This document shows, piece after piece, positions 1-64,000 of a DNA stretch of 64,000 nt (within the stretch, counting starts at the first letter, position 1; each line of letters begins with the position of its first letter). A program made the translations under genes and the position numbers. The DNA comes from Patescibacteria group bacterium (GTDB taxonomy: Bacteria; Patescibacteriota; Patescibacteriia; JBAZBY01). The DNA is taken from the NCBI GenBank assembly GCA_041671225.1, contig JBAZBY010000001.1, positions 366,940 to 430,939 of the forward strand. Direction: 5' to 3'. The notes under the pieces were generated by a model. The model was not told where the DNA came from. It did not search any database and saw nothing but the letters and a program-made list of their open reading frames with translations.

Positions 1-1035
1 ACGGATATTTTTGTCTACTTTAAAGAGTTCAAAAAGACCGCTGCGTCCGCTATACCCGCCGCCTTCAGCGCGTGTCGCATCTGGTGATGGACGGTAGAGT
101 TGTACTGGTTTTCCCGCTGGTAAACCAAGCTCTTTCACAATTTCATCAGGCGCGTCATAGCTTTCTTTTGTTTCATCATCCAGTACCCGCACAAGCCGTT
201 GTGCCATCACGCCGATCGTTGCGGAGGCGATGAGCACCCGTTCGATTCCCATATCAACAAGCCGCGTTATCGCACCGACGGCATCGTTGGTGTGGATAGT
301 AGTGAGCACAAGGTGGCCCGTGAGTGCTGCGCGGATGGCAATCTCTGCGGTATCACGATCGCGAATTTCACCAACAAGAATAATGTCCGGATCCTGTCGC
401 AGCAGAGAGCGAAGGCCATTTGCAAATGAGATATCGCCACCGGCTTGCGTCTGGCGGATCATGGGGAGCTGGTATTCTACGGGGTCTTCTAATGTGACGA
501 TGGTTTTGTCCGGGCTGTTGATGGCATTGAGCGTTGCGTAGAGTGAGGTTGTCTTACCAGAACCGTTTGGTCCAGAAACAAAAAGAATGCCATATGGCTG
601 ATGGATAAGCTTTTCCCATTCTTCCAATTGATCCTGCGCAAAGCCGAGGTACTCAAGCCCCATGAGCACGCGTGATTTATCCAGCAGGCGGAGCACCATG
701 TTCTCGCCATAGATGGTAGGGAACGTTGAAACGCGCACGTCGTATTGCTTGCCATCAAGCGAGGTATTAAAGCGGCCATCCTGCGGCTTGCGGCTTTCCG
801 CAATATCAAGACCAGCCATCACCTTAAAGCGTGAGAGTAATGGAGAATGCATTGAGATTTCATGTGTTTCTAGCTCCCGCATGACACCATCAACGCGAAG
901 ACGAATTCGAAGAATTTTATCTTCCGGTTCCAGATGAATATCTGATGCCGCGTTGAGTGCGGCGAGGCGCAGGAGGTCGGTCGCTGTCTGGATGATGACC
1001 CCCTCTTGAGATTCGATTTTTTCCTTACGTACCAT
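1..1035 (-). CDS. PilT/GspE-family pilus retraction or secretion ATPase; N-terminal ~345 aa, the 3' part runs off the window start
   Basis: Minus-strand translation from the ATG at 1035-1033 gives ASDIHLEPEDKILRIRLRVDGVM, Walker A GPNGSGKTT, an Asp box and the His box TGHLVLTTIHTNDA. There is no tetracysteine motif and Walker A sits near aa 155, so it is PilT-like rather than PilB-like. Confidence 0.8.
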   Translation of the reverse strand, partial: MVRKEKIESQEGVIIQTATDLLRLAALNAASDIHLEPEDKILRIRLRVDGVMRELETHEISMHSPLLSRFKVMAGLDIAESRKPQDGRFNTSLDGKQYDVRVSTFPTIYGENMVLRLLDKSRVLMGLEYLGFAQDQLEEWEKLIHQPYGILFVSGPNGSGKTTSLYATLNAINSPDKTIVTLEDPVEYQLPMIRQTQAGGDISFANGLRSLLRQDPDIILVGEIRDRDTAEIAIRAALTGHLVLTTIHTNDAVGAITRLVDMGIERVLIASATIGVMAQRLVRVLDDETKESYDAPDEIVKELGLPAGKPVQLYRPSPDATRAEGGGYSGRSGLFELFKVDKNIR

Positions 1036-1064
1036 AGCCTTTATTCTACGGGTTTCAGTAAGAA

Positions 1065-1093
1065 TTGACAACGGAATCTTGCTCTGGTACACT
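1065..1093 (+). promoter_or_regulatory. sigma70-type promoter for rpsP: TTGACA-N17-TACACT with a TG extension (TGGTACACT)
   Basis: TTGACA lies at 1065-1070 and TACACT at 1088-1093 with a 17-nt spacer. A ~50-nt leader containing a hairpin precedes the rpsP ATG. Confidence 0.6.
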
Positions 1094-1148
1094 CCGCCAT
1101 GCGCTTGAAATGGGAGCGCGCTCGAAATACTAAGAATTACTGCGACAT

Positions 1149-1550
1149 ATGTTGCGAATCCGCTTTGCCAGACACGGCAAGAAAAACCATGCAACGTACC
1201 GGATCATTGTTTCCGAACGTTCCTGGGATACAAAGGGGCGATACATAGAGTTACTAGGGCATCTTGACCCTCATACCAAACCGAAGACGGTTGTGCTTAA
1301 AGAAGACCGTTTAAAGTATTGGCTTTCTATGGGTGCACAGCCTTCCTTAACGGTGCATAATCTTCTTATTGAGCAGAAGATTATGGATGGCAAAAAAATA
1401 CCAACCGGTTATGCGAAGAAGAAGAAAACAGAAGGCGAAGAAGCTGAGGCTCCTGCAGCAGCCATAAAAGAGAAGCCGGCAGTAGAAGAGAAGAAAGAAG
1501 AGCCTGCTGAAGCAAAGATCGAAGAGAAGCCTGAAGAGAAAAAGGAATAA
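1149..1550 (+). CDS. rpsP: 30S ribosomal protein bS16 with a C-terminal K/E/A-rich low-complexity extension
   Basis: MLRIRFARHGKKNHATYRIIVSERSWDTKGRYIELLGHLDP matches bS16. The tail EGEEAEAPAAAIKEKPAVEEKKEEPAEAKIEEKPEEKKE is low-complexity. Confidence 0.95.
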   Translation: MLRIRFARHGKKNHATYRIIVSERSWDTKGRYIELLGHLDPHTKPKTVVLKEDRLKYWLSMGAQPSLTVHNLLIEQKIMDGKKIPTGYAKKKKTEGEEAEAPAAAIKEKPAVEEKKEEPAEAKIEEKPEEKKE

Positions 1551-1665
1551 ATTGACAGGCCTCACGCCCATTCTTATAGTAGAAGTGTTCCTGCGGGGAC
1601 TGGAGTATATGTCGGCCAGTATCCAGCAGTACCTTACATAATCAGAATCTTAAAGAAAATCTGCT

Positions 1666-2070
1666 ATGGCAGAACAGTACGATGACCAACAGTTCGTCGA
1701 GTACGTCGTCAAGGCGCTCGTTGACCGCCCGGATGATGTTTCTAGCGAACGCAAAGTCGATGAAATGGGAGTGCTCATCACACTCAAGGTAAACCCAGAA
1801 GATCTGGGTCAGGTGATTGGCCGTTCAGGCCAGACCGCCAAAGCGCTCCGCACACTGCTCCGCGTTGTTGGCGCAAAGAATCACGCACGCGTGAATCTCA
1901 AGATCTACGAACCGGAAGGCTATCGCAAAGAGGATAAAGCCCCGCGACGCGAAGGATTCCGCGATGACCGAAGAGATGATCGAAGAGACGACCGCCGCGA
2001 CGACCGTTCCAGCGCTCCGCGCCAGGAGATGGAAGCGCCGGAGTCAGTGGTTGACGACCTCAAACTCTAA
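1666..2070 (+). CDS. KH-domain RNA-binding protein (YlqC/UPF0109-like) with a C-terminal RDD repeat tail
   Basis: Contains the KH motif VIGRSGQTAKALRTLL. It sits in the conserved rpsP-KH-trmD gene order. The tail reads RDDRRDDRRDDRRDDR. Confidence 0.85.
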   Translation: MAEQYDDQQFVEYVVKALVDRPDDVSSERKVDEMGVLITLKVNPEDLGQVIGRSGQTAKALRTLLRVVGAKNHARVNLKIYEPEGYRKEDKAPRREGFRDDRRDDRRDDRRDDRSSAPRQEMEAPESVVDDLKL

Positions 2071-2118
2071 CCCGCCTACGCCCAGCGGCTTCGGCAGGCA
2101 AGTAGTGCAATAATTAAA

Positions 2119-2149
2119 CTCCGCCTCGCAAGGGGCGGGGTTTTGGTTT
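2119..2149 (+). terminator. Rho-independent terminator after the KH gene
   Basis: Hairpin ccgcctc-GCAA-ggggcgg (GNRA loop) followed by ggttttggttt. Confidence 0.6.
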
Positions 2150-2166
2150 ATGGTACACTGTTTATT

Positions 2167-2829
2167 ATGAGGATCGATATCATCACCATCTTCCCAGATT
2201 TCTTTGACCAATTCCTTGAGGAAAGCATTTTGGCGCGTGCGCTCAAGAAGAAGCTCATCTCCATCCGCGTATGGGATCTGCGTCTGTTCACAGAGGACAA
2301 GCACCGCACCGTGGACGACCGTCCATACAGCGGCGGGCCAGGCATGCTCATGAAGGTGGATGTGCTGGTGCGTGCGCTTCGCGAGGTTGTCGGCAGTACA
2401 AAGACCATTGGCGTCAAAGGAACGCGTGTGTTGTTTATGGACGCGGGCGGGGAGCAGTTCACACAGAAGACTGCAGTGCAATTTTCCAAATTGGATCGCT
2501 TGGTATTGCTCTGCGGCCGGTATGAAGGCGTGGATGCGCGGGTGATGGACTATGTTGATGGCCGCGTTTCCATCGGGCCATATGTGTTGAATGGCGGCGA
2601 AGTCGCGGCCATGGCCGTTGTGGAAGCAAGCATGCGTCTGCTTCCGGGAGTGCTGGGGCATGAAGATTCCGCAAAGGATGAATCACACAGTGAAGAAGGT
2701 GTGCTGGAATATCCGCAGTACACGCGACCGGAGGAATTTGAGGGGAAGAAGGTGCCGGAGATATTGCTTTCCGGCGACCATGCAAAGATCGCCGCGTGGC
2801 GGAAGCAACAAAAGCGGAAACGCACATGA
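2167..2829 (+). CDS. trmD: tRNA (guanine37-N1)-methyltransferase TrmD
   Basis: MRIDIITIFPDFF...RPYSGGPGMLM matches TrmD. The start was chosen at 2167 because TGGTACACT (2151-2159) lies 7 nt upstream, giving a leaderless-type start. The track ORF begins at 2143. Confidence 0.9.
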   Translation: MRIDIITIFPDFFDQFLEESILARALKKKLISIRVWDLRLFTEDKHRTVDDRPYSGGPGMLMKVDVLVRALREVVGSTKTIGVKGTRVLFMDAGGEQFTQKTAVQFSKLDRLVLLCGRYEGVDARVMDYVDGRVSIGPYVLNGGEVAAMAVVEASMRLLPGVLGHEDSAKDESHSEEGVLEYPQYTRPEEFEGKKVPEILLSGDHAKIAAWRKQQKRKRT

Positions 2830-3557
2830 AGCTCTTCGGGAAAACGATTGGCAAAGGGGAAGTTGGCCTCGTTATCGGCCTTGGGCTTGTTATTGTTTAT
2901 ATAGTCGTTGTGGGAAATTTGCCCGGACTTCGTTCTTGGATTGCAGATCTTTTTGCGAACGCAGAACATTGGAGCCCGGCATATGCATATTGGAGCGCGT
3001 TTCTTGTTGCCGGGCTTTCCAATTCCACCATCATCTTCCCATTTCCATACACCGCATATCTCATCCTTTTGGGGAGCGTCGGTTTTAACCCCTGGGCGCT
3101 CGGGATTTTTGCGGGGCTCGGCGCTGCACTTGGGGAGATTACCGCTTACTTCACTGGCCGGTTCGGCCGTGCGCTGCTGAATGATGAGAAGAAAAAAAAT
3201 CTCGCTTTTCTCCGCGAACTCATCGCGCAGAAACATTGGCGTGTGGCCCTTTTTCTTTTCCTTCTCGGATGTACCCCAATTCCAGATGATATTTTTCTGA
3301 TCCCGCTTGGGCTCCTCAAGTACCCATTTTGGCGCGCGATATGGCCCATGGCGCTTGGGAAGGTTGTGCTCACATATATCTTTGCGGCAACCGGGAGTGC
3401 TGCGGGGACGGGCTTGCAGGATGTTGCGGCAGGGGAAGAGAGCATATGGCTGCAGGTCGCGTCCCTTGTTGGTGTCGTGGTGGTTCTATACTTTGTCAGT
3501 AAGATCAACTGGGATACGTTCGTGCATAGATTTTTTGGGAAGAAGGCGGAGAAATAG
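2826..3557 (+). CDS. DedA/VTT (SNARE-associated) family membrane protein
   Basis: MKLFGKT... is multi-TM with a VTT-like core (FPFPYTAYLILLGS...GRFGR). The ATG overlaps the trmD stop as ATGA. Confidence 0.65.
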   Translation: MKLFGKTIGKGEVGLVIGLGLVIVYIVVVGNLPGLRSWIADLFANAEHWSPAYAYWSAFLVAGLSNSTIIFPFPYTAYLILLGSVGFNPWALGIFAGLGAALGEITAYFTGRFGRALLNDEKKKNLAFLRELIAQKHWRVALFLFLLGCTPIPDDIFLIPLGLLKYPFWRAIWPMALGKVVLTYIFAATGSAAGTGLQDVAAGEESIWLQVASLVGVVVVLYFVSKINWDTFVHRFFGKKAEK

Positions 3558-3573
3558 TTTAAGGGAAAACAAA

Positions 3574-3600
3574 AAAGCAGGTTTTTGATGAGAACCTGCC
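3574..3600. terminator. Bidirectional hairpin terminator between convergent genes
   Basis: Stem gcaggtt/aacctgc. On the minus strand it is followed by a T-run, and on the plus strand it is preceded by an A-run. Confidence 0.6.
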
Positions 3601-3614
3601 ATGATACGGGAAAA

Positions 3615-4226
3615 CTATTTTTCGAACCAAACCCCGTGTCTATCCCGGGAAATTTTGACCGCGATCGCCGTTAGAAGAAGAATAAATACTATTGATGTTT
3701 CTGAGAACAAAAATCCAAATATTTGCGCCATATACAGAGTTGCGCTTAATAAGAGGATGATGAGGGATAGCACTTGGTATTTTTTGCGAAAATGACGCTC
3801 AATGATCGATACATGGCCGTATTGGTAGAACATCAGTCCGGCTAGTGTGATGATGATCGTCATTGTGCGGAGGAAGACGTCGCCGGTGATGACATTGATG
3901 ACCAATGGGATCGCCACGATAAGGAAATAGACCCCAAAATACTCACTGAAGATATCTCCCGTGACCATGCTCCGTTGGAATCCCTTTTCACTATTATTGG
4001 AAATATCGATTGCGGCGTTCGTATATATGAGAGTGGAAAAAAGGAACCCGAAGATGCTCACAATAAGAAAGGCGATAGGAACCCGCACCGTTTGGTCAAA
4101 ATTCTGGAAGGAAGTGAGAAGAAGGCCAGTAAAAAAAACCGTTACGGCGGTCATGAATGACGTAAAAGAGACGTTCGTCTGTACGTGAGTTTGGAAATTT
4201 TCGAGGTTGATTTTTTTCTTAAACAT
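3615..4226 (-). CDS. Hypothetical multi-pass membrane protein
   Basis: 203-aa ORF with about six hydrophobic helices and no recognisable family. Confidence 0.6.
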   Translation of the reverse strand: MFKKKINLENFQTHVQTNVSFTSFMTAVTVFFTGLLLTSFQNFDQTVRVPIAFLIVSIFGFLFSTLIYTNAAIDISNNSEKGFQRSMVTGDIFSEYFGVYFLIVAIPLVINVITGDVFLRTMTIIITLAGLMFYQYGHVSIIERHFRKKYQVLSLIILLLSATLYMAQIFGFLFSETSIVFILLLTAIAVKISRDRHGVWFEK

Positions 4227-4309
4227 ATTTATTTACTATCTCCTTATAGAATCATGGAAATAACATCATACGTCAAGTTGATGGGATTTCATTGAGGACG
4301 ATTTGGATG

Positions 4310-4348
4310 AAAAAAAAGCGGCCTCGTCTGACGAATCAGACGAGGCCG
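4310..4348 (-). terminator. Rho-independent terminator for the 4384-4962 gene
   Basis: Perfect hairpin gcggcctcgtctga...tcagacgaggccg. On the minus strand a T8 run follows it. Confidence 0.75.
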
Positions 4349-4383
4349 GTTAGGGCGGGCGGGGGCAGCGCATGCTGACCTCC

Positions 4384-4962
4384 CTATAAAGGAACGACGA
4401 GCGCGATCCGGGCGAAGGAGCTTCCTTCGCGCGTTTTTCCGAGAAAGCTATAGAGCGTTCCTCGGGAAGTGGCGTACGAGAGTACTCCGCCGATCATGCG
4501 GGTGTCTGTACCGGTCTGGAGTATGCCTTCCACCTGCGCGCCGATCCCGACCATCGGGATGATGCCGTTCATCACTACATAGGTGCGGTAGGTGAACGTG
4601 GGTTTGGCGTCCGGGCTGAACGCTGCGAGATTCCAGCTTTGGCAGTCCCACGTGCTGTCCGTATAGATGAGAAATACCTCTGGCAGGACACTCCAAGTCT
4701 GGATTTCACCGCCAACGTAGTTCACCGCGGCCAAGGGCTGCACCAGTAGGTTGCCGAGCGCGAAGGTGGGGCCGATTTCAAGCCCTGCCCAGCCAGCCGT
4801 GGAAGTGATGGCGTTGAGGTTCCATCCATCCTTCTCATGAAACAGCCAGGTGGTGTATTCGCCATCATGTTCCACACGCAGGATGTTGATTTCCTCGGCA
4901 TTGGCGAACGAGGGGGCCACAAGAGAAACGAGAACGAGCAGAAGCGCGAACGTGCGGGTCAT
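4384..4962 (-). CDS. Secreted hypothetical protein (Sec signal peptide)
   Basis: MTRTFALLLVLVSLVAPSFANA|EE fits an AXA cleavage site. The mature part is W/T/G-rich with no family match. Confidence 0.65.
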   Translation of the reverse strand: MTRTFALLLVLVSLVAPSFANAEEINILRVEHDGEYTTWLFHEKDGWNLNAITSTAGWAGLEIGPTFALGNLLVQPLAAVNYVGGEIQTWSVLPEVFLIYTDSTWDCQSWNLAAFSPDAKPTFTYRTYVVMNGIIPMVGIGAQVEGILQTGTDTRMIGGVLSYATSRGTLYSFLGKTREGSSFARIALVVPL

Positions 4963-5119
4963 GGTGACCTGTCTTTCTCAGGCCAGAGGCCTGTGTAGGT
5001 TTTCGACGAACGATCAGCTTACTTCCCACCACAATCTCTCAACAAGTGAGAGACTTTGGCGGGAGTAGGAATGTTCGGGGGGCAACATTCCTACTTGAAG
5101 AGCGGAGAGAAAGAGCGGG

Positions 5120-5500
5120 TCAGAGGGAGGGCTCAGGAGCGACAGGACTGTCATTTGCTTCGACGAGCCAGAGGCCGTCGATATGGGTGACGTCGGGTGG
5201 GTGACATCGATAGTTGGAGGGACTCCCCCCGGGGCTCCATTCAATGGAGTAGAAGCCCCTTGGCTCCGGGCGCAGGATGTTCACCGATGCGTATACCTTT
5301 TCACCGGGGTTGTACGCCAACCTGAATGCTTCCAGCCACGCCTGCTGATAGTCGGGCGTGACGTACCCTGCAAGTGCTTCACGCACCGCAGGGACGGACA
5401 TCAGGAACCCGATGTCCACGAGCCGGAAGGCCTTTTTCCCTTCGAGCTCATCCCATCCATCAAGAACGAACACTTCTCCAACTTTCGGAAAAGGTAGCAT
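5120..5500 (-). CDS. Hypothetical protein
   Basis: 126-aa ORF in a coding-dense region with no recognisable motifs. Confidence 0.45.
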   Translation of the reverse strand: MLPFPKVGEVFVLDGWDELEGKKAFRLVDIGFLMSVPAVREALAGYVTPDYQQAWLEAFRLAYNPGEKVYASVNILRPEPRGFYSIEWSPGGSPSNYRCHPPDVTHIDGLWLVEANDSPVAPEPSL

Positions 5501-5714
5501 GATGCACTCCTTATCTGGCGCTAGGCGCCGGTTTTGACTTGTGACAGAGCGGTTTTTGCAGTGTTAGGTCTCTTTGGTCTTTTAGCCTAACTGGGTATCC
5601 TACCATAAATAGAACAAGTTGTCAATATACCTGACAATAGGAAATCCATACTAAGTACGAAAATACTACAATATATTGAATATTGTTGAATCCTAGAATA
5701 TTCTGCTACAATTC

Positions 5715-5743
5715 TTGACACTTTTCCTCTTTCGGCGTACACT
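5715..5743 (+). promoter_or_regulatory. Promoter TTGACA-N17-TACACT with the ATG 6 nt downstream (leaderless mRNA)
   Basis: TTGACA at 5715-5720, TACACT at 5738-5743, ATG at 5750. The same tacactgcatNtatgg context recurs at 9693-9710. Confidence 0.6.
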
Positions 5744-5749
5744 GCATAT

Positions 5750-6490
5750 ATGGATATTCAGGAAGCATTGACCGAACTCAACCTCACTCCCCGCGAGGCA
5801 CAGATATACCTCGCATTATTGGAAATGGGGCAAGCAACGCCTCTGAAATTGTCCACCAGGACCGGGCTCAAGCGGCCAACCGTATATTTGGATCTGGAAT
5901 CACTGCGCAGGAAGAAACTTGCCGGGTTGGCATTCCAAGGGAAGAAGTCGGTTTATGTGCCGGAGTCTCCCACAACGCTGGTGCGCCTCATGGAGGAACA
6001 GGAGCGTAAGGCAAAGGAGATCCTTCCGTTGCTCAAGGCCCTGGAGAACAAAGGCGGCAAAAAGCCGCAGATCCGGTATTTTGACCAGTCGGACGACATT
6101 GCGCGCGTATGGGACACGGAACTCTTCCGCGCAAAGGAAGTCGCCTTCATAACCAGTCTTACCAAGCTGGAGGCGCAGTATCCTGTTGTGACCGACGGTA
6201 CGGACAAGCTCATCACCGCAGGACGGTTCACGAAGTACCGCGAGATCCTCACGCCAACAAAAGAAGACCGCGCGTATGCAGCAAAACCGCACCCCGTCGA
6301 GCGCGGCATGCGCATCGCGCCTGCGGATTTTGATTACCACACGGACATCGAGCTCTGGGAGGACAACGTCGGGTTGTATTCCATTGACGGTCGGTATCTG
6401 TTGGTGATCACGGATGCGAGCATTGTGAAATCATTCCGCGCACTGTTTGAGCAGCTTTGGAAGGTTTCTACGGTGCCAAAGAAATCGTGA
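5750..6490 (+). CDS. TrmB-family wHTH transcriptional regulator
   Basis: The N-terminal wHTH LTPREAQIYLALLEMGQATPLKLSTRTGLKRPTVYLDLESLRRKKL is typical of TrmB, followed by a C-terminal effector-type domain. Confidence 0.7.
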   Translation: MDIQEALTELNLTPREAQIYLALLEMGQATPLKLSTRTGLKRPTVYLDLESLRRKKLAGLAFQGKKSVYVPESPTTLVRLMEEQERKAKEILPLLKALENKGGKKPQIRYFDQSDDIARVWDTELFRAKEVAFITSLTKLEAQYPVVTDGTDKLITAGRFTKYREILTPTKEDRAYAAKPHPVERGMRIAPADFDYHTDIELWEDNVGLYSIDGRYLLVITDASIVKSFRALFEQLWKVSTVPKKS

Positions 6491-6502
6491 TACACTACAC
6501 AT

Positions 6503-6862
6503 ATGAGCGAAGAAAAGGATTTAACCCTCAAACAAGCCCAAGCAGCGGTGAAGGCCTTTGCCGAGCGGAACGGCTGGGAAGACAAGCCGAATATAGACAA
6601 ACTGGATCACCTCCACGAGGAGCTGGTGGAAATTTCTCAGCACATCCGCTATAAGAGCGAGCAGGAGCGCGAGGATTTTGTGCGTCAGAACAAAGACCTT
6701 TTCACCGAAGAGATTGCTGATTTGCTGTTTGGCGTGTGCCGCGTGGCAAATCAGTTTGGCGTGGACTTGGAAGAAGGATTTGCCATGGTGCAAGAAAAGA
6801 TTTTGAAGAAGTACGGCAAGGGGAAGGAGAACAACATCGCATGGAAAAAGAAAACGCAATGA
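6503..6862 (+). CDS. MazG-like nucleotide pyrophosphohydrolase (NTP-PPase, all-alpha)
   Basis: EExxE-type motifs HLHEELVEISQ and FTEEIADLLFGVCRVANQFGVDLEEGF. Confidence 0.65.
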   Translation: MSEEKDLTLKQAQAAVKAFAERNGWEDKPNIDKLDHLHEELVEISQHIRYKSEQEREDFVRQNKDLFTEEIADLLFGVCRVANQFGVDLEEGFAMVQEKILKKYGKGKENNIAWKKKTQ

Positions 6863-7113
6863 AATCGCAATTTCACTTCACCCTTGGTACCCTCCTCGCA
6901 TTTGCTGGCGGTCTCTTACTTCTCACCTTTGGGTTATTTCTTCTATGGCTGGTAGCAGACGATGACCGTTACATTTGGGCTATCAATGGTCCGGGATTTT
7001 TTGCACAGATTGGAGGAGTGCAGTGGTCGCTCTTTGGTTTTATTGCTCCAGTTCTTGGCCTTGGACTTATCATAACTTCACTTATGATGGCACATTCAGC
7101 ATCAAAGAAATGA
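6859..7113 (+). CDS. Small membrane protein (2 TM)
   Basis: MKSQFHFTLGTLLAFAGGLLLLTFGLFLLWLV... The ATG overlaps the upstream stop as ATGA and its own stop overlaps the msrA ATG. Confidence 0.5.
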   Translation: MKSQFHFTLGTLLAFAGGLLLLTFGLFLLWLVADDDRYIWAINGPGFFAQIGGVQWSLFGFIAPVLGLGLIITSLMMAHSASKK

Positions 7114-7613
7114 TGAATGCGCAGATCGCTTACTTTGCAGGAGGATGTTTTTGGGGGATAGAGGAAGCCTTCCGTCACTTACCTGGTGTTGTTGATGCAG
7201 AATCCGGATATATAGGTGGGCATACGGAGAACCCGAGTTATGAAGATGTCTGCTCGCATACCACGGGCCATGCAGAGACGGTGAAGGTGACGTATGACCC
7301 GGAGAACATATCATACGAGGAACTCCTGCGCGTCTTTTTTGACATTCACAATCCCACGCACGTGAACCGCCAGGGACAGGATGTGGGCGATCAGTACCGC
7401 ACGGAGATCTTTTATGCGGATGATACACAGAAGGCTGCGGCAGAAAAAGCCAAAACAGTGCTGGAGCAATCAGGGAAGCATGACAAACCCATTGCCACGG
7501 CCATCACCAAAGCGCCCGTGTTTTACCGCGCAGAGGAATATCATCAGCATTATTTGGAAAAGAATCCTGGTGCGCCGTGTCACGTACCAAGTAAGTATGT
7601 GCAGCATCGGTAG
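7110..7613 (+). CDS. msrA: Peptide methionine sulfoxide reductase MsrA
   Basis: MMNAQIAYFAGGCFWGIEEAF contains the GCFWG active-site motif. Confidence 0.9.
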   Translation: MMNAQIAYFAGGCFWGIEEAFRHLPGVVDAESGYIGGHTENPSYEDVCSHTTGHAETVKVTYDPENISYEELLRVFFDIHNPTHVNRQGQDVGDQYRTEIFYADDTQKAAAEKAKTVLEQSGKHDKPIATAITKAPVFYRAEEYHQHYLEKNPGAPCHVPSKYVQHR

Positions 7614-7614
7614 T

Positions 7615-8580
7615 ATGATTCCTATTCGCAACAAGGGCATTGCCACACATCTCATAGAATTCCACGCATCGGATGGCATTAAGCTTTCCGGTCTGCTGTA
7701 CCTGCCAAAGCAAAAGACGAGCACAGTGGTGATTTCATTACATGGAACCGGCGGCGGGTCAGTGTTCTATGCGACGGATCGCACGAATACGATGGGTGCG
7801 GCATTTGCAGAACGTGGTGTGGCATTTTTACCATTCAACAACCGGGGCGCAGGGCTCATCCAGCCGCATAAGCAACGCATCGGAAACAAGACAAAAAGAG
7901 TTTACTATGGAAGCGGATTGGAGCTCATTAAGGATGCAGTGTTGGATATTGATGGTGCAGTCGCCTATGCGCGCTCGCTTGGATATACGCGTATTTTTCT
8001 TGCTGGCGCTTCCACCGGTGCGAACAAGATCTGCGTGTACCATGCCTCGTCCATAGGCCTACGGCCGAGGGCAAAGAGCCCGCGGAATCGCGTGACCGGC
8101 TATATACTGCTCGGCGGCGGGGATGACACTGGCCTGCTCTATACTGATCTTGGCAAGCGGAAGTTTTACAAATTATTGGACGAAGTAAAAAAGAAGGTGA
8201 AAGCAGGACACGGCGATGAAGTGGTTCCGTTCACCACTGGCGTGCCAAAGTACATGACGTGGCAGGCATTGTATGACATGGCGAATCCGGACGGGTTATA
8301 TAACTGCTTCCCATTCCGCGAGGCGATGCGTGGCGAGCCAAAGTCCAGAAAGCCCCTGTTCCACCTGCTCAAAAAGATCACCAAGCCGAGCCTGGTGCTG
8401 TATGGCAGTGAGGATGAATATTGCTATGGTGATGTTCCGCGCGTTGTGGAATTGTTAAAAGATGCTGTGAGGGGAAAGAAGCATTTTACGTTTATGGTGC
8501 TGCAAGGTGCTGATCACAGCTACCACAAGAAAGAGAAGCAACTCACCCGCATGATGCATGCGTGGATGCATCGCGTGTGA
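7615..8580 (+). CDS. Alpha/beta-fold hydrolase
   Basis: Nucleophile elbow FLAGASTGANK (GxSxG) and HGTGGG near the N-terminus. The start is taken at the ATG immediately after the msrA stop. Confidence 0.65.
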   Translation: MIPIRNKGIATHLIEFHASDGIKLSGLLYLPKQKTSTVVISLHGTGGGSVFYATDRTNTMGAAFAERGVAFLPFNNRGAGLIQPHKQRIGNKTKRVYYGSGLELIKDAVLDIDGAVAYARSLGYTRIFLAGASTGANKICVYHASSIGLRPRAKSPRNRVTGYILLGGGDDTGLLYTDLGKRKFYKLLDEVKKKVKAGHGDEVVPFTTGVPKYMTWQALYDMANPDGLYNCFPFREAMRGEPKSRKPLFHLLKKITKPSLVLYGSEDEYCYGDVPRVVELLKDAVRGKKHFTFMVLQGADHSYHKKEKQLTRMMHAWMHRV

Positions 8581-8630
8581 TACAGTAGCCATATGGAACG
8601 TAAGCATGCAACATAATAGTAAGCAAATTT

Positions 8631-9149
8631 ATGGCCATGGAAAAGAAGATCCAATATAAGTTCCCCATAGAAGATGTTGTGGTGCTTGAGCAACGCCTTC
8701 AAGACAAGGGGATTACCTTAACCGATCCCGTTGCGCACGAGTATACATATTATGAACTCCCGAAAGCAGGGGGTGCATTCACCGTGCTCCGATTGAAGGT
8801 GTCGCAGGGCAAAGCAGCAGTTGATATGAAGATACGCAACGATGCGAATGGCGAATGGCAACACTTTGAATGCGCGGTTGACGATGCAGTACAGGTAGAT
8901 GCGATCCTTACGAACATCGGGTGCAAGAAGATCGTGACGTTCCACAAGACACGACGGACGAACATCGGCGACGTGCTTCGTTTGGATCTTGATTCCACAC
9001 CGGAAGCGGGTACGTTCCTTGAAGTGAAATTCTCCGCAGAGAAGCAGCACGAAGCAGAGGAACAGTTGCGCGCGGTCGGCATTGATCCTGGTACGCACGA
9101 CAAGAGGAGTGTGCTTGAGATTTATATGATGAAGAAGGGCAGTAGATAA
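8631..9149 (+). CDS. CYTH-domain protein (class IV adenylyl cyclase / triphosphatase fold)
   Basis: Size about 170 aa. N-terminal MEKKIQYKF (ExExK-like) and C-terminal LEVKFSAE beta-strand motifs. Confidence 0.5.
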   Translation: MAMEKKIQYKFPIEDVVVLEQRLQDKGITLTDPVAHEYTYYELPKAGGAFTVLRLKVSQGKAAVDMKIRNDANGEWQHFECAVDDAVQVDAILTNIGCKKIVTFHKTRRTNIGDVLRLDLDSTPEAGTFLEVKFSAEKQHEAEEQLRAVGIDPGTHDKRSVLEIYMMKKGSR

Positions 9150-9707
9150 TGGAACGCGACCCTTCGAGGCCCGCTTCGCGGGCGCCTCAGGGTGACAAAC
9201 GCCTGTCATGCTGAGGTGCGAGTTCCGGGCTTTGCCGGGACGAGCCTCGAAGCATAACGCATAGCTTTATGGAAAAAGAAGTCACAATTCCCACCCCCAA
9301 GACCAACAAGGTCATTTTTGGGAGTCTATGCGGAAGCGTGAAGTACTAGAGTTTCAACAAAAAAGAGGGGGGGCCGTTTCTCTGACGACCCCGGGTTGCA
9401 TTTGACTCACTTTTTGTCGAGGCTACAGATCGATGTGATCCATGATGTATGCCCCGATTATTCCTCTCACTGCCAACCGACACTGCTTCAGGAAGTCCCT
9501 GAAGCTGATGCATCCAAGGAACGACATGGGGCGGCCTCCTGTGCTCGGTGTTTTCGTACAGCACCCATCCATAGTGAACAGAAGATGATAGCGCAGTAAG
9601 AGGCTCTTGTCAATCCTTGGATGATATGCGGGATTGAAGTAAGGTTGGCTTCCCTTGGTTTTGTTTTACGTTCCCGCAGTGTTATATCAGTATGCTACAC
9701 TGCATCT

Positions 9708-10433
9708 ATGGAACGTGAACTCTCCATCCCAATCCCAAAAACAAAGATGCGCATTTACGGAAAGTTGCGCGGGAATTTGAATAAGCCGTTGATCATTCTT
9801 GTGCATGGTTTACATTCGAGCACGCACAGTCATCGGTATTACAATGCAGAGCGATATTTTAACGCAAGGGGGTATGCGACGTTTACGATTCGGTTATGTG
9901 GGAGCAAGAGCGAACAACGGAAGTTGCATCATACGACACTGAAGATAAACGCAGAGGATTTGGATACAGCAGTGAGATACTTCAAGAAACAAGGCGTCAA
10001 AAGAATCGCAGTGGTTGGCAGTAGTTATAGCGGTCCATCCATACTTCTCAGCGACACAGCAAAATTTTTTGCAATTATTCTTCTGGATCCGTCATATAAG
10101 CTTTCATTTCTTACGCAGTATCATACTCGATTTGTAAAAGAATTGAACGCATATCTTCTTCGTGGCTCAGATGACTACGTGATCGGGAAGAAGATGGTTG
10201 AGGAATCAGAGAATCTTGATTGGGATTCTTTGACAAGTGATCTTACAACGCCGTTACTTTTACTCATGGCGAGTAATGGTGCGCTTGATGCGGGAGGGCG
10301 GCAATATCTCAAAGAAGCAAAGGGACCAAAAAAGCTCATCACTATTTCACGCTCTGATCATGGGTTTAACCGTGAGGGGAATGCAGAACGCGTGTATGCG
10401 GAGAGTGCAAAGTGGCTAAAGAAATACATATGA
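9708..10433 (+). CDS. Alpha/beta-fold hydrolase (second paralog)
   Basis: LIILVHGLHSS and VVGSSYSGP (GxSxG). The ATG lies 6 nt after TGCTACACT. Confidence 0.65.
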   Translation: MERELSIPIPKTKMRIYGKLRGNLNKPLIILVHGLHSSTHSHRYYNAERYFNARGYATFTIRLCGSKSEQRKLHHTTLKINAEDLDTAVRYFKKQGVKRIAVVGSSYSGPSILLSDTAKFFAIILLDPSYKLSFLTQYHTRFVKELNAYLLRGSDDYVIGKKMVEESENLDWDSLTSDLTTPLLLLMASNGALDAGGRQYLKEAKGPKKLITISRSDHGFNREGNAERVYAESAKWLKKYI

Positions 10434-10845
10434 AGGATCTAGGAGAAAAGGCACTCTGCATTTTTTACACGCCAGACAAGCGTATTTTGTTGCAGGATAG
10501 GCGCGACAGAAGCAAGGTCGGTGAGGAGTGGGGATTCTTTGGTGGGAGCATTGAAGAAGGAGAAACACCGGAACAAGCGATGCTGCGCGAGATGCAGGAG
10601 GAGCTTGCATTTACCCCAACGGAATACACGTATATCGGTTTGTATCCGCACACCATTCCGGACTACGGATTTTTTACTGGCCATCTTTTCTTACACCAAT
10701 GCCAAATGTTGGTGTAGAGGCATTCACACAGCATGAAGGTCAGGGTATGGAATTATTTTCGGTCGCAGATGCTTGGAAACTCAAAATGGTTCCGGGCGAT
10801 GCAAATGAGTTAGGGATTATTGAAGCCGCGCTGAAGAAGATATAA
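10430..10845 (+). pseudogene. NUDIX hydrolase with an apparent +1 frameshift near 10690 (T-tracts)
   Basis: Nudix box GGSIEEGETPEQAMLREMQEELA is in frame 1 up to ...FTGHLFLHQCQMLV*. The C-terminal part VGVEAFTQHEGQGMELFSVADAWKLKMVPGDANELGIIEAALKKI continues in the +1 frame. Confidence 0.5.
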
Positions 10846-11004
10846 GAAGTCAGCCGATCTTAATAATTTTACACAAGCTCTTGACAAAGAGCCGATTTTG
10901 GTATAGGTTGTGATGCTCTTTGTACTGCACATATGGCTTTGGGGGTGCCGCACGGGCATACGCGTCAAAGTGAAATGTGAGTAGAAGAGCCGGAGGTTCA
11001 TTCC

Positions 11005-11358
11005 ATGTTGCGGTTGTTGCGCTTTACGACCAACGTGCCCGTTGGGGACATTTGGCTCCCCAACCTCGAGTCTTATGTCGCGAAGCTCGAGGAGTCCCCG
11101 GAGAAGATGGGCACGTTTGCGTGCCATCTCCTGGTGCGGGAGGGAACGAAGGCCACGCTCGAGGAGATAGCTGACCAAACGGTCAGTACGCTCCAGAAGC
11201 GCTTGGAACCCTTCAACGAGAGGATTCAGGTAACGCCGAGCCGGCTGGTGCATGTCAGCCCTGTGGCTGCCGATCTCTGGATGCAGGTCTCCATCCCCCC
11301 TGAGGATGAGGACGCTGCTCCGGCCGACGCCGGCGCCCCGCCCCCGAGCGGCACCTAG
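11005..11358 (+). CDS. Hypothetical protein in a GC-rich patch
   Basis: GGAGG lies 8 nt upstream of the ATG and a strong terminator follows. No family match. A 15-codon uORF with a leaderless-type start precedes it. Confidence 0.5.
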   Translation: MLRLLRFTTNVPVGDIWLPNLESYVAKLEESPEKMGTFACHLLVREGTKATLEEIADQTVSTLQKRLEPFNERIQVTPSRLVHVSPVAADLWMQVSIPPEDEDAAPADAGAPPPSGT

Positions 11359-11384
11359 TAGCCGCACGCACATCTCACGTTCGG

Positions 11385-11425
11385 GCCGGAACCACCTTTT
11401 AGGGGGTTCCGGCCATCGTTTTTGT
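11385..11425 (+). terminator. Rho-independent terminator
   Basis: Stem ggccggaacc/ggttccggcc followed by tttttgttt. Confidence 0.75.
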
Positions 11426-11475
11426 TTAGAAAAATCAGCAGTATGGTAGCGGAGGACTTTGTCTACCTCCTCTTC

Positions 11476-11504
11476 TTGACACCCCACAGGCGAAAATGTA
11501 TACT
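11476..11504 (+). promoter_or_regulatory. rRNA promoter TTGACA-N17-TATACT (with upstream TG)
   Basis: TTGACA at 11476-11481 and TATACT at 11499-11504, about 370 nt upstream of the 16S gene. The leader contains processing-type stems. Confidence 0.6.
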
Positions 11505-11871
11505 ACTCCCTGTTGATAATCTATTAAAAACCTGCGCGTCCGCCCATTTGGGCGAGATACGGCAGGCGGTAAGGAGACCAGTCCACTATCGGGCAAACAT
11601 ACCTCTACCATTCCGTACCTTAATCCCCGCATTGCGGGGGAGAAAAGACAGTAATTCCTCATCAAGTAATCATTGGGACTTACTGTTTTTTCTTCGCTCG
11701 AAAACGCGCAGACACGATCACGCGCGTTGAGCTCGAGAGAGAAATATGTGCATTGAAAAGTGAAATCGTGATAGGAACGACTATTCCGTCGATTCCAGAT
11801 TGTCCATCGTGGTCCGCCTTCGCTTCGCTTTGCGAAGCTATGGCGAGATAGTACGGACAATCGAAACATTA

Positions 11872-13353
<1,482 letters not shown>

Positions 13354-13540
13354 CTAGGGAGTCTCACGTCTCGCAAGAGATTGTGGACGCTTCAGCTCAC
13401 GCGGTGTGAGTGGAGCATCTGACCTAGGAGGTCGGGCGTTGTGCAGTATCATACGATACTGACAACGTTTCAGCATTCATAAATTTTATTTATGAAGGAC
13501 ACGAATCAAATCTATGGTCCGACGGAATAATTGTTTCCTA

Positions 13541-13812
13541 TCACGGTTTTACTCTTCAATGAGATAAAGCCCTCGTAAGAGGGTTTTATTGTTGATCGAA
13601 AGTAACCATAGCGTCCCGCCCCGCAAAGTCCTGAGGTTGCCGAAGGACGACGCGGGGTCACGGTTTTACTTCTCAATGACGATTGTCCTGCGAGAGCAGG
13701 ATTTTTCGTGTATATAATTTGTACCTCGTCTCGCCTCGCCGAAGCCCAAAGGGTGAAGGCGGATTACGGTTTTACTTCTCAATATCGAGAATCCCTCGCA
13801 AGAGGGATTTTT
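13541..13812 (+). repeat. Three tandem ~50-nt terminator modules in the 16S trailer
   Basis: The units begin at 13541, 13658 and 13764. Each has the box (c/t)ACGGTTTTACTYYTCAAT, then a GNRA-tetraloop hairpin (loops GTAA, GAGA, GCAA), then a U-tract. Confidence 0.7.
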
Positions 13813-13848
13813 GTTATACTATGGATGGTCTCATTTCCTGGAGGTACA

Positions 13849-14137
13849 CATGACCATGCTACTGAGCGATATCTGGGCACGTGTCCAGAATACGCTGCTC
13901 CTTGTCGCCATGTATTGCGCGGAATTTCTTCTCGTCGCGCTCATCGCCTTTATCGGCTACGGGTTGACCCGTCACTGGGCGGTCGCGTTTACTGGCGGGG
14001 TCGCCACGTACTGGTTGATCGGATATCTGAGCGATGCACAGGGTCTGTTCCTGAATTCAGTGCCTTGGACGTGGGAGAAGAACACTCGCAGGGCGTGGAT
14101 CTGGCCGTACTACGAGTGCAGAACGTTCTTTCGCTAG
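13849..14137 (+). CDS. Small 2-TM membrane protein (island ORF 1)
   Basis: GGAGG lies 5 nt upstream of the ATG. MTMLLSDIWARVQNTLLLVAMYCAEFLLVALIAFIGYGL... Confidence 0.55.
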
Positions 14138-14182
14138 CGAGCAAGGCTCGCCTCGCTCCCACCGCGCCTCCATTATTTCTTC

Positions 14183-14253
14183 GGGGACGGACAACAATGC
14201 ATCACGCATCTGCTGCCCGTCCCCGCCCACCCTCCCCCGCTGGGGATTTTTTG
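14183..14253 (+). repeat. Structured 3'-UTR / terminator element, copy A
   Basis: GGGGACGGACAACA-ATGCATCACGCAT-CTGCTGCCCGTCCCC followed by a hairpin and T6. It is homologous to 17355-17431. Confidence 0.65.
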
Positions 14254-14336
14254 TTTATCCTTGACACAACACTTTTTTTGTAGTAGCCTTGCACGTTCCT
14301 TCACACCTATAACCCAAACCCGGAAAGGAGTGCGTG

Positions 14337-14972
14337 ATGAACGACGAGGAACGCATAGCGATTAAAACCGCTAGCTATCATGACAATAGGCACGCCTACC
14401 GGGAGTTTCTTCTCGGCAATCGTGCAGAACGCGCCCTTTATGATGGCAAAACGGTTCTGGATCTTGGCTGCGGAATGCCGTGGCGTGCTCGTGCAGTTCG
14501 CGATGCTGGTATTCCTAGCACCGTGATCTCACTCGACCATCGGTGGCTGAATCTCTCTATCGGCCGGCGCCTTCCTGGAAGGGTGCTTGCTGAGGCCTCG
14601 GCGCTCCCATTTTCTGAAGCGACCTTCGATCTCGTATTCAGCCGTGGTGCACCGCCGTGCCTTGTTTGGACCGCTGAGGAATGCGAAGCGCAGTTTGCGG
14701 AACTGCTTCGTGTATTGAAACCGGACGGCTTCGCGATCATTCAGGCTCTGCTTGGCTTCATCGATCGGGAGTGTACCGATCAATGGCTGAGTGAGGGTTC
14801 TTCACGCAAGTCCGGCTATCGCTTCAATGACCCCAACAACCGTCGAGAGATCCTCGAGCGCTCGAATGCCTGGGTGCAGGAGCGGTTCAGTGCGGAGTAT
14901 ATCCGTGTTTTTCAACCGCATGCACCGAGGTGCCTCTCATGGAACTTCGGCGTCTGGATCCTTCGTAAGTAG
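14337..14972 (+). CDS. Class I SAM-dependent methyltransferase
   Basis: Motif I VLDLGCGMP, a post-I acidic residue and LKPDGFAII. GGAAAGGAG RBS upstream. Confidence 0.7.
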   Translation: MNDEERIAIKTASYHDNRHAYREFLLGNRAERALYDGKTVLDLGCGMPWRARAVRDAGIPSTVISLDHRWLNLSIGRRLPGRVLAEASALPFSEATFDLVFSRGAPPCLVWTAEECEAQFAELLRVLKPDGFAIIQALLGFIDRECTDQWLSEGSSRKSGYRFNDPNNRREILERSNAWVQERFSAEYIRVFQPHAPRCLSWNFGVWILRK

Positions 14973-15115
14973 CCCGTACCACCCTGGAGGAGTGGTGCGG
15001 GTTTTCTCATATCCTTTTTTCTTGACAGTACAACCCGAAGCAGATACCGTATCACCATTCGAAGGGTCGCACATTCCACCACGCTCATGCACGCATCACA
15101 GAAGGGAGAAGACAG

Positions 15116-15438
15116 TGCCAGCGAAACGTACGCCTCGCCGAAGCTTTCAGCTCCTTATCTGGAGACGTGAGGATGCTCTTGCCTGGAGGGAGCTTCCCGC
15201 GTCATCGTTGCACAAGGCCGTTGATATTGCACAGGCTCATGCCGCGCGGCACTTCCGGCGTTATCCGTTTATGCCGGTGCGCTGGACAGTTTTTCTTCTC
15301 ACAGGGAAGAAAGCAGCGAAGGATGTTGCCCGCGGGATCGTACGCGCGCCTGTCCGCAAGGGAAGGCCGACGCGCGATTTTTCCGTTCGCGTTGAGACGC
15401 TCATTTACAGCCAGGATATCATGCCCCCGCGGACATGA
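15116..15438 (+). CDS. Hypothetical basic protein (GTG start; island ORF 3)
   Basis: GAAGGGAG lies 7 nt upstream of the GTG. 107 aa, R/K-rich, no family match. Confidence 0.4.
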
Positions 15439-15531
15439 TGTCGCAGCGCGACTCGTTTGCAGGTTCACTGATGCGCGTGCAAGGGGTTCTCGCACGCGTT
15501 CTGCTCGTCGGGATAGACACACAGGAGGTGC

Positions 15532-15807
15532 ATGTTGGTTACTCTGCTGAATCTCCACATGGAAGCTTCTGGGCTTTCATGCCTGCGCTCGATCGAGGTG
15601 GAGGGTCCGCGTACTGTTGCGGAGCTTGCGCTCGCGGCGCAGCGTTCGGTTGAGGAGCGGTTTGGGGATATCCTGACTCCGGGTTCCAGGGTTTCCTGGC
15701 GGATCCACGCACTGGACTGTCCGGACGGCACGTGCCTCGGGTGTGGCATGTCGGACTTCGGCAAGGGCCAGCGCTGCAGGCACACGTTCTACCCCGCGGC
15801 CGCCTGA
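15532..15807 (+). CDS. Small Cys-rich protein (island ORF 4)
   Basis: GGAGG lies 4 nt upstream of the ATG. The C-terminus reads HALDCPDGTCLGCGMSDFGKGQRCRH. Confidence 0.45.
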   Translation: MLVTLLNLHMEASGLSCLRSIEVEGPRTVAELALAAQRSVEERFGDILTPGSRVSWRIHALDCPDGTCLGCGMSDFGKGQRCRHTFYPAAA

Positions 15808-15832
15808 AGGCACGTGGAGGAAGGAGGGGCAC

Positions 15833-16246
15833 ATGAAGAAGCTGTGTGAGGATGGGGAAGTTGTCGTCGAGGTTCGCAGCGAAGGCGGGAAGGGCCATGG
15901 GTTTCTCCTTCTTCTGAGCAAGAGGATGGGTCGTGGCAATTCCTGCAATCTCGCTGAGCATGTCGCGTGGATCATCGACAACATGCCCCGTTGGAAGACG
16001 AAGAGCTACGTGGTATGGACCATGCGCACCTCGATCGGTGGTATTCTCATCAGCGGGAAGCGGCATGTCCGCCGGAGCCCCAAGGGCAAGGTGCGTGTCA
16101 CGCACAACGTCACCTCCCCGGGCGGCGGGAGCAAGCTCGGTCTCACGCCGAAGAAGCCGCTCATTTCTTGCGTCGGCAGGCAGGATCTCATCGATCCAAA
16201 GCTCTTCATCGAGCGGCGCTTGCGCCGACTGAGGGGAAACCGCTAA
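15833..16246 (+). CDS. Hypothetical basic protein (island ORF 5)
   Basis: GGAGG lies 6 nt upstream of the ATG. 137 aa with no family match. Confidence 0.45.
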   Translation: MKKLCEDGEVVVEVRSEGGKGHGFLLLLSKRMGRGNSCNLAEHVAWIIDNMPRWKTKSYVVWTMRTSIGGILISGKRHVRRSPKGKVRVTHNVTSPGGGSKLGLTPKKPLISCVGRQDLIDPKLFIERRLRRLRGNR

Positions 16247-16324
16247 GCGGGAGGGAAAAGTTCTTGGGGAGGTCCGGCATTGCCAGGCCTCCCTCATTTA
16301 TTATATGGGGTTATTTTGTGTATA

Positions 16325-16353
16325 TTGACTTTTTTGACTACATATGGTATACT
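16325..16353 (+). promoter_or_regulatory. Near-consensus promoter TTGACT-N17-TGGTATACT
   Basis: TTGACT at 16325-16330 and an extended -10 TGGTATACT at 16345-16353. It drives the ORF at 16437, which has a GGGAGG RBS. Confidence 0.6.
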
Positions 16354-16436
16354 ATAATGTTCGGCTACAAGAGCGTCTTGTGGGCATGAACGTGGTTTGG
16401 ACCTTGAAAACTCAAAAACATGGGAGGTAAAAGACC

Positions 16437-16817
16437 ATGTTGTACTGGATGCGGTTTTTGTCGCTCTCACTCGCCTTCGGTTCAATCGGTCTCACCGCGT
16501 CGAACATGCCCATCTGGGCGTGTCTCGCCGCCGTTTTGGCACTTACCCTCACCGTGGACCAGTTCTGGTTCGCGGTTCGCAAGGAAGGATTTTTCTTCAC
16601 AATGTTCGGCCCTCGCGAGATGTGGAGACTCATCTGTGAGTCCGGACGCTTCAGCTTGCGCGGCTTCCATCTTCTCTCGGCCACTGCGCATGTTTCTCTC
16701 GTGGTGTGTGTTGCTGGGATCACCATCCTCAACACACTGCCCCCCGCGTTCTCCATGGTCGAACCCCTCGTTCGGCCGTGGGTTGAGAAGTCACCCTTCA
16801 TCGCCGGCCTCTTCTAA
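16437..16817 (+). CDS. Membrane protein (island ORF 6)
   Basis: GGGAGG RBS and three to four TM helices. Confidence 0.55.
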   Translation: MLYWMRFLSLSLAFGSIGLTASNMPIWACLAAVLALTLTVDQFWFAVRKEGFFFTMFGPREMWRLICESGRFSLRGFHLLSATAHVSLVVCVAGITILNTLPPAFSMVEPLVRPWVEKSPFIAGLF

Positions 16818-16841
16818 AGAGCGCTGGGAAAGGAAAGAACG

Positions 16842-17303
16842 ATGAACATCCTGCAGATTCGTGAATTACTCCGTGTGAACCTCACCTACATCACCATCAT
16901 GCGGGCCGAGGTTCGCATGTTCGATTGGCAGGGGATCCTCTCCTGCCTTCTGGGCTGGTTCGCTCTGGTAAAGTGCCAGACTGCGAACGACGCCTGGGGC
17001 CTCCTCGGGGTCGCTGCTTTCCTTCTCATGCTGCGGGCGCTCTTCTCGCTCGCCGAGAAGTTCGACATCCTCGAGTACACCCGCGACCAGACACAGGAGG
17101 TTATCACTAGCCTGAAGGAAGCAGAGGGATTCAAGCCCTCTTTGTCCCTTTGGACGTCCGTACTCCCCTACGAGATGAAGGGGAACATACTCACGAGTAA
17201 GGCGAGACATAACTCCGACCTTGCTTTCTACATCATCTCCGCCTTGGCCACACTCTGGGCCAGCTATGAGGGCATCTCCTGGTTTGTCTGGTACGTGTTT
17301 TGA
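16842..17303 (+). CDS. Membrane protein (island ORF 7)
   Basis: RBS GGAAAGGAAAG. Hydrophobic segments and a W-rich C-terminus. Confidence 0.5.
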   Translation: MNILQIRELLRVNLTYITIMRAEVRMFDWQGILSCLLGWFALVKCQTANDAWGLLGVAAFLLMLRALFSLAEKFDILEYTRDQTQEVITSLKEAEGFKPSLSLWTSVLPYEMKGNILTSKARHNSDLAFYIISALATLWASYEGISWFVWYVF

Positions 17304-17354
17304 GCCATCCCCTCTGAGACTGTGCCGCCATTCGCACCTTCCGCCGCTCTTACG

Positions 17355-17431
17355 AGGGACGGACAACAGCGCATCCTGCGTCTGCTGTCCGTCCCCACTC
17401 ACCTTCCCGTATCACATCGGGAATTTTTTTT
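17355..17431 (+). repeat. Structured 3'-UTR / terminator element, copy B
   Basis: GAGGGACGGACAACA-GCGCATCCTGCGT-CTGCTGTCCGTCCCC followed by a hairpin and T8. The inner stem shows a compensatory T-A to C-G change relative to copy A. Confidence 0.65.
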
Positions 17432-17579
17432 ATAAAAAAGGAGGATCCCATATTCTGACGGATGTAATCCTATTGCTGTGGTTCAAGCGATCAGCGCTTG
17501 CGCCACACGTGGCTTTCTGGTACATTTCCGCTGTTCTGCATCGGAACGATGCCTTTTTCAGTCAGTCAGCAGAATATTT

Positions 17580-17656
17580 GGGCGATTAGCTCAGGTGGTT
17601 AGAGCGCAGCACTGATAATGCTGAGGTCCCAGGTTCGAGTCCTGGATCGCCCACCA
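17580..17656 (+). tRNA. tRNA-Ile (anticodon GAT)
   Basis: Cloverleaf parsed by hand. Anticodon loop CTGATAA and an encoded CCA end. Confidence 0.9.
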
Positions 17657-17850
17657 TCGGTCGATGATGTATAAGACTTTAAGGGGTCCCCGCAAACGGG
17701 GTGCGCAGGGCGAGTAGCTGCTCACGAGTGTAGCGAGTGAGCAGCGTGAAGCGAGCCCGAGCACACGTTTGTGGGGTAGAGCGAGGATTCGCGCGAAAGC
17801 TGAAGTGAGCGAGATTATGAGCTCATGGAAGCTGTAGCGCGAAACGACGC

Positions 17851-17925
17851 GCCGCGGTAGCTCAGTGGTAGAGCGCGGGCCTGAAGAGCCCGGCGTCGAC
17901 AGTTCGATTCTGTCCCGCGGCACCA
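17851..17925 (+). tRNA. tRNA-Phe (anticodon GAA)
   Basis: Acceptor GCCGCGG/CCGCGGC. Anticodon loop CTGAAGA and an encoded CCA end. Confidence 0.85.
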
Positions 17926-27358: not shown

Positions 27359-27760
27359 ATGGCAACGGTCTTCACAAAAATATTACAGGGGGAGATTCCA
27401 GGGAGAATCATTGCACAGAACGAGCATTGTTTTGCTTTGCTTGATATCCGCCCGGCTCAGCCCGGCCACACCCTCATTATTCCAAAACAAGAAGTGGATT
27501 ATTTTTTTGATTTAGATGAGGCGCTTCTCAATGAAATGATGCATTTTTCAAAGAAGGTCGCTGCGGCAATACAAAAAGCGACCGGCGCATCACGCATTGG
27601 CGTGAAGGTGGTTGGCCTTGAAGTGCCCCATGCGCATATTCATCTTATTCCCATTCACCACGAGCTGGAGATGGATTCGGCACGTGCGGTACAGATGTCC
27701 GCCACAGAGCTTGATGCGATGAAAGAAAAAATTATCGCAGCGCTTGGCGATACGGTGTAG
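27359..27760 (+). CDS. HIT-family hydrolase
   Basis: Histidine triad HAHIHLIP and an N-terminal TIFTKILQGEIP-type motif. Confidence 0.85.
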   Translation: MATVFTKILQGEIPGRIIAQNEHCFALLDIRPAQPGHTLIIPKQEVDYFFDLDEALLNEMMHFSKKVAAAIQKATGASRIGVKVVGLEVPHAHIHLIPIHHELEMDSARAVQMSATELDAMKEKIIAALGDTV

Positions 27761-27776
27761 TGTCGCCCTCTTCCTG

Positions 27777-28040
27777 TTATCGGTCGAGGATTTTTTGTGC
27801 TGGTGTTCGGCGGTCTTCTTGTGCTGGCGCGATGAAGCTTTGTTTCAGCAGCCAATACGTGAGTCCAAATAACCCAAGTCCGATTACAGTAAAAAGGAGA
27901 ATAAAACCTTGTTGGAATATAAAGAGACTCGCGTCAATGTTATAGATGAACATATAGAATGTGAGCAGGATGAGCCACACAGACGCCACAAAGAGACGTA
28001 AGGCGGTGTGGTGGTCGTGTTGCGGTAGTGGTGCTGACAT
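27777..28040 (-). CDS. Small membrane protein
   Basis: 87 aa with two TM helices. Confidence 0.4.
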   Translation of the reverse strand: MSAPLPQHDHHTALRLFVASVWLILLTFYMFIYNIDASLFIFQQGFILLFTVIGLGLFGLTYWLLKQSFIAPAQEDRRTPAQKILDR

Positions 28041-28044
28041 AGGA

Positions 28045-28695
28045 TTACACCTCCAACGATTCTCCGGGGCCGAGTGGTTTCACAGTAATGCCCGCTTCCC
28101 CAAGATTCTCTGCCGCAATAATATTTTGACCTTTAATAAAAAAGTCCTTGAAATACGCATCATGAATAGGAATGACGATCTTGGGGTGGACTTTTTTGGC
28201 GTATGCAAATGCTTCAAATCGCGGTCCCCAGGGTGAGACGATCGGTAGGGCAAGTACTTGGATTTCACCGTATGGAATTTCACCAAGGAAAGAATCACCT
28301 GGATGATAGACGGTGCCATTCACAATAAAGCCAATATTGTCCGGGGATGTTTTTGTGGTATGACCATGGGCTGCTGCAACGCCGATGATGGTGAATGCAC
28401 CAAGAACCTTTGTTTCTCCGGGTTGGATGATCTCCGCATGTAGTCCGTCCTTTTTTGTTTTTTCTGCGAGTTGCACATTGGTGATGATCGGTATGGCTTG
28501 CTCATGGAGGATCTGCTGTATGACATCGGGCGCATAATGGTCTGGGTGTTCATGCGTCAGTAAGATGCCATTGGGGATTGGGATATCCTTAGGATCGATA
28601 GGGTCAAGATATAAAACACCACCTGGGTCAATGAGAAGTTTCTCATCGCCCTCTTCCAGCATCAGGCAGGAATGACCATATTTGGTTATGCGCAT
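28045..28695 (-). CDS. MBL-fold metallo-hydrolase
   Basis: LLTHEHPDHY (HxHxDH) motif. Confidence 0.8.
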   Translation of the reverse strand: MRITKYGHSCLMLEEGDEKLLIDPGGVLYLDPIDPKDIPIPNGILLTHEHPDHYAPDVIQQILHEQAIPIITNVQLAEKTKKDGLHAEIIQPGETKVLGAFTIIGVAAAHGHTTKTSPDNIGFIVNGTVYHPGDSFLGEIPYGEIQVLALPIVSPWGPRFEAFAYAKKVHPKIVIPIHDAYFKDFFIKGQNIIAAENLGEAGITVKPLGPGESLEV

Positions 28696-28728
28696 AAAGG
28701 TATTGTAACGAAAAAGAAGGGGAAACGT

Positions 28729-29076
28729 CTAATGCTTTGTTATTGTCATGCGGGATTTCCACTGGTACTGTTTCATATCCACAAAAAAGTTCCCGTCGCG
28801 TTCCGTGACCTCGACGCCGTCTTTTTCAAGAAGAATTTTTTGCTCGTTTGCATTATGTTCCGGGCAGGTTGTGGAGATGTATCCTTTTGCATTGATGACG
28901 CGCCACCACGGCATGGTGTGGAGGATGGTGTCGTCAACCGCATGGAGCGCCCAGCCAACGAGCCGTGCGCCGCGCGGCATTCCGGCAAGCGCCGCGATCT
29001 GGCCATAGCTAGCAACACGGCCGCGGGGGATCTTGCGGCAGACGGCGTAGATATGTTGGTACGTTCCGTGGGGCAT
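28729..29076 (-). CDS. Alkyltransferase-like protein (ATL; MGMT DNA-binding domain lacking the active-site Cys)
   Basis: VASYGQIAALAGMPRGARLVGWAL, with PWWRVIN in place of the MGMT PCHRV motif. This is the YbaZ/Atl1 pattern. Confidence 0.8.
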   Translation of the reverse strand: MPHGTYQHIYAVCRKIPRGRVASYGQIAALAGMPRGARLVGWALHAVDDTILHTMPWWRVINAKGYISTTCPEHNANEQKILLEKDGVEVTERDGNFFVDMKQYQWKSRMTITKH

Positions 29077-29135
29077 ATCTGTACATTACAACAAAAACAC
29101 CCATGAAGGGTACATCACGTCACCGTGGTGGGTGT

Positions 29136-30194
29136 TTATTGTTCTTGCCAGCTGTCCTGCCCGATGTTGTACGTGAGGATGATATCCGCGATCTGCTGGT
29201 AGATCGCACCAAGATCCTGTGCAGTTGGAGCCGGGAAGTACATCTTTGTCCCGCCGATATCTGATGCAATGTCCGTGAGGAGCGCAGGGTTCACGCTGTT
29301 GCCAAGTCCGATGGAAAAAATTACGATGCCGTTCGCCTTTGCCGTATGTGCGGACGTACGCGTCATTGCCGTTGCTGTCGCTTCATTGATCGGCTGATTC
29401 GGCTTTCCATCCGTGAGAAGCAACATCGCCCTCGTTCGGCCTGGCCACATCACTTCTGTCAGTTGATCTGCGGCGATATCGATGGCGGCGCTGATATTCG
29501 TGTTACCGTAAGGATCGGTGATGTTCGCAATGCGCGTCTGGACGGAGGCAAGGTCTGTTGTTGGAGCAGTATCGAGTGCGGCATTCTCGTTGTATATAAC
29601 GAGGCCGATCGCATCAAAGGCTGGATCAAGATTATCCACGAATATCGATGCTGCTTCTTGCGCTGTGGCAAATGGCTCCAGGCGCGGGCCCCAGATTGCA
29701 TGAGCAGCAAGACATGGATTGCGATCGACATAAAGTCCGTTGCTGCAGGAATCGTCATCCATGCTTCCGGAGCGGTCAAAGACATGCATGAGTGCCGTAG
29801 GAGTGTGGCTTGCCGCAGGTCCTGCATCGCGATAAGAAGAAACAACAGTCCTCTCATGTGCAGCAGCAGTTCCGGTTGCCTGCAAATTTCCGCTTGCCCC
29901 GGACGCCTGAATGGTGAGGACGCACGATGCATCCCCGACGATTAGCGGAGCGGAAGCGGTGTAGGTGCTCGTATATGCTGCATTCGTCCGGAGCTGCAGA
30001 TAGCCTTCCTCAATACAGCCCTGCGCGGCAAAGAAAGCCTGTTCCGTGGTCGCATCTTGTTCCGTGCGGGTGTGGTCTTTGATCGCAATGGCGTTGCCGC
30101 GGAGCGCAAGCATGAGTAAGATAGCTGCGGAGAAAAAAACCACTGCGAGCGTGATGGCGCCTTTTTCGCTGTTGTATTGTGGTGTGGTGTTCAT
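29136..30194 (-). CDS. vWA-domain protein, putative pilus-associated adhesin
   Basis: N-terminal TM segment. MIDAS motif DRSGSMDDDS, plus LLLTDGKPN. It is the last gene of the pilin operon. Confidence 0.65.
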   Translation of the reverse strand: MNTTPQYNSEKGAITLAVVFFSAAILLMLALRGNAIAIKDHTRTEQDATTEQAFFAAQGCIEEGYLQLRTNAAYTSTYTASAPLIVGDASCVLTIQASGASGNLQATGTAAAHERTVVSSYRDAGPAASHTPTALMHVFDRSGSMDDDSCSNGLYVDRNPCLAAHAIWGPRLEPFATAQEAASIFVDNLDPAFDAIGLVIYNENAALDTAPTTDLASVQTRIANITDPYGNTNISAAIDIAADQLTEVMWPGRTRAMLLLTDGKPNQPINEATATAMTRTSAHTAKANGIVIFSIGLGNSVNPALLTDIASDIGGTKMYFPAPTAQDLGAIYQQIADIILTYNIGQDSWQEQ

Positions 30195-30673
30195 TAGCGT
30201 CCTTGTCGGTATGCAATGGTCGAATGGATGCTTTGGGATTGCGTACCCACCTGTATGGTGAGTGAGACCTGAAGCGCGGAGGAAACAGTTTGGAATGTGG
30301 CGTTTGTGACCGTTGCATCTGCGTCGATCACGGAAATAAGATTTGGCGGTGTGCCAACAGCGTTGCCGATAAGTAAGGCATTGTTTTCGTACCGCATGCG
30401 GGTAATAACGGGGTTCGTGTCCGGCTCTGCATAAAAATCGACTTGACCCGGCTGAATTTCAATGTGGTATGCGTTGCGTGCCGCATAGGTGATCGTTGAG
30501 AGGGTATTCCGCGCGATCTCCTGTGCGTGTTGCTGATCGGCAAGTAAGGTCTGTTGCCTGGTCATGTTGAGCACCATACCTCCAAAGAACGTGAGCACCA
30601 TTCCGGAGAGCCCGAGGTACAGGAGAACTTCTATCATCGTTATGCCGCGTTGGTTCATCGTCGTTATTTCCAA
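30194..30673 (-). CDS. Type IV pilin / pseudopilin (prepilin)
   Basis: QRG|ITMIEVLLYLGL: class III signal with Glu at +5. Confidence 0.75.
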   Translation of the reverse strand: MEITTMNQRGITMIEVLLYLGLSGMVLTFFGGMVLNMTRQQTLLADQQHAQEIARNTLSTITYAARNAYHIEIQPGQVDFYAEPDTNPVITRMRYENNALLIGNAVGTPPNLISVIDADATVTNATFQTVSSALQVSLTIQVGTQSQSIHSTIAYRQGR

Positions 30674-31152
30674 TGAGTGAGAAAGGTTTCCAACTGTTCG
30701 GTTTTGGGCAGATCTCCTTCATGCCACGATACCGTGACGGTCGCGTGGCGTACTTGGTCATCGTCCACCCCGTTCAGCGAAAGCTTTCCGAGCGCATCGC
30801 GGTGTCCCGGAGTGATCTGGAGCAAACGCGAGAACGTGCTGTCGATGGCCTCACCGTCAGGAAGGGCCGTTTCCACCTGGAGTACCAGATTCCCGCTTTG
30901 TTCCACGATGCGGTAGTATTCTTCACCTGGTGTCAGTGTGAGATTGCTCCAATCGTCATACTTCATGGCGAATACTTGCTCCATGGTTTCCTTTGCGTAT
31001 GCGGCTGCCTGCCCCTTGAGCTCCGATGCTGTGGTGAGTTTGCTGTTCGCACCGATGAGCGCTCCGACGGCCAGACTGAAGATGACGCCGATGCCCAATG
31101 TGAGCAACACTTCCAGTACAAGACTGCCGCGTTGTGTGGTGTTGTTCTTCAT
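30664..31152 (-). CDS. Type IV pilin / pseudopilin (prepilin)
   Basis: MKNNTTQRG|SLVLEVLLTLGIGV with Glu at +5. Confidence 0.75.
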   Translation of the reverse strand: MKNNTTQRGSLVLEVLLTLGIGVIFSLAVGALIGANSKLTTASELKGQAAAYAKETMEQVFAMKYDDWSNLTLTPGEEYYRIVEQSGNLVLQVETALPDGEAIDSTFSRLLQITPGHRDALGKLSLNGVDDDQVRHATVTVSWHEGDLPKTEQLETFLTHWK

Positions 31153-31586
31153 TGGATATGTGCGTCAATGATCCCTGGCTGTGCAATGGTGAGGAGTGCG
31201 CTTTGCGTACCGCGCGTGAGCGTTAATGTTGCATTTGTATCCGGCACGCCCGTGAGCTTGGCAAATATGACGGTTCCTGGGGCGAGGTTGCAGTTCACTC
31301 CACTTGGCAATAGAGTGGCTTCTTCCACGCTCCGCACTCCGGTGCTGGTGATGCCAAACCGCGTGAATGTCGCGCCGTTGCATTCCATGCCCCATTTCAA
31401 ACCACGTACGGATGTTCGCGACATGCTCTGCGTCTCTTCTATGCGCTGCTCGGCATCTGCAACTTCATTTCCAAAAGCAGTGCGCTTGTGGCTTGCCATG
31501 AGCGCCCCAACTCCAATACTAAACAGCACGGTGATCATGCTGATCACTGCAAGCACTTCGATCAATGTGGTGCCGCGCTGGTTCAT
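31149..31586 (-). CDS. Type IV pilin (probable major pilin)
   Basis: MNQRG|TTLIEVLAVISMITVLFSIG with Glu at +5. It is the first pilin after pilC. Confidence 0.75.
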   Translation of the reverse strand: MNQRGTTLIEVLAVISMITVLFSIGVGALMASHKRTAFGNEVADAEQRIEETQSMSRTSVRGLKWGMECNGATFTRFGITSTGVRSVEEATLLPSGVNCNLAPGTVIFAKLTGVPDTNATLTLTRGTQSALLTIAQPGIIDAHIQ

Positions 31587-31589
31587 ATA

Positions 31590-32798
31590 TCAGATGACGT
31601 TCACAAAGTTCCAGAGAGGGAAGAACACGGCAAAGGCAAGTCCGCCGACGACCACGCCGGCAATGATGAGTAAGATAGGCTCAAGAAGCGTTGCGACGTT
31701 TTCTGACCACTGTTCCAGATCTTCGTCGTAATACCGCGCAAGATTCGTGAACATGTCATCCAGGTGGCCGGTCTTTTCTCCGGTTCCCACCATGCGCCGG
31801 AAGACCGGCAAGTAGATGGCAGGATTCCCTTCCACGATATCGGTAAGACTCACGCCGCGCCGTACGAGGCTGCCTCCGTGTTGCAATGCTTCACGGTACA
31901 GGACGTTCGGTGCAGAATTTGCAGTGAGCAATAATGCCTGATCGAGCGATACGCCTGCCTTTGCGAGCATGGCAAGTGAACGGCTGATGAGCGCGATATT
32001 CACTTTTTGTAACACCGTTCCGATGAGCGGAAGTGCGAGTTGTATTTTGTGCAATTGTCTTTGCACGCGCGGAAGGTGGTGGACTTCCCTCTTGGCAATG
32101 AAGACAAACAGTATGAGGATCGCGAGAGCGTATGCGCCGTATGTTGCCATGAACGTGCTCGTGTCGATGAGCAGTTGCGTAAAAAACGGGAGAGATACGG
32201 AAGAATCAGCATAGATCTCTGCAACGCGCGGGATCACGAAGAGCATCATCATGATGACGATACCGATCATGGTGATGAGGATCAGGATAGGGTACAGCAA
32301 TGCGTTGCGGATCTTGCGCATGATGCGCAAATTTCCTTCCTGTTGTTTTAACAGGAATTCCAGTGCCTCGATGAGTTTTCCGCTTCGTTCGCCGACGAGC
32401 ACCATGGCTCGGTACAAACCGGAGAACACATGAGGGAAATGATTGAGACTCATTGACATCGGCTGCCCATGTTCAACGGTGGTTATGATATCTTGGATGA
32501 TCATCTGCATGCGGGGATGGTCTGTCTGTTGTTTCATGGTTGCGAGCGATTCTGTGAGGGGGAGACCAGCGCGCAGCATCGTCATCATGTTTCGGGTGAA
32601 TATGATGCGATCCATTTGTGAGACGCCGCGTCGGAACAAGCGGCGGGTCTTATGTTTTGCCGTCATTTTGTCCAGCCGAACGGTGGTGAGGCCGGTGTGG
32701 TGCATTTTTTTTGCCGCATGCGCCCGCGTCCATCCTTGGATGGTTCCTCGTTCAATGGCGTTTTCCAGCGTAAGTGCGGTGTATGTATAGGTGGTCAT
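31590..32798 (-). CDS. pilC: Type IV pilus assembly platform protein PilC (GspF family)
   Basis: 402 aa with two GspF-type repeats and three TM segments. Confidence 0.85.
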   Translation of the reverse strand: MTTYTYTALTLENAIERGTIQGWTRAHAAKKMHHTGLTTVRLDKMTAKHKTRRLFRRGVSQMDRIIFTRNMMTMLRAGLPLTESLATMKQQTDHPRMQMIIQDIITTVEHGQPMSMSLNHFPHVFSGLYRAMVLVGERSGKLIEALEFLLKQQEGNLRIMRKIRNALLYPILILITMIGIVIMMMLFVIPRVAEIYADSSVSLPFFTQLLIDTSTFMATYGAYALAILILFVFIAKREVHHLPRVQRQLHKIQLALPLIGTVLQKVNIALISRSLAMLAKAGVSLDQALLLTANSAPNVLYREALQHGGSLVRRGVSLTDIVEGNPAIYLPVFRRMVGTGEKTGHLDDMFTNLARYYDEDLEQWSENVATLLEPILLIIAGVVVGGLAFAVFFPLWNFVNVI

Positions 32799-32807
32799 AA
32801 AGATGTC

Positions 32808-34520
32808 TTAGCGTATGACTCGGGCGATCTCTTTTGGAGTTGTCTGATGCGTGCGCACTTTCTCCAGCGCGTTATGGTGCAGAAAGCGCATTCCCAGTTG
32901 CGTTGCGCGTTCGCGCAGGCGCATGACAGGCGCACGATCGATGATCAGGCCATGGAACGATTCATCGATGACCATGGTCTCAAAGATGCCGCTGCGGCCG
33001 ATGAATCCGGTATCAAGGCATTCACTGCAGCCTGTTGCTTCAGCAACCACGAGCGGCTGTCTTTGTTCTTCCGGCGTCTGTGCCGCGCGGAGCGGTTCCG
33101 GCAGGTTGGTCATTGTGTACGTTTTTTTGCAGCGTGCGCAAAGCGTGCGTACAAGGCGCTGACTCACCACTGCACGAAGTGCTGCGGTAATGAGGTATGG
33201 CTCAATGCCCATATCAATGAGGCGCGGCACTGCCCCCGCAGCATTACGCGTGTGGAGCGATGCCAGCACGAGGTGTCCGGTCAGAGCGGCGTTGATGGCG
33301 ATTTCCGCTGTTTCGCGGTCGCGTATCTCACCCACAAGGATGATATCCGGATCCTGTCGGAGAATGGCTCTGAGCCCGCGCGCAAAGGTGAGGCCTGCGC
33401 GTGAGTTCGCCTGGATCTGGTTCACGCCATCAAGATGGTATTCGATTGGATCTTCGATGGTGGAGATGTTCAAGTGGCTTCGATCAAGCTCATTAAGCAT
33501 GGCATACAGTGTTGTTGTCTTGCCGGAGCCGGTTGGGCCGGTGACAAGGACAAGGCCGCTTGAGCTTGTGAGTAATTTTTTAATCTGTTGGCGCTGCGCA
33601 TCGTCTATGCCAAGCGCTTCAAGACTGAGCTGTTGCGGTGCCGTATCCAAAAAACGCAATGCAGCTTTTTCTCCGTGAAGCGTCGGAACGATGGAGACGC
33701 GGATGGATGCGCGAACGCCGTCGTCGTGAAATGTCACGCGGCCGTCCTGTGGCTGTTGATGTTCATCAAGACGAAGATTCGCCAGGACCTTAAGGCGTGC
33801 GAGAAGCGATGCATGCAATTCTTTTGGAAGGTGGTACTGCTCATAGAGCACGCCATCGATGCGGAATCGGACGACAACGGATTCTTCCATGGGCTCCACA
33901 TGCACATCGCTTGCCTTGCGCTCCAGCGCGAGGTGGATGAGGTGGTGCATGACCTCCATACTTGCAGAGGATTCCGGATTTTGTGCGGTATCTATATTCT
34001 GTGCGGAAATTGCATCAATACGCTCGGCATGGTCCGTGTGTGATTGTCCGTATACTCGCTTAACGGCATCCAGGATATCCTGCTCTGCGGCAAGGAATGG
34101 GATGATGGACTTTCCAACTTGTGCACTCAAGTGTTTTGCAAGGTCGGTCGTTTCCGGCTTTGCAAATGCAACGTACATTTCATTGTCATCTTCGTAAAAA
34201 GGGAGTGCACACAATGTTTCTGCGATCTCTCGCGGAAGACGTGCTGTAAGGTTCGGTGCAATGGCGGTATCCTGCAAAGATACCACGGGAATGTGGTATT
34301 CATCGCGAAGGCGCTTGAGGAGCGTGCTATGCTCCACGTCTTCTTGCTGCATATAAAAATCCAACACATTGCCTTGCTTCGCTTTTTCAAAACTTCGGAA
34401 GCGTTTGGCCATGTGCTTATCCATGAGCCCCTCTTGTTTCAGCGCGTGGATGAGCTTTTTGATCGACATAGGTTTGATAAAATAACCGGACACCTTACAC
34501 AAAATCCCCCTTCTTGTCAA
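32808..34520 (-). CDS. pilB: Type IV pilus assembly ATPase PilB (GspE family)
   Basis: Walker A GPTGSGKTTTLYAML, an Asp box, His box LASLHTRNAAGA and a C-terminal CARCKK...CSEC tetracysteine. The annotated start appears non-ATG; the first ATG (MSIKK) lies 51 nt downstream. Confidence 0.85.
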   Translation of the reverse strand: MTRRGILCKVSGYFIKPMSIKKLIHALKQEGLMDKHMAKRFRSFEKAKQGNVLDFYMQQEDVEHSTLLKRLRDEYHIPVVSLQDTAIAPNLTARLPREIAETLCALPFYEDDNEMYVAFAKPETTDLAKHLSAQVGKSIIPFLAAEQDILDAVKRVYGQSHTDHAERIDAISAQNIDTAQNPESSASMEVMHHLIHLALERKASDVHVEPMEESVVVRFRIDGVLYEQYHLPKELHASLLARLKVLANLRLDEHQQPQDGRVTFHDDGVRASIRVSIVPTLHGEKAALRFLDTAPQQLSLEALGIDDAQRQQIKKLLTSSSGLVLVTGPTGSGKTTTLYAMLNELDRSHLNISTIEDPIEYHLDGVNQIQANSRAGLTFARGLRAILRQDPDIILVGEIRDRETAEIAINAALTGHLVLASLHTRNAAGAVPRLIDMGIEPYLITAALRAVVSQRLVRTLCARCKKTYTMTNLPEPLRAAQTPEEQRQPLVVAEATGCSECLDTGFIGRSGIFETMVIDESFHGLIIDRAPVMRLRERATQLGMRFLHHNALEKVRTHQTTPKEIARVIR

Positions 34521-34604
34521 GGAGTAGGATGATTTTTCTTGCTAATAATAGCGGTTATTTTGACCTATTCAACTGTAGCAGTCGTTCGTTTTGGAAGATG
34601 TACC

Positions 34605-35204
34605 TTAACCCGGGCTCTGGCCGACGCCGGAGCTCTTTTTGAGTTTGTTTATCTCTTTTTCCAATGTTCCGATGTATTTTTCCATCTTTTTTGTGCGTTC
34701 CGTGAACTTTGATTCGAGGTGATTTGTATGGCCGGCAAGCGTCTCAGCGACCATCATCATTTCTGAGACGTCTTCCATGGCCAGCAGTATGATGTGCGGC
34801 AAAAGTTTCGTAGCGGCTCCCTCTTGAAAATGGATCTGGCGGGCATTGAGGATCATGACCTTGTGTCCGATGAAAGGGAACTCATGTGAAACTTCAAAAC
34901 CTTTGAAAAAGGTATTCTTCGGAAGGATGTCCTCCAGGAGTTTTTTGAGTGCAGGAATATTCCATTGGCCATTCCCAAGTTCATACACTACCTTGCCGTC
35001 GGTATCCTTTTGTTCCACCTGGAACGTCCGGTAGAAGGATTCATTGGCCGCTATGACACGAAGATCTTCATCAAGGATCAATACCGGCTCCCGCACAATA
35101 TCCACCACTGTTCTGATGTATGTCCAACTTTCTTCCCGCAAGCGGTCGAAAAGATCAGACCCGATGTTCTGAAATGTCTGTTCGGTATACTTTGTTGTTT
35201 CCAT
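34605..35204 (-). CDS. PAS-domain protein with a C-terminal coiled coil
   Basis: PAS fold VDIVREPVLILDEDLRVIAANESFYRTF...GQW. The C-terminus EKYIGTLEKEINKLKK is coiled-coil. Confidence 0.7.
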   Translation of the reverse strand: METTKYTEQTFQNIGSDLFDRLREESWTYIRTVVDIVREPVLILDEDLRVIAANESFYRTFQVEQKDTDGKVVYELGNGQWNIPALKKLLEDILPKNTFFKGFEVSHEFPFIGHKVMILNARQIHFQEGAATKLLPHIILLAMEDVSEMMMVAETLAGHTNHLESKFTERTKKMEKYIGTLEKEINKLKKSSGVGQSPG

Positions 35205-35440
35205 GTATATAAAGACGCGTAAGAGATCAAATTCTTACAATGCACCATACGCCGCAGCAAGCTGCATCGCGGTACCACGGCATTTCTCTTTTAGTGGTAT
35301 GATTGTAATGCTCCTGTCATAGGCATCATTCTTTCTGGAATGGCAATATAGTCGCAAAATGGGAGCTTTCCATCAATAACGACTGTTCTACTGTAATACT
35401 CGTGTAATAATACCCATCTTCGGGCGGCTTTATATATGTA

Positions 35441-35953
35441 ATGAACCCTACACAGACAACCAAATTACAGGCAGTTTTGGCCACGGCACACCATGACTAT
35501 CAAAAAGGGCTCACGACCCATGCTTTTTTCAAGGTGCCTGACCGCACGATGAGCGACGACCTTGTCCAAGACACCTTCATGAAAACATGGAGTTATCTGA
35601 TCAAGGGAGGAAAGATCGATGTAATGAAGGCCTTTCTCTATCATGTCCTTAACCATCTGATTGTGGATGAATATCGAAAGAACAAGACGGTCTCGCTTGA
35701 CGTCCTTCTTGAAAAAGGATTTGAACCGAGCATCGACCCTTCCAAGCGCTTGGTCAATTTTTTGGACGGAAAAACCGCGCTGTTGTTGATCCAGCGCCTT
35801 CCACAGAAATATCAAAAAGTGATGCGCATGCGGTATACTCAGGATCTTTCGCTGCAGGAAATGTCCCTTATTACCGGACAATCAAAGAATGCTATGGCAG
35901 TGCAAGTCCATCGAGGGCTTAAGAAATTGAAACAGCTTTATTATCCCATATAA
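35441..35953 (+). CDS. ECF-type RNA polymerase sigma factor (sigma-70 regions 2 and 4)
   Basis: Region 2 DDLVQDTFMKTWSYL...VLNHLIVDEYRK. Region 4 LPQKYQKVMRMRYTQDLSLQEMSLITGQSKNAMAVQVHRGLKKLK. Confidence 0.85.
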   Translation: MNPTQTTKLQAVLATAHHDYQKGLTTHAFFKVPDRTMSDDLVQDTFMKTWSYLIKGGKIDVMKAFLYHVLNHLIVDEYRKNKTVSLDVLLEKGFEPSIDPSKRLVNFLDGKTALLLIQRLPQKYQKVMRMRYTQDLSLQEMSLITGQSKNAMAVQVHRGLKKLKQLYYPI

Positions 35954-36128
35954 ATAAGGAAAAGAAGGAGAAAAAGTGGCGGAGCGTCGTATCGGGTACT
36001 TGTAATGGATTCTTTTACAGCACGGCATATACAGTACAGAGGCAGTACGCACTAGAGTAACTTTTAACCCATGTATCATGGGGTGCACCTTGTCCACGGT
36101 GCTCAACTCATTTTATAAGAAATTTTCT

Positions 36129-36683
36129 ATGGCTGATCCAAATTTTTCCCCCTCGCACAGCGAGGATGAACTGACCAAGGTTTCGAATGCGAATTCCGAA
36201 CAAACGATACGAAAGAGCACAGCAACGGGAACCAATCAGGTAGCCCAAACGGTCTCAACGTCGACAAAAACGCCGACAAGCCAGTCAACAAAGACCGAAC
36301 ACACCGTTGGCGCAACACCGGGTGCGGAGAAAACATACGGAACAAAGAAAACCCTTTTTCACGCCTACCAGGTCATCTGGTACCTTTTCGGCTTTATTGA
36401 GATCGTTCTCGCATTCCGCTTCGTCCTCAAACTGCTTGGCGCAAACCCTGAAGCCGGATTCAGCGCGTTTGTCTACAACGTCAGCGCACCGTTCGCCGGC
36501 CCATTCGCGAGTATGTTCCAGGCCTCAGCAAATGAAGGTATTGAAACGACCTCCTTCTTTGAGTGGTCAACACTTGTAGCTGCTTTTGTCTACATCGTCA
36601 TCACGTGGGGCGTCATTAAGATCTTCAAACTCGGTAATCCAAAAGACCCCAAGGAGATCGTCAGATCAGTTGATAGTGAATAA
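36129..36683 (+). CDS. YggT-like membrane protein with an ~80-aa S/T-rich N-terminal cytoplasmic extension
   Basis: AYQVIWYLFGFIEIVLAFRFVLKLLGANPEAGFSAFVYNVSAPFAGPF resembles a YggT (PF02325) core. It lies directly downstream of the ECF sigma gene. Confidence 0.55.
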   Translation: MADPNFSPSHSEDELTKVSNANSEQTIRKSTATGTNQVAQTVSTSTKTPTSQSTKTEHTVGATPGAEKTYGTKKTLFHAYQVIWYLFGFIEIVLAFRFVLKLLGANPEAGFSAFVYNVSAPFAGPFASMFQASANEGIETTSFFEWSTLVAAFVYIVITWGVIKIFKLGNPKDPKEIVRSVDSE

Positions 36684-36699
36684 TACCGAAGGATACTAT

Positions 36700-36861
36700 A
36701 TGGCGGAATCAAACTCCAAAAAACCTGCAAAGAAAAAAGGTCATCCATTGCGCAAGCTCGTTGGTACGGTCGTCGTTGCTGGTGCGACCTATGCGGTGGA
36801 AAAAATGATCGAATCCCGCAGGAACAAGAAGGCACTGAAAAAAAAGAAAGAATCTTCATAA
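36700..36861 (+). CDS. Small basic protein (53 aa)
   Basis: MAESNSKKPAKKKGHPLRKLVGTVVVAGATYAVEKMIESRRNKKALKKKKESS. Confidence 0.4.
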   Translation: MAESNSKKPAKKKGHPLRKLVGTVVVAGATYAVEKMIESRRNKKALKKKKESS

Positions 36862-36874
36862 CAAACTCACACAT

Positions 36875-37024
36875 ATGTTATTGATCATCGGAATAATTGT
36901 TCTTGGACTGTGGTTGCTTGGGTTCGTTTTTCACTTTTTAGGAGGATTCATTCATATACTACTGGTCATTGCTGTCATCTTCTTTTTGATACGGGTGATC
37001 CAGGGTCGCAATCCATTGAAGTAG
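36875..37024 (+). CDS. Lmo0937-family small membrane protein (46 aa)
   Basis: MLLIIGIIVLGLWLLGFVFHFLGGFIHILLVIAVIFFLIRVIQGRNPLK matches the conserved ~46-aa family. Confidence 0.6.
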   Translation: MLLIIGIIVLGLWLLGFVFHFLGGFIHILLVIAVIFFLIRVIQGRNPLK

Positions 37025-37130
37025 AGGAGGAGAAGCGAAGCGGCGGGCTTCCCCGTTGCTAAGAATCAGGAAAGGAGAAACCCAAAAAACTCCCCGCATA
37101 TATTGTGGGGCGTTTTTTGATTTGCCGTTA

Positions 37131-38591
37131 TCATAAATGGCGCCATCGGCTGGTACCCTGCAAAAGCCATACAGAAGCCTCGCGCCCGCCCTGGCCGCTC
37201 GCCACATAACTCTGCTCCGTGCCGGCAGCAACATCGTAGCTTCCTTTCCACCATGGCTCAAATGCGCGACGGGTTGCCACCACGTTGCCTTGAAGCGAAT
37301 AGGCCTTGAAATCCGGGCCGCCGTTGTTCGCGGGAGCAGTGAAGATTTCTGGCCCGTCGTTGGTAGAAAATTGATCTGCGACGCTCACCCGCACGCCGCC
37401 GCGGAAGCGTTCATCATATGCAAAGAACTGACTGTGTACTTTGCCGTTTATGTTGAATACCCGCACATGCGGCCCGCCGCCTGATCCTGCGCCGGTAATG
37501 ATGACCGCCGGACTCACATCGGTTGCGGCATGCGCCGCAACATCAATGCCGCCGCGGAATGTTTCTGCATATGCCAGGAATTGATTCAGGAGCGTGCCGT
37601 CAGAACGAAACACGCGCACATTCGGTGATTCATTCACCGCAGGTCCGGTGATGATCTCGGCAATGCCGTCACCGGTCATGTCCGCCGCGGCAACGCGGAC
37701 GCCGTGCCGCGAACTTTCGCCATATGCAAAGAATTGTTTGAGGACTTTTCCGGTGTTGTTGAATATCCGTACATGCGGCCCGCCGCCAGGGCCTGCGCCT
37801 GTGATGATCTCCTCCACGCCGTCTCCGTTCACGTCGCCGGTTGCCACGTCCAACCCGCCGTGGAAGCTTTCTGCATAGGCAAAGAACCAGGAACGCAGCT
37901 TTCCGCTCGCGCTATATATGCGGACATTGGGTCCTCCGCCAGGGCCGGTTGCAACCACAAGCTCCTCACCCGGACTTCCGGCATCCACATCCCCAACAGC
38001 AACGCTCGCCCCGCCCGTAAAATCGCCGTACGGAAGCAGTTCATTCACCAGCGCATCGCGCGGCACAGCTGCAGGGAGGTGGGTTGCCGCATGCAAACTA
38101 TCATAAGGATTGATCGGCGTGCCATCCGGCATGCGAATTTCAAAATGAAGATGCGGCGGCGTTGTCTCTGCATTGCCGCTATCACCAATATAGCCTAGCA
38201 TCTGTCCGGCTTTGACTTGTGCGCCGTCCATGACGCCCGGCACAAAGGCATTCCGTCCTCCGCCAAGCCCGTCGTCCGTACCCGGAGTGTCATTGTTGAT
38301 ATGGAGGTAGCGGTAACTCCACCCGTCTGCATTCTTTATCTCCACACCCCAGCCATATGATGCTTCAGGAAAGGTGGCCCACTGCACGCGACCGGAAACC
38401 GCCGCAAGAAGCGGACGCATCTTTTCCGCAAAGATATCATTGCCTTCATGGGTGCGGCCGCCGCTCCGCGGTGCGCCGAAGTCATTGCTGTAACTAACCG
38501 GGCCGAATACTGGAAAAACAATATTCCGTATTTCTGCCGCAGATGCCCTTGGAGCCATATTCGGTGCAAGCGCAATACAAAAAACCGCCAC
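37131..38591 (-). CDS. M23 peptidase fused to FG-GAP/VCBS-like repeats (start uncertain: GTG 38591 or ATG 38558)
   Basis: M23 motifs HEGNDIFA and HLHFEIR. This is followed by at least five repeats such as GDVDAGSPGEELVVATGPGGGPNVRIY. The track ORF extends a further 270 codons as an antisense GC artefact. Confidence 0.65.
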   Translation of the reverse strand: MAVFCIALAPNMAPRASAAEIRNIVFPVFGPVSYSNDFGAPRSGGRTHEGNDIFAEKMRPLLAAVSGRVQWATFPEASYGWGVEIKNADGWSYRYLHINNDTPGTDDGLGGGRNAFVPGVMDGAQVKAGQMLGYIGDSGNAETTPPHLHFEIRMPDGTPINPYDSLHAATHLPAAVPRDALVNELLPYGDFTGGASVAVGDVDAGSPGEELVVATGPGGGPNVRIYSASGKLRSWFFAYAESFHGGLDVATGDVNGDGVEEIITGAGPGGGPHVRIFNNTGKVLKQFFAYGESSRHGVRVAAADMTGDGIAEIITGPAVNESPNVRVFRSDGTLLNQFLAYAETFRGGIDVAAHAATDVSPAVIITGAGSGGGPHVRVFNINGKVHSQFFAYDERFRGGVRVSVADQFSTNDGPEIFTAPANNGGPDFKAYSLQGNVVATRRAFEPWWKGSYDVAAGTEQSYVASGQGGREASVWLLQGTSRWRHL

Positions 38592-38882
38592 GAGGATGGC
38601 AACGGTCTTTTTGTGTTGGAGGAAGATTTTTGTGATTGGTTTTATTTTTCCCGGAGCTCTTTTTCCGGTGACAAAAAAGATACGTCTTCCGTATCTCTTT
38701 GCATAAAGAGTATAGCACGTTTTGACCGAACGGGCAAGCGTAGGCTCGTTCTGAATGTATTTTGGCGCGATTGACAATATAGTAAATAATCGTATATGTT
38801 TGAGATAACACGTGCCCTGGACCGTCCCGGGCGTGTGTCTCCGGTTGGAAGGCTTGCCTTCCATAACGCAGGAGGTTCCCTC

Positions 38883-39617
38883 ATGATGAAGCAGAAGCTT
38901 CTCATGCTGGTGATGATCGCGGTCGCGCTGATCATCACCACTCCGGTGGCCATCGCTGAGATTGCTCCGCTTTCTCCGCAGATGACCATCGTCGCTACCG
39001 GCAACCAGGCCCAGGATCGGGCTCAGGTCGCCGTCGCTTCCGTCGCGCAGAACGTTCCCGTCGCGCGCATCATCGCCGTCGAGAACGTCGCTTCCGTCGA
39101 GAACACCGGCAACCAGCCCGCGATTTGGGTCCAGGTCGCCGTCGAGAACGTCGCTTCCGTCGAGAACACCATCCCGCCGAACATCGTCACCGTCGCGAAC
39201 ACTCACTACAAGAAGATCACGACGACCAACGACGTTCAGGACGTGTTCAACATCAGGACGACGACGCCGGCAATCGAGGACGATATCGGCAACACGGACG
39301 CTGATCTCTTCCGGAAGACGACGACGCAGGTCAACGTGACCAACATCGACGACACCGGCGGCGGCATCGCCACCAACACGAAGATGGACGAACGCTCGGG
39401 CCAGAAGATCGACGCGAACAACATGGGCGAAGGCCTCGCCACCAATACCATCAACACGACGAACGGTATGGACGAGGCGGCCTACAACACCAGCGAGAAC
39501 ACCGGCGGCCTGAAGACGGGCTACGGCGGGAACCACCACAAGGCGGTGACGCTGAAGTTGCCTCTCCTCTCGTCGGCGCCGACGGCCACCTGGACGACGA
39601 CCCAGCTCAACGACTAG
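38883..39617 (+). CDS. Secreted repetitive T/N-rich protein
   Basis: GGAGG RBS. Signal peptide MMKQKLLMLVMIAVALIITTPVAIAE. Internal repeats VENVASVENT. Confidence 0.65.
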   Translation: MMKQKLLMLVMIAVALIITTPVAIAEIAPLSPQMTIVATGNQAQDRAQVAVASVAQNVPVARIIAVENVASVENTGNQPAIWVQVAVENVASVENTIPPNIVTVANTHYKKITTTNDVQDVFNIRTTTPAIEDDIGNTDADLFRKTTTQVNVTNIDDTGGGIATNTKMDERSGQKIDANNMGEGLATNTINTTNGMDEAAYNTSENTGGLKTGYGGNHHKAVTLKLPLLSSAPTATWTTTQLND

Positions 39618-39777
39618 AGAGCGGAACGTCCCCGGGCCGGCCTGCCTTTCTCAGCATCCTGCATGCACCTTCGAGTTTTGACATCAGCCCGGGCCTCCTT
39701 CTTAGGGGACCCGGGCGCTGCATTGATGATGCTTTACGAAAATGCATGCGCATGGTACATTCACCCCCGCTTTTCTT

Positions 39778-39853
39778 CGGGGATTAGCGCAGCTGGTAGC
39801 GCGCCTGGTTTGGGACCAGGAGGTCGCCGGTTCAAATCCGGCATCCCCGACCA
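39778..39853 (+). tRNA. tRNA-Pro (anticodon TGG)
   Basis: Acceptor CGGGGAT/ATCCCCG. Anticodon loop TTTGGGA and an encoded CCA end. Confidence 0.85.
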
Positions 39854-39889
39854 AGTCGTCATTGTGCGCGGGCACTGGCATTGCATGCT

Positions 39890-40870
39890 ATGACATCAAC
39901 CTTTCTCATTCTCATTCTGTTGATCGCGCTGTCTGCTTTTTTCTCAGGTGCTGAAGTCGCGTTGCTTTCCACCTCAAACGTGAAGGTGCAGACGTTTCTT
40001 GCGGAACATCGCCGCGGTGCGGGTGCGCTTGCCCGGCTCCAGAAACGGCCACGCAGAATGCTCATCACCATTCTTATCGGGAATAATGTTGCGAATCTTT
40101 CCGCGGCTTCTATGGCAACGGTCATTGCCACAGAGCGGCTTGGTTCCACGTCGCTCGGTCTTGTCACCGGAATGCTCACGCTGGTGATATTGGTATTCGG
40201 CGAAATAACGCCAAAAACCATTTCTGCCCAGTTTTCCGGACGCATTGCCCTGCTGGTTGCGCAACCGGTACTTTTGCTTGAGTATGCACTGTATCCGTTG
40301 GTGCTTATTTTTGGATGGTTTGCCGATCTTCTGAAGAGTCTTATCCATGTGCGGGATCATGATGCCATTTCTGAGGCGGAGATACGCTCCATGTTGCAGT
40401 ATGGTGTTGAGAACCAGGTGATTACACCGGCAGAGCAGGCAATTATGAACCGCGCTGTGCGCTTTGCCGATACGCATGTCAGTACGGTGATGACAAAGCT
40501 CAATGATGTCGTTGCGTTGGAGGCATCGGTGGCTGTTGAGGAGGCGATCCCGCTTATTCTTACATCAGGACATTCCCGCATTCCGGTATATCATCAGCGC
40601 AAGAATCTTATGACCGGCGTCGTGCTGCTCAAGGAGCTTGTTGAGGTACCGCAAGGGGATCAGCGGAAGCCCCTGTCTGCCTTTTCCCATGAGCCGATTA
40701 TTGTGCAGGAGGAAGCCGGCATTGATACGCTCATGCGGGTGTTCCAGAAAGCAAAAAAGCATCTTGCGTTGGTGCGTGATGCGCGCGGGCGTTTTGTTGG
40801 TCTTGTGACGCTGGAAGATCTGCTTGAGGAGTTGGTAGGAGAGATCGTTGACGAAACGGATCGCCTTTAG
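39890..40870 (+). CDS. CNNM/CorC-HlyC family protein (DUF21 + CBS pair)
   Basis: N-terminal 4-TM DUF21 with GEITPKT, then a CBS pair and the C-terminus LTLEDLLEELVGEI. Confidence 0.8.
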   Translation: MTSTFLILILLIALSAFFSGAEVALLSTSNVKVQTFLAEHRRGAGALARLQKRPRRMLITILIGNNVANLSAASMATVIATERLGSTSLGLVTGMLTLVILVFGEITPKTISAQFSGRIALLVAQPVLLLEYALYPLVLIFGWFADLLKSLIHVRDHDAISEAEIRSMLQYGVENQVITPAEQAIMNRAVRFADTHVSTVMTKLNDVVALEASVAVEEAIPLILTSGHSRIPVYHQRKNLMTGVVLLKELVEVPQGDQRKPLSAFSHEPIIVQEEAGIDTLMRVFQKAKKHLALVRDARGRFVGLVTLEDLLEELVGEIVDETDRL

Positions 40871-41187
40871 ATCGAAGAACCCACGATAAAACCCATGATC
40901 GTTGCGACGATCGCAATGCCAAAGGCCCACCATGCAAGCTCGGTGCGGCGTACAGCGGCGTTGGTTCTGATACGCGCTTCCACATTGCGGAGGAAGGCGA
41001 GTTTTTCCGTGAGCGTCCAGTTGTTCTTGAGGCCTTTTTCTTTCATCCAGTTTTCCAGTTCATGCATTTCTTGAAGCGTGCTACGAAAGTGACGGTGTAG
41101 ATGCGGCTCGTTCTTTTCGTTTTCAAGATCCTCCACGAGACTGAAACGAGATTCACCGATGCTCTTTTTCTTTCTTTTTTTTGCCAT
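40867..41187 (-). CDS. Hypothetical C-tail-anchored protein
   Basis: 106 aa with a basic N-terminus and a C-terminal TM segment. Confidence 0.4.
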   Translation of the reverse strand: MAKKRKKKSIGESRFSLVEDLENEKNEPHLHRHFRSTLQEMHELENWMKEKGLKNNWTLTEKLAFLRNVEARIRTNAAVRRTELAWWAFGIAIVATIMGFIVGSSI

Positions 41188-41268
41188 AAAGGTAGTATAG
41201 CATACTCAACGTAGCGGATCAGGCGACGGAGATAGGAGTGGGAAAAAATATGCTACACTAGGACTACT

Positions 41269-43017
41269 ATGAAAAAGGGATTCAGCGTCAGTTTTTTTCT
41301 CAGCACACTCCTTTTTGCAGCGGGTTTTGCGCTGCCGGCATCGGCTGAGGTTATTCATTCATTTGTTTCGGAAGTTGTTGTTGGCGAGGATGGCACGCTG
41401 ACGGTTACTGAGACTATCAGCTATGATTTTGAGGATATAGAGCGGCACGGCATTTATCGGGATATTCCCTATCAATATGAACGGAATGGTTTTAAATATA
41501 ACTCCCGCATTGATGTGCAGGAGGTGTTTGCGAGTGGCACAAACGTACCCTATGAGGTGAGCAGAAGTGGCGGGGATGTTTCTGTACAAATTGGCGATGC
41601 GAACATTCTTATTTCTGGTGAGCAGGAGTATACGATTATCTACACCGTAGGGCGAGCGATGAACTGGTTTGATGGAGAACCCGAGGTGTATTGGAACGTG
41701 ACGGGGGATGGATGGGATGTGTCGATCGAATATGCGCGCGTGACAGTATCAGGCGTTGCGGCGTATGACACAGAACGAGGCGATTGCTTTACTGGTTCTT
41801 TTGGTTCACAGGAACAGGCGTGCAGTCTGCAGACGGATGATGAAGGTACCGCGCTCACCGCATTCACCACAGAAGAGCTATATCCTTATGAAGGCCTGAC
41901 CGTGGTCGCACGACTTCCTGCCGGGAGTATTGCCGAGCCAACTGCACTGGAACGCACCGTAGACTTTTTGCGTGATAACTGGGGGTTTGCACTTCCCATT
42001 TTTACTTTTTTTATTCTCTGGTTTCTCTATCAGCGTTTTGGTAAGGATCCAAAAGGGCGGGGAACCATTATTGCGCAGTATGGTCCACCAGAAGGCATGA
42101 GTCCCACCATGCTCGGGTATCTTGTGGATGAATCAATTGACCCGCGTGATATTTCTGCGGGCATCATTGGCTTGGCAGTGAAGGGGTATATCAAGATTCA
42201 TTATGTGAAGAAGAAACGTCTTTTGAAAGACAGCCACACGTATGAACTTGAGCAGCTGAAAAAGCCAGGCAAGGAGCTTACCACTTTTGAAAATGAGTTA
42301 CAAACAATCCTCTTTGCGGGAAGAAATGATAGAGTGAAGCTTGATGATCTCAAGAAAACCTTCCCACTGCGCCTGAAGAGTCTTCACAAAACACTGCACA
42401 ATGAGGCTGAGACATACAACTATTTTGGGAACAATCCTCGGGTCATAAAGAGCCTTTATTATAGTCTGGGTGTTGGACTCGCATTTGTATCATTCTATCT
42501 TATCGGGGGTAATATTGGGCTGTTTATCGGTTTCTTACTTTCTGGCGGCTTCATACTTGCCTTTGCCAACGCTATGCCACGCAAGACAGAGAAGGGCGTA
42601 TTAGCCCGAGAACACATTCTTGGGTTCAAGGATTTTCTTACCGTCACCGAGAAAGACAGATTGAAGTTTCATAACGCGCCCGCCGCTCTTCGGCGAGGCT
42701 CGCCCGCTGGTCGGCCAGAGGTGAAGCCGGAACAGTTCATGGAATTTTTGCCGTATGCAATGGCGCTCTCCATTGAAAAGGAATGGGCAGAGCAGTTCCG
42801 TGGCCTTACCGTTGAACAGCCGAATTGGTATGACGGGCAGGATTGGTCCACATTTAATACGATTGTGTTTGTTTCCGCGATGAGTGATTTTGATACCACA
42901 GCAAAGAGCCAAGCCTTTACCGCGCCCAATAGCGGCGGGGGAGGAGGATCATCCGGGTTCGGCGGTGGGGGATTCTCCGGTGGAGGGTTCGGCGGCGGAG
43001 GCGGCGGAAGTTGGTAG
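41269..43017 (+). CDS. DUF2207-type membrane protein with a Gly-rich C-terminal tail
   Basis: Signal peptide, an extracellular domain, TM segments and the C-terminus SGGGGGSSGFGGGGFSGGGFGGGGGGSW. Confidence 0.7.
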   Translation: MKKGFSVSFFLSTLLFAAGFALPASAEVIHSFVSEVVVGEDGTLTVTETISYDFEDIERHGIYRDIPYQYERNGFKYNSRIDVQEVFASGTNVPYEVSRSGGDVSVQIGDANILISGEQEYTIIYTVGRAMNWFDGEPEVYWNVTGDGWDVSIEYARVTVSGVAAYDTERGDCFTGSFGSQEQACSLQTDDEGTALTAFTTEELYPYEGLTVVARLPAGSIAEPTALERTVDFLRDNWGFALPIFTFFILWFLYQRFGKDPKGRGTIIAQYGPPEGMSPTMLGYLVDESIDPRDISAGIIGLAVKGYIKIHYVKKKRLLKDSHTYELEQLKKPGKELTTFENELQTILFAGRNDRVKLDDLKKTFPLRLKSLHKTLHNEAETYNYFGNNPRVIKSLYYSLGVGLAFVSFYLIGGNIGLFIGFLLSGGFILAFANAMPRKTEKGVLAREHILGFKDFLTVTEKDRLKFHNAPAALRRGSPAGRPEVKPEQFMEFLPYAMALSIEKEWAEQFRGLTVEQPNWYDGQDWSTFNTIVFVSAMSDFDTTAKSQAFTAPNSGGGGGSSGFGGGGFSGGGFGGGGGGSW

Positions 43018-43068
43018 AAGAAAGGTTGTAGATGGTAGGGAGTAGGTTATAGTTTGAAGGAAGAATTT

Positions 43069-44088
43069 ATGAAGGCAGTTTATTTTGAAAAACCCGGCGG
43101 ACGTGAAGTGCTTCAGTATGGGGAATTCCCAACACCAAAACCGCAAAGCGGCGAAGCATTGCTACGAGTGAAGGCATGCGGATTGAATCATTTAGATGTT
43201 TGGGTACGACAGGGAATACCGAACATGAAATTGCCACATATTCTTGGTTCCGATGTTTCCGGGCTTGTGGAAGAGATTCATGGCGAAAGTGTATTGAGGG
43301 TAGGAGATGAAGTTGTTATTAATCCGGAACGCGCATGTGGAGAATGTGAGCGATGTATAAAAGGAAGAGCATGTGAGATGGTGATTACGCTCGGGAGGGG
43401 GCCCAATGGCGGGTATGCGGAATATGTTGCGGTACCGTTGGAACAAGTCTACCCAAAACCAAAAAAACTCTCATTTATTGAAGCCGCGGCATTTCCACTG
43501 ACCTTTTTAACAGCGTGGCATGCGCTTGCAACCAGGGCAAAACTTGAAAAAGGCGAGACGATCTTTATTTGGGGAGCGTCTGGAAGTATTGGCCCCGCGC
43601 TTGTTCAAATTGCAAAAATATTGGGGGCAAAAGTTATTGCCGCAGTTCGATCCAAAGAAGTCGTTGATGTCGTGAAGAGTTGGGGCGCTGATGAGTGCGT
43701 TGTCTACACCAAGGAAGACGTTCTTGAGCGTGTAAAAGAACTCACAGACGGGAAGGGCGTTGAGGTTGTCTTTGAGAGTGTTGGAGAAAAGACGTTCAAC
43801 CTGAGCCTTGCAATGCTGAAACCGTATGGTCGGGTTGTTGTGATCGGCGCGACGAGTGGCGAAAAGGCTTCTTTCAACTTGTCTGATTTCTACCCGGAGC
43901 AATTTTCGATTATTGGATCGCGCATGGGGACAAAAGAGGAATTCGAAAAAGTTCTTGCGATGATTGAAGAGGGAAAGCTGAAGCCCATTATTGATGCAAC
44001 ATTCCCACTTAAAGATGCTGCCGAGGCGCAGAAGAGAATGGAAGAAGGGGAACACATTGGGAAGATTGTTCTCGAGGTTTCTGGGTAA
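43069..44088 (+). CDS. Zn-dependent MDR-family oxidoreductase (quinone oxidoreductase / alcohol dehydrogenase-like)
   Basis: MKAVYFEKPGG...LRVKACGLNHLDVWVRQG, and the Rossmann motif GASGSIGPALVQIA. Confidence 0.85.
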   Translation: MKAVYFEKPGGREVLQYGEFPTPKPQSGEALLRVKACGLNHLDVWVRQGIPNMKLPHILGSDVSGLVEEIHGESVLRVGDEVVINPERACGECERCIKGRACEMVITLGRGPNGGYAEYVAVPLEQVYPKPKKLSFIEAAAFPLTFLTAWHALATRAKLEKGETIFIWGASGSIGPALVQIAKILGAKVIAAVRSKEVVDVVKSWGADECVVYTKEDVLERVKELTDGKGVEVVFESVGEKTFNLSLAMLKPYGRVVVIGATSGEKASFNLSDFYPEQFSIIGSRMGTKEEFEKVLAMIEEGKLKPIIDATFPLKDAAEAQKRMEEGEHIGKIVLEVSG

Positions 44089-44096
44089 AAACTTTT

Positions 44097-45028
44097 TTGT
44101 GGGATTATCAAAACATACCCCATACCGCAATGATGACTGGTTTGCAATTGGCATTGCATTATTTCATGCGGCATTTACCGGAGCGTATGCCGTTCTTGTA
44201 AACCGAGGGACACAGAATATTCCGCCGTTGCACTTTGCGGCGCTTACCGCCCTTGTGGCTGCGGTGACCATGGCCTTTTTTGTGGTAGCACAAAGGGCTT
44301 TTGCGGATTTTCGCGAGCGTCGTGCGCTGAAGCCGGTCTCGATGGTAACTCTTTTTATTATTATTATTCCCTTCGTCCTGTTTTTTCTTGGTGCGCAGCG
44401 GACCTCCGGGCTCAACACATCAATGCTCCTGTTGGCAGAGGTTCCGTTCACGCTTGTTTTTACGCACTTTATTGGTGAGCGGACAGATCGATTCAAGATC
44501 GCCGGAGGCGTGGGTATTTTTCTTGGAGCCCTTTTTGTTTTATATAATGGAACCCTTCAATTCAATTGGGGAGATCTTCTGATCATCCTTTCTACGGCAT
44601 GTTATCCGATAGGAAATCTTTTTACGAGGAAGGCTTTGCATCTTCTTCGCCCGGCATCATTGCTTTTCCTGCGCTCGCTCGCCGGCGGGGTGTTCTTATT
44701 TGCCTCTGCCCGAATCGTTGAACCTGACGCGCAACCTTTGATGCTCCTTCGTGACTATTGGCCGTATTTTCTCTTTACCGGCGTTGCCATGATGGGGGTG
44801 GTGAAACTGCTGTGGCATATTTCCTTTCAGCGCATGGACATCTCAAAGGCAATTTCATTGGTCCACACGTTTCCGTTGTTCAGTCTTGTCCTATTGCTCG
44901 CCATCTTCCACGAGTCCATTTCTCTCTACCAGTGGATTGGCATCGGCATGATGCTTGTTGGCGTTTTTTTCACGCTCCGCCGCCCGTCCGTAAATATCAA
45001 TGCAACAAAGTACGCGGCAGAATCCTAA
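44097..45028 (+). CDS. EamA/DMT-family transporter (start uncertain, GTG)
   Basis: Ten predicted TM helices in two EamA-like halves. There is no in-frame ATG after the upstream stop. Confidence 0.6.
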
Positions 45029-45145
45029 TCAGAACCTGCATATTCATGACCTTCTTGCATTTCTTGCCCGCTTCTGGCAAACTCTGTGGGCTCTTTTGTT
45101 GATGGCCATAGGGGTCATCAGACGTCCGACAAGGAGGTTCTTCCC

Positions 45146-45670
45146 ATGTCCTGGCGCTGGAGACTCGCTCTCGCTTTTCTTCTTGCCGCGATCGCTGTGG
45201 CATTCGGTATTGCCACGCTTGCCCATGCCGCCACTGTCACCACAACGGCCGAGCAGCTTTCGGAACTCAGGAAGCGCGTTCCGGTTACGAAGTGGGAGAG
45301 GGTTGGGATCATCATCCAGTACGGTGAAAACGAGTACGGGGTCTGGGAGCCCTTCTTGGGGCCCAGCGGCGTACTCATCCTCAAGCGTCAAGGCGGTGAG
45401 TGGTTCACCGCAACCGAACGCGACGCGGAGTTCACCACGTTCATATCCCGGATCGATCGCATCTTCTCCGCCGGCCTGCTGCTTGGCGTGCCGGATCATA
45501 TGTATGCCACGCAGCACTGGTGTGGCAGGGGAGATCAAGACCGCATCCTGCGCAACAAGCAGCGGTTCCCGATTTTCTTCGCCAATCTCCGCGGAGAGTT
45601 CAACATCACTGCGGTGCAGGTGGAACTCCCGGACGGAACCAAGCTCGGCCCGCCGTTTCTGGTGGAGTAA
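45146..45670 (+). CDS. Secreted hypothetical protein (GC-rich)
   Basis: GGAGG RBS. Signal peptide MSWRWRLALAFLLAAIAVAFGIATLAHA. Confidence 0.55.
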   Translation: MSWRWRLALAFLLAAIAVAFGIATLAHAATVTTTAEQLSELRKRVPVTKWERVGIIIQYGENEYGVWEPFLGPSGVLILKRQGGEWFTATERDAEFTTFISRIDRIFSAGLLLGVPDHMYATQHWCGRGDQDRILRNKQRFPIFFANLRGEFNITAVQVELPDGTKLGPPFLVE

Positions 45671-45696
45671 TCCGTCCTTTCGCCGCCGTTCGCTTC

Positions 45697-45730
45697 GAGC
45701 TCCGGGCATTCCCTGGAGCTCGCTTTTTTA
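45697..45730 (+). terminator. Rho-independent terminator
   Basis: Stem gagctcc/ggagctc followed by gctttttt. Confidence 0.7.
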
Positions 45731-45775
45731 CGCGAACCGTGGGCGCTTTGCGCTGAGCGGCTCCGATTGTCGGCC

Positions 45776-45849
45776 TGGAGCGGGCAGCGGGAGTCGAACC
45801 CGCGTCATCAGCTTGGAAAGCTGAGGTAATACCGTTATACCATGCCCGC
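45776..45849 (-). tRNA. tRNA-Gly (anticodon TCC)
   Basis: Reverse complement GCGGGCATGG...TTTCCAA...TTCGACTCCCGCTGCCCGCTCCA. Confidence 0.85.
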
Positions 45850-46132
45850 CTATTGGGCGAGGCTCGCCAGAGGCGGCCCGCGTATGAAAAGCGGTGTCTA
45901 TACTACGTGGTTTTTGCCTGAATGACAAGCCCACAACAAGAACACCCCCATGCCTACATGAGAGTGCTCTTGGAAAAAGGGTAAATGTTTTTCTACTGAG
46001 TAATCGAAAAGATTACTACAGCACGTAGTAGTTTAGCACATGTAAAAACAGTGTCAAGTCACAATCTGCATACTTTGTATGACACGAGGACTTGACTCCA
46101 GACTCTCGATCTGATACTCTCCTCATCGCAAA

Positions 46133-46158
46133 GAGCCCATGCAGATGCATGGTTTTTT
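46133..46158 (+). terminator. Orphan plus-strand terminator with no CDS upstream; candidate sRNA 3' end
   Basis: Hairpin cccatgca-ga-tgcatgg followed by ttttttg. The preceding ~180 nt are highly structured, and a TTGACT-N17-TACTCT promoter lies at 46092-46126. Confidence 0.4.
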
Positions 46159-46250
46159 GTTGCCTGAAATTCAAAAAGGGGGGCAGGTCGTCCGGTTTTG
46201 CCGAGACGAACCTCGCCCGTAAGGGCGGGTGCTAAGCATTATGCCTATGT

Positions 46251-46769
46251 ATGAAACGACTCCCACGGAAGATCCGTCGGAAACTCCAGAAGTTACCGTT
46301 TGCTCACGCCATCGCGCTCATTACCATCGTGAATATCATCATTCCACAGCATACAGCGATCGCTGCGGAAAGCGTTGATGTGTTACCGCAGATTCCTTCA
46401 GTGGTTATGCGGCAAGCGTTGACCCAAGCGCGTCTCGATTTGGGCACACTGCCCCAGATGGCTGATGTCCCCGTGAAGCGCACGATGCGTCTCACAGTAA
46501 CCGCGTATTCTTCAACAGTTGATCAAACAGATGGAGATCCATTTACTGCCGCATCGGGTGCACGCGTTTTTGACGGTATGCTTGCGCACAACACACTCCC
46601 ATTTGGGACAAAGGTGCGTATTCCGGAATATTTTGGTGATAAAGTTTTTATTGTCCTTGATCGACTCAATCCGCGGTATGGCCAATACATGGCCGATATC
46701 TGGATGGAAACACGTGAACAGGCAAAACAGTGGGGTGCGAGAATCGTTACCATAGAGATTCTCGACTAA
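46251..46769 (+). CDS. 3D-domain (MltA/YuiC-like) cell-wall hydrolase
   Basis: TAYSSTVDQTDGDPFTAASGARV...GTKVRIPEYFGDKVFIVLDR is a 3D-domain signature. N-terminal signal/anchor sequence. Confidence 0.75.
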   Translation: MKRLPRKIRRKLQKLPFAHAIALITIVNIIIPQHTAIAAESVDVLPQIPSVVMRQALTQARLDLGTLPQMADVPVKRTMRLTVTAYSSTVDQTDGDPFTAASGARVFDGMLAHNTLPFGTKVRIPEYFGDKVFIVLDRLNPRYGQYMADIWMETREQAKQWGARIVTIEILD

Positions 46770-46856
46770 CCTCTATCCAAAAAACCGTTGCTTTCACAGC
46801 ACGCGGTTTTTTTGGTATACTGTCGTTATCTTTTATCTTTTATTTTGAGGGGGATT

Positions 46857-47105
46857 ATGAAAAAAGCGCGAACGTTATTTATCGCGTTTGTCCTTTCCGG
46901 GGTGCTTCTTCTTCCGCTCGGCGTTCGTGCGCAGGATGCGGAAGAGACCGTTGAAGTCACTGCAACACAATCACAGACGGTTGGTGTTGTTGAATACGAC
47001 AATGCATCCGCAAAGGCAGACCTCGCATTGATTCTTGCTCTTGCCGCTATTGCACTACTCGGAGTCTATGCACTCTGGGATCGTGAGCACGGCGTGCGGA
47101 AATAA
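46857..47105 (+). CDS. Small secreted, C-terminally anchored protein
   Basis: MKKARTLFIAFVLSGVLLLPLGVRAQDAEE... with a C-terminal TM helix. A TGGTATACT -10 lies upstream. Confidence 0.5.
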   Translation: MKKARTLFIAFVLSGVLLLPLGVRAQDAEETVEVTATQSQTVGVVEYDNASAKADLALILALAAIALLGVYALWDREHGVRK

Positions 47106-47241
47106 TATATTTTTATACAAGGCTCTGTTGTGAAGACAGGGTCTTTTGTATGTAGAAGAATCTGTATTATATGATCAGCTGAAATGACACTCTCGGATTG
47201 ATGGGCTCGCCGAGTTTTTCTGACCGTGTTTGCTATTCTGC

Positions 47242-47499
47242 TTAGAACCAGCCGGAGCCTTCTTTGCCTTCTTTCACAACCGAATACCCGCCGTTGTGGT
47301 ACGTCATGGAGTAATTATATCGCGTTCCACCATCGCTGATTTCAAAGTCCGCGTTGCCATGCACTTTTGCATGTGAAAAAATAACGTCCGCTTCTTGGTT
47401 GTCCAGGTGACGCAAATATTCACGGGCGTCCTCATCATCGCAGTAGACAGGATGGCCGTGGATTTCGCTTTTAAACTGTGGCTGTTCTTCGTCTGCCAT
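47242..47499 (-). CDS. Hypothetical acidic protein
   Basis: MADEEQPQFKS... 85 aa with no family match. Confidence 0.35.
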   Translation of the reverse strand: MADEEQPQFKSEIHGHPVYCDDEDAREYLRHLDNQEADVIFSHAKVHGNADFEISDGGTRYNYSMTYHNGGYSVVKEGKEGSGWF

Positions 47500-47595
47500 G
47501 AGGTCACTGTATGCTTTGCGGAGAAAAAAGGCAACTGTTGATGAAAGCCGAAGCGGGCGCACAAGAGCCCGTGCCTGCGTTGCATTTTATTTTTT

Positions 47596-47682
47596 TGGTG
47601 CCGGGGGAGGGATTCGAACCCTCAAGCCCTTTCGGGCTGCAGATTTTAAGTCTGCTGCGTAAACCAGTTCCGCCACCCCGGC
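47596..47682 (-). tRNA. tRNA-Leu (anticodon TAA), long variable arm
   Basis: Reverse complement GCCGGGGTGGCGGAACTGG...CTTAAAA...AGCCCGAAAGGGCTTG...CCA, 87 nt. Confidence 0.85.
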
Positions 47683-47959
47683 ATATTTTAATAGCTTACT
47701 CTCCCGTCCCAGTTTTTGAGTGATTTGAATTCCACCCATGCCCGCCGTATCCGCCGTAGTCTCCTGACGAAGGCGGAGAAGGCGGGACCGCAGCTTACGC
47801 GCTCAGTATGCGTTCGAAACCGATAAAAATCAACTTTTCGGGTTGGTAGAATACGTTTTTTTAAAATACTGGACATTTTATCGTTTTTTGCTATACTCCC
47901 CCAGTCTTTAGCAGCTTTGGGTAAGGTCACTTTTTATCACCAATCATTAATATTTTCCT

Positions 47960-49999
47960 ATGTTTCTCGTGACCGTTTTCAGTCTCAGCGCGGCCGGGCT
48001 CATCATCGCCGGTTTTCTTGCGCGATATATCATCAACAGCGATCAGGGTAATGAAAAAATGCAGGAGATCGCGCAGGCCATCCGTCAGGGAGCCGGCGCG
48101 TTTTTGAAGCGCCAATACACGACCATTGCGATCATTTCCGCTATCGTTGCGGTACTCATCTTCGGGCTGTACGCATTCAGCGGACGGCTTGAACTTGGGT
48201 GGAAGACAGCCATTGCGTTCGTGCTCGGCGCCGCGTTTTCCGGTGCGTCCGGATACGTCGGCATGTATATTTCTGTGCGCGCCAATCTGCGCACCGCAGC
48301 AGCCGCGACCCGCAGCGTGAACGAAGCGCTCACCAAGGCGCTGCGCGGCGGTGCGGTTTCCGGCATCTTGGTCGTTGCGCTTTCCCTTTTGGGAGTCGCA
48401 GGATTGTTCGTATTGTACGGCGGCGTGCAGGATCCGGAATCAGTTCCGCTCACCTTGGTCGGTTTCGGCTTCGGCGCGTCATTGGTCGCGCTCTTTGCAC
48501 AGCTCGGTGGCGGTATCTATACCAAAGCAGCTGACGTGGGCGCGGACCTTGTGGGAAAGGTGGAAGCAGGCATTCCGGAAGACGACATCCGCAATCCGGC
48601 CGTCGTTGCAGATTTGGTCGGCGATAACGTCGGCGACTGCGCAGGCCGCGGTGCGGACCTCTTTGAAAGCACGGCCGCAGAGAACATCGGCGCAATGATC
48701 CTCGGAATCGTGTTGTTCCCGGTGTTCGGCATCGGCGGAATCATCTTCCCGCTCGTTGCCCGTTCGTTCGGATTGGTCGCGTCCATCATCGGCATCTTCT
48801 CCGTGAAGGTGCGCGGCGAAGAGGATCCGATGAAAGCATTGAATCGCGGTTTCTATGTGACGGCGCTCCTGGCATTCGTCGGATTCAGTGCCGCAAGCTA
48901 TATGATCTTTAAGGACCACTGGATCGCATTCTCGTTCGCCGGCTTGGTTGGCCTTGTCACAAGTTTGATCTTCTTACTCATCACGCAGTATTACACCGAA
49001 TATCGCTATCGTCCGGTCAAATCCATCGCACAGGCATCATCCACCGGCGGCGCGACCAACATCATCACAGGATTCGCTGTCGGCATGGAAAGCGTTGCTG
49101 GCCCGGTAATCGTCATCGTTGCTGCATTGCTCGGAGCATACTTCATCGGTGAAGGTACGGGACTGGAGGATGGCGGTCTGTATGGAACGGCTGTTGCCAC
49201 CATGGGTATGTTGGCCCCCGCGGCATATGTCCTTGCCATGGATACGTTCGGTCCCATCACGGACAACGCTGGCGGTATCGTGGAAATGTCCGGTTCTCCA
49301 GAAGATGTGCGCAAGCGCACAGACCGTCTTGATGCCGTTGGCAACACCACCAAGGCATTGACCAAGGGATATGCCGTCGGTTCCGCAGCACTCGCTGCAT
49401 TCCTGTTGTTCTCTGCATTCATGACAGACGCGCATCTGGAAAGCATTGACCTTGCGAAGCCCGTTGTCTTCGTTGGTGGGTTCCTCGGCGCCATGCTGGT
49501 CTTCTTGTTCTCATCGCTTGCCATCCGCGCTGTGGGCAAAGGCGCGTACTACATCATCAATGAAGTGCGCCGCCAGTTCAAAGCGGACCCCGGCATCATG
49601 GCAGGAACATCCAAACCAAGCTACACCCAGTGTGTGGACATTGCGACCAAAGGAGCACTGCGTGAAATGGTATGGCCTGGATTGGTGGCCATCATCGGAC
49701 CTACGGCCATCGGATATTTCCTTGGTGCAGAAGCTGTTGGCGCAACGCTCATGGTCGGTACTATCACCGGCGTGGTCATGGCACTTCTGTTGAATAACAG
49801 CGGCGGTGCATGGGACAACGCGAAGAAATATATTGAAATGGGAAATCTTGGCGGCAAGGGTTCCGAGGTTCATAAGGCTGCAGTCGTTGGAGACACGGTC
49901 GGCGACCCGTTCAAGGACACTGCCGGTCCGTCGCTCCACGTCTTTATCAAGTTGCTCGCAACATTGACGCTGGTGCTGGTTCCGCTCTTCCTGCGGTAA
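47960..49999 (+). CDS. hppA: Membrane-bound pyrophosphatase, K+-independent type (GNTTKA)
   Basis: 679 aa with about 16 TM helices. Motifs GGGIYTKAADVGADLVGKVE and DAVGNTTKALTKG. Confidence 0.9.
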   Translation: MFLVTVFSLSAAGLIIAGFLARYIINSDQGNEKMQEIAQAIRQGAGAFLKRQYTTIAIISAIVAVLIFGLYAFSGRLELGWKTAIAFVLGAAFSGASGYVGMYISVRANLRTAAAATRSVNEALTKALRGGAVSGILVVALSLLGVAGLFVLYGGVQDPESVPLTLVGFGFGASLVALFAQLGGGIYTKAADVGADLVGKVEAGIPEDDIRNPAVVADLVGDNVGDCAGRGADLFESTAAENIGAMILGIVLFPVFGIGGIIFPLVARSFGLVASIIGIFSVKVRGEEDPMKALNRGFYVTALLAFVGFSAASYMIFKDHWIAFSFAGLVGLVTSLIFLLITQYYTEYRYRPVKSIAQASSTGGATNIITGFAVGMESVAGPVIVIVAALLGAYFIGEGTGLEDGGLYGTAVATMGMLAPAAYVLAMDTFGPITDNAGGIVEMSGSPEDVRKRTDRLDAVGNTTKALTKGYAVGSAALAAFLLFSAFMTDAHLESIDLAKPVVFVGGFLGAMLVFLFSSLAIRAVGKGAYYIINEVRRQFKADPGIMAGTSKPSYTQCVDIATKGALREMVWPGLVAIIGPTAIGYFLGAEAVGATLMVGTITGVVMALLLNNSGGAWDNAKKYIEMGNLGGKGSEVHKAAVVGDTVGDPFKDTAGPSLHVFIKLLATLTLVLVPLFLR

Positions 50000-50019
50000 T
50001 AACCATTCCAGCGATAAGA

Positions 50020-50058
50020 AAACCGGCTGCATCGCAAAAAGCGAGCGGCCGGTTTTCG
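50020..50058. terminator. Terminator hairpin after hppA, followed by a perfect 40-nt palindrome (50059-50100)
   Basis: aaaaccggc...gccggtttt, then ccaaacgctctccatgaatgatttcatgaagagcgtttgg. Confidence 0.6.
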
Positions 50059-50098
50059 TATCCAAACGCTCTCCATGAATGATTTCATGAAGAGCGTT

Positions 50099-50270
50099 TG
50101 GAGCGGGTGATCCCGCTTTGCGGGACGGCCTCTTCTGGTCGCCGCCTGCATGAACTTCTATCATCCTACAATAAAAATCTATACTGGAGCGGGTGATCCC
50201 GCTTTGCGGGACGGCCTCTTCTGGTCGCCGCCTGCATGAACTTCTATCATCCTACAATAAAAATCTATAC
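50099..50270 (-). repeat. Two identical tandem 86-bp repeats, each ending in a tRNA-Gly(GCC) 3'-end mimic
   Basis: The units start at 50099 and 50185. Each carries a 12-nt copy of the tRNA 3' end including CCA (TCACCCGCTCCA) preceded by a T-arm-like hairpin tcccgcaaagcggga. Confidence 0.8.
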
Positions 50271-50345
50271 TGGAGCGGGTGACCGGGTTCGAACCGGCGA
50301 CCTCTTCCTTGGCAAGGAAGCGTTCTACCACTGAACTACACCCGC
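50271..50345 (-). tRNA. tRNA-Gly (anticodon GCC)
   Basis: Reverse complement GCGGGTGTAGTTCAGTGGTAGAACGCTTCCTTGCCAAGGAAG...TTCGAACCCGGTCACCCGCTCCA. Confidence 0.9.
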
Positions 50346-50397
50346 ATGTTGTTTTGAGGTCGGCGTTTGCGCCGTTTGTTTGCAAGACCTGACACTG

Positions 50398-50441
50398 CCC
50401 CCGCTGGGTGGGGGTCCGGCTTTGCCGGAAACTACACCCGC
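50398..50441 (-). other. tRNA-Gly(GCC) 5'-end fragment (first 12 nt of the tRNA) followed by two hairpins
   Basis: Reverse complement GCGGGTGTAGTT-TCCGGCAAAGCCGGA-CCCCCACCCAGCGGGGG, lying between tRNA-Cys and tRNA-Gly. Confidence 0.6.
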
Positions 50442-50448
50442 ATATTTT

Positions 50449-50522
<74 letters not shown>

Positions 50523-50602
50523 ATGTGAGCCGAGAAGCAAGAGCATTCCAAAACAGCAGTAGAGACAATAACAGGAAGTACTCGTCTGGTCAATATGATG
50601 TT

Positions 50603-50911
50603 TTAACGGCGAGAGGCCCTATAGAACAGCGCAGTAGAAATGATCCAGATCGGCCCCATGAGTAGGAGAACAAGGTATACTTGGTTAATCGTTTGGCTAC
50701 TCATAACTAACACTATCCAGAGAAACGTCGTTAGTAGTGTTCCCGTGATGATGGCGCGGAGTAGCGCATGACCTCGTGAGCGACCTGTGAGACGTGCCTT
50801 CGGCAGCCTACCAGACAGCTCGTGATCTGGATGCATCGTGGGGTTGTCCTCTATTTCATGATCCAGACGCATTTCTGGTAAATGCGGAGGTGGGGGTGCT
50901 TTGTGGGGCAT
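50603..50911 (-). CDS. Small membrane protein
   Basis: Pro/His-rich N-terminus and two C-terminal TM helices. Confidence 0.4.
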   Translation of the reverse strand: MPHKAPPPPHLPEMRLDHEIEDNPTMHPDHELSGRLPKARLTGRSRGHALLRAIITGTLLTTFLWIVLVMSSQTINQVYLVLLLMGPIWIISTALFYRASRR

Positions 50912-51606
50912 TATGTGATGGTAATTGATCGAATATCTTTTGGCGCATTGGTAAGCTCACGAACGCCGTGGCTTGTGACAAGATACATGTCCTCAAGACG
51001 GTATCCATCGCGACCTTTGAAGTAGAGTCCAGGTTCAATGGTTATCATATCATTTTCTGCCAGCAGATGCTCTTTTTTCTTTGGAGAAAGCCAGGGGGGC
51101 TGATGAATTCTTTTACCCACACCGTGGCCAAGCCCGTGACAAAAGATGCGGTTGTTGTATCCATTTTGTTTGAGATACGCGCGTGCAATCGTGTCTGTAG
51201 CACGTGCGGAAACACCGGCTCGCGCTTTTTTGGCCGCACGTTGCTGTGCGGTTCGGAGTAATGCATACATTCGTTTTTGCCGCGCAGATGGCGTGCCCAA
51301 AAAAAGCATGCGTGTCATATCTGCGCATATACCGCGCACTCTCACGCCAAAGTCACACACGATGCTGTGCCCTTTTTTGAGGACGGCATTGGTTGGGTGA
51401 TGGTGTGGTGCTGCGGCATTGCGTCCCGAGGCAATGATGAACCGGAATGCCCACGCGTCATATCCAAGAGCGCGAAAGTACGCACGCAACGCGTTCGCAA
51501 CGTCTTGTTCGGTCATTCCCGGTCTGACGTATTCGATCAAAAAACGGAAGCCATCACTTGTGACGCGCGCCGCTTCTTCTGCTGCTGCAATCTCAAGTTT
51601 ATTCAT
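50911..51606 (-). CDS. M24-family metallopeptidase (Xaa-Pro peptidase-like catalytic domain only)
   Basis: Pita-bread fold motifs HGLGHGVG, ENDMITIEPGLYF and DGYRLEDM. Confidence 0.75.
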   Translation of the reverse strand: MNKLEIAAAEEAARVTSDGFRFLIEYVRPGMTEQDVANALRAYFRALGYDAWAFRFIIASGRNAAAPHHHPTNAVLKKGHSIVCDFGVRVRGICADMTRMLFLGTPSARQKRMYALLRTAQQRAAKKARAGVSARATDTIARAYLKQNGYNNRIFCHGLGHGVGKRIHQPPWLSPKKKEHLLAENDMITIEPGLYFKGRDGYRLEDMYLVTSHGVRELTNAPKDIRSITIT

Positions 51607-51982
51607 CGAGAAGTACTCCCTTTACGGCTTTGAGATCTTTTTTTATCTGCGCGATACGCTCCCTTGTGTTCGTAAATTTGCGCATCGGGCGCACAAAATG
51701 CACCGGCTTTGCCGTCACCTGCTTGCCATAGAGGTTCCCCTTGAAGTTTATGAAGTAAATCTCGAGTTTTTTTACCTTCTTTTGAAAGAAGGCAGGCGCG
51801 CCAACAATGAGAATAGCCTTACGCCATTTTTTTTCCTTGCCAATGCGTCCCCACGCTGCATAGACGCCATGTTTGAGCGGCATCTTGCGCGTGGACGGCT
51901 TGCGCATATTTGCGGTTGAGTACCCAAGACGCCTTGCCCAGCCTTCACCATGAACAATTTTACCTTTGATATATTTTGTCAT
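51599..51982 (-). CDS. Riboflavin kinase (monofunctional, RibF C-terminal-domain-like)
   Basis: GKIVHGEGWARRLGYSTANM matches the GxVxxGxGxGRxLGFPTAN motif. Confidence 0.6.
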   Translation of the reverse strand: MTKYIKGKIVHGEGWARRLGYSTANMRKPSTRKMPLKHGVYAAWGRIGKEKKWRKAILIVGAPAFFQKKVKKLEIYFINFKGNLYGKQVTAKPVHFVRPMRKFTNTRERIAQIKKDLKAVKGVLLDE

Positions 51983-52545
51983 GCTTCGTCTTCACCCGTT
52001 GTCGCGTCATCTTCCACGCGATTGATAAAGTCCTTGAGGTACGCAATGTCTTTGCGCGCAAAGCGTTTGGCGGTTGCCGTGTAGAGATCATTCGTCGATT
52101 CCAACACAGCATCAAAATAGTCAAGCAGCTCTTCTGGCTCTAATTTTGACCAATACAGCGCATTGATGTATGAACGGTGTATGCCGAGCGGACCAATGCG
52201 TTCAATAATGTCCGCATCACTGATAATCCAGCCTTCCAGTGTTGATGGTTCTGGATCCAGCTGGTGCGTGCGAATAGCAATAATGACTTCTTCTTGTATC
52301 TCTTGCGCGATATTATTTTTTTGCAGAAACTCTCGCGCAAGCTCGGCACCTTTGAGCGCGTGATTCTTAAAATCCTTCTCATATCCGAGATCATGCAAAA
52401 GACCAGCAACATAGCAGATTTCTTCATCCGCCCCTTCTTTTTGTGCAAGATTTTCTGCAATGACTGCAACACGGAGCGAGTGTTCCACCACATGCTCCGG
52501 AAGTTTTTTTCTGAGATGTTTGAGAATTTTATCTTCCCCGCTCAT
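51979..52545 (-). CDS. HD-domain phosphohydrolase
   Basis: HSLRVA...GLLHDLG (H...HD motif). Confidence 0.75.
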   Translation of the reverse strand: MSGEDKILKHLRKKLPEHVVEHSLRVAVIAENLAQKEGADEEICYVAGLLHDLGYEKDFKNHALKGAELAREFLQKNNIAQEIQEEVIIAIRTHQLDPEPSTLEGWIISDADIIERIGPLGIHRSYINALYWSKLEPEELLDYFDAVLESTNDLYTATAKRFARKDIAYLKDFINRVEDDATTGEDEA

Positions 52546-53360
52546 GCAGGGATGATACCACGGATTCGTTTAAGAATCTCGTCGTGCAGCACGGTGCCGT
52601 TTGATGCGACAAAAATAGCATCGCGGTCGTTTTTTTGTATCGTGCCGTCAAGATTGGTAATGCGTCCGCCCGCTTCGCGAATGAGGAGCTTTCCTGCGGC
52701 AAAATCGTATACTTCGTTCTTATAATTGATTGATGCCGTGATATGTCCACTCGCAATATGTGCAAGTTCAGATGATGGCGACCACATTTCAATGAATCTC
52801 TCGTAGGGGTCGAGTGCTTTTTGGAGTGCATGTAAAAGAGCCTCTGCGCGCCGCTCTCTCACCTTCCATCCCTGCGTGTAGGAAATGACCGCATGAGGGA
52901 GATCAGCAGTCGTATTGACATGAATACGCTTGCCATTGCGCGTTGCACCCTCGCCCTTTGTGGCGATATATGTCATGCGGGGGATCGGCTCATGCACAAT
53001 ACCAAAGACCACTTCATTTTTTTTCATGAGCGCAAGTGATATCGCAAAAATTGGAAATCCAATACCAAACGTATGGGTGCCATCAAGCGGGTCAAGAATG
53101 AATTCATATTCACTTTCACTCTGTTGTTTGCCCGTTTCTTCTCCGAGGAAAGAAAAATTCGGGAAGCGCTTTTTGAGTTTTCCAAAGATATACGCTTCGG
53201 ATTCTCTGTCTGCCTTGGTGTTGTAATCCGCTGCAATGCCCTTGACGTTCCGTTCAAGCGTCGTACAAAAATATCCCGCAAGTATCTTGCCGGCCTCTTC
53301 AATCGTTTTCGCAATAAACTTTCTGTCATCGTTCGTTAAAGAGACAACGCCAGCGCCCAT
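52542..53360 (-). CDS. Inositol monophosphatase / FBPase-family phosphatase
   Basis: ILDPLDGT and WDFAAGKLL-type motifs. Confidence 0.8.
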   Translation of the reverse strand: MGAGVVSLTNDDRKFIAKTIEEAGKILAGYFCTTLERNVKGIAADYNTKADRESEAYIFGKLKKRFPNFSFLGEETGKQQSESEYEFILDPLDGTHTFGIGFPIFAISLALMKKNEVVFGIVHEPIPRMTYIATKGEGATRNGKRIHVNTTADLPHAVISYTQGWKVRERRAEALLHALQKALDPYERFIEMWSPSSELAHIASGHITASINYKNEVYDFAAGKLLIREAGGRITNLDGTIQKNDRDAIFVASNGTVLHDEILKRIRGIIPA

Positions 53361-53806
53361 AGTTCTTTATCCTTAATTCTTTCCCAGTTTCGCTTAAAGA
53401 CATCACCGGGCACATGACGCTTCCCCCAGTGCGCATCGAGCAGGTAATACATACCTTGCTGATACTCATACACCACCGTGTATTGCTCACGCCGCAGCTC
53501 TGGATCGAACCAGTGTACCAACACGGGGTGTTTGTGTAGAGCTTCCTGCAGTTCCTTCTCGTTTTGTACCACTGCAATACCCGTATGCTGCTTTTTGGCA
53601 AGCTGCTCCACAGCCGCATGCGTGAGCGGTGCATTTTTTGGGAATGCGTCTCGTAATGTATTGACGCTTACATCACGACCAAGAGCGCCGAGCCAACTCG
53701 CAAGCGCCTGCGCAGCATGGTCTCTATTTGGCGTCTTTGTCTTGGGTGTCGGCGGAGTTCTTTTCAGCCGAAGGAGTTTTTTCAGCATACGACCGTAGTA
53801 TACCAA
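53336..53806 (-). CDS. Hypothetical protein (overlaps the tig 3' end; start uncertain)
   Basis: 156-aa ORF with no family match. Confidence 0.35.
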   Translation of the reverse strand: MVYYGRMLKKLLRLKRTPPTPKTKTPNRDHAAQALASWLGALGRDVSVNTLRDAFPKNAPLTHAAVEQLAKKQHTGIAVVQNEKELQEALHKHPVLVHWFDPELRREQYTVVYEYQQGMYYLLDAHWGKRHVPGDVFKRNWERIKDKELWALALSL

Positions 53807-55061
53807 ATACCTTCCGGTTTCCGATAATATTTGAGAGATATTCGTCGAATTGCGGTGTTTCTATCTGTTTGCGCATTTCTTCAGAAGCGGACATGCGCTG
53901 CAGGTAGACATTTTTTTCTGTTTCCAGCTCATCCATGCCAACGGTCACATTTTCAGCCTTCGAAATCGCGCGGAGAACTAACGCGCCCTTAACGCGCTTC
54001 TCGGCATCAACGGCGAACTCCTTTTTGAGTTCATCCTCGGTTTTTTTGATGCTCGAGAGGTAGTTTTGAAAATCCATGCCCTGAGAGGTAATCACTTGTT
54101 GCAATTCTTGAAGCATCTTATCTTGTTCGCCTTCGACAAGAATATGTGGGATGTCACCGAAGGTTGAATGTTGAACAACCTCATCAACGAGTGCACCTTC
54201 ATAGCGCTGGTCTTCTTTTTGCGTGCGTTCCATGCTGAGATTCTTACGGACTTGTTCCTCGACTTCCTTTATCGTTGTAAAGGCGCCGAGCGTTTTTGCG
54301 AATGCATCATTTGCTTCAGGCGTCTTCACTTCCATCACCGCATTCACTTTGACCTTTGCCTCTGCCGCTTTATCTGCAAGGTGTTTTGCGTGGTATTCCT
54401 TGGGGAAGTGTACGGGGTATGTTTTTTCGTCGCCGGCCTTCATGCCAACGATCCCATCTTCAAAACCAGGGATGAAATGTTTTTCACCGAGGGTCAGGGG
54501 GTGATTCTGTGACTTCCCGCCATCAATCGGTACTTTGTCCACGGAGATGGTAAAATCCACTTCAACCTTATCGCCGTTCTGCGCCGCACGCTCAACCTTT
54601 TTTTCTTCTGCGCGCATATTGCGGACGTCGTTTATTGCCCGTTCAATATCTTTGTCTTCCACAACGACTGGCTTTTTTTCAACATGTGAGAGATTCTTGT
54701 ATTCCCCAAGCTGTACATCGGGGAGCAAAGCGACGGTTGCCGTGTATTCGATCGGGTTACCGGGTGCTGCTTTTGTGACATTGATCTTTGGTCTGCCAAC
54801 TGTTTCAATATCCTCATCAACGACGGTACGCACAAAACTCCGTTGAATGATATGTTCCAGCGCATGCTCAAGAATGGATTGTTCGCCGATCTTCTTTTTG
54901 AGCACATCAAGCGGCACCTTGCCGGGTCGGAAGCCTTCTATCTTCCGCTCTTTTGAGATTTCAACGGATGCATTTTCAAGATCCTTCGTGATGTCTTCAT
55001 AGGGGATCTGAATGGTGAGCTCAAGCTCACCCTTGGGGAGTTCTTTTTTTGTTACATTCAT
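53724..55061 (-). CDS. tig: Trigger factor
   Basis: MNVTKKELPKGELELTIQIP...EGFRPGKVPLDVLKKKIG with PPIase and C-terminal domains. 445 aa. Confidence 0.9.
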   Translation of the reverse strand: MNVTKKELPKGELELTIQIPYEDITKDLENASVEISKERKIEGFRPGKVPLDVLKKKIGEQSILEHALEHIIQRSFVRTVVDEDIETVGRPKINVTKAAPGNPIEYTATVALLPDVQLGEYKNLSHVEKKPVVVEDKDIERAINDVRNMRAEEKKVERAAQNGDKVEVDFTISVDKVPIDGGKSQNHPLTLGEKHFIPGFEDGIVGMKAGDEKTYPVHFPKEYHAKHLADKAAEAKVKVNAVMEVKTPEANDAFAKTLGAFTTIKEVEEQVRKNLSMERTQKEDQRYEGALVDEVVQHSTFGDIPHILVEGEQDKMLQELQQVITSQGMDFQNYLSSIKKTEDELKKEFAVDAEKRVKGALVLRAISKAENVTVGMDELETEKNVYLQRMSASEEMRKQIETPQFDEYLSNIIGNRKVFGILRSYAEKTPSAEKNSADTQDKDAK

Positions 55062-56509
55062 GACTGGGTTCTCAAATCAATAATACGTTTTTCTTTGAGT
55101 TCTGTTTCCATGCCCATACTTTGCAATAATGCATCCATATCTTGTTCTTCAATAATGGGAGTGATACCCGCTTCCCCGACGATCTGCTTTTTGAGCGTTT
55201 CTTCAATAGCGTTGAGCGGCGTGGCGCCCTTCATGGCGACCGCGACGACGATCTCATCAACCTCAAACGGATCGTTATTCTTTTTGCGGATCTGTACCTG
55301 CCATTCTTCGATTTCCTTCATGCCAGAGAGAATGGGATAGAAGGCGTTGAGGTTCACAAGTTCTCCCTTGACCTTTGTAAGGTTGAATTCGCGGATTTCC
55401 GTTTTGCGTTGGATATCCGGGTGAATACGGGGAACGGTTTTTCCGCAGTGTGGGCAGGCATCATAGCTTATTCCTTTCGTGATGTCACCCGTGCGGTAGC
55501 GGAGTACGGTGGTGCCATGCCACGCGAGCCCTGTGTAGACCAATTCTCCCGGCTCGCCTTCTTTGACGCGCTTGCCCTCATCATCAACCACTTCCCAGTA
55601 GTCGAGATCCGGGTAGGTGTGGTATCCGGTATTTTCAGCGCATTGGATCCACGCGGTCTTTCCTTCTGTCATGGCATACGTTGTGTAGAATTGCGGTTCC
55701 ATCGCGCCCATCTCAGCAAGCATCTCGCGTGCTTTTTGTTTGAGGCCCGGAGAAACGCGTTCTCCGCCGAAGACGATATATTTAAGATTTTCAAAATTTC
55801 GTCCCTCTTCTTTTGCCTGCCGAAGCATGTGATAGAAGTATCCCGGGATGGTCGTAATAAGACTTGCCTTCATGCGCTCCGTTGCATCAAGAATTTTTGT
55901 GGAGCCCATGATCTTTCCGCCACCGGTGTGCAGAGACGTCATCATGATCTTTTGCAGCGCAAAGCTCGCGAGCCAGAAGGCGAGGTGAGGGGAATAGGGG
56001 AAGGCATTGATTGCTACCTGGTTCCGGTCGATACCAATAACATTCATAAGGCGTGAACCGCTTTCTTTGAGCAGCTCAATATCATATGAACTATAGGTAA
56101 ATGGAGTTGGGAGCGCGCTGCGCCCGGTCGTAAAGTGAAGGTGAATGGGCTTGTATTGCCATTCCAACATCAGTTTTGGATCCTGACGAAGAAGCTTCAT
56201 GCCGATAATTTTCATGAGCATGCGCTTTGATGCATGCTTTTTAATGAGCGCTTCATCTGGCTGAAGAATAAACTTTCGCGATTTTGCGCGGTCTTCTTCT
56301 GTTGGCGCGATATCTTCTTTTGTCACAAAAGGAATTTTCACAAGATCGTCCGTTGTTTTGAAATCATGAAACGAAAGGCCATGCTCTTCAAAGAGCTTAC
56401 GATAATATGGCGAGTACGGCATTTGGTGCTTCATATATGCCGCAAAGCGTTTGTTTTGTAGATCACGCTGTTCATCTCGCGAAAGGTGGGAGATGGTATT
56501 CCAATCCAT
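55058..56509 (-). CDS. Adenylate-forming enzyme of the phenylacetate-CoA ligase (PaaK/CapK-like) family
   Basis: 483 aa. HFTTGRSALPTPFTYSSYD resembles the PaaK P-loop-like motif. The fold and length fit the ANL superfamily. Confidence 0.5.
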   Translation of the reverse strand: MDWNTISHLSRDEQRDLQNKRFAAYMKHQMPYSPYYRKLFEEHGLSFHDFKTTDDLVKIPFVTKEDIAPTEEDRAKSRKFILQPDEALIKKHASKRMLMKIIGMKLLRQDPKLMLEWQYKPIHLHFTTGRSALPTPFTYSSYDIELLKESGSRLMNVIGIDRNQVAINAFPYSPHLAFWLASFALQKIMMTSLHTGGGKIMGSTKILDATERMKASLITTIPGYFYHMLRQAKEEGRNFENLKYIVFGGERVSPGLKQKAREMLAEMGAMEPQFYTTYAMTEGKTAWIQCAENTGYHTYPDLDYWEVVDDEGKRVKEGEPGELVYTGLAWHGTTVLRYRTGDITKGISYDACPHCGKTVPRIHPDIQRKTEIREFNLTKVKGELVNLNAFYPILSGMKEIEEWQVQIRKKNNDPFEVDEIVVAVAMKGATPLNAIEETLKKQIVGEAGITPIIEEQDMDALLQSMGMETELKEKRIIDLRTQS

Positions 56510-56513
56510 AAGG

Positions 56514-57146
56514 TTATGTATAAGGGTATGGCTTATGACTTATGCGACCAATGTCCACCATAAGTTCGGTTGTTAATTGGTCCAGGAGCTGTTTATCATT
56601 TTCACGTCCTTTATATTCATGATACGTTCGCGGCGTGCCAAAGAAGAAGCGAGGAGGATTTTTCCAGATATCAAGGAATGCAGCGATAGCAGAAGGATGG
56701 TTTTTGCCCTGGATGCCAACCGGTAGTATTGGGATGTTGTTTTCAAGCGCAAAGCGCACGGCTCCCACTTTGCCCTTTGCGAGCTCTTGTTCTGTATTCC
56801 GGTATCCTTCGGGGAAGATACCAATACAATCACCTTTCGTGATGCGCGTGGCTATGTCATTGGTGATCGCTTCAAGTGGTTGATCGACCTTGATCATTTT
56901 TGTATCAAATATTTGCCAGTTGCGTGTTCGTGCAAGAAAAGCAGTTTTGCGTTTTGTGGCGTGCCATACGAGTACAGCGAGGAGAAGACCATCGAGCCAG
57001 TCGATATGATTACTTGCGAGAATAACGGGTTCCTTGGGCAGATTCTGTGTTTCTGTTGCGGCAACAATATGACGGAAGAGGCGCTGAAAAAAAAATTGCC
57101 AGAGCGCGTACATATTAGTAGGGATATTTTTTTTCACATAATCCAC
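56514..57146 (-). CDS. plsC: 1-acyl-sn-glycerol-3-phosphate acyltransferase (PlsC/LPLAT)
   Basis: Motifs SNHIDWLDG (HX4D), FPEGYRN and VPVGIQG. Confidence 0.8.
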   Translation of the reverse strand: MDYVKKNIPTNMYALWQFFFQRLFRHIVAATETQNLPKEPVILASNHIDWLDGLLLAVLVWHATKRKTAFLARTRNWQIFDTKMIKVDQPLEAITNDIATRITKGDCIGIFPEGYRNTEQELAKGKVGAVRFALENNIPILPVGIQGKNHPSAIAAFLDIWKNPPRFFFGTPRTYHEYKGRENDKQLLDQLTTELMVDIGRISHKPYPYT

Positions 57147-57753
57147 TGATCACCTGCATAATGGTACGGGTTGTGTCTTCCAACAGTTCATGTGTCACTT
57201 CTTCTGTATGTTGGAATTGTAGTGCCTGCCCAATGTGCACTTCTAATGGAGCACGAGAGAAAAAAAATGATCTCAGTGACTCCGCAGTATTTTTACCGCC
57301 CGGGGTGATAATGCCAACGGGTACAACAGGCAGATTCGAGCGCAACGCCAGACGTGCGGCACCTGTTTTTCCTTTTGTGAGCTTTTCCGTATCGTAGTTA
57401 CGCCTTCCTTCAGGGAACACGCAAACAGGGTTTCCTTTTTCTAGCCAGCGCATGGACCGCTCAAGACTTTCTGCTTTGTTCTCTGGATCAATGCCGATCA
57501 TGCCAAGGTAATGGCTGAATCTGCCAAATGCCTTCGCAACGCTTGTTTTGGTAATAAATCCAATTTTCTTTTTAATGTGCGGAATAAATACCAAACCAAC
57601 CATTGGTGGATCCAGGTAACTTTGATGATTCCCCACAATAAGAAATCCACCACTGCGCGGGATGTGTTCCTCGCCGGTTATCGTAAGACGCTTCCGTGCG
57701 AGCGGGAAGAGCGTGCATTGAAGAAAGAAGTAACCAGATGACATGGCTTTCAA
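57115..57753 (-). CDS. plsC: 1-acyl-sn-glycerol-3-phosphate acyltransferase paralog (PlsC/LPLAT)
   Basis: Motifs GNHQSYLDP (HX4D), FPEGRRN and VPVGIITPG. Confidence 0.8.
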   Translation of the reverse strand: MKAMSSGYFFLQCTLFPLARKRLTITGEEHIPRSGGFLIVGNHQSYLDPPMVGLVFIPHIKKKIGFITKTSVAKAFGRFSHYLGMIGIDPENKAESLERSMRWLEKGNPVCVFPEGRRNYDTEKLTKGKTGAARLALRSNLPVVPVGIITPGGKNTAESLRSFFFSRAPLEVHIGQALQFQHTEEVTHELLEDTTRTIMQVISGLCEKKYPY

Positions 57754-57787
57754 ACGAGGGCCGCCTACCGGCGGCCCTCATGAAGGT

Positions 57788-59773
57788 TTAGATGAAAAGT
57801 GGTGCAAGGATGAGAGAGACGACGGCCATGAGTTTGATGAGAATGTTCATGGCTGGTCCAGATGTGTCCTTGAATGGATCACCAACGGTGTCGCCGACCA
57901 CTGCAGCTTTGTGTGGCTCGCTGCCTTTGCCGCCGTGCGCGCCACCTTCGATGTATTTCTTTGCGTTGTCCCAAGCGCCGCCAGCGTTTGCCATCATAAG
58001 CGCGAGGAGTACGCCAGTGATGGTTGCGCCAGCGAGCAGGCCACCAAGAGCTTCCTTACCCAAGAGGAATCCCACGAGCACAGGAGCGACTACCGCAAGC
58101 ACGCCCGGAAGGATCATTTCTTTGAGTGCTGCGTTGGTGCTGATAGCAATAGTGCGAGCGGAGTCCGGTTTTGCGGTGCCTTCAAGTAGACCAGGAATTT
58201 CCCGGAATTGACGACGAACTTCTTGCACCATACTGCGCGCTGCCTTTCCGACAGATGTCATGGTAAGTGACGCAATCAGGAAGGGAAGAATGCCACCGAT
58301 AAACGCACCAACAATGGTCTCTGATTTCGTAATATCAATGGATTCTAATTTCACTGCCGTAGTATATGCAGAGAAGAGGGCGAGTGATGTGAGTGCTGCG
58401 GAGCCGATGGCAAAACCTTTGCCCATTGCGGCTGTCGTGTTTCCGAGCGCGTCGAGGCGGTCGGTTATTTTACGTGTATTTTCACCAAGACCGGACATTT
58501 CTGAAATACCGCCTGCGTTGTCCGCGATGGGTCCATATGCGTCAACAGACATCACAACGCCGATGGTTGCGAGCATGCCAACGGCGGAGATGCCGATGCC
58601 GTAGAGACCGGTGAGTTTGAAGCCGATAAAGATCGCCGCAGCAATGATGAGTACGGGGAGCGCAACCGATTCCATGCCAATGGCAAGGCCAGTGATGATG
58701 TTTGTTGCCGGGCCTGTTTCAGATGCCTCAGCGATTTTGCGTATGGGGCGTCCTGCGGTGTAATACTCGGTGATGAGCCCAATAGCGATTCCCGCGAGCG
58801 TACCCGTGACAACAGACCAGAAGACAGCGGTCGGTAATTTCAGCCAAACCCCAATGACATATGCCGCGCCGAGCAATACAACAGCCGCGACGTATGTGAC
58901 ATAGCGGAGCACCTTTGCAGGGTCGATGTTTTTGAGAACGCGAACAGAGAGAATGCCAAGAATAGATGCGATGAGTCCGATAGCAGCAATGAGAATAGGA
59001 AATACCATGTAATCCATCTTTGCAGCAGCGTATGCAGAACCGGTTGCTCCAATCGCAATGGCTGCCACGATCGAGCTGACATTTGATTCAAAGAGGTCGG
59101 CACCAAGCCCTGCTACGTCACCGACGTTGTCGCCAACACTATCTGCGATGGATGCAGGATTACGGGGGTCATCTTCTGGGATGCCTTGTTCAACTTTTCC
59201 AACAAGGTCGCCGCCAACGTCTGCCGTTTTGGTGTAAATACCGCCGCCAACGCGAGCAAAGAGCGCAATGGACGAACCGCCCATGGCGAGTCCAGAAAGC
59301 ACGATTGATGGGTCAACATCCGTTGAGAAGTATTGGAAGTACAGACCAAGGCCAATGAGTCCGAGCGATGCGACAGAGAGTCCCATCACGGCACCGCCGG
59401 AAAAAGCCGTCACAAGCGCGCGGGCTGTTCCGCCCTCACTCGCCGCTTGTGCTGTGCGTACATTTGCTTTGGTTGCTGCCTGCATACCAAAGATACCCGC
59501 AAGCATAGAGAGCACGCCGCCGGATATAAAGGCAACAGCAGTCCATGTGCCGATCTGCCACCAGAGGAGCGCAAAGACAACAACCATAAACACAGAGAGA
59601 ATACTGTATTCACGCTTCAGGAAGACGAGCGCGCCTTCATGAATGGCGGCTGCGATTTCCTGCATTTTTTCGTTCCCCGGGTTTTGCCGTTTTACGAGCG
59701 CATAAAAGACCCAGGCAAAGATGAGTCCGATGGCTCCGATGCCTGCACTGATGAATCCCAGATTATCCAACAT
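57788..59773 (-). CDS. hppA: Membrane-bound pyrophosphatase, K+-dependent type (GNTTAA)
   Basis: 661 aa. Motifs [20 protein letters not shown] and [13 protein letters not shown]. Confidence 0.9.
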
Positions 59774-59789
59774 GCTAAAAGCTTAATAC

Positions 59790-61229
59790 TTATGATTTCT
59801 TTTCTTCGTCCACCTGAGCTTCCTTATCTGCCGAAGCCTCGGCGGAGGCAGGAGCGGAGGAGGGTTCTTCTTGAGGGGGCTCTTTAGGCTGCACTTCTTC
59901 AATGGGCGCTTCTTCTTTTTTCTCTCCACCTTCACCTTCTGGAACTACGGCAGATTCGCCTTTATCCGCCGACTTGTCAGCGGAGGTGGGTTTTTTTTCG
60001 CCATCCTTGAGGCTTTCAGGAGACGCGCCATTGTCGGAAACAATATCAATTTTCCATCCGGTTAGCTTTGCCGCAAGCCGCACATTTTGTCCGTTGCGCC
60101 CAATTGCGAGCGAGAGTTGGTCTTCTTTGACCTCTGCTGTTGCAATTTTTCCTTCCTCATTAAGTTTGATAGAGAGGACTTTTGCGGGAGAGAGTGCATT
60201 GGTGAGAAATTGTACCGAATCATCACTGAATTCAATGATGTCGATCTTCTCACCGCCAATTTCTGTAATGATGGTTTGCACGCGCGTCCCACGCTGCCCA
60301 ACGCAAGAACCAACAGGGTCGATGTTCTTTTGGTTGGAAGCAACAGCGATCTTCGTGCGGCTTCCTGCTTCACGGGCGATTGCTTTGATCTCAACAGCAC
60401 CTGACGCGATTTCTGGAACCTCGGTTGCGAAGAGGAGCTTCACAATATCCGCATGTGCACGGGATGCAATAATTTCTGGACCGCGCGGTGTTTCACTCAC
60501 AGACGCAAGATAGAATTTAAAGCGGGAACCAGGACGGTAATTTTCAGCCGGGATTTGTTCTGGCGGCGGCATGAGTGCCGTTGCACGACCAAGGTCAACC
60601 AAGACCATGCGCCCCTCCACTCGCTGCACAAAGCCAGTAATAATTTGACCCTCGAGCTGTTTGTATTCGTTGTACATATTCTCACGCTCTGCTTCGCGGA
60701 GTCGTTGAATAACAACTTGCTTTGCCGTTTGTGCTGCCATGCGTCCATATGCTGCCGGCGGGAATAGTTCTGTGCGAATCACATCCCCAACCTTCGCGCC
60801 CTTTTTGAGTTCTTGTGCTTCTTCTTCAGCAATCATGGTTTTGGGGTCGAAATGCGGTTCTTCTTCCTCTTCCGTCCCTTCTTTCTTTTCTTCAGTATTT
60901 CTTGGTCGTGGCTGTGGTTCATCTTTTTCTTCTGCTATTGTTTCACCACGCGCTTCTGCCTCAACACGTGCCTTTTCAGCTTCTTCTCTTTCTTTGACGT
61001 ATTTTTTGTAAAGCGCGTTTTCAACAACGGCTTTGACGTCAAAAACGCGTGCGCCACCCGTTTGGGAGTCAAAATCTGATTCGATATTTTGGTTTTTTTC
61101 ACCAAAATCCTTACGGTATGCAACCGCAAGCGCCGCCTCAATAGTATTGATGACGCTTTCGTAGCTAATGTTCTTTTCCTCACAAATCTGCCGGATGGCG
61201 GATTCGATATCGTTCTCTTTTTCGGTCAT
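59790..61229 (-). CDS. nusA: Transcription termination/antitermination factor NusA with K/E-rich insertions
   Basis: S1 and KH domains (GQIITGFVQRVEGRMVLVDLG, KIAVASNQKNIDPVGSCVGQRGTRVQ). KE-rich insert and tail. Start taken at MTEKEND. Confidence 0.85.
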   Translation of the reverse strand: MTEKENDIESAIRQICEEKNISYESVINTIEAALAVAYRKDFGEKNQNIESDFDSQTGGARVFDVKAVVENALYKKYVKEREEAEKARVEAEARGETIAEEKDEPQPRPRNTEEKKEGTEEEEEPHFDPKTMIAEEEAQELKKGAKVGDVIRTELFPPAAYGRMAAQTAKQVVIQRLREAERENMYNEYKQLEGQIITGFVQRVEGRMVLVDLGRATALMPPPEQIPAENYRPGSRFKFYLASVSETPRGPEIIASRAHADIVKLLFATEVPEIASGAVEIKAIAREAGSRTKIAVASNQKNIDPVGSCVGQRGTRVQTIITEIGGEKIDIIEFSDDSVQFLTNALSPAKVLSIKLNEEGKIATAEVKEDQLSLAIGRNGQNVRLAAKLTGWKIDIVSDNGASPESLKDGEKKPTSADKSADKGESAVVPEGEGGEKKEEAPIEEVQPKEPPQEEPSSAPASAEASADKEAQVDEEKKS

Positions 61230-61309
61230 AGTATGATTATTACACAACAAATCACTAGTCTGAGACTAGCTGAGCAGGATTATAGCAAGCGAAGTACGAG
61301 CTGTAAAGT

Positions 61310-61681
61310 CTATTGAATATCCCTCACGTGTGTTATGTGGAGGTGGTCTTTTTGTCCGTCGAGCAGCAACGCATCCATGCGTATCGACCCATGATGTGGA
61401 TGCTGCAGAAGATAGTGTACAATAGTTGCGCGAATGCGTTGCCGTTTTTGCCATGTGATACTCTCTGCAGCTGAGCCAAAACTTTCATCTCGGCGCCACT
61501 TCACCTCTACAAAGACGAGTAGCGCGTCTTTTTGTACAATGAGATCTATTTCACCGCTGCGGGTAAAAAAGTTTCTATCGACAAGCGCAAAACCTTCTTG
61601 TGTAAGATATTGTAGCGCGATGCGCTCGCCAAGCTCTCCGAGTTTTCTTTTGGACATAAAAACCCCTTGGCCACTGGCCAA
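61310..61681 (-). CDS. YraN-family (UPF0102) endonuclease
   Basis: GEIDLIVQKDALLVFVEVKWRRD motif. Confidence 0.8.
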   Translation of the reverse strand: MASGQGVFMSKRKLGELGERIALQYLTQEGFALVDRNFFTRSGEIDLIVQKDALLVFVEVKWRRDESFGSAAESITWQKRQRIRATIVHYLLQHPHHGSIRMDALLLDGQKDHLHITHVRDIQ

Positions 61682-61709
61682 CGGGTCTCTGTATGTTTAC
61701 CGTAGCACG

Positions 61710-62318
61710 CTATTTCTGGAACAGCAAGCCGTAATGCTGTTCGCTCGCCTCGAAGTCATCAGTTTTCACCAGTCCCTGTGATTCCGCTGCCCGCACCGCA
61801 GCATCCTTCCTGATGAGATTCTCTGTTGGTGGAGCAAAGGCAAGTTTAGACTCCTTCCAATCCACCACTAATACCATACCGCCCTTCTTTACCATGCGGT
61901 GCGCTTCAGCAAACATGTTGTTGTGTGCTTTTGATTGATGCAGTACGTTGACGAGTAATGCGAGATCGAGCGACTCATTTGCAATGCGCCGCGCTGCACC
62001 AACCACTTCAAGATTTGACCACACGAGTTTAATATTCTTGATGCCGAGAAATTCTGCCTTACTCTTCAGCGCGGAGAGCGCATTCTTTTGAATATCGAGC
62101 GCATAGACAATGCCATTGTTGCCCACCATTTTTGCTGCTTGAAAAGTGAAGTACCCTGAGCCGCTGCCAAGATCGCCCACAATCATTCCTTCCTTTACGC
62201 CAATGCGACCCAGAATTTCTTGTGGGTTTAAGAATTGGTTCCCAGAGGGTGTTTTTACCATGTGTCTAGTATACGCCTTCGTTGTCTCAGACTCCAGTCT
62301 TCGTGTTGCTACTTCCAT
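61710..62318 (-). CDS. Class I SAM-dependent methyltransferase
   Basis: Motif I VGDLGSGSGYFT. Confidence 0.75.
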   Translation of the reverse strand: MEVATRRLESETTKAYTRHMVKTPSGNQFLNPQEILGRIGVKEGMIVGDLGSGSGYFTFQAAKMVGNNGIVYALDIQKNALSALKSKAEFLGIKNIKLVWSNLEVVGAARRIANESLDLALLVNVLHQSKAHNNMFAEAHRMVKKGGMVLVVDWKESKLAFAPPTENLIRKDAAVRAAESQGLVKTDDFEASEQHYGLLFQK

Positions 62319-62911
62319 TTATTCAATCTGAATGATTTGCGGTGAATAGCTGAGAGGCCATGTTCATGGATTTCCCTGCGGTGCTGCAACGTGCCATACC
62401 CCTTATGCGTGGCAAAACGGTATGCGGGGTAGTCCTGTTCTAGAGCGCGCATAATGCGGTCACGGGTTACCTTGGCAATAATTGACGCACAAGCAATGGG
62501 GAAGACATCGCGATCCCCATGAATGATTTTTTGCGATGGGTAGGGGAGTTTCAAAGCAAATCCATCTATTACGACATAGTCCGGAGCCTGCGTCAGATTT
62601 TTCACTGCCTGCGCTAGCGCCAGCAGATTTGCTTTTTGTACGCCACCGTTATCAATAACCTGTTCAGAAAGTATGGCAACAGCCCACGCCCGCGCCTTGG
62701 TGGTTATCTCTTCATATAATACTTCGCGCACCTTTTCAGCGATCTTCTTCGAATCCTGAACGCGCGGAATCTCTGCATCCATAGGCATGATGACTGCCGC
62801 GGCAACGAGTGGTCCTGCAAAGGCGCCTCGTCCCGCTTCATCCACGCCGGCGACTGCAAAAAAACCCTGCTGCGCCAGTGTTTCTTCATGTGTTCGTTTA
62901 AGCGGCTGCAT
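62309..62911 (-). CDS. rnhB: Ribonuclease HII
   Basis: VAGVDEAGRGAFAGPLVAAAV and DSKKI motifs. Start taken at MQPLKRT. Confidence 0.85.
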   Translation of the reverse strand: MQPLKRTHEETLAQQGFFAVAGVDEAGRGAFAGPLVAAAVIMPMDAEIPRVQDSKKIAEKVREVLYEEITTKARAWAVAILSEQVIDNGGVQKANLLALAQAVKNLTQAPDYVVIDGFALKLPYPSQKIIHGDRDVFPIACASIIAKVTRDRIMRALEQDYPAYRFATHKGYGTLQHRREIHEHGLSAIHRKSFRLNKWK

Positions 62912-63338
62912 TTTTTTGGTGTTCAATTCCGCGACGCACCACCATAATGCAGGAACCATCAGCCACGACGTCCAGGCCAAGTGTTTTTGCCTTGAGGCGA
63001 ATTTCTTCACTCTCTGCGCCCGGCTGGAACCACACCTTTTTTATATGTGAACGTTGCACGTCGTCAAGTAATCGTAATCCAATATCAGGAGGGACAACAA
63101 AAACTGCGACATCTGGTTTTTTTGGGATGTCCGCAAGTGCGGGGTACGTGGGGTATCCTTCGATCGTCGTTTGTTTTGGATTCACGCCAACCACGTTGTA
63201 GCCGGCATCACCAAGATTACGCAACACAATATTGCCGTATTTTTCACGTTGCGGAGATGCACCAACAATCGCGTAGAGAAAGTTTTTATTTATAAAGGCA
63301 CTGAAGTTGATTGCCATATCCACTGTAGGATACCGCAT
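62898..63338 (-). CDS. CoA-binding domain protein (YccU-like)
   Basis: AIVGASPQREKYGNIVLRNLGDAGYNVVGVNP. Confidence 0.7.
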   Translation of the reverse strand: MRYPTVDMAINFSAFINKNFLYAIVGASPQREKYGNIVLRNLGDAGYNVVGVNPKQTTIEGYPTYPALADIPKKPDVAVFVVPPDIGLRLLDDVQRSHIKKVWFQPGAESEEIRLKAKTLGLDVVADGSCIMVVRRGIEHQKNAAA

Positions 63339-63371
63339 AAACGTTCAGTAACAAAACCTTCCCTATGTTCT

Positions 63372-64000
63372 TTATATAAGAGAAATTTTTCCTTGCTTTG
63401 CGTCGACGGTTACACTGTCGCCTTCCTTGACCTTCCCTTCAACAATACGGAGGGCGAGTTCATCAAGCACGAGGTTTTGGATCGCGCGTTTTAAGGGTCG
63501 CGCACCAAAAGCAGCGTCATACCCTTTTTCGATGATCAGCTTTTTTGCTGCTTCGTTAACGGTCAGGGTAATGCGTTTTTCAAGGAGGCGTTCTTTTACC
63601 CGTTCAATTTGTATGTCCGCAATACGGTCAAGAATTTTTTCATCAAGTGAGCGGAAGATGATGATGTCATCAACGCGGTTGAGGAATTCTGGACGGAAGG
63701 TCTGTTGCAACATTGGCATAACAGCTTTTTCTATTTCATGTGCGCCCTTCCCAGCGAGTTTTTGTATCTCCGAGCTGCCAATATTTGATGTCATGATGAT
63801 AATGGCATTTTTGAAGCTCACGTGGCGACCCTGACCATCCGTGAGTTGACCATCATCAAGAACCTGGAGGAGTATATTAAAGACTTCCGGGTGTGCTTTT
63901 TCTATTTCATCAAAAAGAATAACGCTGTACGGACGACGGCGCACGGCCTCGGTCAGCTGGCCGCCTTCTTCATAACCAACGTATCCCGGCGGGGAGCCAA
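63372..64000 (-). CDS. AAA+ chaperone ClpB/ClpC, C-terminal part (gene continues beyond the window end)
   Basis: D2 domain sensor and C-terminal motifs [21 protein letters not shown] and [10 protein letters not shown]. Confidence 0.85.

What the first reader, a model, noticed from the sequence alone, without database searches (positions are those of the whole stretch)
13380..17440. GC-rich accessory island of eight small ORFs between the 16S gene and tRNA-Ile
The 16S gene is followed not by a 23S gene but by 4.1 kb of about 60% GC DNA, against about 50% for the flanking genome. This region carries eight same-strand ORFs:
- Three 2-4-TM membrane proteins.
- A class I SAM methyltransferase.
- A 91-aa protein ending in a Cys-rich segment (HALDCPDGTCLGCGMSDFGKGQRC).
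- Two very basic small proteins with no family match.

Nearly all have textbook GGAGG RBSs, and there is a near-consensus internal promoter (TTGACT-N17-TGGTATACT).

The island is delimited by a triple terminator array at the 16S end and by two copies of a structured RNA element. It sits between the 16S gene and the tRNA-Ile and tRNA-Phe genes, whereas rRNA spacers normally carry only tRNA-Ile and tRNA-Ala.

This composition suggests a horizontally acquired module. Candidate functions are a peptide or toxin with modification (methyltransferase) and membrane immunity or export proteins, but the function is unknown.
Basis: partly seen in the sequence, partly recalled or inferred. Interest (0 to 1): 0.72.

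Follow-up and report, generated by a model that had tools for sequence, protein, structure and literature searches.

The report
Ordinary orphan genes beside stand-alone 16S
The stretch after the 16S gene is not a toxin or peptide-modification island but a fast-changing run of seven small, lineage-restricted genes in several separate transcription units, beside a self-contained 16S rRNA gene of a Patescibacteria (CPR) genome, an arrangement already known to be common in that group.

Summary
Most of the described features exist, but two figures are overstated. GC is 55.6%, not 60% (window 51.4%), and 9% of equal-sized windows are as GC-rich. There are seven ORFs, not eight.

The "triple terminator array" is the 3' end of the 16S unit. 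A 38-bp leader/trailer processing stem plus terminator is followed by two shortened duplicates.

The seven ORFs are split by terminators and promoter-like sites into at least four units: ORF1 | methyltransferase | ORF3-4-5 | ORF6-7.

Only one relative was found anywhere (a 3-kb contig, SRR22388171). It keeps ORF1 (79% aa), ORF3 (94%, dN/dS 0.15), ORF5 (46%) and a positional ORF7 counterpart at the same site, with the same GC3-rich composition. It lacks the methyltransferase, the Cys-rich ORF4 and ORF6.

The two pillars of the "modified peptide" idea are therefore dispensable and are not co-transcribed. No RiPP, transporter, phage, defence or mobility family matched.

GC3 of at least 0.70 also marks six other orphan genes in the window. 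It persists in the relative despite saturated synonymous divergence, so it is not evidence of recent transfer.

Unlinked rRNA genes are already known to be common in Patescibacteria. Verdict: ordinary, low interest. The tripled 16S trailer is the only mildly curious feature.

The parts
11476..11504 (+). Promoter-like site of the 16S unit (TTGACA-N17-TATACT)
   Evidence: Consensus scan, 11 of 12 matches. Function is inferred.
11751..11790 (+). 5' half of the 16S processing stem, in the leader
   Evidence: The MFE fold of leader plus trailer pairs it with 13521-13561 over 38 bp. Duplex energy is -86 kcal/mol against -44 +/- 5 for shuffles.
11868..13353 (+). 16S rRNA gene
   Evidence: Rfam SSU_rRNA_bacteria, 1443 bits, full length.
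13521..13590 (+). 3' half of the 16S processing stem, followed by terminator T1 (unit 1 of the 'triple array')
   Evidence: Conserved in L023 at 200-260.
13600..13815 (+). Two shortened duplicates of the trailer. Each has box A (CGTCYCGCCYCG), a hairpin, box B (ACGGTTTTACTTCTCAAT) and its own terminator.
   Evidence: The repeat family is. The motif occurs 3 times here plus its complement in the leader, against 0.06 expected. Both units are present in L023, with compensatory changes in the T2 stem.
13850..14137 (+). ORF1, 95 aa, hydrophobic small protein
   Evidence: Called by public gene callers. It is 79% identical to its counterpart in L023, with dN/dS 0.6. No family match.
14182..14252 (+). 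Hairpin element copy a, followed by an intrinsic terminator
   Evidence: fold z-score -3.2. L023 has a degraded relic at the same place.
14337..14972 (+). ORF2, 211 aa, class I SAM-dependent methyltransferase of unknown substrate. Absent from the relative.
   Evidence: Pfam Methyltransf_11 and Methyltransf_25. Only one weak homologue among 5.8 billion proteins. The block 14118-14971 has no counterpart in L023.
14973..15005 (+). Terminator hairpin after ORF2, followed by TTGACA at 15024
   Evidence: Fold energy -21.1 kcal/mol, z-score -4.1. Conserved in L023.
15115..15438 (+). ORF3, 107 aa, very basic (pI 11.8). The best-conserved gene of the stretch.
   Evidence: It is 94% identical to its counterpart in L023, with dN/dS 0.15 and differences by codon position of 1/5/12. 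No true homologue among 1.84 billion representative proteins.
15532..15807 (+). ORF4, 91 aa, Cys-rich tail. A doubtful gene.
   Evidence: It has a strong ribosome-binding site. Its codon score is negative and ties with the antisense frame. It is absent from L023 and is not annotated by NCBI.
15833..16246 (+). ORF5, 137 aa, very basic (pI 11.1)
   Evidence: It is 46% identical to its counterpart in L023, with a conserved C-terminus and dN/dS about 0.45. A profile search finds only these two proteins.
16267..16353 (+). Terminator-like hairpin, then promoter TTGACT-N17-TGGTATACT
   Evidence: The block 16189-16364 is 81% identical to L023, with identical promoter hexamers.
16437..16817 (+). ORF6, 126 aa, membrane-like. 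Absent from the relative.
16842..17303 (+). ORF7, 153 aa, membrane-like. The relative has a positional counterpart.
   Evidence: The upstream ribosome-binding-site region and the 3' flank resemble those of the L023 126-aa gene. Protein similarity is not significant.
17356..17431 (+). Hairpin element copy b, followed by an intrinsic terminator
   Evidence: fold z-score -5.0.
17580..17925 (+). tRNA-Ile(GAT), a 194-nt highly structured spacer, and tRNA-Phe(GAA)
   Evidence: The spacer folds at -89.3 kcal/mol, z-score -6.85.

Best explanation
This is a stand-alone (unlinked) 16S rRNA transcription unit of a Patescibacteria genome. It has its own promoter, a 38-bp leader/trailer processing stem, and its own terminators, which are tripled.

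After it comes an ordinary but fast-turnover stretch of seven small lineage-restricted genes, and then a separate tRNA-Ile/tRNA-Phe unit.

The genes are not one functional module. Terminators and promoter-like sites divide them into at least four units: ORF1 | methyltransferase | ORF3-(ORF4)-ORF5 | ORF6-ORF7.

- A core of ORF1, ORF3, ORF5 and probably ORF7 predates the split from the only detectable relative.
- The methyltransferase, ORF4 and ORF6 are gene-sized gains or losses, some of them at short purine-rich (Shine-Dalgarno-like) microhomologies.
- The likeliest roles are inferred only. ORF1, ORF6 and ORF7 are small envelope or membrane proteins. ORF3 and ORF5 are small basic, possibly nucleic-acid-binding proteins. 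ORF2 is a dispensable small-molecule or macromolecule methyltransferase.
- The GC3-rich composition is a maintained property of a class of fast-evolving orphan genes in this genome. It is not a mark of recent foreign origin.
For: **The 16S gene is a self-contained unit**
- A promoter-like site lies upstream of the gene.
- The leader at 11751-11790 pairs with the trailer at 13521-13561.
- Terminator-like sites number 18 in 8 kb, against 8.9 +/- 3.3 expected.

**The ORFs fall into separate units**
- Stable terminator hairpins follow ORF1, ORF2, ORF5 and ORF7.
- The promoter before ORF6 is conserved in the relative.

**The relative L023 shares the core at the same site**
- It carries ORF1 (79%), ORF3 (94%, dN/dS 0.15) and ORF5 (46%).
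- It lacks 14118-14971, ORF4 and ORF6.

**The orphan status is real**
- Nothing was found for ORF5 among 5.8 billion proteins.
- Nothing was found for ORF3 among 1.84 billion representative proteins.
- Nothing was found in Pfam, NCBIfam, PHROGs or PADLOC.
- Nothing was found in the viral, phage or plasmid collections.

**Composition is not specific to this stretch**
- 44% of the 70 called genes in the window have no Pfam hit.
- All 11 genes with GC3 of at least 0.70 are Pfam-negative, and six of them lie outside the region.
- The relative's syntenic genes are equally GC3-rich, although dS is saturated.

**The arrangement is already known**
- Unlinked rRNA genes are reported as common in Patescibacteria (bioRxiv 10.1101/705046).
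Against: - Only one relative, represented by short contigs, was available. The direction of each gain or loss and the ancestral state are therefore not resolved.
- Transcription units are predicted from sequence only.
- ORF1 and ORF3 have a much lower synonymous divergence (dS 0.17) than housekeeping genes of the same pair of genomes (0.45 to more than 1.5). This points to recent exchange of this block between lineages, so some horizontal movement within the lineage is real.
- The region's orphan genes are on average more GC3-rich than the other orphans in the window (0.73 against 0.59, p = 0.009).
- The function of every protein except the methyltransferase fold is unknown. Structure models were of low confidence (pLDDT 58-60) and gave no fold match.
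Confidence: 0.72

Rival explanations
1. The stretch is a horizontally acquired module that makes a Cys-rich peptide or toxin (ORF4), modifies it with the methyltransferase (ORF2), and exports it or resists it with the membrane proteins.
For: - ORF4 has a strong ribosome-binding site and a C-x5-C-x2-C tail.
- The weak PDB sequence hits of ORF2 include two RiPP methyltransferases, CypM (E 1.8e-4) and LahSB (E 8.9e-4).
- Three small membrane proteins lie nearby.
Against: - The PDB hits are generic class I fold similarity. They sit alongside YtkW, a UbiE-like protein and the rRNA methyltransferase RlmA at similar E-values.
- ORF2 and ORF4 are in different predicted units, separated by a terminator of -21 kcal/mol.
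- Both are absent from the relative, which keeps ORF1, ORF3 and ORF5.
- ORF4 has a negative codon score and is not annotated by NCBI.
- No cyclase, dehydratase, YcaO, radical-SAM enzyme, protease or ABC exporter is present.
- A 91-aa product with no recognisable leader is atypical for this kind of system.
Confidence: 0.04
2. ORF2 to ORF7 are the remnant of an integrated mobile element. Its ends would be the two 53-nt hairpin repeats at 14184 and 17356, next to a tRNA gene.
For: - The two hairpin elements are direct repeats, 83% identical and 3172 nt apart. They occur only twice in 64 kb, against 0.07 expected.
- The block lies next to tRNA genes.
- Gene content varies between relatives.
- The ORF3 block has an unusually low dS.
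Against: - No integrase, transposase, relaxase or phage gene is present.
- The repeats are unrelated to the tRNA sequences, and the block lies 5' of the tRNA-Ile gene rather than at its 3' end.
- The relative shares the inner genes ORF3 and ORF5 and has a relic of hairpin copy a at the same place. Any such element would therefore predate the split.
- Each hairpin sits directly before a terminator and downstream of a membrane-protein gene. That placement fits a 3'-UTR or terminator element.
Confidence: 0.07
3. The genes are functionally tied to the ribosome. ORF3 and ORF5 would be novel basic pre-rRNA-binding or ribosome-associated proteins, and ORF2 an rRNA methyltransferase, placed beside the 16S gene for co-regulation.
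For: - ORF3 and ORF5 have pI 11.8 and 11.1.
- ORF3 is under purifying selection (dN/dS 0.15) and is more conserved than several housekeeping genes.
- RlmA is among the weak PDB hits of ORF2.
- The genes lie next to the 16S gene in both lineages.
Against: - No similarity to any ribosomal or RNA-binding family was found.
- ORF2 is absent from the relative.
- The genes are separated from the 16S gene by three terminators.
- A high pI is common among small orphan proteins.
Confidence: 0.08
4. Several of the ORFs are not genes at all. They would be chance open frames in GC-rich DNA.
For: - ORF4 has a negative codon score that ties with the antisense frame. It is absent from the relative and is not called by NCBI.
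- A 252-aa antisense shadow ORF at 15539-16297 shows how easily long frames arise here.
- ORF1 differences are spread evenly over codon positions, at 11/10/8.
Against: - Six of the seven ORFs score best, or tie for best, in their own frame.
- ORF1, ORF3 and ORF5 stay open, with the same length, start and ribosome-binding site, in a relative whose synonymous sites are otherwise saturated.
- ORF2 carries a bona fide Pfam domain.
Confidence: 0.09

Closest known systems
Unlinked (split) rRNA gene arrangement, as surveyed by Brewer et al. [quoted passage not shown]
   Same: - The 16S gene has no 23S gene within 1500 bp. In fact there is none within 50 kb downstream or 11.8 kb upstream.
- The organism is a Patescibacteria MAG.
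- Protein-coding genes follow the 16S gene.
   Different: - The 16S 3' trailer, meaning the processing-stem half plus terminator, is present in three tandem versions. All three are conserved in a relative.
- I found no description of such a tripled trailer, but I did not search the literature for it specifically.
Bacterial 16S leader/spacer processing stem (the RNase III substrate of E. coli rrn operons; from general knowledge)
   Same: A long helix of 38 bp forms between a leader segment about 80-115 nt upstream of the 16S gene and a segment about 170-210 nt downstream of it.
   Different: - The 3' partner is followed at once by a terminator rather than by spacer tRNAs and a 23S gene.
- Two extra partial 3' partners follow it.
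- Cleavage was not tested.
RiPP clusters with a class I methyltransferase (linaridin CypM; lanthipeptide LahSB)
   Same: There is weak sequence similarity of ORF2 to CypM and LahSB (E 1.8e-4 and 8.9e-4), and a small Cys-containing ORF lies nearby.
   Different: - No core modifying enzyme, protease or exporter is present.
- The methyltransferase and the small ORF are in different predicted units, and both are dispensable in the relative.
- ORF2 is equally similar to unrelated methyltransferases.
Flexible genomic islets of strain-specific orphan genes in small bacterial genomes (general concept)
   Same: - Genes are gained and lost one at a time between relatives.
- Divergence is a mosaic, with blocks at dS 0.17 next to blocks at dS above 1.
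- There are no homologues outside the lineage.
   Different: - No mobility genes are present.
- The composition is shared with other orphan genes of the same genome and is stable over long divergence.

Membership tests
Unlinked rRNA gene arrangement | More than 1500 bp between the 16S and 23S genes (the criterion of bioRxiv 10.1101/705046) | tested here: met
   Rfam finds only the SSU gene in the 64 kb. No LSU or 5S gene is present. The criterion is quoted.
Unlinked rRNA gene arrangement | The 16S gene is an autonomous transcription unit with its own promoter, flanking processing helix and terminator | tested here: met
   All three features are predicted from sequence only: promoter at 11476-11504, 38-bp leader/trailer helix, and terminators T1-T3. 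No transcript data were available.
Class I SAM-dependent methyltransferase (ORF2) | A match to a Rossmann-fold methyltransferase domain above the curated threshold, including the glycine-rich SAM motif | tested here: met
   Methyltransf_11 scores 39.9 bits against a cut-off of 21.2, and Methyltransf_25 scores 36.6 against 27. The motif VLDLGCG is visible in the sequence.
Class I SAM-dependent methyltransferase (ORF2) | Assignment to a subfamily with a known substrate | tested here: not met
   Every NCBIfam equivalog scores far below its cut-off; for example, BioC scores 35.9 against 342. The nearest protein in 5.8 billion is 41% identical over 44% of the length.
RiPP biosynthetic gene cluster | A core post-translational modification enzyme (LanB/C/M, YcaO, radical SAM, linaridin LinL-type and similar) | tested here: not met
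   No such Pfam or NCBIfam hit was found for any of the seven ORFs at E up to 1.
RiPP biosynthetic gene cluster | A precursor peptide gene co-transcribed with, and co-conserved with, its tailoring enzyme | tested here: not met
   ORF2 and ORF4 are separated by a terminator and by ORF3. Both are missing from the relative. ORF4 is weakly supported as a gene.
RiPP biosynthetic gene cluster | A dedicated exporter, protease or immunity protein of a known family | tested here: not met
   ORF1, ORF6 and ORF7 have no family match.
Horizontally acquired genomic island | Composition atypical for the host genome | tested here: inconclusive
   - GC is 55.6% against 51.4% for the window, and 9% of equal-length windows are as high.
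- Five ORFs have GC3 of 0.74-0.78, above all Pfam-positive genes. Six orphan genes elsewhere in the window do too.
- The trait is kept in the relative although dS is saturated.
Horizontally acquired genomic island | Mobility genes (integrase, transposase, relaxase) | tested here: not met
   None was found in Pfam, NCBIfam or PHROGs.
Horizontally acquired genomic island | Absent from the same site in close relatives | tested here: not met
   ORF1, ORF3, ORF5 and an ORF7 counterpart are at the same site in L023. Only ORF2, ORF4 and ORF6 are absent there.
Horizontally acquired genomic island | Homologues in other lineages, phages or plasmids that could be donors | tested here: not met
   No homologues were found.
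Anti-phage defence or toxin-antitoxin system | A match to a known defence or toxin-antitoxin protein family | tested here: not met
   The only PADLOC hit is a generic methyltransferase-domain match of ORF2 to mad2 (E 2e-9). Nothing was found for the other ORFs.

The most novel reading that the evidence does not exclude
The tripled 16S 3' trailer is functional rather than a neutral duplication. There is one full and two condensed copies. Each carries sequences complementary to two parts of the 16S leader, and each has its own terminator. All three are kept in two lineages whose synonymous sites are otherwise saturated. The copies could act as fail-safe or alternative partners of the leader that control 16S maturation in an organism with unlinked rRNA genes. 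The adjacent conserved, very basic ORF3 and ORF5 could be new lineage-specific pre-rRNA or ribosome-associated proteins.
Probability: 0.07. Interest if true: 0.5.

Novelty: new member of a known kind. Interest (0 to 1): 0.17.

Why it matters
It matters little as posed. The stretch is another example of two known things: the unlinked rRNA arrangement in Patescibacteria, and the large, fast-evolving orphan gene fraction of CPR genomes.

Three by-products have modest value:
- **A caution about composition.** A GC3-rich class of orphan genes is stably maintained over long divergence, so composition alone is a poor indicator of horizontal transfer in such genomes.
- **A mosaic divergence pattern.** dS is 0.17 next to the 16S gene, against 0.45 to more than 1.5 elsewhere. 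This suggests recombination around the conserved rRNA gene.
- **A conserved tripled 16S trailer.** It could inform how stand-alone 16S transcripts are terminated and processed.

Tried and rejected
- **Concatenated orphan search.** A protein search with all six orphan proteins joined into one query returned nothing, not even the proteins themselves. This was a tool artefact and wasted one search.
- **Search for related genomes.** A genome-contig scan with the neighbouring endonuclease III, meant to find related genomes, returned only distant phyla at no more than 54% identity. It gave no synteny information.
- **Metagenome scans.** Two metagenome-contig scans, with ORF1 and ORF3 alignments, found no relative.
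- **A false ORF3 homologue.** The exhaustive search gave one weak hit, P0013. It is a tandem-repeat artefact whose E-value is inflated by five identical stretches, so I rejected it.
- **Other libraries and collections.** PHROGs, PADLOC, viral contigs, GenBank phages and plasmids gave nothing beyond generic methyltransferase similarity.
- **Known RNA families.** Rfam at a permissive threshold found no family for the trailer repeats, the hairpin element or the inter-tRNA spacer.
- **Paralogues.** None of the seven ORFs has a paralogue in the window.
- **A third relative.** The 90% clusters of the relative's proteins are all singletons, so no third relative was found.
- **ORF7 and the relative's 126-aa protein.** I considered them orthologues. 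Sequence similarity is not significant, so I treat them only as positional counterparts.

Full report
**1. What is there**

The window comes from a Patescibacteria (CPR) metagenome-assembled genome. The proteins of the region are NCBI MFA6511871-76, labelled "Patescibacteria group bacterium", on a 1.03-Mb contig.

- Rfam finds a full-length 16S gene at 11868-13353 and no 23S or 5S gene in the 64 kb.
- tRNA-Ile(GAT) is at 17580 and tRNA-Phe(GAA) at 17851, on the same strand.
- GC of 13380-17440 is 55.6%. The window is 51.4% and the rest of the window 51.1%. Nine per cent of equal-length windows are at least as GC-rich, and the richest starts at 19500. "About 60%" holds only for 15250-16250.

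Seven same-strand ORFs are present, not eight, and public gene callers predict the same seven:

| ORF | Coordinates | Length (aa) |
|---|---|---|
| ORF1 | 13850-14137 | 95 |
| ORF2 | 14337-14972 | 211 |
| ORF3 | 15115-15438 (GTG start) | 107 |
| ORF4 | 15532-15807 | 91 |
| ORF5 | 15833-16246 | 137 |
| ORF6 | 16437-16817 | 126 |
| ORF7 | 16842-17303 | 153 |

- NCBI's annotation skips ORF4.
- ORF2 is a class I SAM methyltransferase (Methyltransf_11, E 6.7e-10). It cannot be assigned to any subfamily with a known substrate.
- The other six ORFs match nothing in Pfam or NCBIfam.
- ORF3 has pI 11.8 and ORF5 pI 11.1. ORF1, ORF6 and ORF7 have TM-like hydrophobic segments.

**2. The "triple terminator array" is the 3' end of the 16S unit**

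The repeated motif ACGGTTTTACTTCTCAAT occurs three times after the 16S gene, and its complement occurs once in the 16S leader at 11752-11769. Only 0.06 matches are expected by chance.

- Folding the leader with the trailer pairs 11751-11790 with 13521-13561 over 38 bp. The duplex energy is -86 kcal/mol against -44 +/- 5 for shuffles.
- This is the classic leader/trailer processing helix that flanks a 16S gene. The function is inferred from general knowledge of rrn operons; cleavage was not tested.
- The helix is followed directly by terminator T1.
- A near-consensus promoter, TTGACA-N17-TATACT, lies at 11476-11504.
- Units 2 and 3 (13600-13815) are condensed copies of the trailer, each with its own terminator.

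The 16S gene is therefore a self-contained transcription unit. Unlinked rRNA genes of this kind are reported to be common in Patescibacteria (bioRxiv 10.1101/705046).

**3. Anatomy of the ORF stretch**

- Stable terminator hairpins with U-tracts follow ORF1 (14233-14252, preceded by the 53-nt hairpin element at 14182-14225).
- They also follow ORF2 (14973-15005, -21.1 kcal/mol, z-score -4.1).
- They also follow ORF5 (16267-16293).
- They also follow ORF7 (17404-17431, preceded by the second hairpin element).
- TTGACA boxes follow the first two of these terminators.
- The promoter TTGACT-N17-TGGTATACT precedes ORF6.

The stretch is therefore at least four predicted units: ORF1 | ORF2 | ORF3-4-5 | ORF6-7. 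It is not one operon. These boundaries are predictions from sequence.

**4. Comparative evidence**

Sequence searches gave almost nothing outside the lineage.

- ORF2 has one weak hit among 5.8 billion proteins.
- The ORF5 profile finds only itself and one relative.
- ORF3, searched exhaustively against 1.84 billion representative proteins, finds only that same relative plus a spurious tandem-repeat protein.

The relative is a 3061-bp contig from SRR22388171 (L023). Two more contigs of the same organism, L024 and L025, cover the neighbouring genes.

L023 begins at the 16S 3' end and carries all three trailer units. The T2 stem shows two compensatory pair changes. Box B of unit 3 is identical in the two genomes, whereas unit 2 of L023 is degraded. 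The shared genes compare as follows:

| Window feature | State in L023 |
|---|---|
| ORF1 | 79% aa identity, dN/dS about 0.6 |
| Terminator, TTGACA and ORF3 block | About 90-94% nt identity; ORF3 94% aa, dN/dS 0.15, differences by codon position 1/5/12 |
| ORF5 | 46% aa identity, conserved C-terminus |
| Promoter before ORF6 | Same hexamers and spacing |
| ORF7 | A 126-aa membrane gene in the same position; its flanks are similar but protein similarity is not significant |

- Missing from L023 are the methyltransferase cassette 14118-14971, ORF4 and ORF6.
- The ORF4 difference is bounded by AGG/GGAGG purine microhomology at the two ribosome-binding sites.
- L023 has an extra 133-aa membrane gene flanked by an 18-nt direct repeat.
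- Its tRNA-Phe gene is in the opposite orientation, with no tRNA-Ile gene in between.

**5. Composition revisited**

Seventy genes are called between 4.3 and 64 kb, and 44% of them lack any Pfam hit.

- Outside the region, Pfam-positive genes have GC3 of 0.534 +/- 0.068, with a maximum of 0.68.
- Every gene with GC3 of at least 0.70 is an orphan. These are ORF1, ORF4, ORF5, ORF6 and ORF7, plus 4384-4962, 11005-11358, three genes in 19599-21971, and 45146-45670.
- ORF2 (0.58) and ORF3 (0.60) look like ordinary genes of this genome.
- The relative's counterparts are equally GC3-rich, at 0.64-0.85.
- Synonymous divergence between the two genomes is saturated for these genes: ORF5 has dS 1.1 and the 467-aa gene has dS 1.5.

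A foreign composition would not survive complete turnover of synonymous sites. The high GC3 is therefore a maintained property of this gene class and not evidence of recent acquisition; this is an inference. The cause is unknown. One possibility is GC-biased gene conversion in recombination-prone segments.

There is one real hint of exchange. ORF1 and ORF3 have dS 0.17, whereas housekeeping genes of the same genome pair have 0.45-0.61 (DUF5654, NUDIX) up to saturated values. The 16S-proximal block was therefore shared more recently between the lineages, or it is constrained at the nucleotide level.

**6.

- ORF2 and ORF4 lie in different predicted units and are both dispensable in the relative.
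- ORF4 has a negative codon score that ties with the antisense frame.
- No RiPP core enzyme, protease, exporter, defence or phage family matched.
- Nothing was found in viral contigs, GenBank phages or plasmids.
- The weak PDB sequence hits of ORF2 to CypM and LahSB sit among equally weak hits to YtkW, a UbiE-like protein and RlmA. They reflect the shared fold only.
- Structure models of ORF3 and ORF5 were of low confidence and matched no fold.

**7. Verdict**

This is a stand-alone 16S gene followed by ordinary, rapidly turning-over orphan genes of a CPR genome. The core of the stretch is ancestral to the two known lineages, and three genes are lineage-specific gains or losses.

It is not a demonstrable horizontally acquired module, not an rRNA-spacer insertion in any functional sense, and not a peptide-modification cluster.

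The interest score is low. The residual curiosity is the conserved tripled 16S trailer, together with the two conserved basic orphan proteins beside it.

Noticed in passing
window 13354-13815 with leader 11735-11860; L023 1-480: The 16S 3' trailer exists in three tandem versions. Unit 1 forms a 38-bp helix with the leader. Units 2 and 3 are condensed copies that keep two boxes complementary to the leader (CGTCYCGCC to 11841-11847, and ACGGTTTTACTTCTCAAT to 11752-11769), plus their own terminators. All three units are kept in the relative, with compensatory changes in one terminator stem. Whether units 2 and 3 are functional or neutral duplicates is unexplained.
   Followed up: partly
window 17657-17850: The 194-nt spacer between tRNA-Ile and tRNA-Phe folds into two long hairpins (-89.3 kcal/mol, z-score -6.85 against shuffles). 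It matches no Rfam family.
   Followed up: partly
window 14184-14236 and 17356-17408: A 53-nt imperfect long hairpin is present in two copies, 83% identical. Each lies just downstream of a small membrane-protein gene and just upstream of an intrinsic terminator. These are the only two copies in the 64 kb, and the relative has a degraded relic of the first. It may be a 3'-UTR or REP-like element.
   Followed up: partly
window 4384-4962, 11005-11358, 19599-21971, 45146-45670: Six further orphan genes have GC3 of at least 0.70, a value that no Pfam-matched gene in the window reaches. The three at 19599-21971 have syntenic counterparts of similar size in the relative. Those counterparts show only 28% or undetectable protein identity, yet the same high GC3.
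   Followed up: partly
window 13491-15525 compared with L023: Synonymous divergence of ORF1 and ORF3 (dS 0.17) is at least three-fold lower than that of housekeeping genes of the same genome pair (0.45 to more than 1.5). The non-coding DNA around ORF3 is also about 92% identical. This suggests recent recombination next to the 16S gene, or nucleotide-level constraint.
   Followed up: partly
window 50099-50307: There is a perfect 86-nt tandem repeat, with 2.1 copies here and one more copy in the ENA assembly of the same genome. The unit starts with the reverse complement of the tRNA-Gly(GCC) 3' end, and the array abuts that tRNA gene (50271-50345, minus strand). It may be an attachment-site-like duplication or an assembly-variable array.
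   Followed up: no
window 15539-16297, minus strand: A 252-aa antisense open frame spans ORF4 and ORF5. Its codon score is negative, its GC3 is lower than its GC1, and it has no family hit. It is a shadow ORF of the GC3-rich sense genes and not a gene.
   Followed up: yes
L023 2424-2441 and 2890-2907: In the relative, an extra 133-aa membrane gene is bracketed by an 18-nt direct repeat (TGATCTTTACCCCTGTGC) that starts at the stop codons of two successive genes. This is consistent with insertion or duplication of a single-gene cassette.
   Followed up: no

Follow-up and report, generated by a model that had tools for sequence, protein, structure and literature searches.

The insert between the 16S rRNA gene and tRNA-Ile

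The window analysed is a 64 kb stretch of DNA from an uncultured Patescibacteria bacterium MAG with a genome of 1.03 Mb. Here the 16S rRNA gene and the gene for tRNA-Ile are separated by an insert of 4.2 kb, the genes of which have no close homologues. A module of ~75 nt (unit 72-78 nt) is present twice within the insert. The 16S rRNA gene, all of the insert ORFs, tRNA-Ile, tRNA-Phe, nth, and both modules share the + strand. The features of the locus are as follows.

11868..13353, + strand, 16S rRNA gene (Rfam SSU_rRNA_bacteria, 1443 bits), left boundary of the insert
13850..14137, + strand, hydrophobic ORF of 95 aa (NCBI WCV86_01960), with module copy 1 at its 3′ end
14183..14256, + strand, module copy 1
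14337..14972, + strand, class I SAM-dependent methyltransferase (Pfam Methyltransf_11 and Methyltransf_25), first gene 3′ of copy 1
16437..17303, + strand, two hydrophobic ORFs in a putative unit that ends at module copy 2 (126 aa at 16437-16817 and 153 aa at 16842-17303)
17355..17434, + strand, module copy 2
17580..17656, + strand, tRNA-Ile(GAT), right boundary of the insert, starting 149 nt 3′ of copy 2

Four small putative transcription units make up the insert, and two of the four end at copies of the module. The 95-aa ORF has a hydropathy peak of 2.57 and a GGAGG 5′ of its ATG; it has no close homologue and no Pfam, PHROG, or PADLOC match at the thresholds used. Homologues of the methyltransferase are distant only (E 1e-6 or worse), and its gene is followed by its own hairpin and TTTT at 14973-15003, which are unrelated to the module. 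A promoter-like site is present at 16325-16353, 5′ of the unit containing the 126-aa and 153-aa ORFs, and the 153-aa protein matches only itself among 5.8 billion clusters. When all of the insert ORFs are compared with Pfam (E up to 0.1), methyltransferase domains are found and no other family. A gene for RNase III is located ~7 kb upstream of the window in the same genome.

A contig of another sequencing run has the insert with 100 % identity, and no empty site (the locus without the insert) was seen. The closest relatives of nth (70-75 % identity) are on contigs that are broken at tRNA-Phe or that have a different upstream context. These relatives accordingly yield neither an empty site nor an orthologous element for comparison.

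In the initial annotation of this DNA, the two copies were placed at both flanks of an island, each directly after the stop of a membrane-protein ORF. They do follow such ORFs, although at a distance of 45 and 52 nt from the stop codons rather than directly, and copy 1 is not at a flank, being ~830 nt inside the 16S-tRNA-Ile insert and 3′ of its first ORF.

Structure of the module

In both copies the module consists of an imperfect hairpin of 16-17 bp (H1), a C-rich linker of 8 nt, and a second hairpin (H2) followed by a run of T6-T8. The parts of each copy are as follows.

14183..14224, + strand, copy 1 H1, GGGGACGG-ACAACA-AUGC [AUCAC] GCAU-C-UGCUG-C-CCGUCCCC
14225..14232, + strand, copy 1 linker, GCCCACCC, C-rich, unpaired in the MFE and centroid folds
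14233..14246, + strand, copy 1 H2, UCCCC [CGCU] GGGGA, 5 bp (4 G-C), terminator-like in the scan
14247..14256, + strand, copy 1 T-run, TTTTTTGTTT
17355..17396, + strand, copy 2 H1, 17 pairs with one A.C mismatch and one bulged U, RNAfold -29.2 kcal/mol
17397..17403, + strand, copy 2 linker, ACUCACC, 8 nt when the unpaired C17396 is counted
17404..17423, + strand, copy 2 H2, UUCCCG [ UAUCACAU ] CGGGAA, 6 bp (4 G-C), terminator-like in the scan
17424..17431, + strand, copy 2 T-run, 8 T

In H1 of copy 1 there are 16 pairs, interrupted by two A.C mismatches and a bulged C (RNAfold -22.2 kcal/mol for 42 nt). The linker and the 5′ arm of H2 in this copy read CACCCUCCCC, which includes CCUCC. The initial annotation had described an outer stem and an inner hairpin, with a conserved ACAACA before the latter and CTGCTG after it. 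Both stems are present, but as parts of a single stem that is imperfect yet continuous (16-17 bp, one bulge), and ACAACA and CTGCTG, rather than being unpaired, pair with each other (C-G, A-U, A.C, C-G, A-U) as the two arms of the middle of H1.

Compared with dinucleotide shuffles, the folds have z = -3.9 for copy 1 and z = -7.6 for copy 2, with none of 200 shuffles as stable. The same two hairpins are obtained from both copies when upstream context is included in the folding, and H2 accounts, by difference, for ~ -9 kcal/mol of the folding energy at each site. Among 25 terminator-like sites in the window, the upstream 55 nt of the two copies are the most stable (-29.2 and -25.1 kcal/mol; mean -12.6, sd 6.1).

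Similarity and number of copies

The presence of two copies at these positions, as first annotated, is borne out by their alignment. They are identical at 44 of 53 ungapped bases (83 %), in direct orientation, and 3172 bp apart. By blastn in the 64 kb window, one copy matches the other with E about 1e-10, which rules out chance similarity, and all other matches have E about 0.4 or weaker. The edges of the homology are sharp, at the foot of H1 and at the T-run, and the flanks are unalignable (p 0.27-0.83). The unpaired linker and its flanks are ~80 % identical between the copies. Segmental duplication of a gene together with its terminator was rejected, as the upstream ORFs are dissimilar and the flanks do not align.

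No third copy was found by blastn with a word size of 7 in the 64 kb window. A covariance model, run across the window and ~9 kb beyond each end both with its default filters and without filters, recovers the two copies at about 80 bits and no further copy; the next-best match (15 bits, at 45527) is inside a CDS. The search for copies in the genome itself thus spans about 84 kb of 1.03 Mb, with two found. Of the two outcomes named beforehand as counting against a structured element, one was observed, as only two copies are known, yet the other was not, since pairing is kept. The 13-mer GGGACGGACAACA has exact matches at the two module sites only. With up to two mismatches it has eight matches against 1.3 expected, four of the eight being both arms of both copies; a pair of DNA uptake sequences was rejected, the arm 13-mer not being over-represented outside the two copies. 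Elsewhere in this genome, other small duplicated hairpin segments are seen near RNA genes (four cases).

No relatives were identified in wider searches. With gathering thresholds, Rfam gave no match on the module, and with E up to 10 there was none on H1 or the linker. The sole overlap was with H2 of copy 1, where STnc310 matches the minus strand (19 bits, E 3.6), and a known RNA family was rejected on this result. A degenerate pattern had 42 matches in GTDB genomes and 27 in JGI metagenomes, all of which are unrelated hairpins or coding sequence without the linker and H2. There were no matches to a stricter pattern over metagenomes, nor in a pattern scan of viral contigs; such scans demand exact matches, so that their sensitivity is low and diverged copies are missed. 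Comparison of the whole insert with phages and plasmids by blastn gave no match.

Differences between the copies

In H1, the pair at columns 16/26 is U-A in copy 1 and C-G in copy 2, a compensatory change, and that at columns 15/27 is A-U in copy 1 and a G.U wobble in copy 2; the swap and the wobble of the inner hairpin described in the initial annotation are therefore real. At columns 9/34, A.C in copy 1 corresponds to A-U in copy 2, so that on the + strand this pair is broken. The pair table of H1 accordingly has one compensatory pair, one wobble change, and one broken pair. There are seven differences in the 42 nt of H1, for which simulation gives p = 0.005 and 0.13, according to which copy is taken as the ancestor. 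In H2, the top pair changes from C-G to G-C and the base from C.U to U-A (simulation p = 0.009 and 0.10). Most random substitutions would preserve the two hairpins less well than the observed differences do, which, coming from two sequences, is modest support.

Column shuffling as a control does not discriminate, with 255 of 500 shuffles reaching the observed value. Two sequences do not suffice to tell covariation apart from chance or from palindrome-templated correction of the DNA. The base changes had been taken to support a functional RNA fold, but a functional RNA family shown by covariation is not sustained by two sequences, one compensatory pair in each of H1 and H2, this shuffle result, and the lack of a third copy in the searches above.

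The minus strand folds better than the + strand, as the A.C mismatches of H1 become G.U and the stem is nearly perfect. This advantage is not significant, because only two independent events favour the minus strand against one wobble favouring the + strand. An RNA from the minus strand was rejected on the same count of events and on the absence of a minus-strand promoter-like site or U-tract.

Candidacy of the module as an intrinsic terminator

The two elements are best read as paralogous copies of one + strand 3′-end module. The features expected of an intrinsic terminator are present in both copies, with a G+C-rich hairpin at once followed by a U-tract, and H2 with its T-run was called terminator-like at both sites by a consensus scan, in agreement with the second hairpin and T6-8 of the initial annotation. 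Together with the position of the copies 3′ of stop codons, on the strand of all neighbouring genes, and with differences that preserve structure, this supports the terminator role that had been among those suggested. Just 3′ of copy 1, at 14261, there is a -35-like hexamer, TTGACA (read by eye), and the same layout of a terminator and then TTGACA is seen, partly by eye, in the other units of the insert.

The module is therefore probably a duplicated tandem-hairpin intrinsic (Rho-independent) terminator that closes two transcription units. RNA polymerase coming from the upstream membrane-protein gene would transcribe H1 and next H2. H2 would fold in the RNA exit channel at the time when the active site contains the U-tract as a weak rU:dA hybrid, leading to release of the transcript. 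On the released mRNA, H1, 8 nt upstream, would be a back-up hairpin, making a tandem terminator, and as a 3′ stem-loop it would block 3′-to-5′ exonucleases. The modules together would insulate the units of the insert from each other and tRNA-Ile from read-through. Termination is thus predicted at these sites from the sequence, H1 may also stabilise the transcript, and the second copy presumably came from a local copy event. The module looks like an ordinary terminator that was copied once and not like a new RNA family.

There is evidence against a plain terminator. Structure suffices for termination, yet the linker and the bases beside it are ~80 % identical, the homology is abruptly bounded, and the flanks of the module cannot be aligned. 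The sharp bounds and the identity of the linker are more easily reconciled with recent copying of a discrete unit, or with an additional constraint on the sequence, than with an old duplication maintained for terminator function only. An ordinary terminator explains every feature of the module but one, the 83 % identity within sharp bounds.

Alternative explanations

The same feature would be accounted for if the module were a low-copy portable palindromic element of REP/MITE type that carries a terminator, or belonged to a repeat family of an unsampled donor genome, and had been copied as a discrete unit of 72-78 nt. In addition to the sharp edges and the unrelated flanks and upstream ORFs, both copies are within the 4.2 kb insert with none elsewhere in about 84 kb, and there are the other small duplicated hairpin segments near RNA genes. 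However, only two copies are known, inspection by eye shows neither terminal inverted repeats nor a target-site duplication at the borders of the unit, the insert ORFs match only methyltransferase domains in Pfam, and no relatives were found in genome, metagenome, or viral collections, albeit with exact-pattern scans of low sensitivity; a portable element is possible but doubtful. A different function is implied if the module is the end of a small RNA derived from a 3′ UTR or a cis-riboregulator, with H1 as a protective or processing stem, the linker as a seed pairing with Shine-Dalgarno sequences, and H2 as the terminator. Both copies keep the order of stem-loop, unpaired C-rich tract, and terminator, and the linker is conserved though a terminator needs no particular sequence there. 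CACC[C/U]UCCC at the linker resembles CACCUCC at the 3′ end of 16S rRNA, with CCUCC in copy 1, and there is the RNase III gene upstream of the window. Yet there is no promoter-like site 5′ of H1 within the ORF ends, Rfam has nothing for H1 or the linker, and the two copies are without conservation in other genomes. The C-tract is, moreover, mostly paired in the stems of H1 and H2, and the resemblance to the anti-Shine-Dalgarno sequence, at 6-7 nt, could be chance. Such an RNA is quite improbable. Taken more broadly, the unit of ~75 nt as a portable terminator cassette copied whole, either from a donor repeat family (of a phage, a plasmid, or a host, and Patescibacteria-associated) or as a small-RNA body from a 3′ UTR with a selected anti-Shine-Dalgarno-like linker, is unlikely.

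The copies had also been suggested to mark the ends of a mobile cassette, here of 3.1 kb. Candidates for such ends are attC-like sites, end hairpins of IS200/IS605 type, and att sites. Two imperfect palindromes in direct orientation, 3172 bp apart, each 3′ of an ORF and with a nearly perfect stem on the minus strand, have the appearance of such ends. Against this, the copies are 83 % identical whereas att repeats are exact, the core motifs RYYYAAC and GTTRRRY of attC are missing on both strands, and a canonical T-run is a terminator feature. Several genes are present in the interior, with one promoter called by the scan and promoter- and terminator-like sites read by eye. At E up to 0.1, the interior ORFs gave no domain of a transposase, TnpB, integrase, or reverse transcriptase, nor did any of them match a recombinase or a phage family at the thresholds used. 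Copy 1 is away from the edge of the insert, and the insert is identical in another sample with no empty site seen. The claim is therefore not retained, and sites of recombination or transposition are highly unlikely. A tandem terminator that was duplicated remains the preferred reading of the module.

Significance and comparison with known systems

If the module is a terminator, it adds little beyond an example of strong terminators that partition unique genes, here lodged in the former 16S-tRNA-Ile spacer of a reduced Patescibacteria genome. Its significance would increase should the unit turn out to be a discrete element that is copied as such, or the source of a small RNA. For Patescibacteria there seem to be few descriptions of regulatory RNAs or of small mobile repeats, and a single search of the literature on intrinsic terminators in the group gave no result.

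In integrons, attC sites have the inverse core RYYYAAC on the 5′ side and the core GTTRRRY on the 3′ side, and each cassette contains a single promoterless ORF, with an integrase or an array of attC sites in the vicinity. The module is like attC in being an imperfect palindrome after an ORF, repeated directly, of which the strand opposite the ORF folds better. It differs in that it has a U-tract terminator and that the supposed cassette is multi-gene with its own promoter-like sites. Neither GGACAAC...GCTGYCC on the + strand nor GGRCAGC...GTTGTCC on the minus strand fits the cores, and the 3172 bp between only two sites hold six called ORFs and internal promoter- and terminator-like sites; attC was rejected both as site and as cassette. 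Ends of IS200/IS605 elements were likewise rejected, as no transposase or TnpB match was found in the interior ORFs with Pfam, PHROG, or PADLOC.

The retroregulation site of phage lambda, sib/tI, is an RNase III-sensitive hairpin that overlaps a terminator. The long stem of H1 beside a terminator in a 3′ UTR, in a genome with an RNase III gene, is similar purely by analogy; here neither a competing long-range pairing nor a pair of promoters that differ in read-through is in evidence. REP and BIME sequences are dispersed in tens to hundreds of copies per genome and are associated with a RAYT (Y1 transposase) gene. The module resembles these, and terminator-bearing miniature elements such as the Correia elements of Neisseria, as a repeated extragenic imperfect palindrome at the 3′ ends of genes that could plausibly serve as terminator or mRNA stabiliser. 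With two copies in the about 84 kb covered of the 1.03 Mb genome, it may be less numerous than REP and BIME sequences; no relatives were found elsewhere, and the insert ORFs include no RAYT domain by Pfam. A MITE was rejected, as the unit starts with GGGGACGG and ends with GGGGA-T6-8, which do not mirror each other as inverted repeats, and as there is nothing in common between the flanks.

Terminators of the 'U-shaped' class, of which WebGeSTer DB lists ~100,000 (PMC3013805), consist of tandem hairpins separated by less than 50 nt, and clusters of hairpins occur at the ends of operons (PMC8355165). The module is alike in having two hairpins within this distance 3′ of a stop codon, the second with a U-trail, and in both copies 8 nt separate H1 from H2. 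It differs from this class in that H1 is longer and more stable than is usual in this genome, and in that the whole unit, including the unpaired linker, is duplicated with 83 % identity behind two unrelated genes.

The 16S rRNA unit and the adjoining insert

The sequence belongs to a Patescibacteria MAG (NCBI proteins MFA6511876.1, WCV86_01985, and MFA6511871.1, WCV86_01960; ENA contig ERZ27249449 k141_148580; longest contig 1.03 Mb). The whole 64 kb lacks a 23S rRNA gene. The rRNA genes are therefore unlinked, an arrangement previously reported in the Patescibacteria (bioRxiv 10.1101/705046). The 16S rRNA gene looks like a stand-alone unit, beyond which tRNA-Ile is not reached until 17580, with tRNA-Phe and nth after it.

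Features of the 16S rRNA unit
11476-11504, promoter-like site of the 16S rRNA gene
11751-11777 and 13535-13561, 16S processing-stem arms
11868-13353, 16S rRNA gene
13540-13587, 13657-13704, and 13763-13810, three tandem copies of a 3′ stem arm plus terminator hairpin (diverged, 65-75%)

The 4.2 kb insert between the 16S rRNA gene and tRNA-Ile (13354-17579) carries seven ORFs, all on the + strand: a 95-aa hydrophobic protein, a class I methyltransferase with distant homologues only (none closer than E 1e-6), two further hydrophobic proteins, including one of 153 aa for which a homologue search returned only itself, and three small ORFs of doubtful reality. Apart from weak matches of the methyltransferase, PHROGs and PADLOC gave none for these ORFs, and blastn of the insert against phage and plasmid collections found no match. 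Between 14972 and 16437, where G+C is raised (0.60-0.62) and ORFs overlap on both strands, the small called ORFs (107, 91, and 137 aa) match no family and may not be real genes. The insert is 100% identical in a Logan contig from another sequencing run (L048, matching 13333-17625); the breakpoints of this contig and a second, L002, fall precisely at the 3′ end of 16S and within tRNA-Ile.

Four hairpin and T-run sites split the insert into four small units.

Terminator-like sites of the insert
14183-14256, + strand, module copy 1; then TTGACA at 14261 (by eye)
14973-15003, hairpin and T-run; then TTGACA at 15022 (by eye)
about 16266-16310, hairpin and T-run; then TTGACT-17-TATACT at 16325-16353 (scan)
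17355-17434, + strand, module copy 2; no promoter-like site seen before tRNA-Ile

Only two of the four are paralogous, the sites at 14973-15003 and about 16266-16310 being unrelated. The initial annotation had placed the copies at both flanks of an island, directly after ORF stops. Copy 1 in fact lies within the insert rather than at a flank, and each copy does follow a stop, at a distance of 45 nt (95-aa ORF to copy 1) or 52 nt (153-aa ORF to copy 2). Directly past the T-run of copy 2 there is a strong Shine-Dalgarno-like AAAAAAGGAGGA (within 17434-17589) with no ATG, GTG, or TTG at proper spacing; an ATT at 17452 starts a 45-codon hydrophobic frame that reaches into tRNA-Ile.

Architecture and pairing of the module

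Both stretches are present as first described. They share 44 of 53 bases in an ungapped alignment (blastn E about 1e-10 in the window, the next-best match being no better than E about 0.4), and adopt one common fold with or without upstream context, with energies (z = -3.9 and -7.6) that none of 200 shuffles equalled.

Elements of the module (+ strand)
14183-14224 (copy 1) and 17355-17396 (copy 2), H1, 42-nt imperfect hairpin, from the fold
between H1 and H2 in both copies, C-rich unpaired linker, 8 nt, from the fold
14233-14246 (copy 1) and 17404-17423 (copy 2), H2, short G+C-rich hairpin, from the fold
directly 3′ of H2, T-run, T6 or T8, from the sequence

The ACAACA and CTGCTG segments, previously listed apart from the stems, are not loops: they face each other as opposite arms of the mid-section of H1, with the pairs C-G, A-U, A.C, C-G, and A-U. 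H1 is therefore a single stem of 16-17 bp with one bulge, rather than an outer stem and an inner hairpin. The copies differ in H1 at seven positions, six of them transitions, and the proposed swap of T-A to C-G with a G-U wobble is borne out at columns 16/26 and 15/27.

Differences between the copies in H1
columns 16/26, U-A in copy 1, C-G in copy 2, compensatory
columns 15/27, A-U in copy 1, G.U in copy 2, wobble, pairing kept
columns 22 and 23, loop in both copies, no effect
column 1, unpaired end in both copies, no effect
columns 9/34, A.C in copy 1, A-U in copy 2, pair broken in copy 1

In simulations that scattered the observed numbers of transitions and transversions at random, the share of sequences whose + strand fold matched or beat that of the real descendant was 0.005 with copy 1 as ancestor and 0.13 with copy 2 as ancestor. 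The H2 arms were aligned with the conserved CACC and GGGA as anchors. Copy 1 then has C-G as its top pair and C.U at the base, where copy 2 has G-C and U-A; simulation gave p = 0.009 and 0.10. Together, the simulations and pair changes give modest support, from two sequences, for preservation of both hairpins. A shuffle control of the pair table was non-discriminating (observed value reached in 255 of 500), and an identical pattern would result from palindrome-templated correction of the DNA. The - strand folds better because A.C mismatches of the + strand become G.U there; two events favour the - strand against one wobble favouring the +. A terminator and promoter scan found no U-tract on the - strand and no promoter-like site nearby.

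Further copies and alternative readings

No Rfam family matches the module at gathering thresholds; relaxing the cut-off to E 10 yields a single 19-bit match, on the - strand over H2 of copy 1. A covariance model of H1 and the linker (R1) recovered only the two copies (81 and 80 bits; next best 15 bits, inside a coding region) in the window with filters off and, with default filters, in approximately 9 kb on either side of the window and in two contigs from relatives; the search covered about 84 kb, some 8%, of the source genome. In collection scans, which match patterns exactly, all hits of a loose, degenerate pattern to the species-representative genomes (596 Gb) and to the JGI metagenomes were unrelated hairpins or coding sequence; it had none in IMG/VR, and a stricter pattern had none in the JGI metagenomes. 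These searches and blastn gave no evidence that the module forms a functional RNA family. The closest nth relatives (70-75% identity) are on contigs that end at tRNA-Phe or have a different upstream context; in the closest (L080, 75%; region 940-985), the place of tRNA-Phe upstream is taken by an ordinary terminator and a pair of coiled-coil-like ORFs, therefore synteny there is not conserved in the lineage.

Identity extends to the unpaired linker (about 80%) and ends abruptly at the borders of the module; neither the flanks nor the upstream genes of the two copies are related. A plain terminator role leaves this unexplained; it points either to the unit having been copied as a discrete piece fairly recently or to an additional constraint on its sequence, such as a C-rich, anti-Shine-Dalgarno-like seed. 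An identity as a portable element or as the body of a small RNA is unlikely; if true, it would be moderately interesting for Patescibacteria. The suggestion that the copies mark mobile-cassette ends is not supported: the repeats are inexact, and searches of the interior ORFs (Pfam, PHROG, and PADLOC) gave no recombinase or transposase domain; the multi-gene interior and attached T-run terminator likewise speak against cassette, attC, or IS200/IS605 ends. The core motifs of attC sites are absent, neither the terminal inverted repeats nor the target-site duplication of a MITE were seen, and the arm sequence is not over-represented beyond the two copies, as a DNA uptake sequence would be.

Other repeats in the window

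Two copies (90% identical) of a 29-nt hairpin, ATCCGCCGTAG.CTCC...GAAGGCGGA, lie after tRNA-Phe (17990-18018) and beside tRNA-Leu (47749-47777); the former precedes a terminator-like site (18039-18060), making another hairpin and terminator pair. At 50099-50345, a perfect 86-nt tandem duplication adjoins tRNA-Gly(GCC) (50271-50345, - strand), and each unit ends by repeating the 3′ end of the tRNA (..TCACCCGCTCCA, - strand), as integrative-element att-site scars do. Four units of a 153-nt-period repeat (37387-37950, 66-81% identity) probably encode a repeated protein domain. A 203-nt inverted repeat (48465-48667 and 59087-59289, about 10.4 kb apart, 73% complementarity) could stem from a pair of oppositely oriented paralogous genes.

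A probable tandem-hairpin terminator

In sequence, H2 and the U-tract show every feature of an intrinsic terminator, in the expected position and on the correct strand (scan), in agreement with the terminator originally proposed. Upstream structure is far more stable at the two copies than at any other of the window's 25 terminator-like sites, thus H1 is special to the module and not a habit of the genome. H1 may act both as a back-up or pausing hairpin and as a 3′ stem-loop shielding the released mRNA; an RNase III gene is present in the genome, so processing at H1 is also possible. With H1 8 nt upstream of H2, the module is, judged from sequence, most likely an intrinsic terminator of the tandem-hairpin class, and would be a further instance of a class already catalogued (PMC3013805; PMC8355165).

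Follow-up and report, generated by a model that had tools for sequence, protein, structure and literature searches.

Orphan termini and GC hairpins surround an intact tRNA-Gly gene in a Patescibacteria tRNA operon

Introduction

Orphan tRNA termini are routinely taken as the borders of prophages or genomic islands. At the locus described here, such termini are present on both sides of an intact tRNA-Gly(GCC) gene without any integrase. How did the two ends of this gene come to be copied, and do the copies record the integration of mobile DNA, another kind of mutational event or a functional RNA? We analyzed a 64-kb stretch of DNA (the window) from a genome of roughly 1 Mb, together with a handful of short contigs from relatives. 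All coordinates are those of the window; the tRNA operon is on the minus strand and its features are ordered in the tRNA sense.

Results

Copies of both tRNA-Gly ends within a tRNA operon

The features of the operon and its surroundings are as follows.

50565..50593, minus strand: promoter-like site of the tRNA operon (TTGACC, 17 nt, TG-TATTGT), by consensus match alone
50449..50522, minus strand: tRNA-Cys(GCA), the first gene of the operon (ARAGORN and Rfam, 70.8 bits)
50430..50443, minus strand: orphan tRNA-Gly 5' end, AT followed by GCGGGTGTAGTT (positions 1-12)
50403..50441, minus strand: predicted pseudo-minihelix in which GCGGGTG pairs with CACCC(A)GC and encloses the hairpin TCCGGCAAAGCCGGA at 50415-50429 (MFE fold)
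50346..50429, minus strand: insert of 84 nt separating tRNA-Gly from its orphan 5' end and containing three GC hairpins (folding and sequence reading)
50271..50345, minus strand: intact tRNA-Gly(GCC) with encoded CCA (ARAGORN and Rfam, 72.8 bits)
50185..50270, minus strand: 86-nt unit 1 (TRF and repeat search)
50099..50184, minus strand: 86-nt unit 2, equal to unit 1 in sequence, with its GC hairpin at 50111-50125 and its orphan 3' end at 50099-50110
50061-50102, no strand: hairpin with 19-nt arms that takes in the final TCCA (repeat search and fold)
50013-50062, no strand: bidirectional terminator-like hairpin at the boundary of the tRNA operon and hppA (repeat search and fold)
47960..49999, plus strand: hppA (H+/Na+-pyrophosphatase), convergent to the tRNA operon
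47596-47682, minus strand: tRNA-Leu(TAA), beyond hppA

A preliminary description of the locus had placed two perfect 86-bp repeats directly 3' of tRNA-Gly, each ending in a hairpin and the exact 12-nt 3' end of the tRNA with its CCA. Both observations were borne out. TRF (100% matches, score 368) and the repeat search agreed on the two copies, and the search for the 12-mer, TCACCCGCTCCA, located it at 50099, 50185 and 50271, the last being the tRNA itself, with no other site in the window at up to one mismatch. These three occurrences compare with 0.30 expected in the window, and three were reached in none of 100 shuffles. Read on the tRNA strand, unit 1 consists of an AU-rich hairpin with five G-U pairs (50270..50234), a spacer, the GC hairpin TCCCGCAAAGCGGGA (50211..50197) and the orphan 3' end TCACCCGCTCCA (50196..50185). 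The AU-rich hairpin forms in the tRNA-sense strand only (z = -3.1 vs 0.4 for the antisense). The direct repeats of the tRNA 3' end enclose just 74 nt, and a unit equals this 74-nt downstream insert plus the duplicated 12-nt terminus.

Over its final 37 nt, the unit aligns collinearly and gap-free with tRNA positions ~40-76. This segment comprises GAAGAGGcCG, which matches tRNA-Gly at nine of ten positions (about 3e-5 by our own calculation with the register fixed), the hairpin TCCCGCAAAGCGGGA at the position of the T arm and the exact 12-mer. The GC hairpin that occupies the place of the T arm is TCCCGC-AAA-GCGGGA, with 6-7 bp. The resemblance of the unit to the tRNA thus extends further than the 12-nt terminus and hairpin that had first been noticed. 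The first 49 nt of the unit showed no significant similarity to tRNA positions 1-38, as 759 of 2000 shuffles scored equally well. Homology of the unit to a whole tRNA was rejected, since the last 37 nt align and the 5' 49 nt do not.

On the other side of tRNA-Gly, the 12-nt copy of its 5' end was found as previously described, followed by three hairpins rather than two. GCGGGTGTAGTT is present in the window at 50334, in tRNA-Gly, and at 50430 and nowhere else (0.12 expected), and the repeat search showed that the identity continues 2 nt into the leader (ATGCGGGTGTAGTT). The spacer between tRNA-Cys and tRNA-Gly measures 103 nt; the orphan 5' end starts 7 nt past tRNA-Cys and the present tRNA-Gly begins 96 nt further on. 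Directly 3' of the orphan 5' end is the hairpin TCCGGC-AAA-GCCGGA. A single compensatory base pair distinguishes it from the hairpin of the units, and elsewhere in the window the motif is absent. Together with the downstream CACCC(A)GC, the upstream hairpin is predicted to fold into a small minihelix of acceptor stem plus hairpin. At its 3' end, the 84-nt insert reads CGGCG-CAAA-CGCCG followed by ACCTCAAAACAACAT, which imperfectly repeats the 3' end of tRNA-Cys together with the spacer.

hppA had been said to follow the array immediately; it is convergent to the tRNA operon, and the two hairpins lie between it and the last unit. An Rfam cmscan of 49000-51500 at E<=10 returned the two tRNAs and nothing else credible. 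A weak DnaX-like Rfam match (E = 0.038), located at the terminator hairpin, was discarded as noise. The array sits between the promoter-like site and the terminator-like hairpin, suggesting that it is co-transcribed with tRNA-Cys and tRNA-Gly; it may possibly have a role in tRNA processing.

The locus is compact in relatives

Related loci were anchored on the M24 peptidase and Nth, and hppA was dropped as an anchor. Homologs of hppA among the contig matches listed were at most 66% identical, and closer ones (78-82%) were located in unrelated contexts. The block on the other side of the array, which encodes an AMP-binding protein, trigger factor, IMPase, HD, flavokinase and the M24 peptidase, is syntenic in three relatives, with the M24 peptidase 67-71% identical.

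In one relative, L089, the order is tRNA-Cys, 9 nt, tRNA-Gly(GCC), 114 nt and tRNA-Leu(TAA), and the orphan fragments, the 86-nt units and hppA are all absent from this locus. In another, L090, tRNA-Gly begins 5 nt after tRNA-Cys. The 84-nt insert is missing in both. The comparison with related genomes that had been proposed as a check therefore yielded an empty, compact site in L089 and likewise, for the 5' side, in L090. Since the orphan 5' end is found 7 nt past tRNA-Cys, as tRNA-Gly is in these relatives, it marks the ancestral start of tRNA-Gly. The compact relative and the orphan at the ancestral start together support the view that DNA was inserted at the ends of the gene with duplication of its termini.

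The gap between tRNA-Gly and tRNA-Leu in the window is enlarged by about 2.6 kb relative to L089, hppA included. The GC content of hppA is 0.56-0.58 vs 0.47-0.48 for its flanks. The Gly-Leu spacer of L089 gave no alignment above shuffles with the unit, the region after the units, the Cys-Gly spacer or the intergenic DNA between hppA and tRNA-Leu. The insertion boundaries on the 3' side are not fixed by these spacer alignments.

Copy number of the 86-nt unit

A 147-kb MEGAHIT contig (L001) encodes an identical hppA and matches the window at 100% identity across 10 kb. It carries one unit vs two in the window, the missing copy being unit 1. In L001, the assembler may have collapsed two units into one. 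In SRR6484324, a k=31 contig from Logan (L002) stops at window position 50128, 30 nt (exactly k-1) inside the repeat; by reasoning on a k=31 graph, such a break implies at least two units in that sample. As the units are 100% identical and occur in one or two copies, they point to a recent tandem duplication and not to repeated integration; one recent event of unequal recombination or slippage would fit the presence of the second unit. The iterated repeats had been attributed to repeated past insertions, an interpretation at odds with the identity of the units and with a copy number that differs between otherwise identical assemblies.

It had also been considered that the repeats are assembly artefacts. 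Mis-assembly of the second unit or of the entire array appears extremely unlikely. The single unit of L001 and the mishandling of tandem repeats by short-read assemblers are in its favor, but the independent contig L002 breaks k-1 nt into the repeat, and similar structures are found in four other independent assemblies. Regardless, both orphan termini are kept in the one-unit state, so the core finding is independent of copy number.

The architecture recurs at other tRNA genes

The same architecture, an orphan terminus beside a TCCSSC-type hairpin, recurs at other CPR tRNA genes. In the window itself, tRNA-Phe (17851-17925) is followed by 97 nt that end in the hairpin TCCGCC(16)GGCGGA. Next to this hairpin is the orphan TCCGCGGCACCA, which matches 15 of 16 nt of the tRNA-Phe 3' end when the three preceding bases are included. 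The orphan 3' end (18022-18033) is followed by AAA, a terminator and nth. In the relatives L096 and L097, the CCA of tRNA-Phe is joined directly to the terminator and nth. Because the orphan has the context of the real tRNA-Phe 3' end in L096 and L097, it occupies the ancestral position and the intervening DNA is new. Two further relatives found through Nth (L098 and L099) have no tRNAs adjacent. The spacer between tRNA-Ile and tRNA-Phe is 194 nt in the window and holds an Ile-like 5' 12-mer (11/12) with a hairpin next to it; in L096, tRNA-Ile abuts tRNA-Phe without a spacer.

Further examples come from other CPR contigs. In L087, tRNA-Ile is nested, with an exact copy of its positions 1-22 on one side and a copy of its positions 23-77 on the other. 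The T arm of the latter copy is swapped for TCCCGCC-ATTT-GGCGGGA, and a perfect 20-bp inverted repeat, along with further imperfect ones, closes the inner tRNA-Ile. L091 carries the 5' 12-mer of tRNA-Cys and TCCGCC-ATA-GGCGGA upstream of tRNA-Cys. L094, the single locus obtained from a metagenome scan with a neighbour of the L087 tRNAs as query, has positions 1-22 of tRNA-Phe (21/22) upstream of tRNA-Phe, and the Ile nest of L087 is absent. A metagenome scan for the pattern of the Cys-Gly junction gave 0 matches, in a collection from which the lineage is absent. A 3' copy with a hairpin in place of the T arm was thus found for tRNA-Gly and tRNA-Phe of the window and for tRNA-Ile of L087. The other, mostly non-CPR loci had no tRNA with such orphans (25 tRNAs and 735 kb scanned in all). 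That these structures are present in some relatives and absent from others indicates that they have arisen repeatedly without being conserved.

In the window, TCCSSC hairpins are enriched about 10-fold (10 seen vs 1.08 expected). They form five sites in the 64 kb, four of which adjoin orphan tRNA termini. Two 28-nt hairpins, at 17991 and 47750, are identical at 24 of 28 positions. The inserts also hold inverted 7-8-mers of the variable-loop and T-stem region of the tRNA, twice for tRNA-Gly and once for tRNA-Phe (0.2-0.35 expected each), and this suggests that the tRNA itself may have been the template for insert sequence. At 47736-47745, a 10-mer matching the 5' end of tRNA-Gly(TCC) was set aside as a chance match (about 0.1 expected per fragment); it is part of a nested palindrome.

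Searches for integrases and mobile elements

The preliminary description had seen no integrase or island adjoining the array, and we agree. A Pfam search for recombinases and transposases gave no match in 10 neighbouring and 30 further ORFs of the window (Pfam matches only). There is no island between the repeats, which bracket 74 nt; hppA is outside the last repeat and no repeat copy is present near tRNA-Leu. Free elements carrying the unit had been proposed as another check. Viral contigs were scanned for the tRNA-like end of the unit, its AU-rich part and the 28-nt hairpin, and each of the three scans returned 0 matches. RAYT/Y1_Tnp had no match among the scanned ORFs of the window.

Discussion

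We propose, with a confidence that stands at about even, that the array is the DNA-level scar of short insertion-plus-duplication events at both ends of tRNA-Gly and not the product of phage or island integration. What we observe are the anatomy of the locus, the compact arrangement seen in relatives, a difference in copy number and the recurrence of the pattern; a mutational mechanism and the absence of a function are what we infer from here on. Hairpin-rich non-coding DNA would have been inserted at the termini of the gene, 84 nt upstream and 74 nt downstream, and the duplication would have been exact for the terminal 12-14 nt and imperfect for about 27-37 nt. A single intact tRNA-Gly would have survived, with the original 5' and 3' termini stranded as orphans where they had been. 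Bracketed as it is by direct repeats, the 86-bp unit would recently have been doubled by unequal recombination or replication slippage. The same process may have operated at other tRNA genes of the lineage, always with a perfect GC hairpin (TCCSSC-loop-GSSGGA) beside the orphan terminus. The mechanism could be local and tied to repair or replication, with templated or snap-back synthesis starting from a break within a tRNA gene prone to form hairpins; a tiny non-autonomous palindromic element is the other candidate.

Our confidence in the scar is no higher because the exact termini, the shared hairpin motif and the breakpoints of L087 could instead mean a recombinase site or selection at the RNA level. 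Exact acceptor-strand termini stand beside replaced T arms in several independent cases, which could reflect selection for an RNA function, and the same pattern could mark a recombinase core site. The hairpin motif is common to genomes whose flanking proteins are about 70% identical, and a mobile palindromic element or a protein-binding site fits this better than random snap-back does. The L087 structure, with complementary outer breakpoints (22|23) and long inverted repeats on either side of the inner tRNA, resembles a single cassette insertion and not two independent end duplications.

The duplicated termini had originally been read as the footprint of an integrase. In this explanation, tyrosine or serine recombinase elements integrated at the 3' and 5' ends of tRNA-Gly and were then mostly deleted, leaving attL and attR, with hppA perhaps as cargo. 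The part of the claim that stands is that DNA was inserted at the tRNA ends, as seen from the empty site in L089 and the orphan at the ancestral position. The locus does have direct repeats built of tRNA termini and an unoccupied counterpart in L089 and, on the 5' side, in L090. The classic att identity segment reportedly runs from the anticodon-loop region to the 3' end of the tRNA (Reiter 1989; Williams 2002), and the tRNA likeness of the unit spans just such a segment, from near the anticodon loop to the 3' end. The GC palindrome beside the repeat could serve as a recombinase core site, and hppA is GC-shifted, non-syntenic and exactly in the Gly-Leu gap. tRNA gene fragments left by integrated elements are, moreover, a documented class (PMC9897764). 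What does not stand is the integrase itself: the 40 scanned ORFs contain none, viral contigs gave no match, and the repeats enclose 74 nt and not hppA, with no repeat copy on the tRNA-Leu side. The 5' orphans (Gly here; Cys, Ile and Phe elsewhere) are likewise unexpected from 3'-targeting enzymes. tRNA-targeting integrases do not normally leave a duplicate of the 5' end. The identical units and their differing copy number oppose independent integrations, and the distal copy, which in this explanation ought to be the native 3' half of the gene, has a hairpin for a T arm three times over (tRNA-Gly and tRNA-Phe of the window, tRNA-Ile of L087). We consider integration by such elements rather unlikely.

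Rather unlikely, too, is that the array is a functional RNA, either RtT-like trailer RNAs or a processing scaffold around the real tRNA; the preliminary description had offered a regulatory array, or one for RNA processing, as its alternative. The orphan acceptor strands would pair as a minihelix-like outer stem beside a stable hairpin and enclose the tRNA, providing defined cut or stop sites for RNase P and 3' exonucleases, or giving rise to stable CCA-ended small RNAs. The layout is that of the E. coli tyrT/tyrV RtT repeats, the units are inside the operon ahead of the terminator, and the AU-rich hairpin with its G-U pairs is confined to the tRNA-sense strand. The perfect 20-bp stem lengthens the acceptor stem in L087, and termini are exact where T arms have been replaced by structure-preserving hairpins. 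The outer 5' and 3' strands pair with a probability of 0.96-1.0 in the window and in L087, but this is expected of fragments that are copies of acceptor strands and proves nothing. The compact loci in L089, L096 and L097 and the missing Ile nest in L094 argue against a conserved function, no Rfam family was matched, and the number of units varies within one population.

A decay of tandem whole copies of tRNA-Gly, duplicated and then lost at random in the manner of the tRNA pseudogene arrays of organelles, is very unlikely. It would account for the 86-nt period (a 75-nt tRNA plus an 11-nt spacer), for partial copies in the same orientation, for the variable copy number and for weak traces of positions 13-17 and the anticodon loop in the upstream pseudo-copy, and plastid trnF arrays provide a precedent (PMC3786074). 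However, the first 49 nt of the unit bear no significant similarity to tRNA positions 1-38, identity is all-or-none (12 exact nt beside unrelated sequence), a pattern not predicted by uniform decay, the orphans are at ancestral positions with new DNA in between, and the T arms are replaced and not mutated. A split or permuted tRNA was rejected because an intact tRNA-Gly exists and the hairpins are self-complementary, not cross-complementary. The outer tRNA copy lacks a T loop, and ARAGORN and Rfam call no tRNA there. Finally, the locus might exemplify undescribed 'pseudo-tRNA shells' of some CPR/Patescibacteria, in which orphan acceptor strands with a TCCSSC hairpin for a T arm surround a functional tRNA. 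The shells would be either the footprint of a novel, tiny and non-autonomous tRNA-targeting palindromic element that regenerates its target or a selected scaffold, made of the outer minihelix and a long stem, by which organisms with a reduced RNase set would mature polycistronic tRNAs; taken jointly, we regard them as quite unlikely.

Island finders and curators of CPR MAGs should expect orphan tRNA termini without an integrase, which also cause short-read assemblies to break at tRNA genes. What merits following up is that the pattern recurs in CPR tRNA operons. Were the recurrence to hold genome-wide, it would point to a lineage-specific remodelling of very compact tRNA operons and provide a novel signature of small mobile elements or of repair, or else an architecture of pre-tRNA processing that has gone unrecognised.

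Comparison with known systems

The array shares with attL/attR tRNA-fragment repeats the direct repeats of tRNA termini, an empty site in a relative and a foreign-looking hppA adjoining it. It differs in that it has no integrase or element body, brackets only 74 nt, includes 5' orphans and consists of identical tandem units with a remodelled T arm in the distal copy. The tRNA pseudogene arrays known from plastids (trnF; PMC3786074) and mitochondrial remnants resemble it in their partial, same-orientation copies of a functional neighbour and variable copy number, and they probably also stem from slippage or illegitimate recombination. The present array, in contrast, is on a bacterial chromosome, with copies confined to exact termini beside unrelated hairpin DNA, a nested layout (5' orphan upstream, 3' orphan downstream) and a recurrent hairpin for the T arm. 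Neither the class of integrated-element fragments (PMC9897764) nor that of pseudogene arrays (PMC3786074) explains the nested layout or the replacement of T arms by hairpins.

REP/BIME sequences mobilised by RAYT are likewise short GC-rich palindromes in intergenic DNA. In three cases, the hairpins described here start 2 nt past the GTAG of the tRNA (positions 7-10), and GTAG precedes REP stems. In the 64 kb examined, however, the hairpins form only five sites, four of them adjoining orphan tRNA termini, and the L087 breakpoints are a misfit. A relation to REP/RAYT may be no more than a lead.

Among known systems, the E. coli tyrT-tyrV RtT array (RF00391, rttR/tpr) is the nearest analogue; its rttR is an expressed RNA (PMC3318445, citing Bosl and Kersten 1991). 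In E. coli K-12, four RtT copies (133-138 bits) each end in the exact 19-nt 3' end of tRNA-Tyr, AATCCTTCCCCCACCACCA, CCA included, and three of them are in tandem with a period of 178. Both systems have same-strand tandem repeats directly 3' of a tRNA, every repeat ends in the exact tRNA 3' terminus plus CCA, and both arrays are within the tRNA transcription unit, as predicted in the present case. The period is 86 nt here vs 178 nt in E. coli and the terminus 12 nt vs 19 nt; the Patescibacteria array in addition has the GC hairpin for the T arm and the upstream 5'-end orphan, and it shows no sign of a tpr-like ORF. The RtT covariance model gave no match in 49000-51500 at E<=10, while the same library detects the E. 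coli copies, and the Patescibacteria array is therefore an analogue of RtT and not a member of the family. With the same layout and no sequence homology, it constitutes a second, independent example of the long-unexplained tyrT/RtT arrangement.

tRNA-terminus copies beside tRNA-Ile and tRNA-Phe

In the window, the 3' side of tRNA-Phe (17926-18063) carries a 97-nt insert that directly adjoins the gene and ends in the hairpin TCCGCCGTAGCCTCCGGGCGAAGGCGGA. This hairpin is followed by TGT TCCGCGGCACCA, which repeats the Phe 3' end as an orphan (a leftover terminus apart from the intact gene), and then by a terminator and nth. In contrast, two relatives with tRNA-Phe beside nth (L096 and L097) have the terminator immediately 3' of the tRNA. 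The spacer between tRNA-Ile and tRNA-Phe is likewise longer in the window, at 194 nt (17657-17850), whereas L096 has 0-1 nt there. Within the window's spacer, GGGCGAGTAGCT (17708-17719) matches the tRNA-Ile 5' end at 11 of 12 positions and precedes a 9-bp hairpin; another hairpin, CCCCG-CAAA-CGGGG, lies at 17688.

Split and duplicated tRNA copies in related contigs

Related CPR contigs also carry orphan termini. In L087 (1214-1484), tRNA-Ile sits within its own split pseudo-copy, with positions 1-22 upstream and 23-77 downstream, and TCCCGCC-ATTT-GGCGGGA stands in place of the pseudo-copy's T arm. A perfect 20-bp inverted repeat closes around the inner tRNA, the leader pairing with ACCA and the trailer; tRNA-Phe lies 6 nt downstream of the outer CCA of the pseudo-copy. 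On the 5' side of tRNA-Cys in L091 (3226-3380), TTC+GGCCTGGTAGCC copies positions 1-12 and is followed by a 49-nt palindromic insert (TCCGCCATAGGCGGA...TCCGGCGGA), a copy of positions 13-33, a TCCCG...CGGGA hairpin and finally the real tRNA-Cys. L094 (115-290, minus strand) has a 22-nt copy of a tRNA-Phe 5' end, GCCGCGGTAGCTCAGTGGTAGA, about 54 nt upstream of tRNA-Phe; this copy is closer to the Phe sequences of L087 and the window than to the adjacent gene.

Logan short-read contigs of the clade break repeatedly within or beside tRNA genes: at the ends of L090, L091 and L002 (the last a k=31 contig from SRR6484324) and at the starts of L096 and L097. Such breaks would fit either repeats of tRNA-derived sequence at these loci or variation among strains there.

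Inverted tRNA segments

The inserts at tRNA-Gly(GCC) (twice) and tRNA-Phe in the window hold 7-8-mers that are reverse complements of the 5' strand of each tRNA's variable-loop/T-stem:

50356-50368, CGACCTC, tRNA-Gly
50223-50230 and 50137-50144, CGGCGACC, tRNA-Gly
17976-17982, AACTGTC, tRNA-Phe

These segments could reflect snap-back templating or pairing of the leader or trailer with the tRNA body.

hppA within the tRNA cluster

47960-49999, + strand, hppA, within the region 47683-50098 between tRNA-Gly(GCC) and tRNA-Leu(TAA)
49511-50164, - strand, 217-aa ORF
50179-50568, - strand, 129-aa ORF

The two ORFs, which run antisense to hppA and across the tRNA array, are almost certainly spurious. 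Upstream of hppA lies a nested palindrome, CCCGCC ... TCCGCC(16)GGCGGA ... GGCGGG (47741-47790), whose inner 28 nt are identical at 24 positions to the hairpin at the tRNA-Phe orphan. A 10-mer overlapping it is identical to the tRNA-Gly(TCC) 5' end; as a candidate orphan it was set aside as a chance match.

The gap that hppA occupies is 114 nt in the syntenic relative L089. The gene has a higher GC content than its flanking DNA, and its closest homologs, at 82% or less, are found amid unrelated gene contexts. hppA was probably gained by horizontal transfer, with insertion into a tRNA operon.
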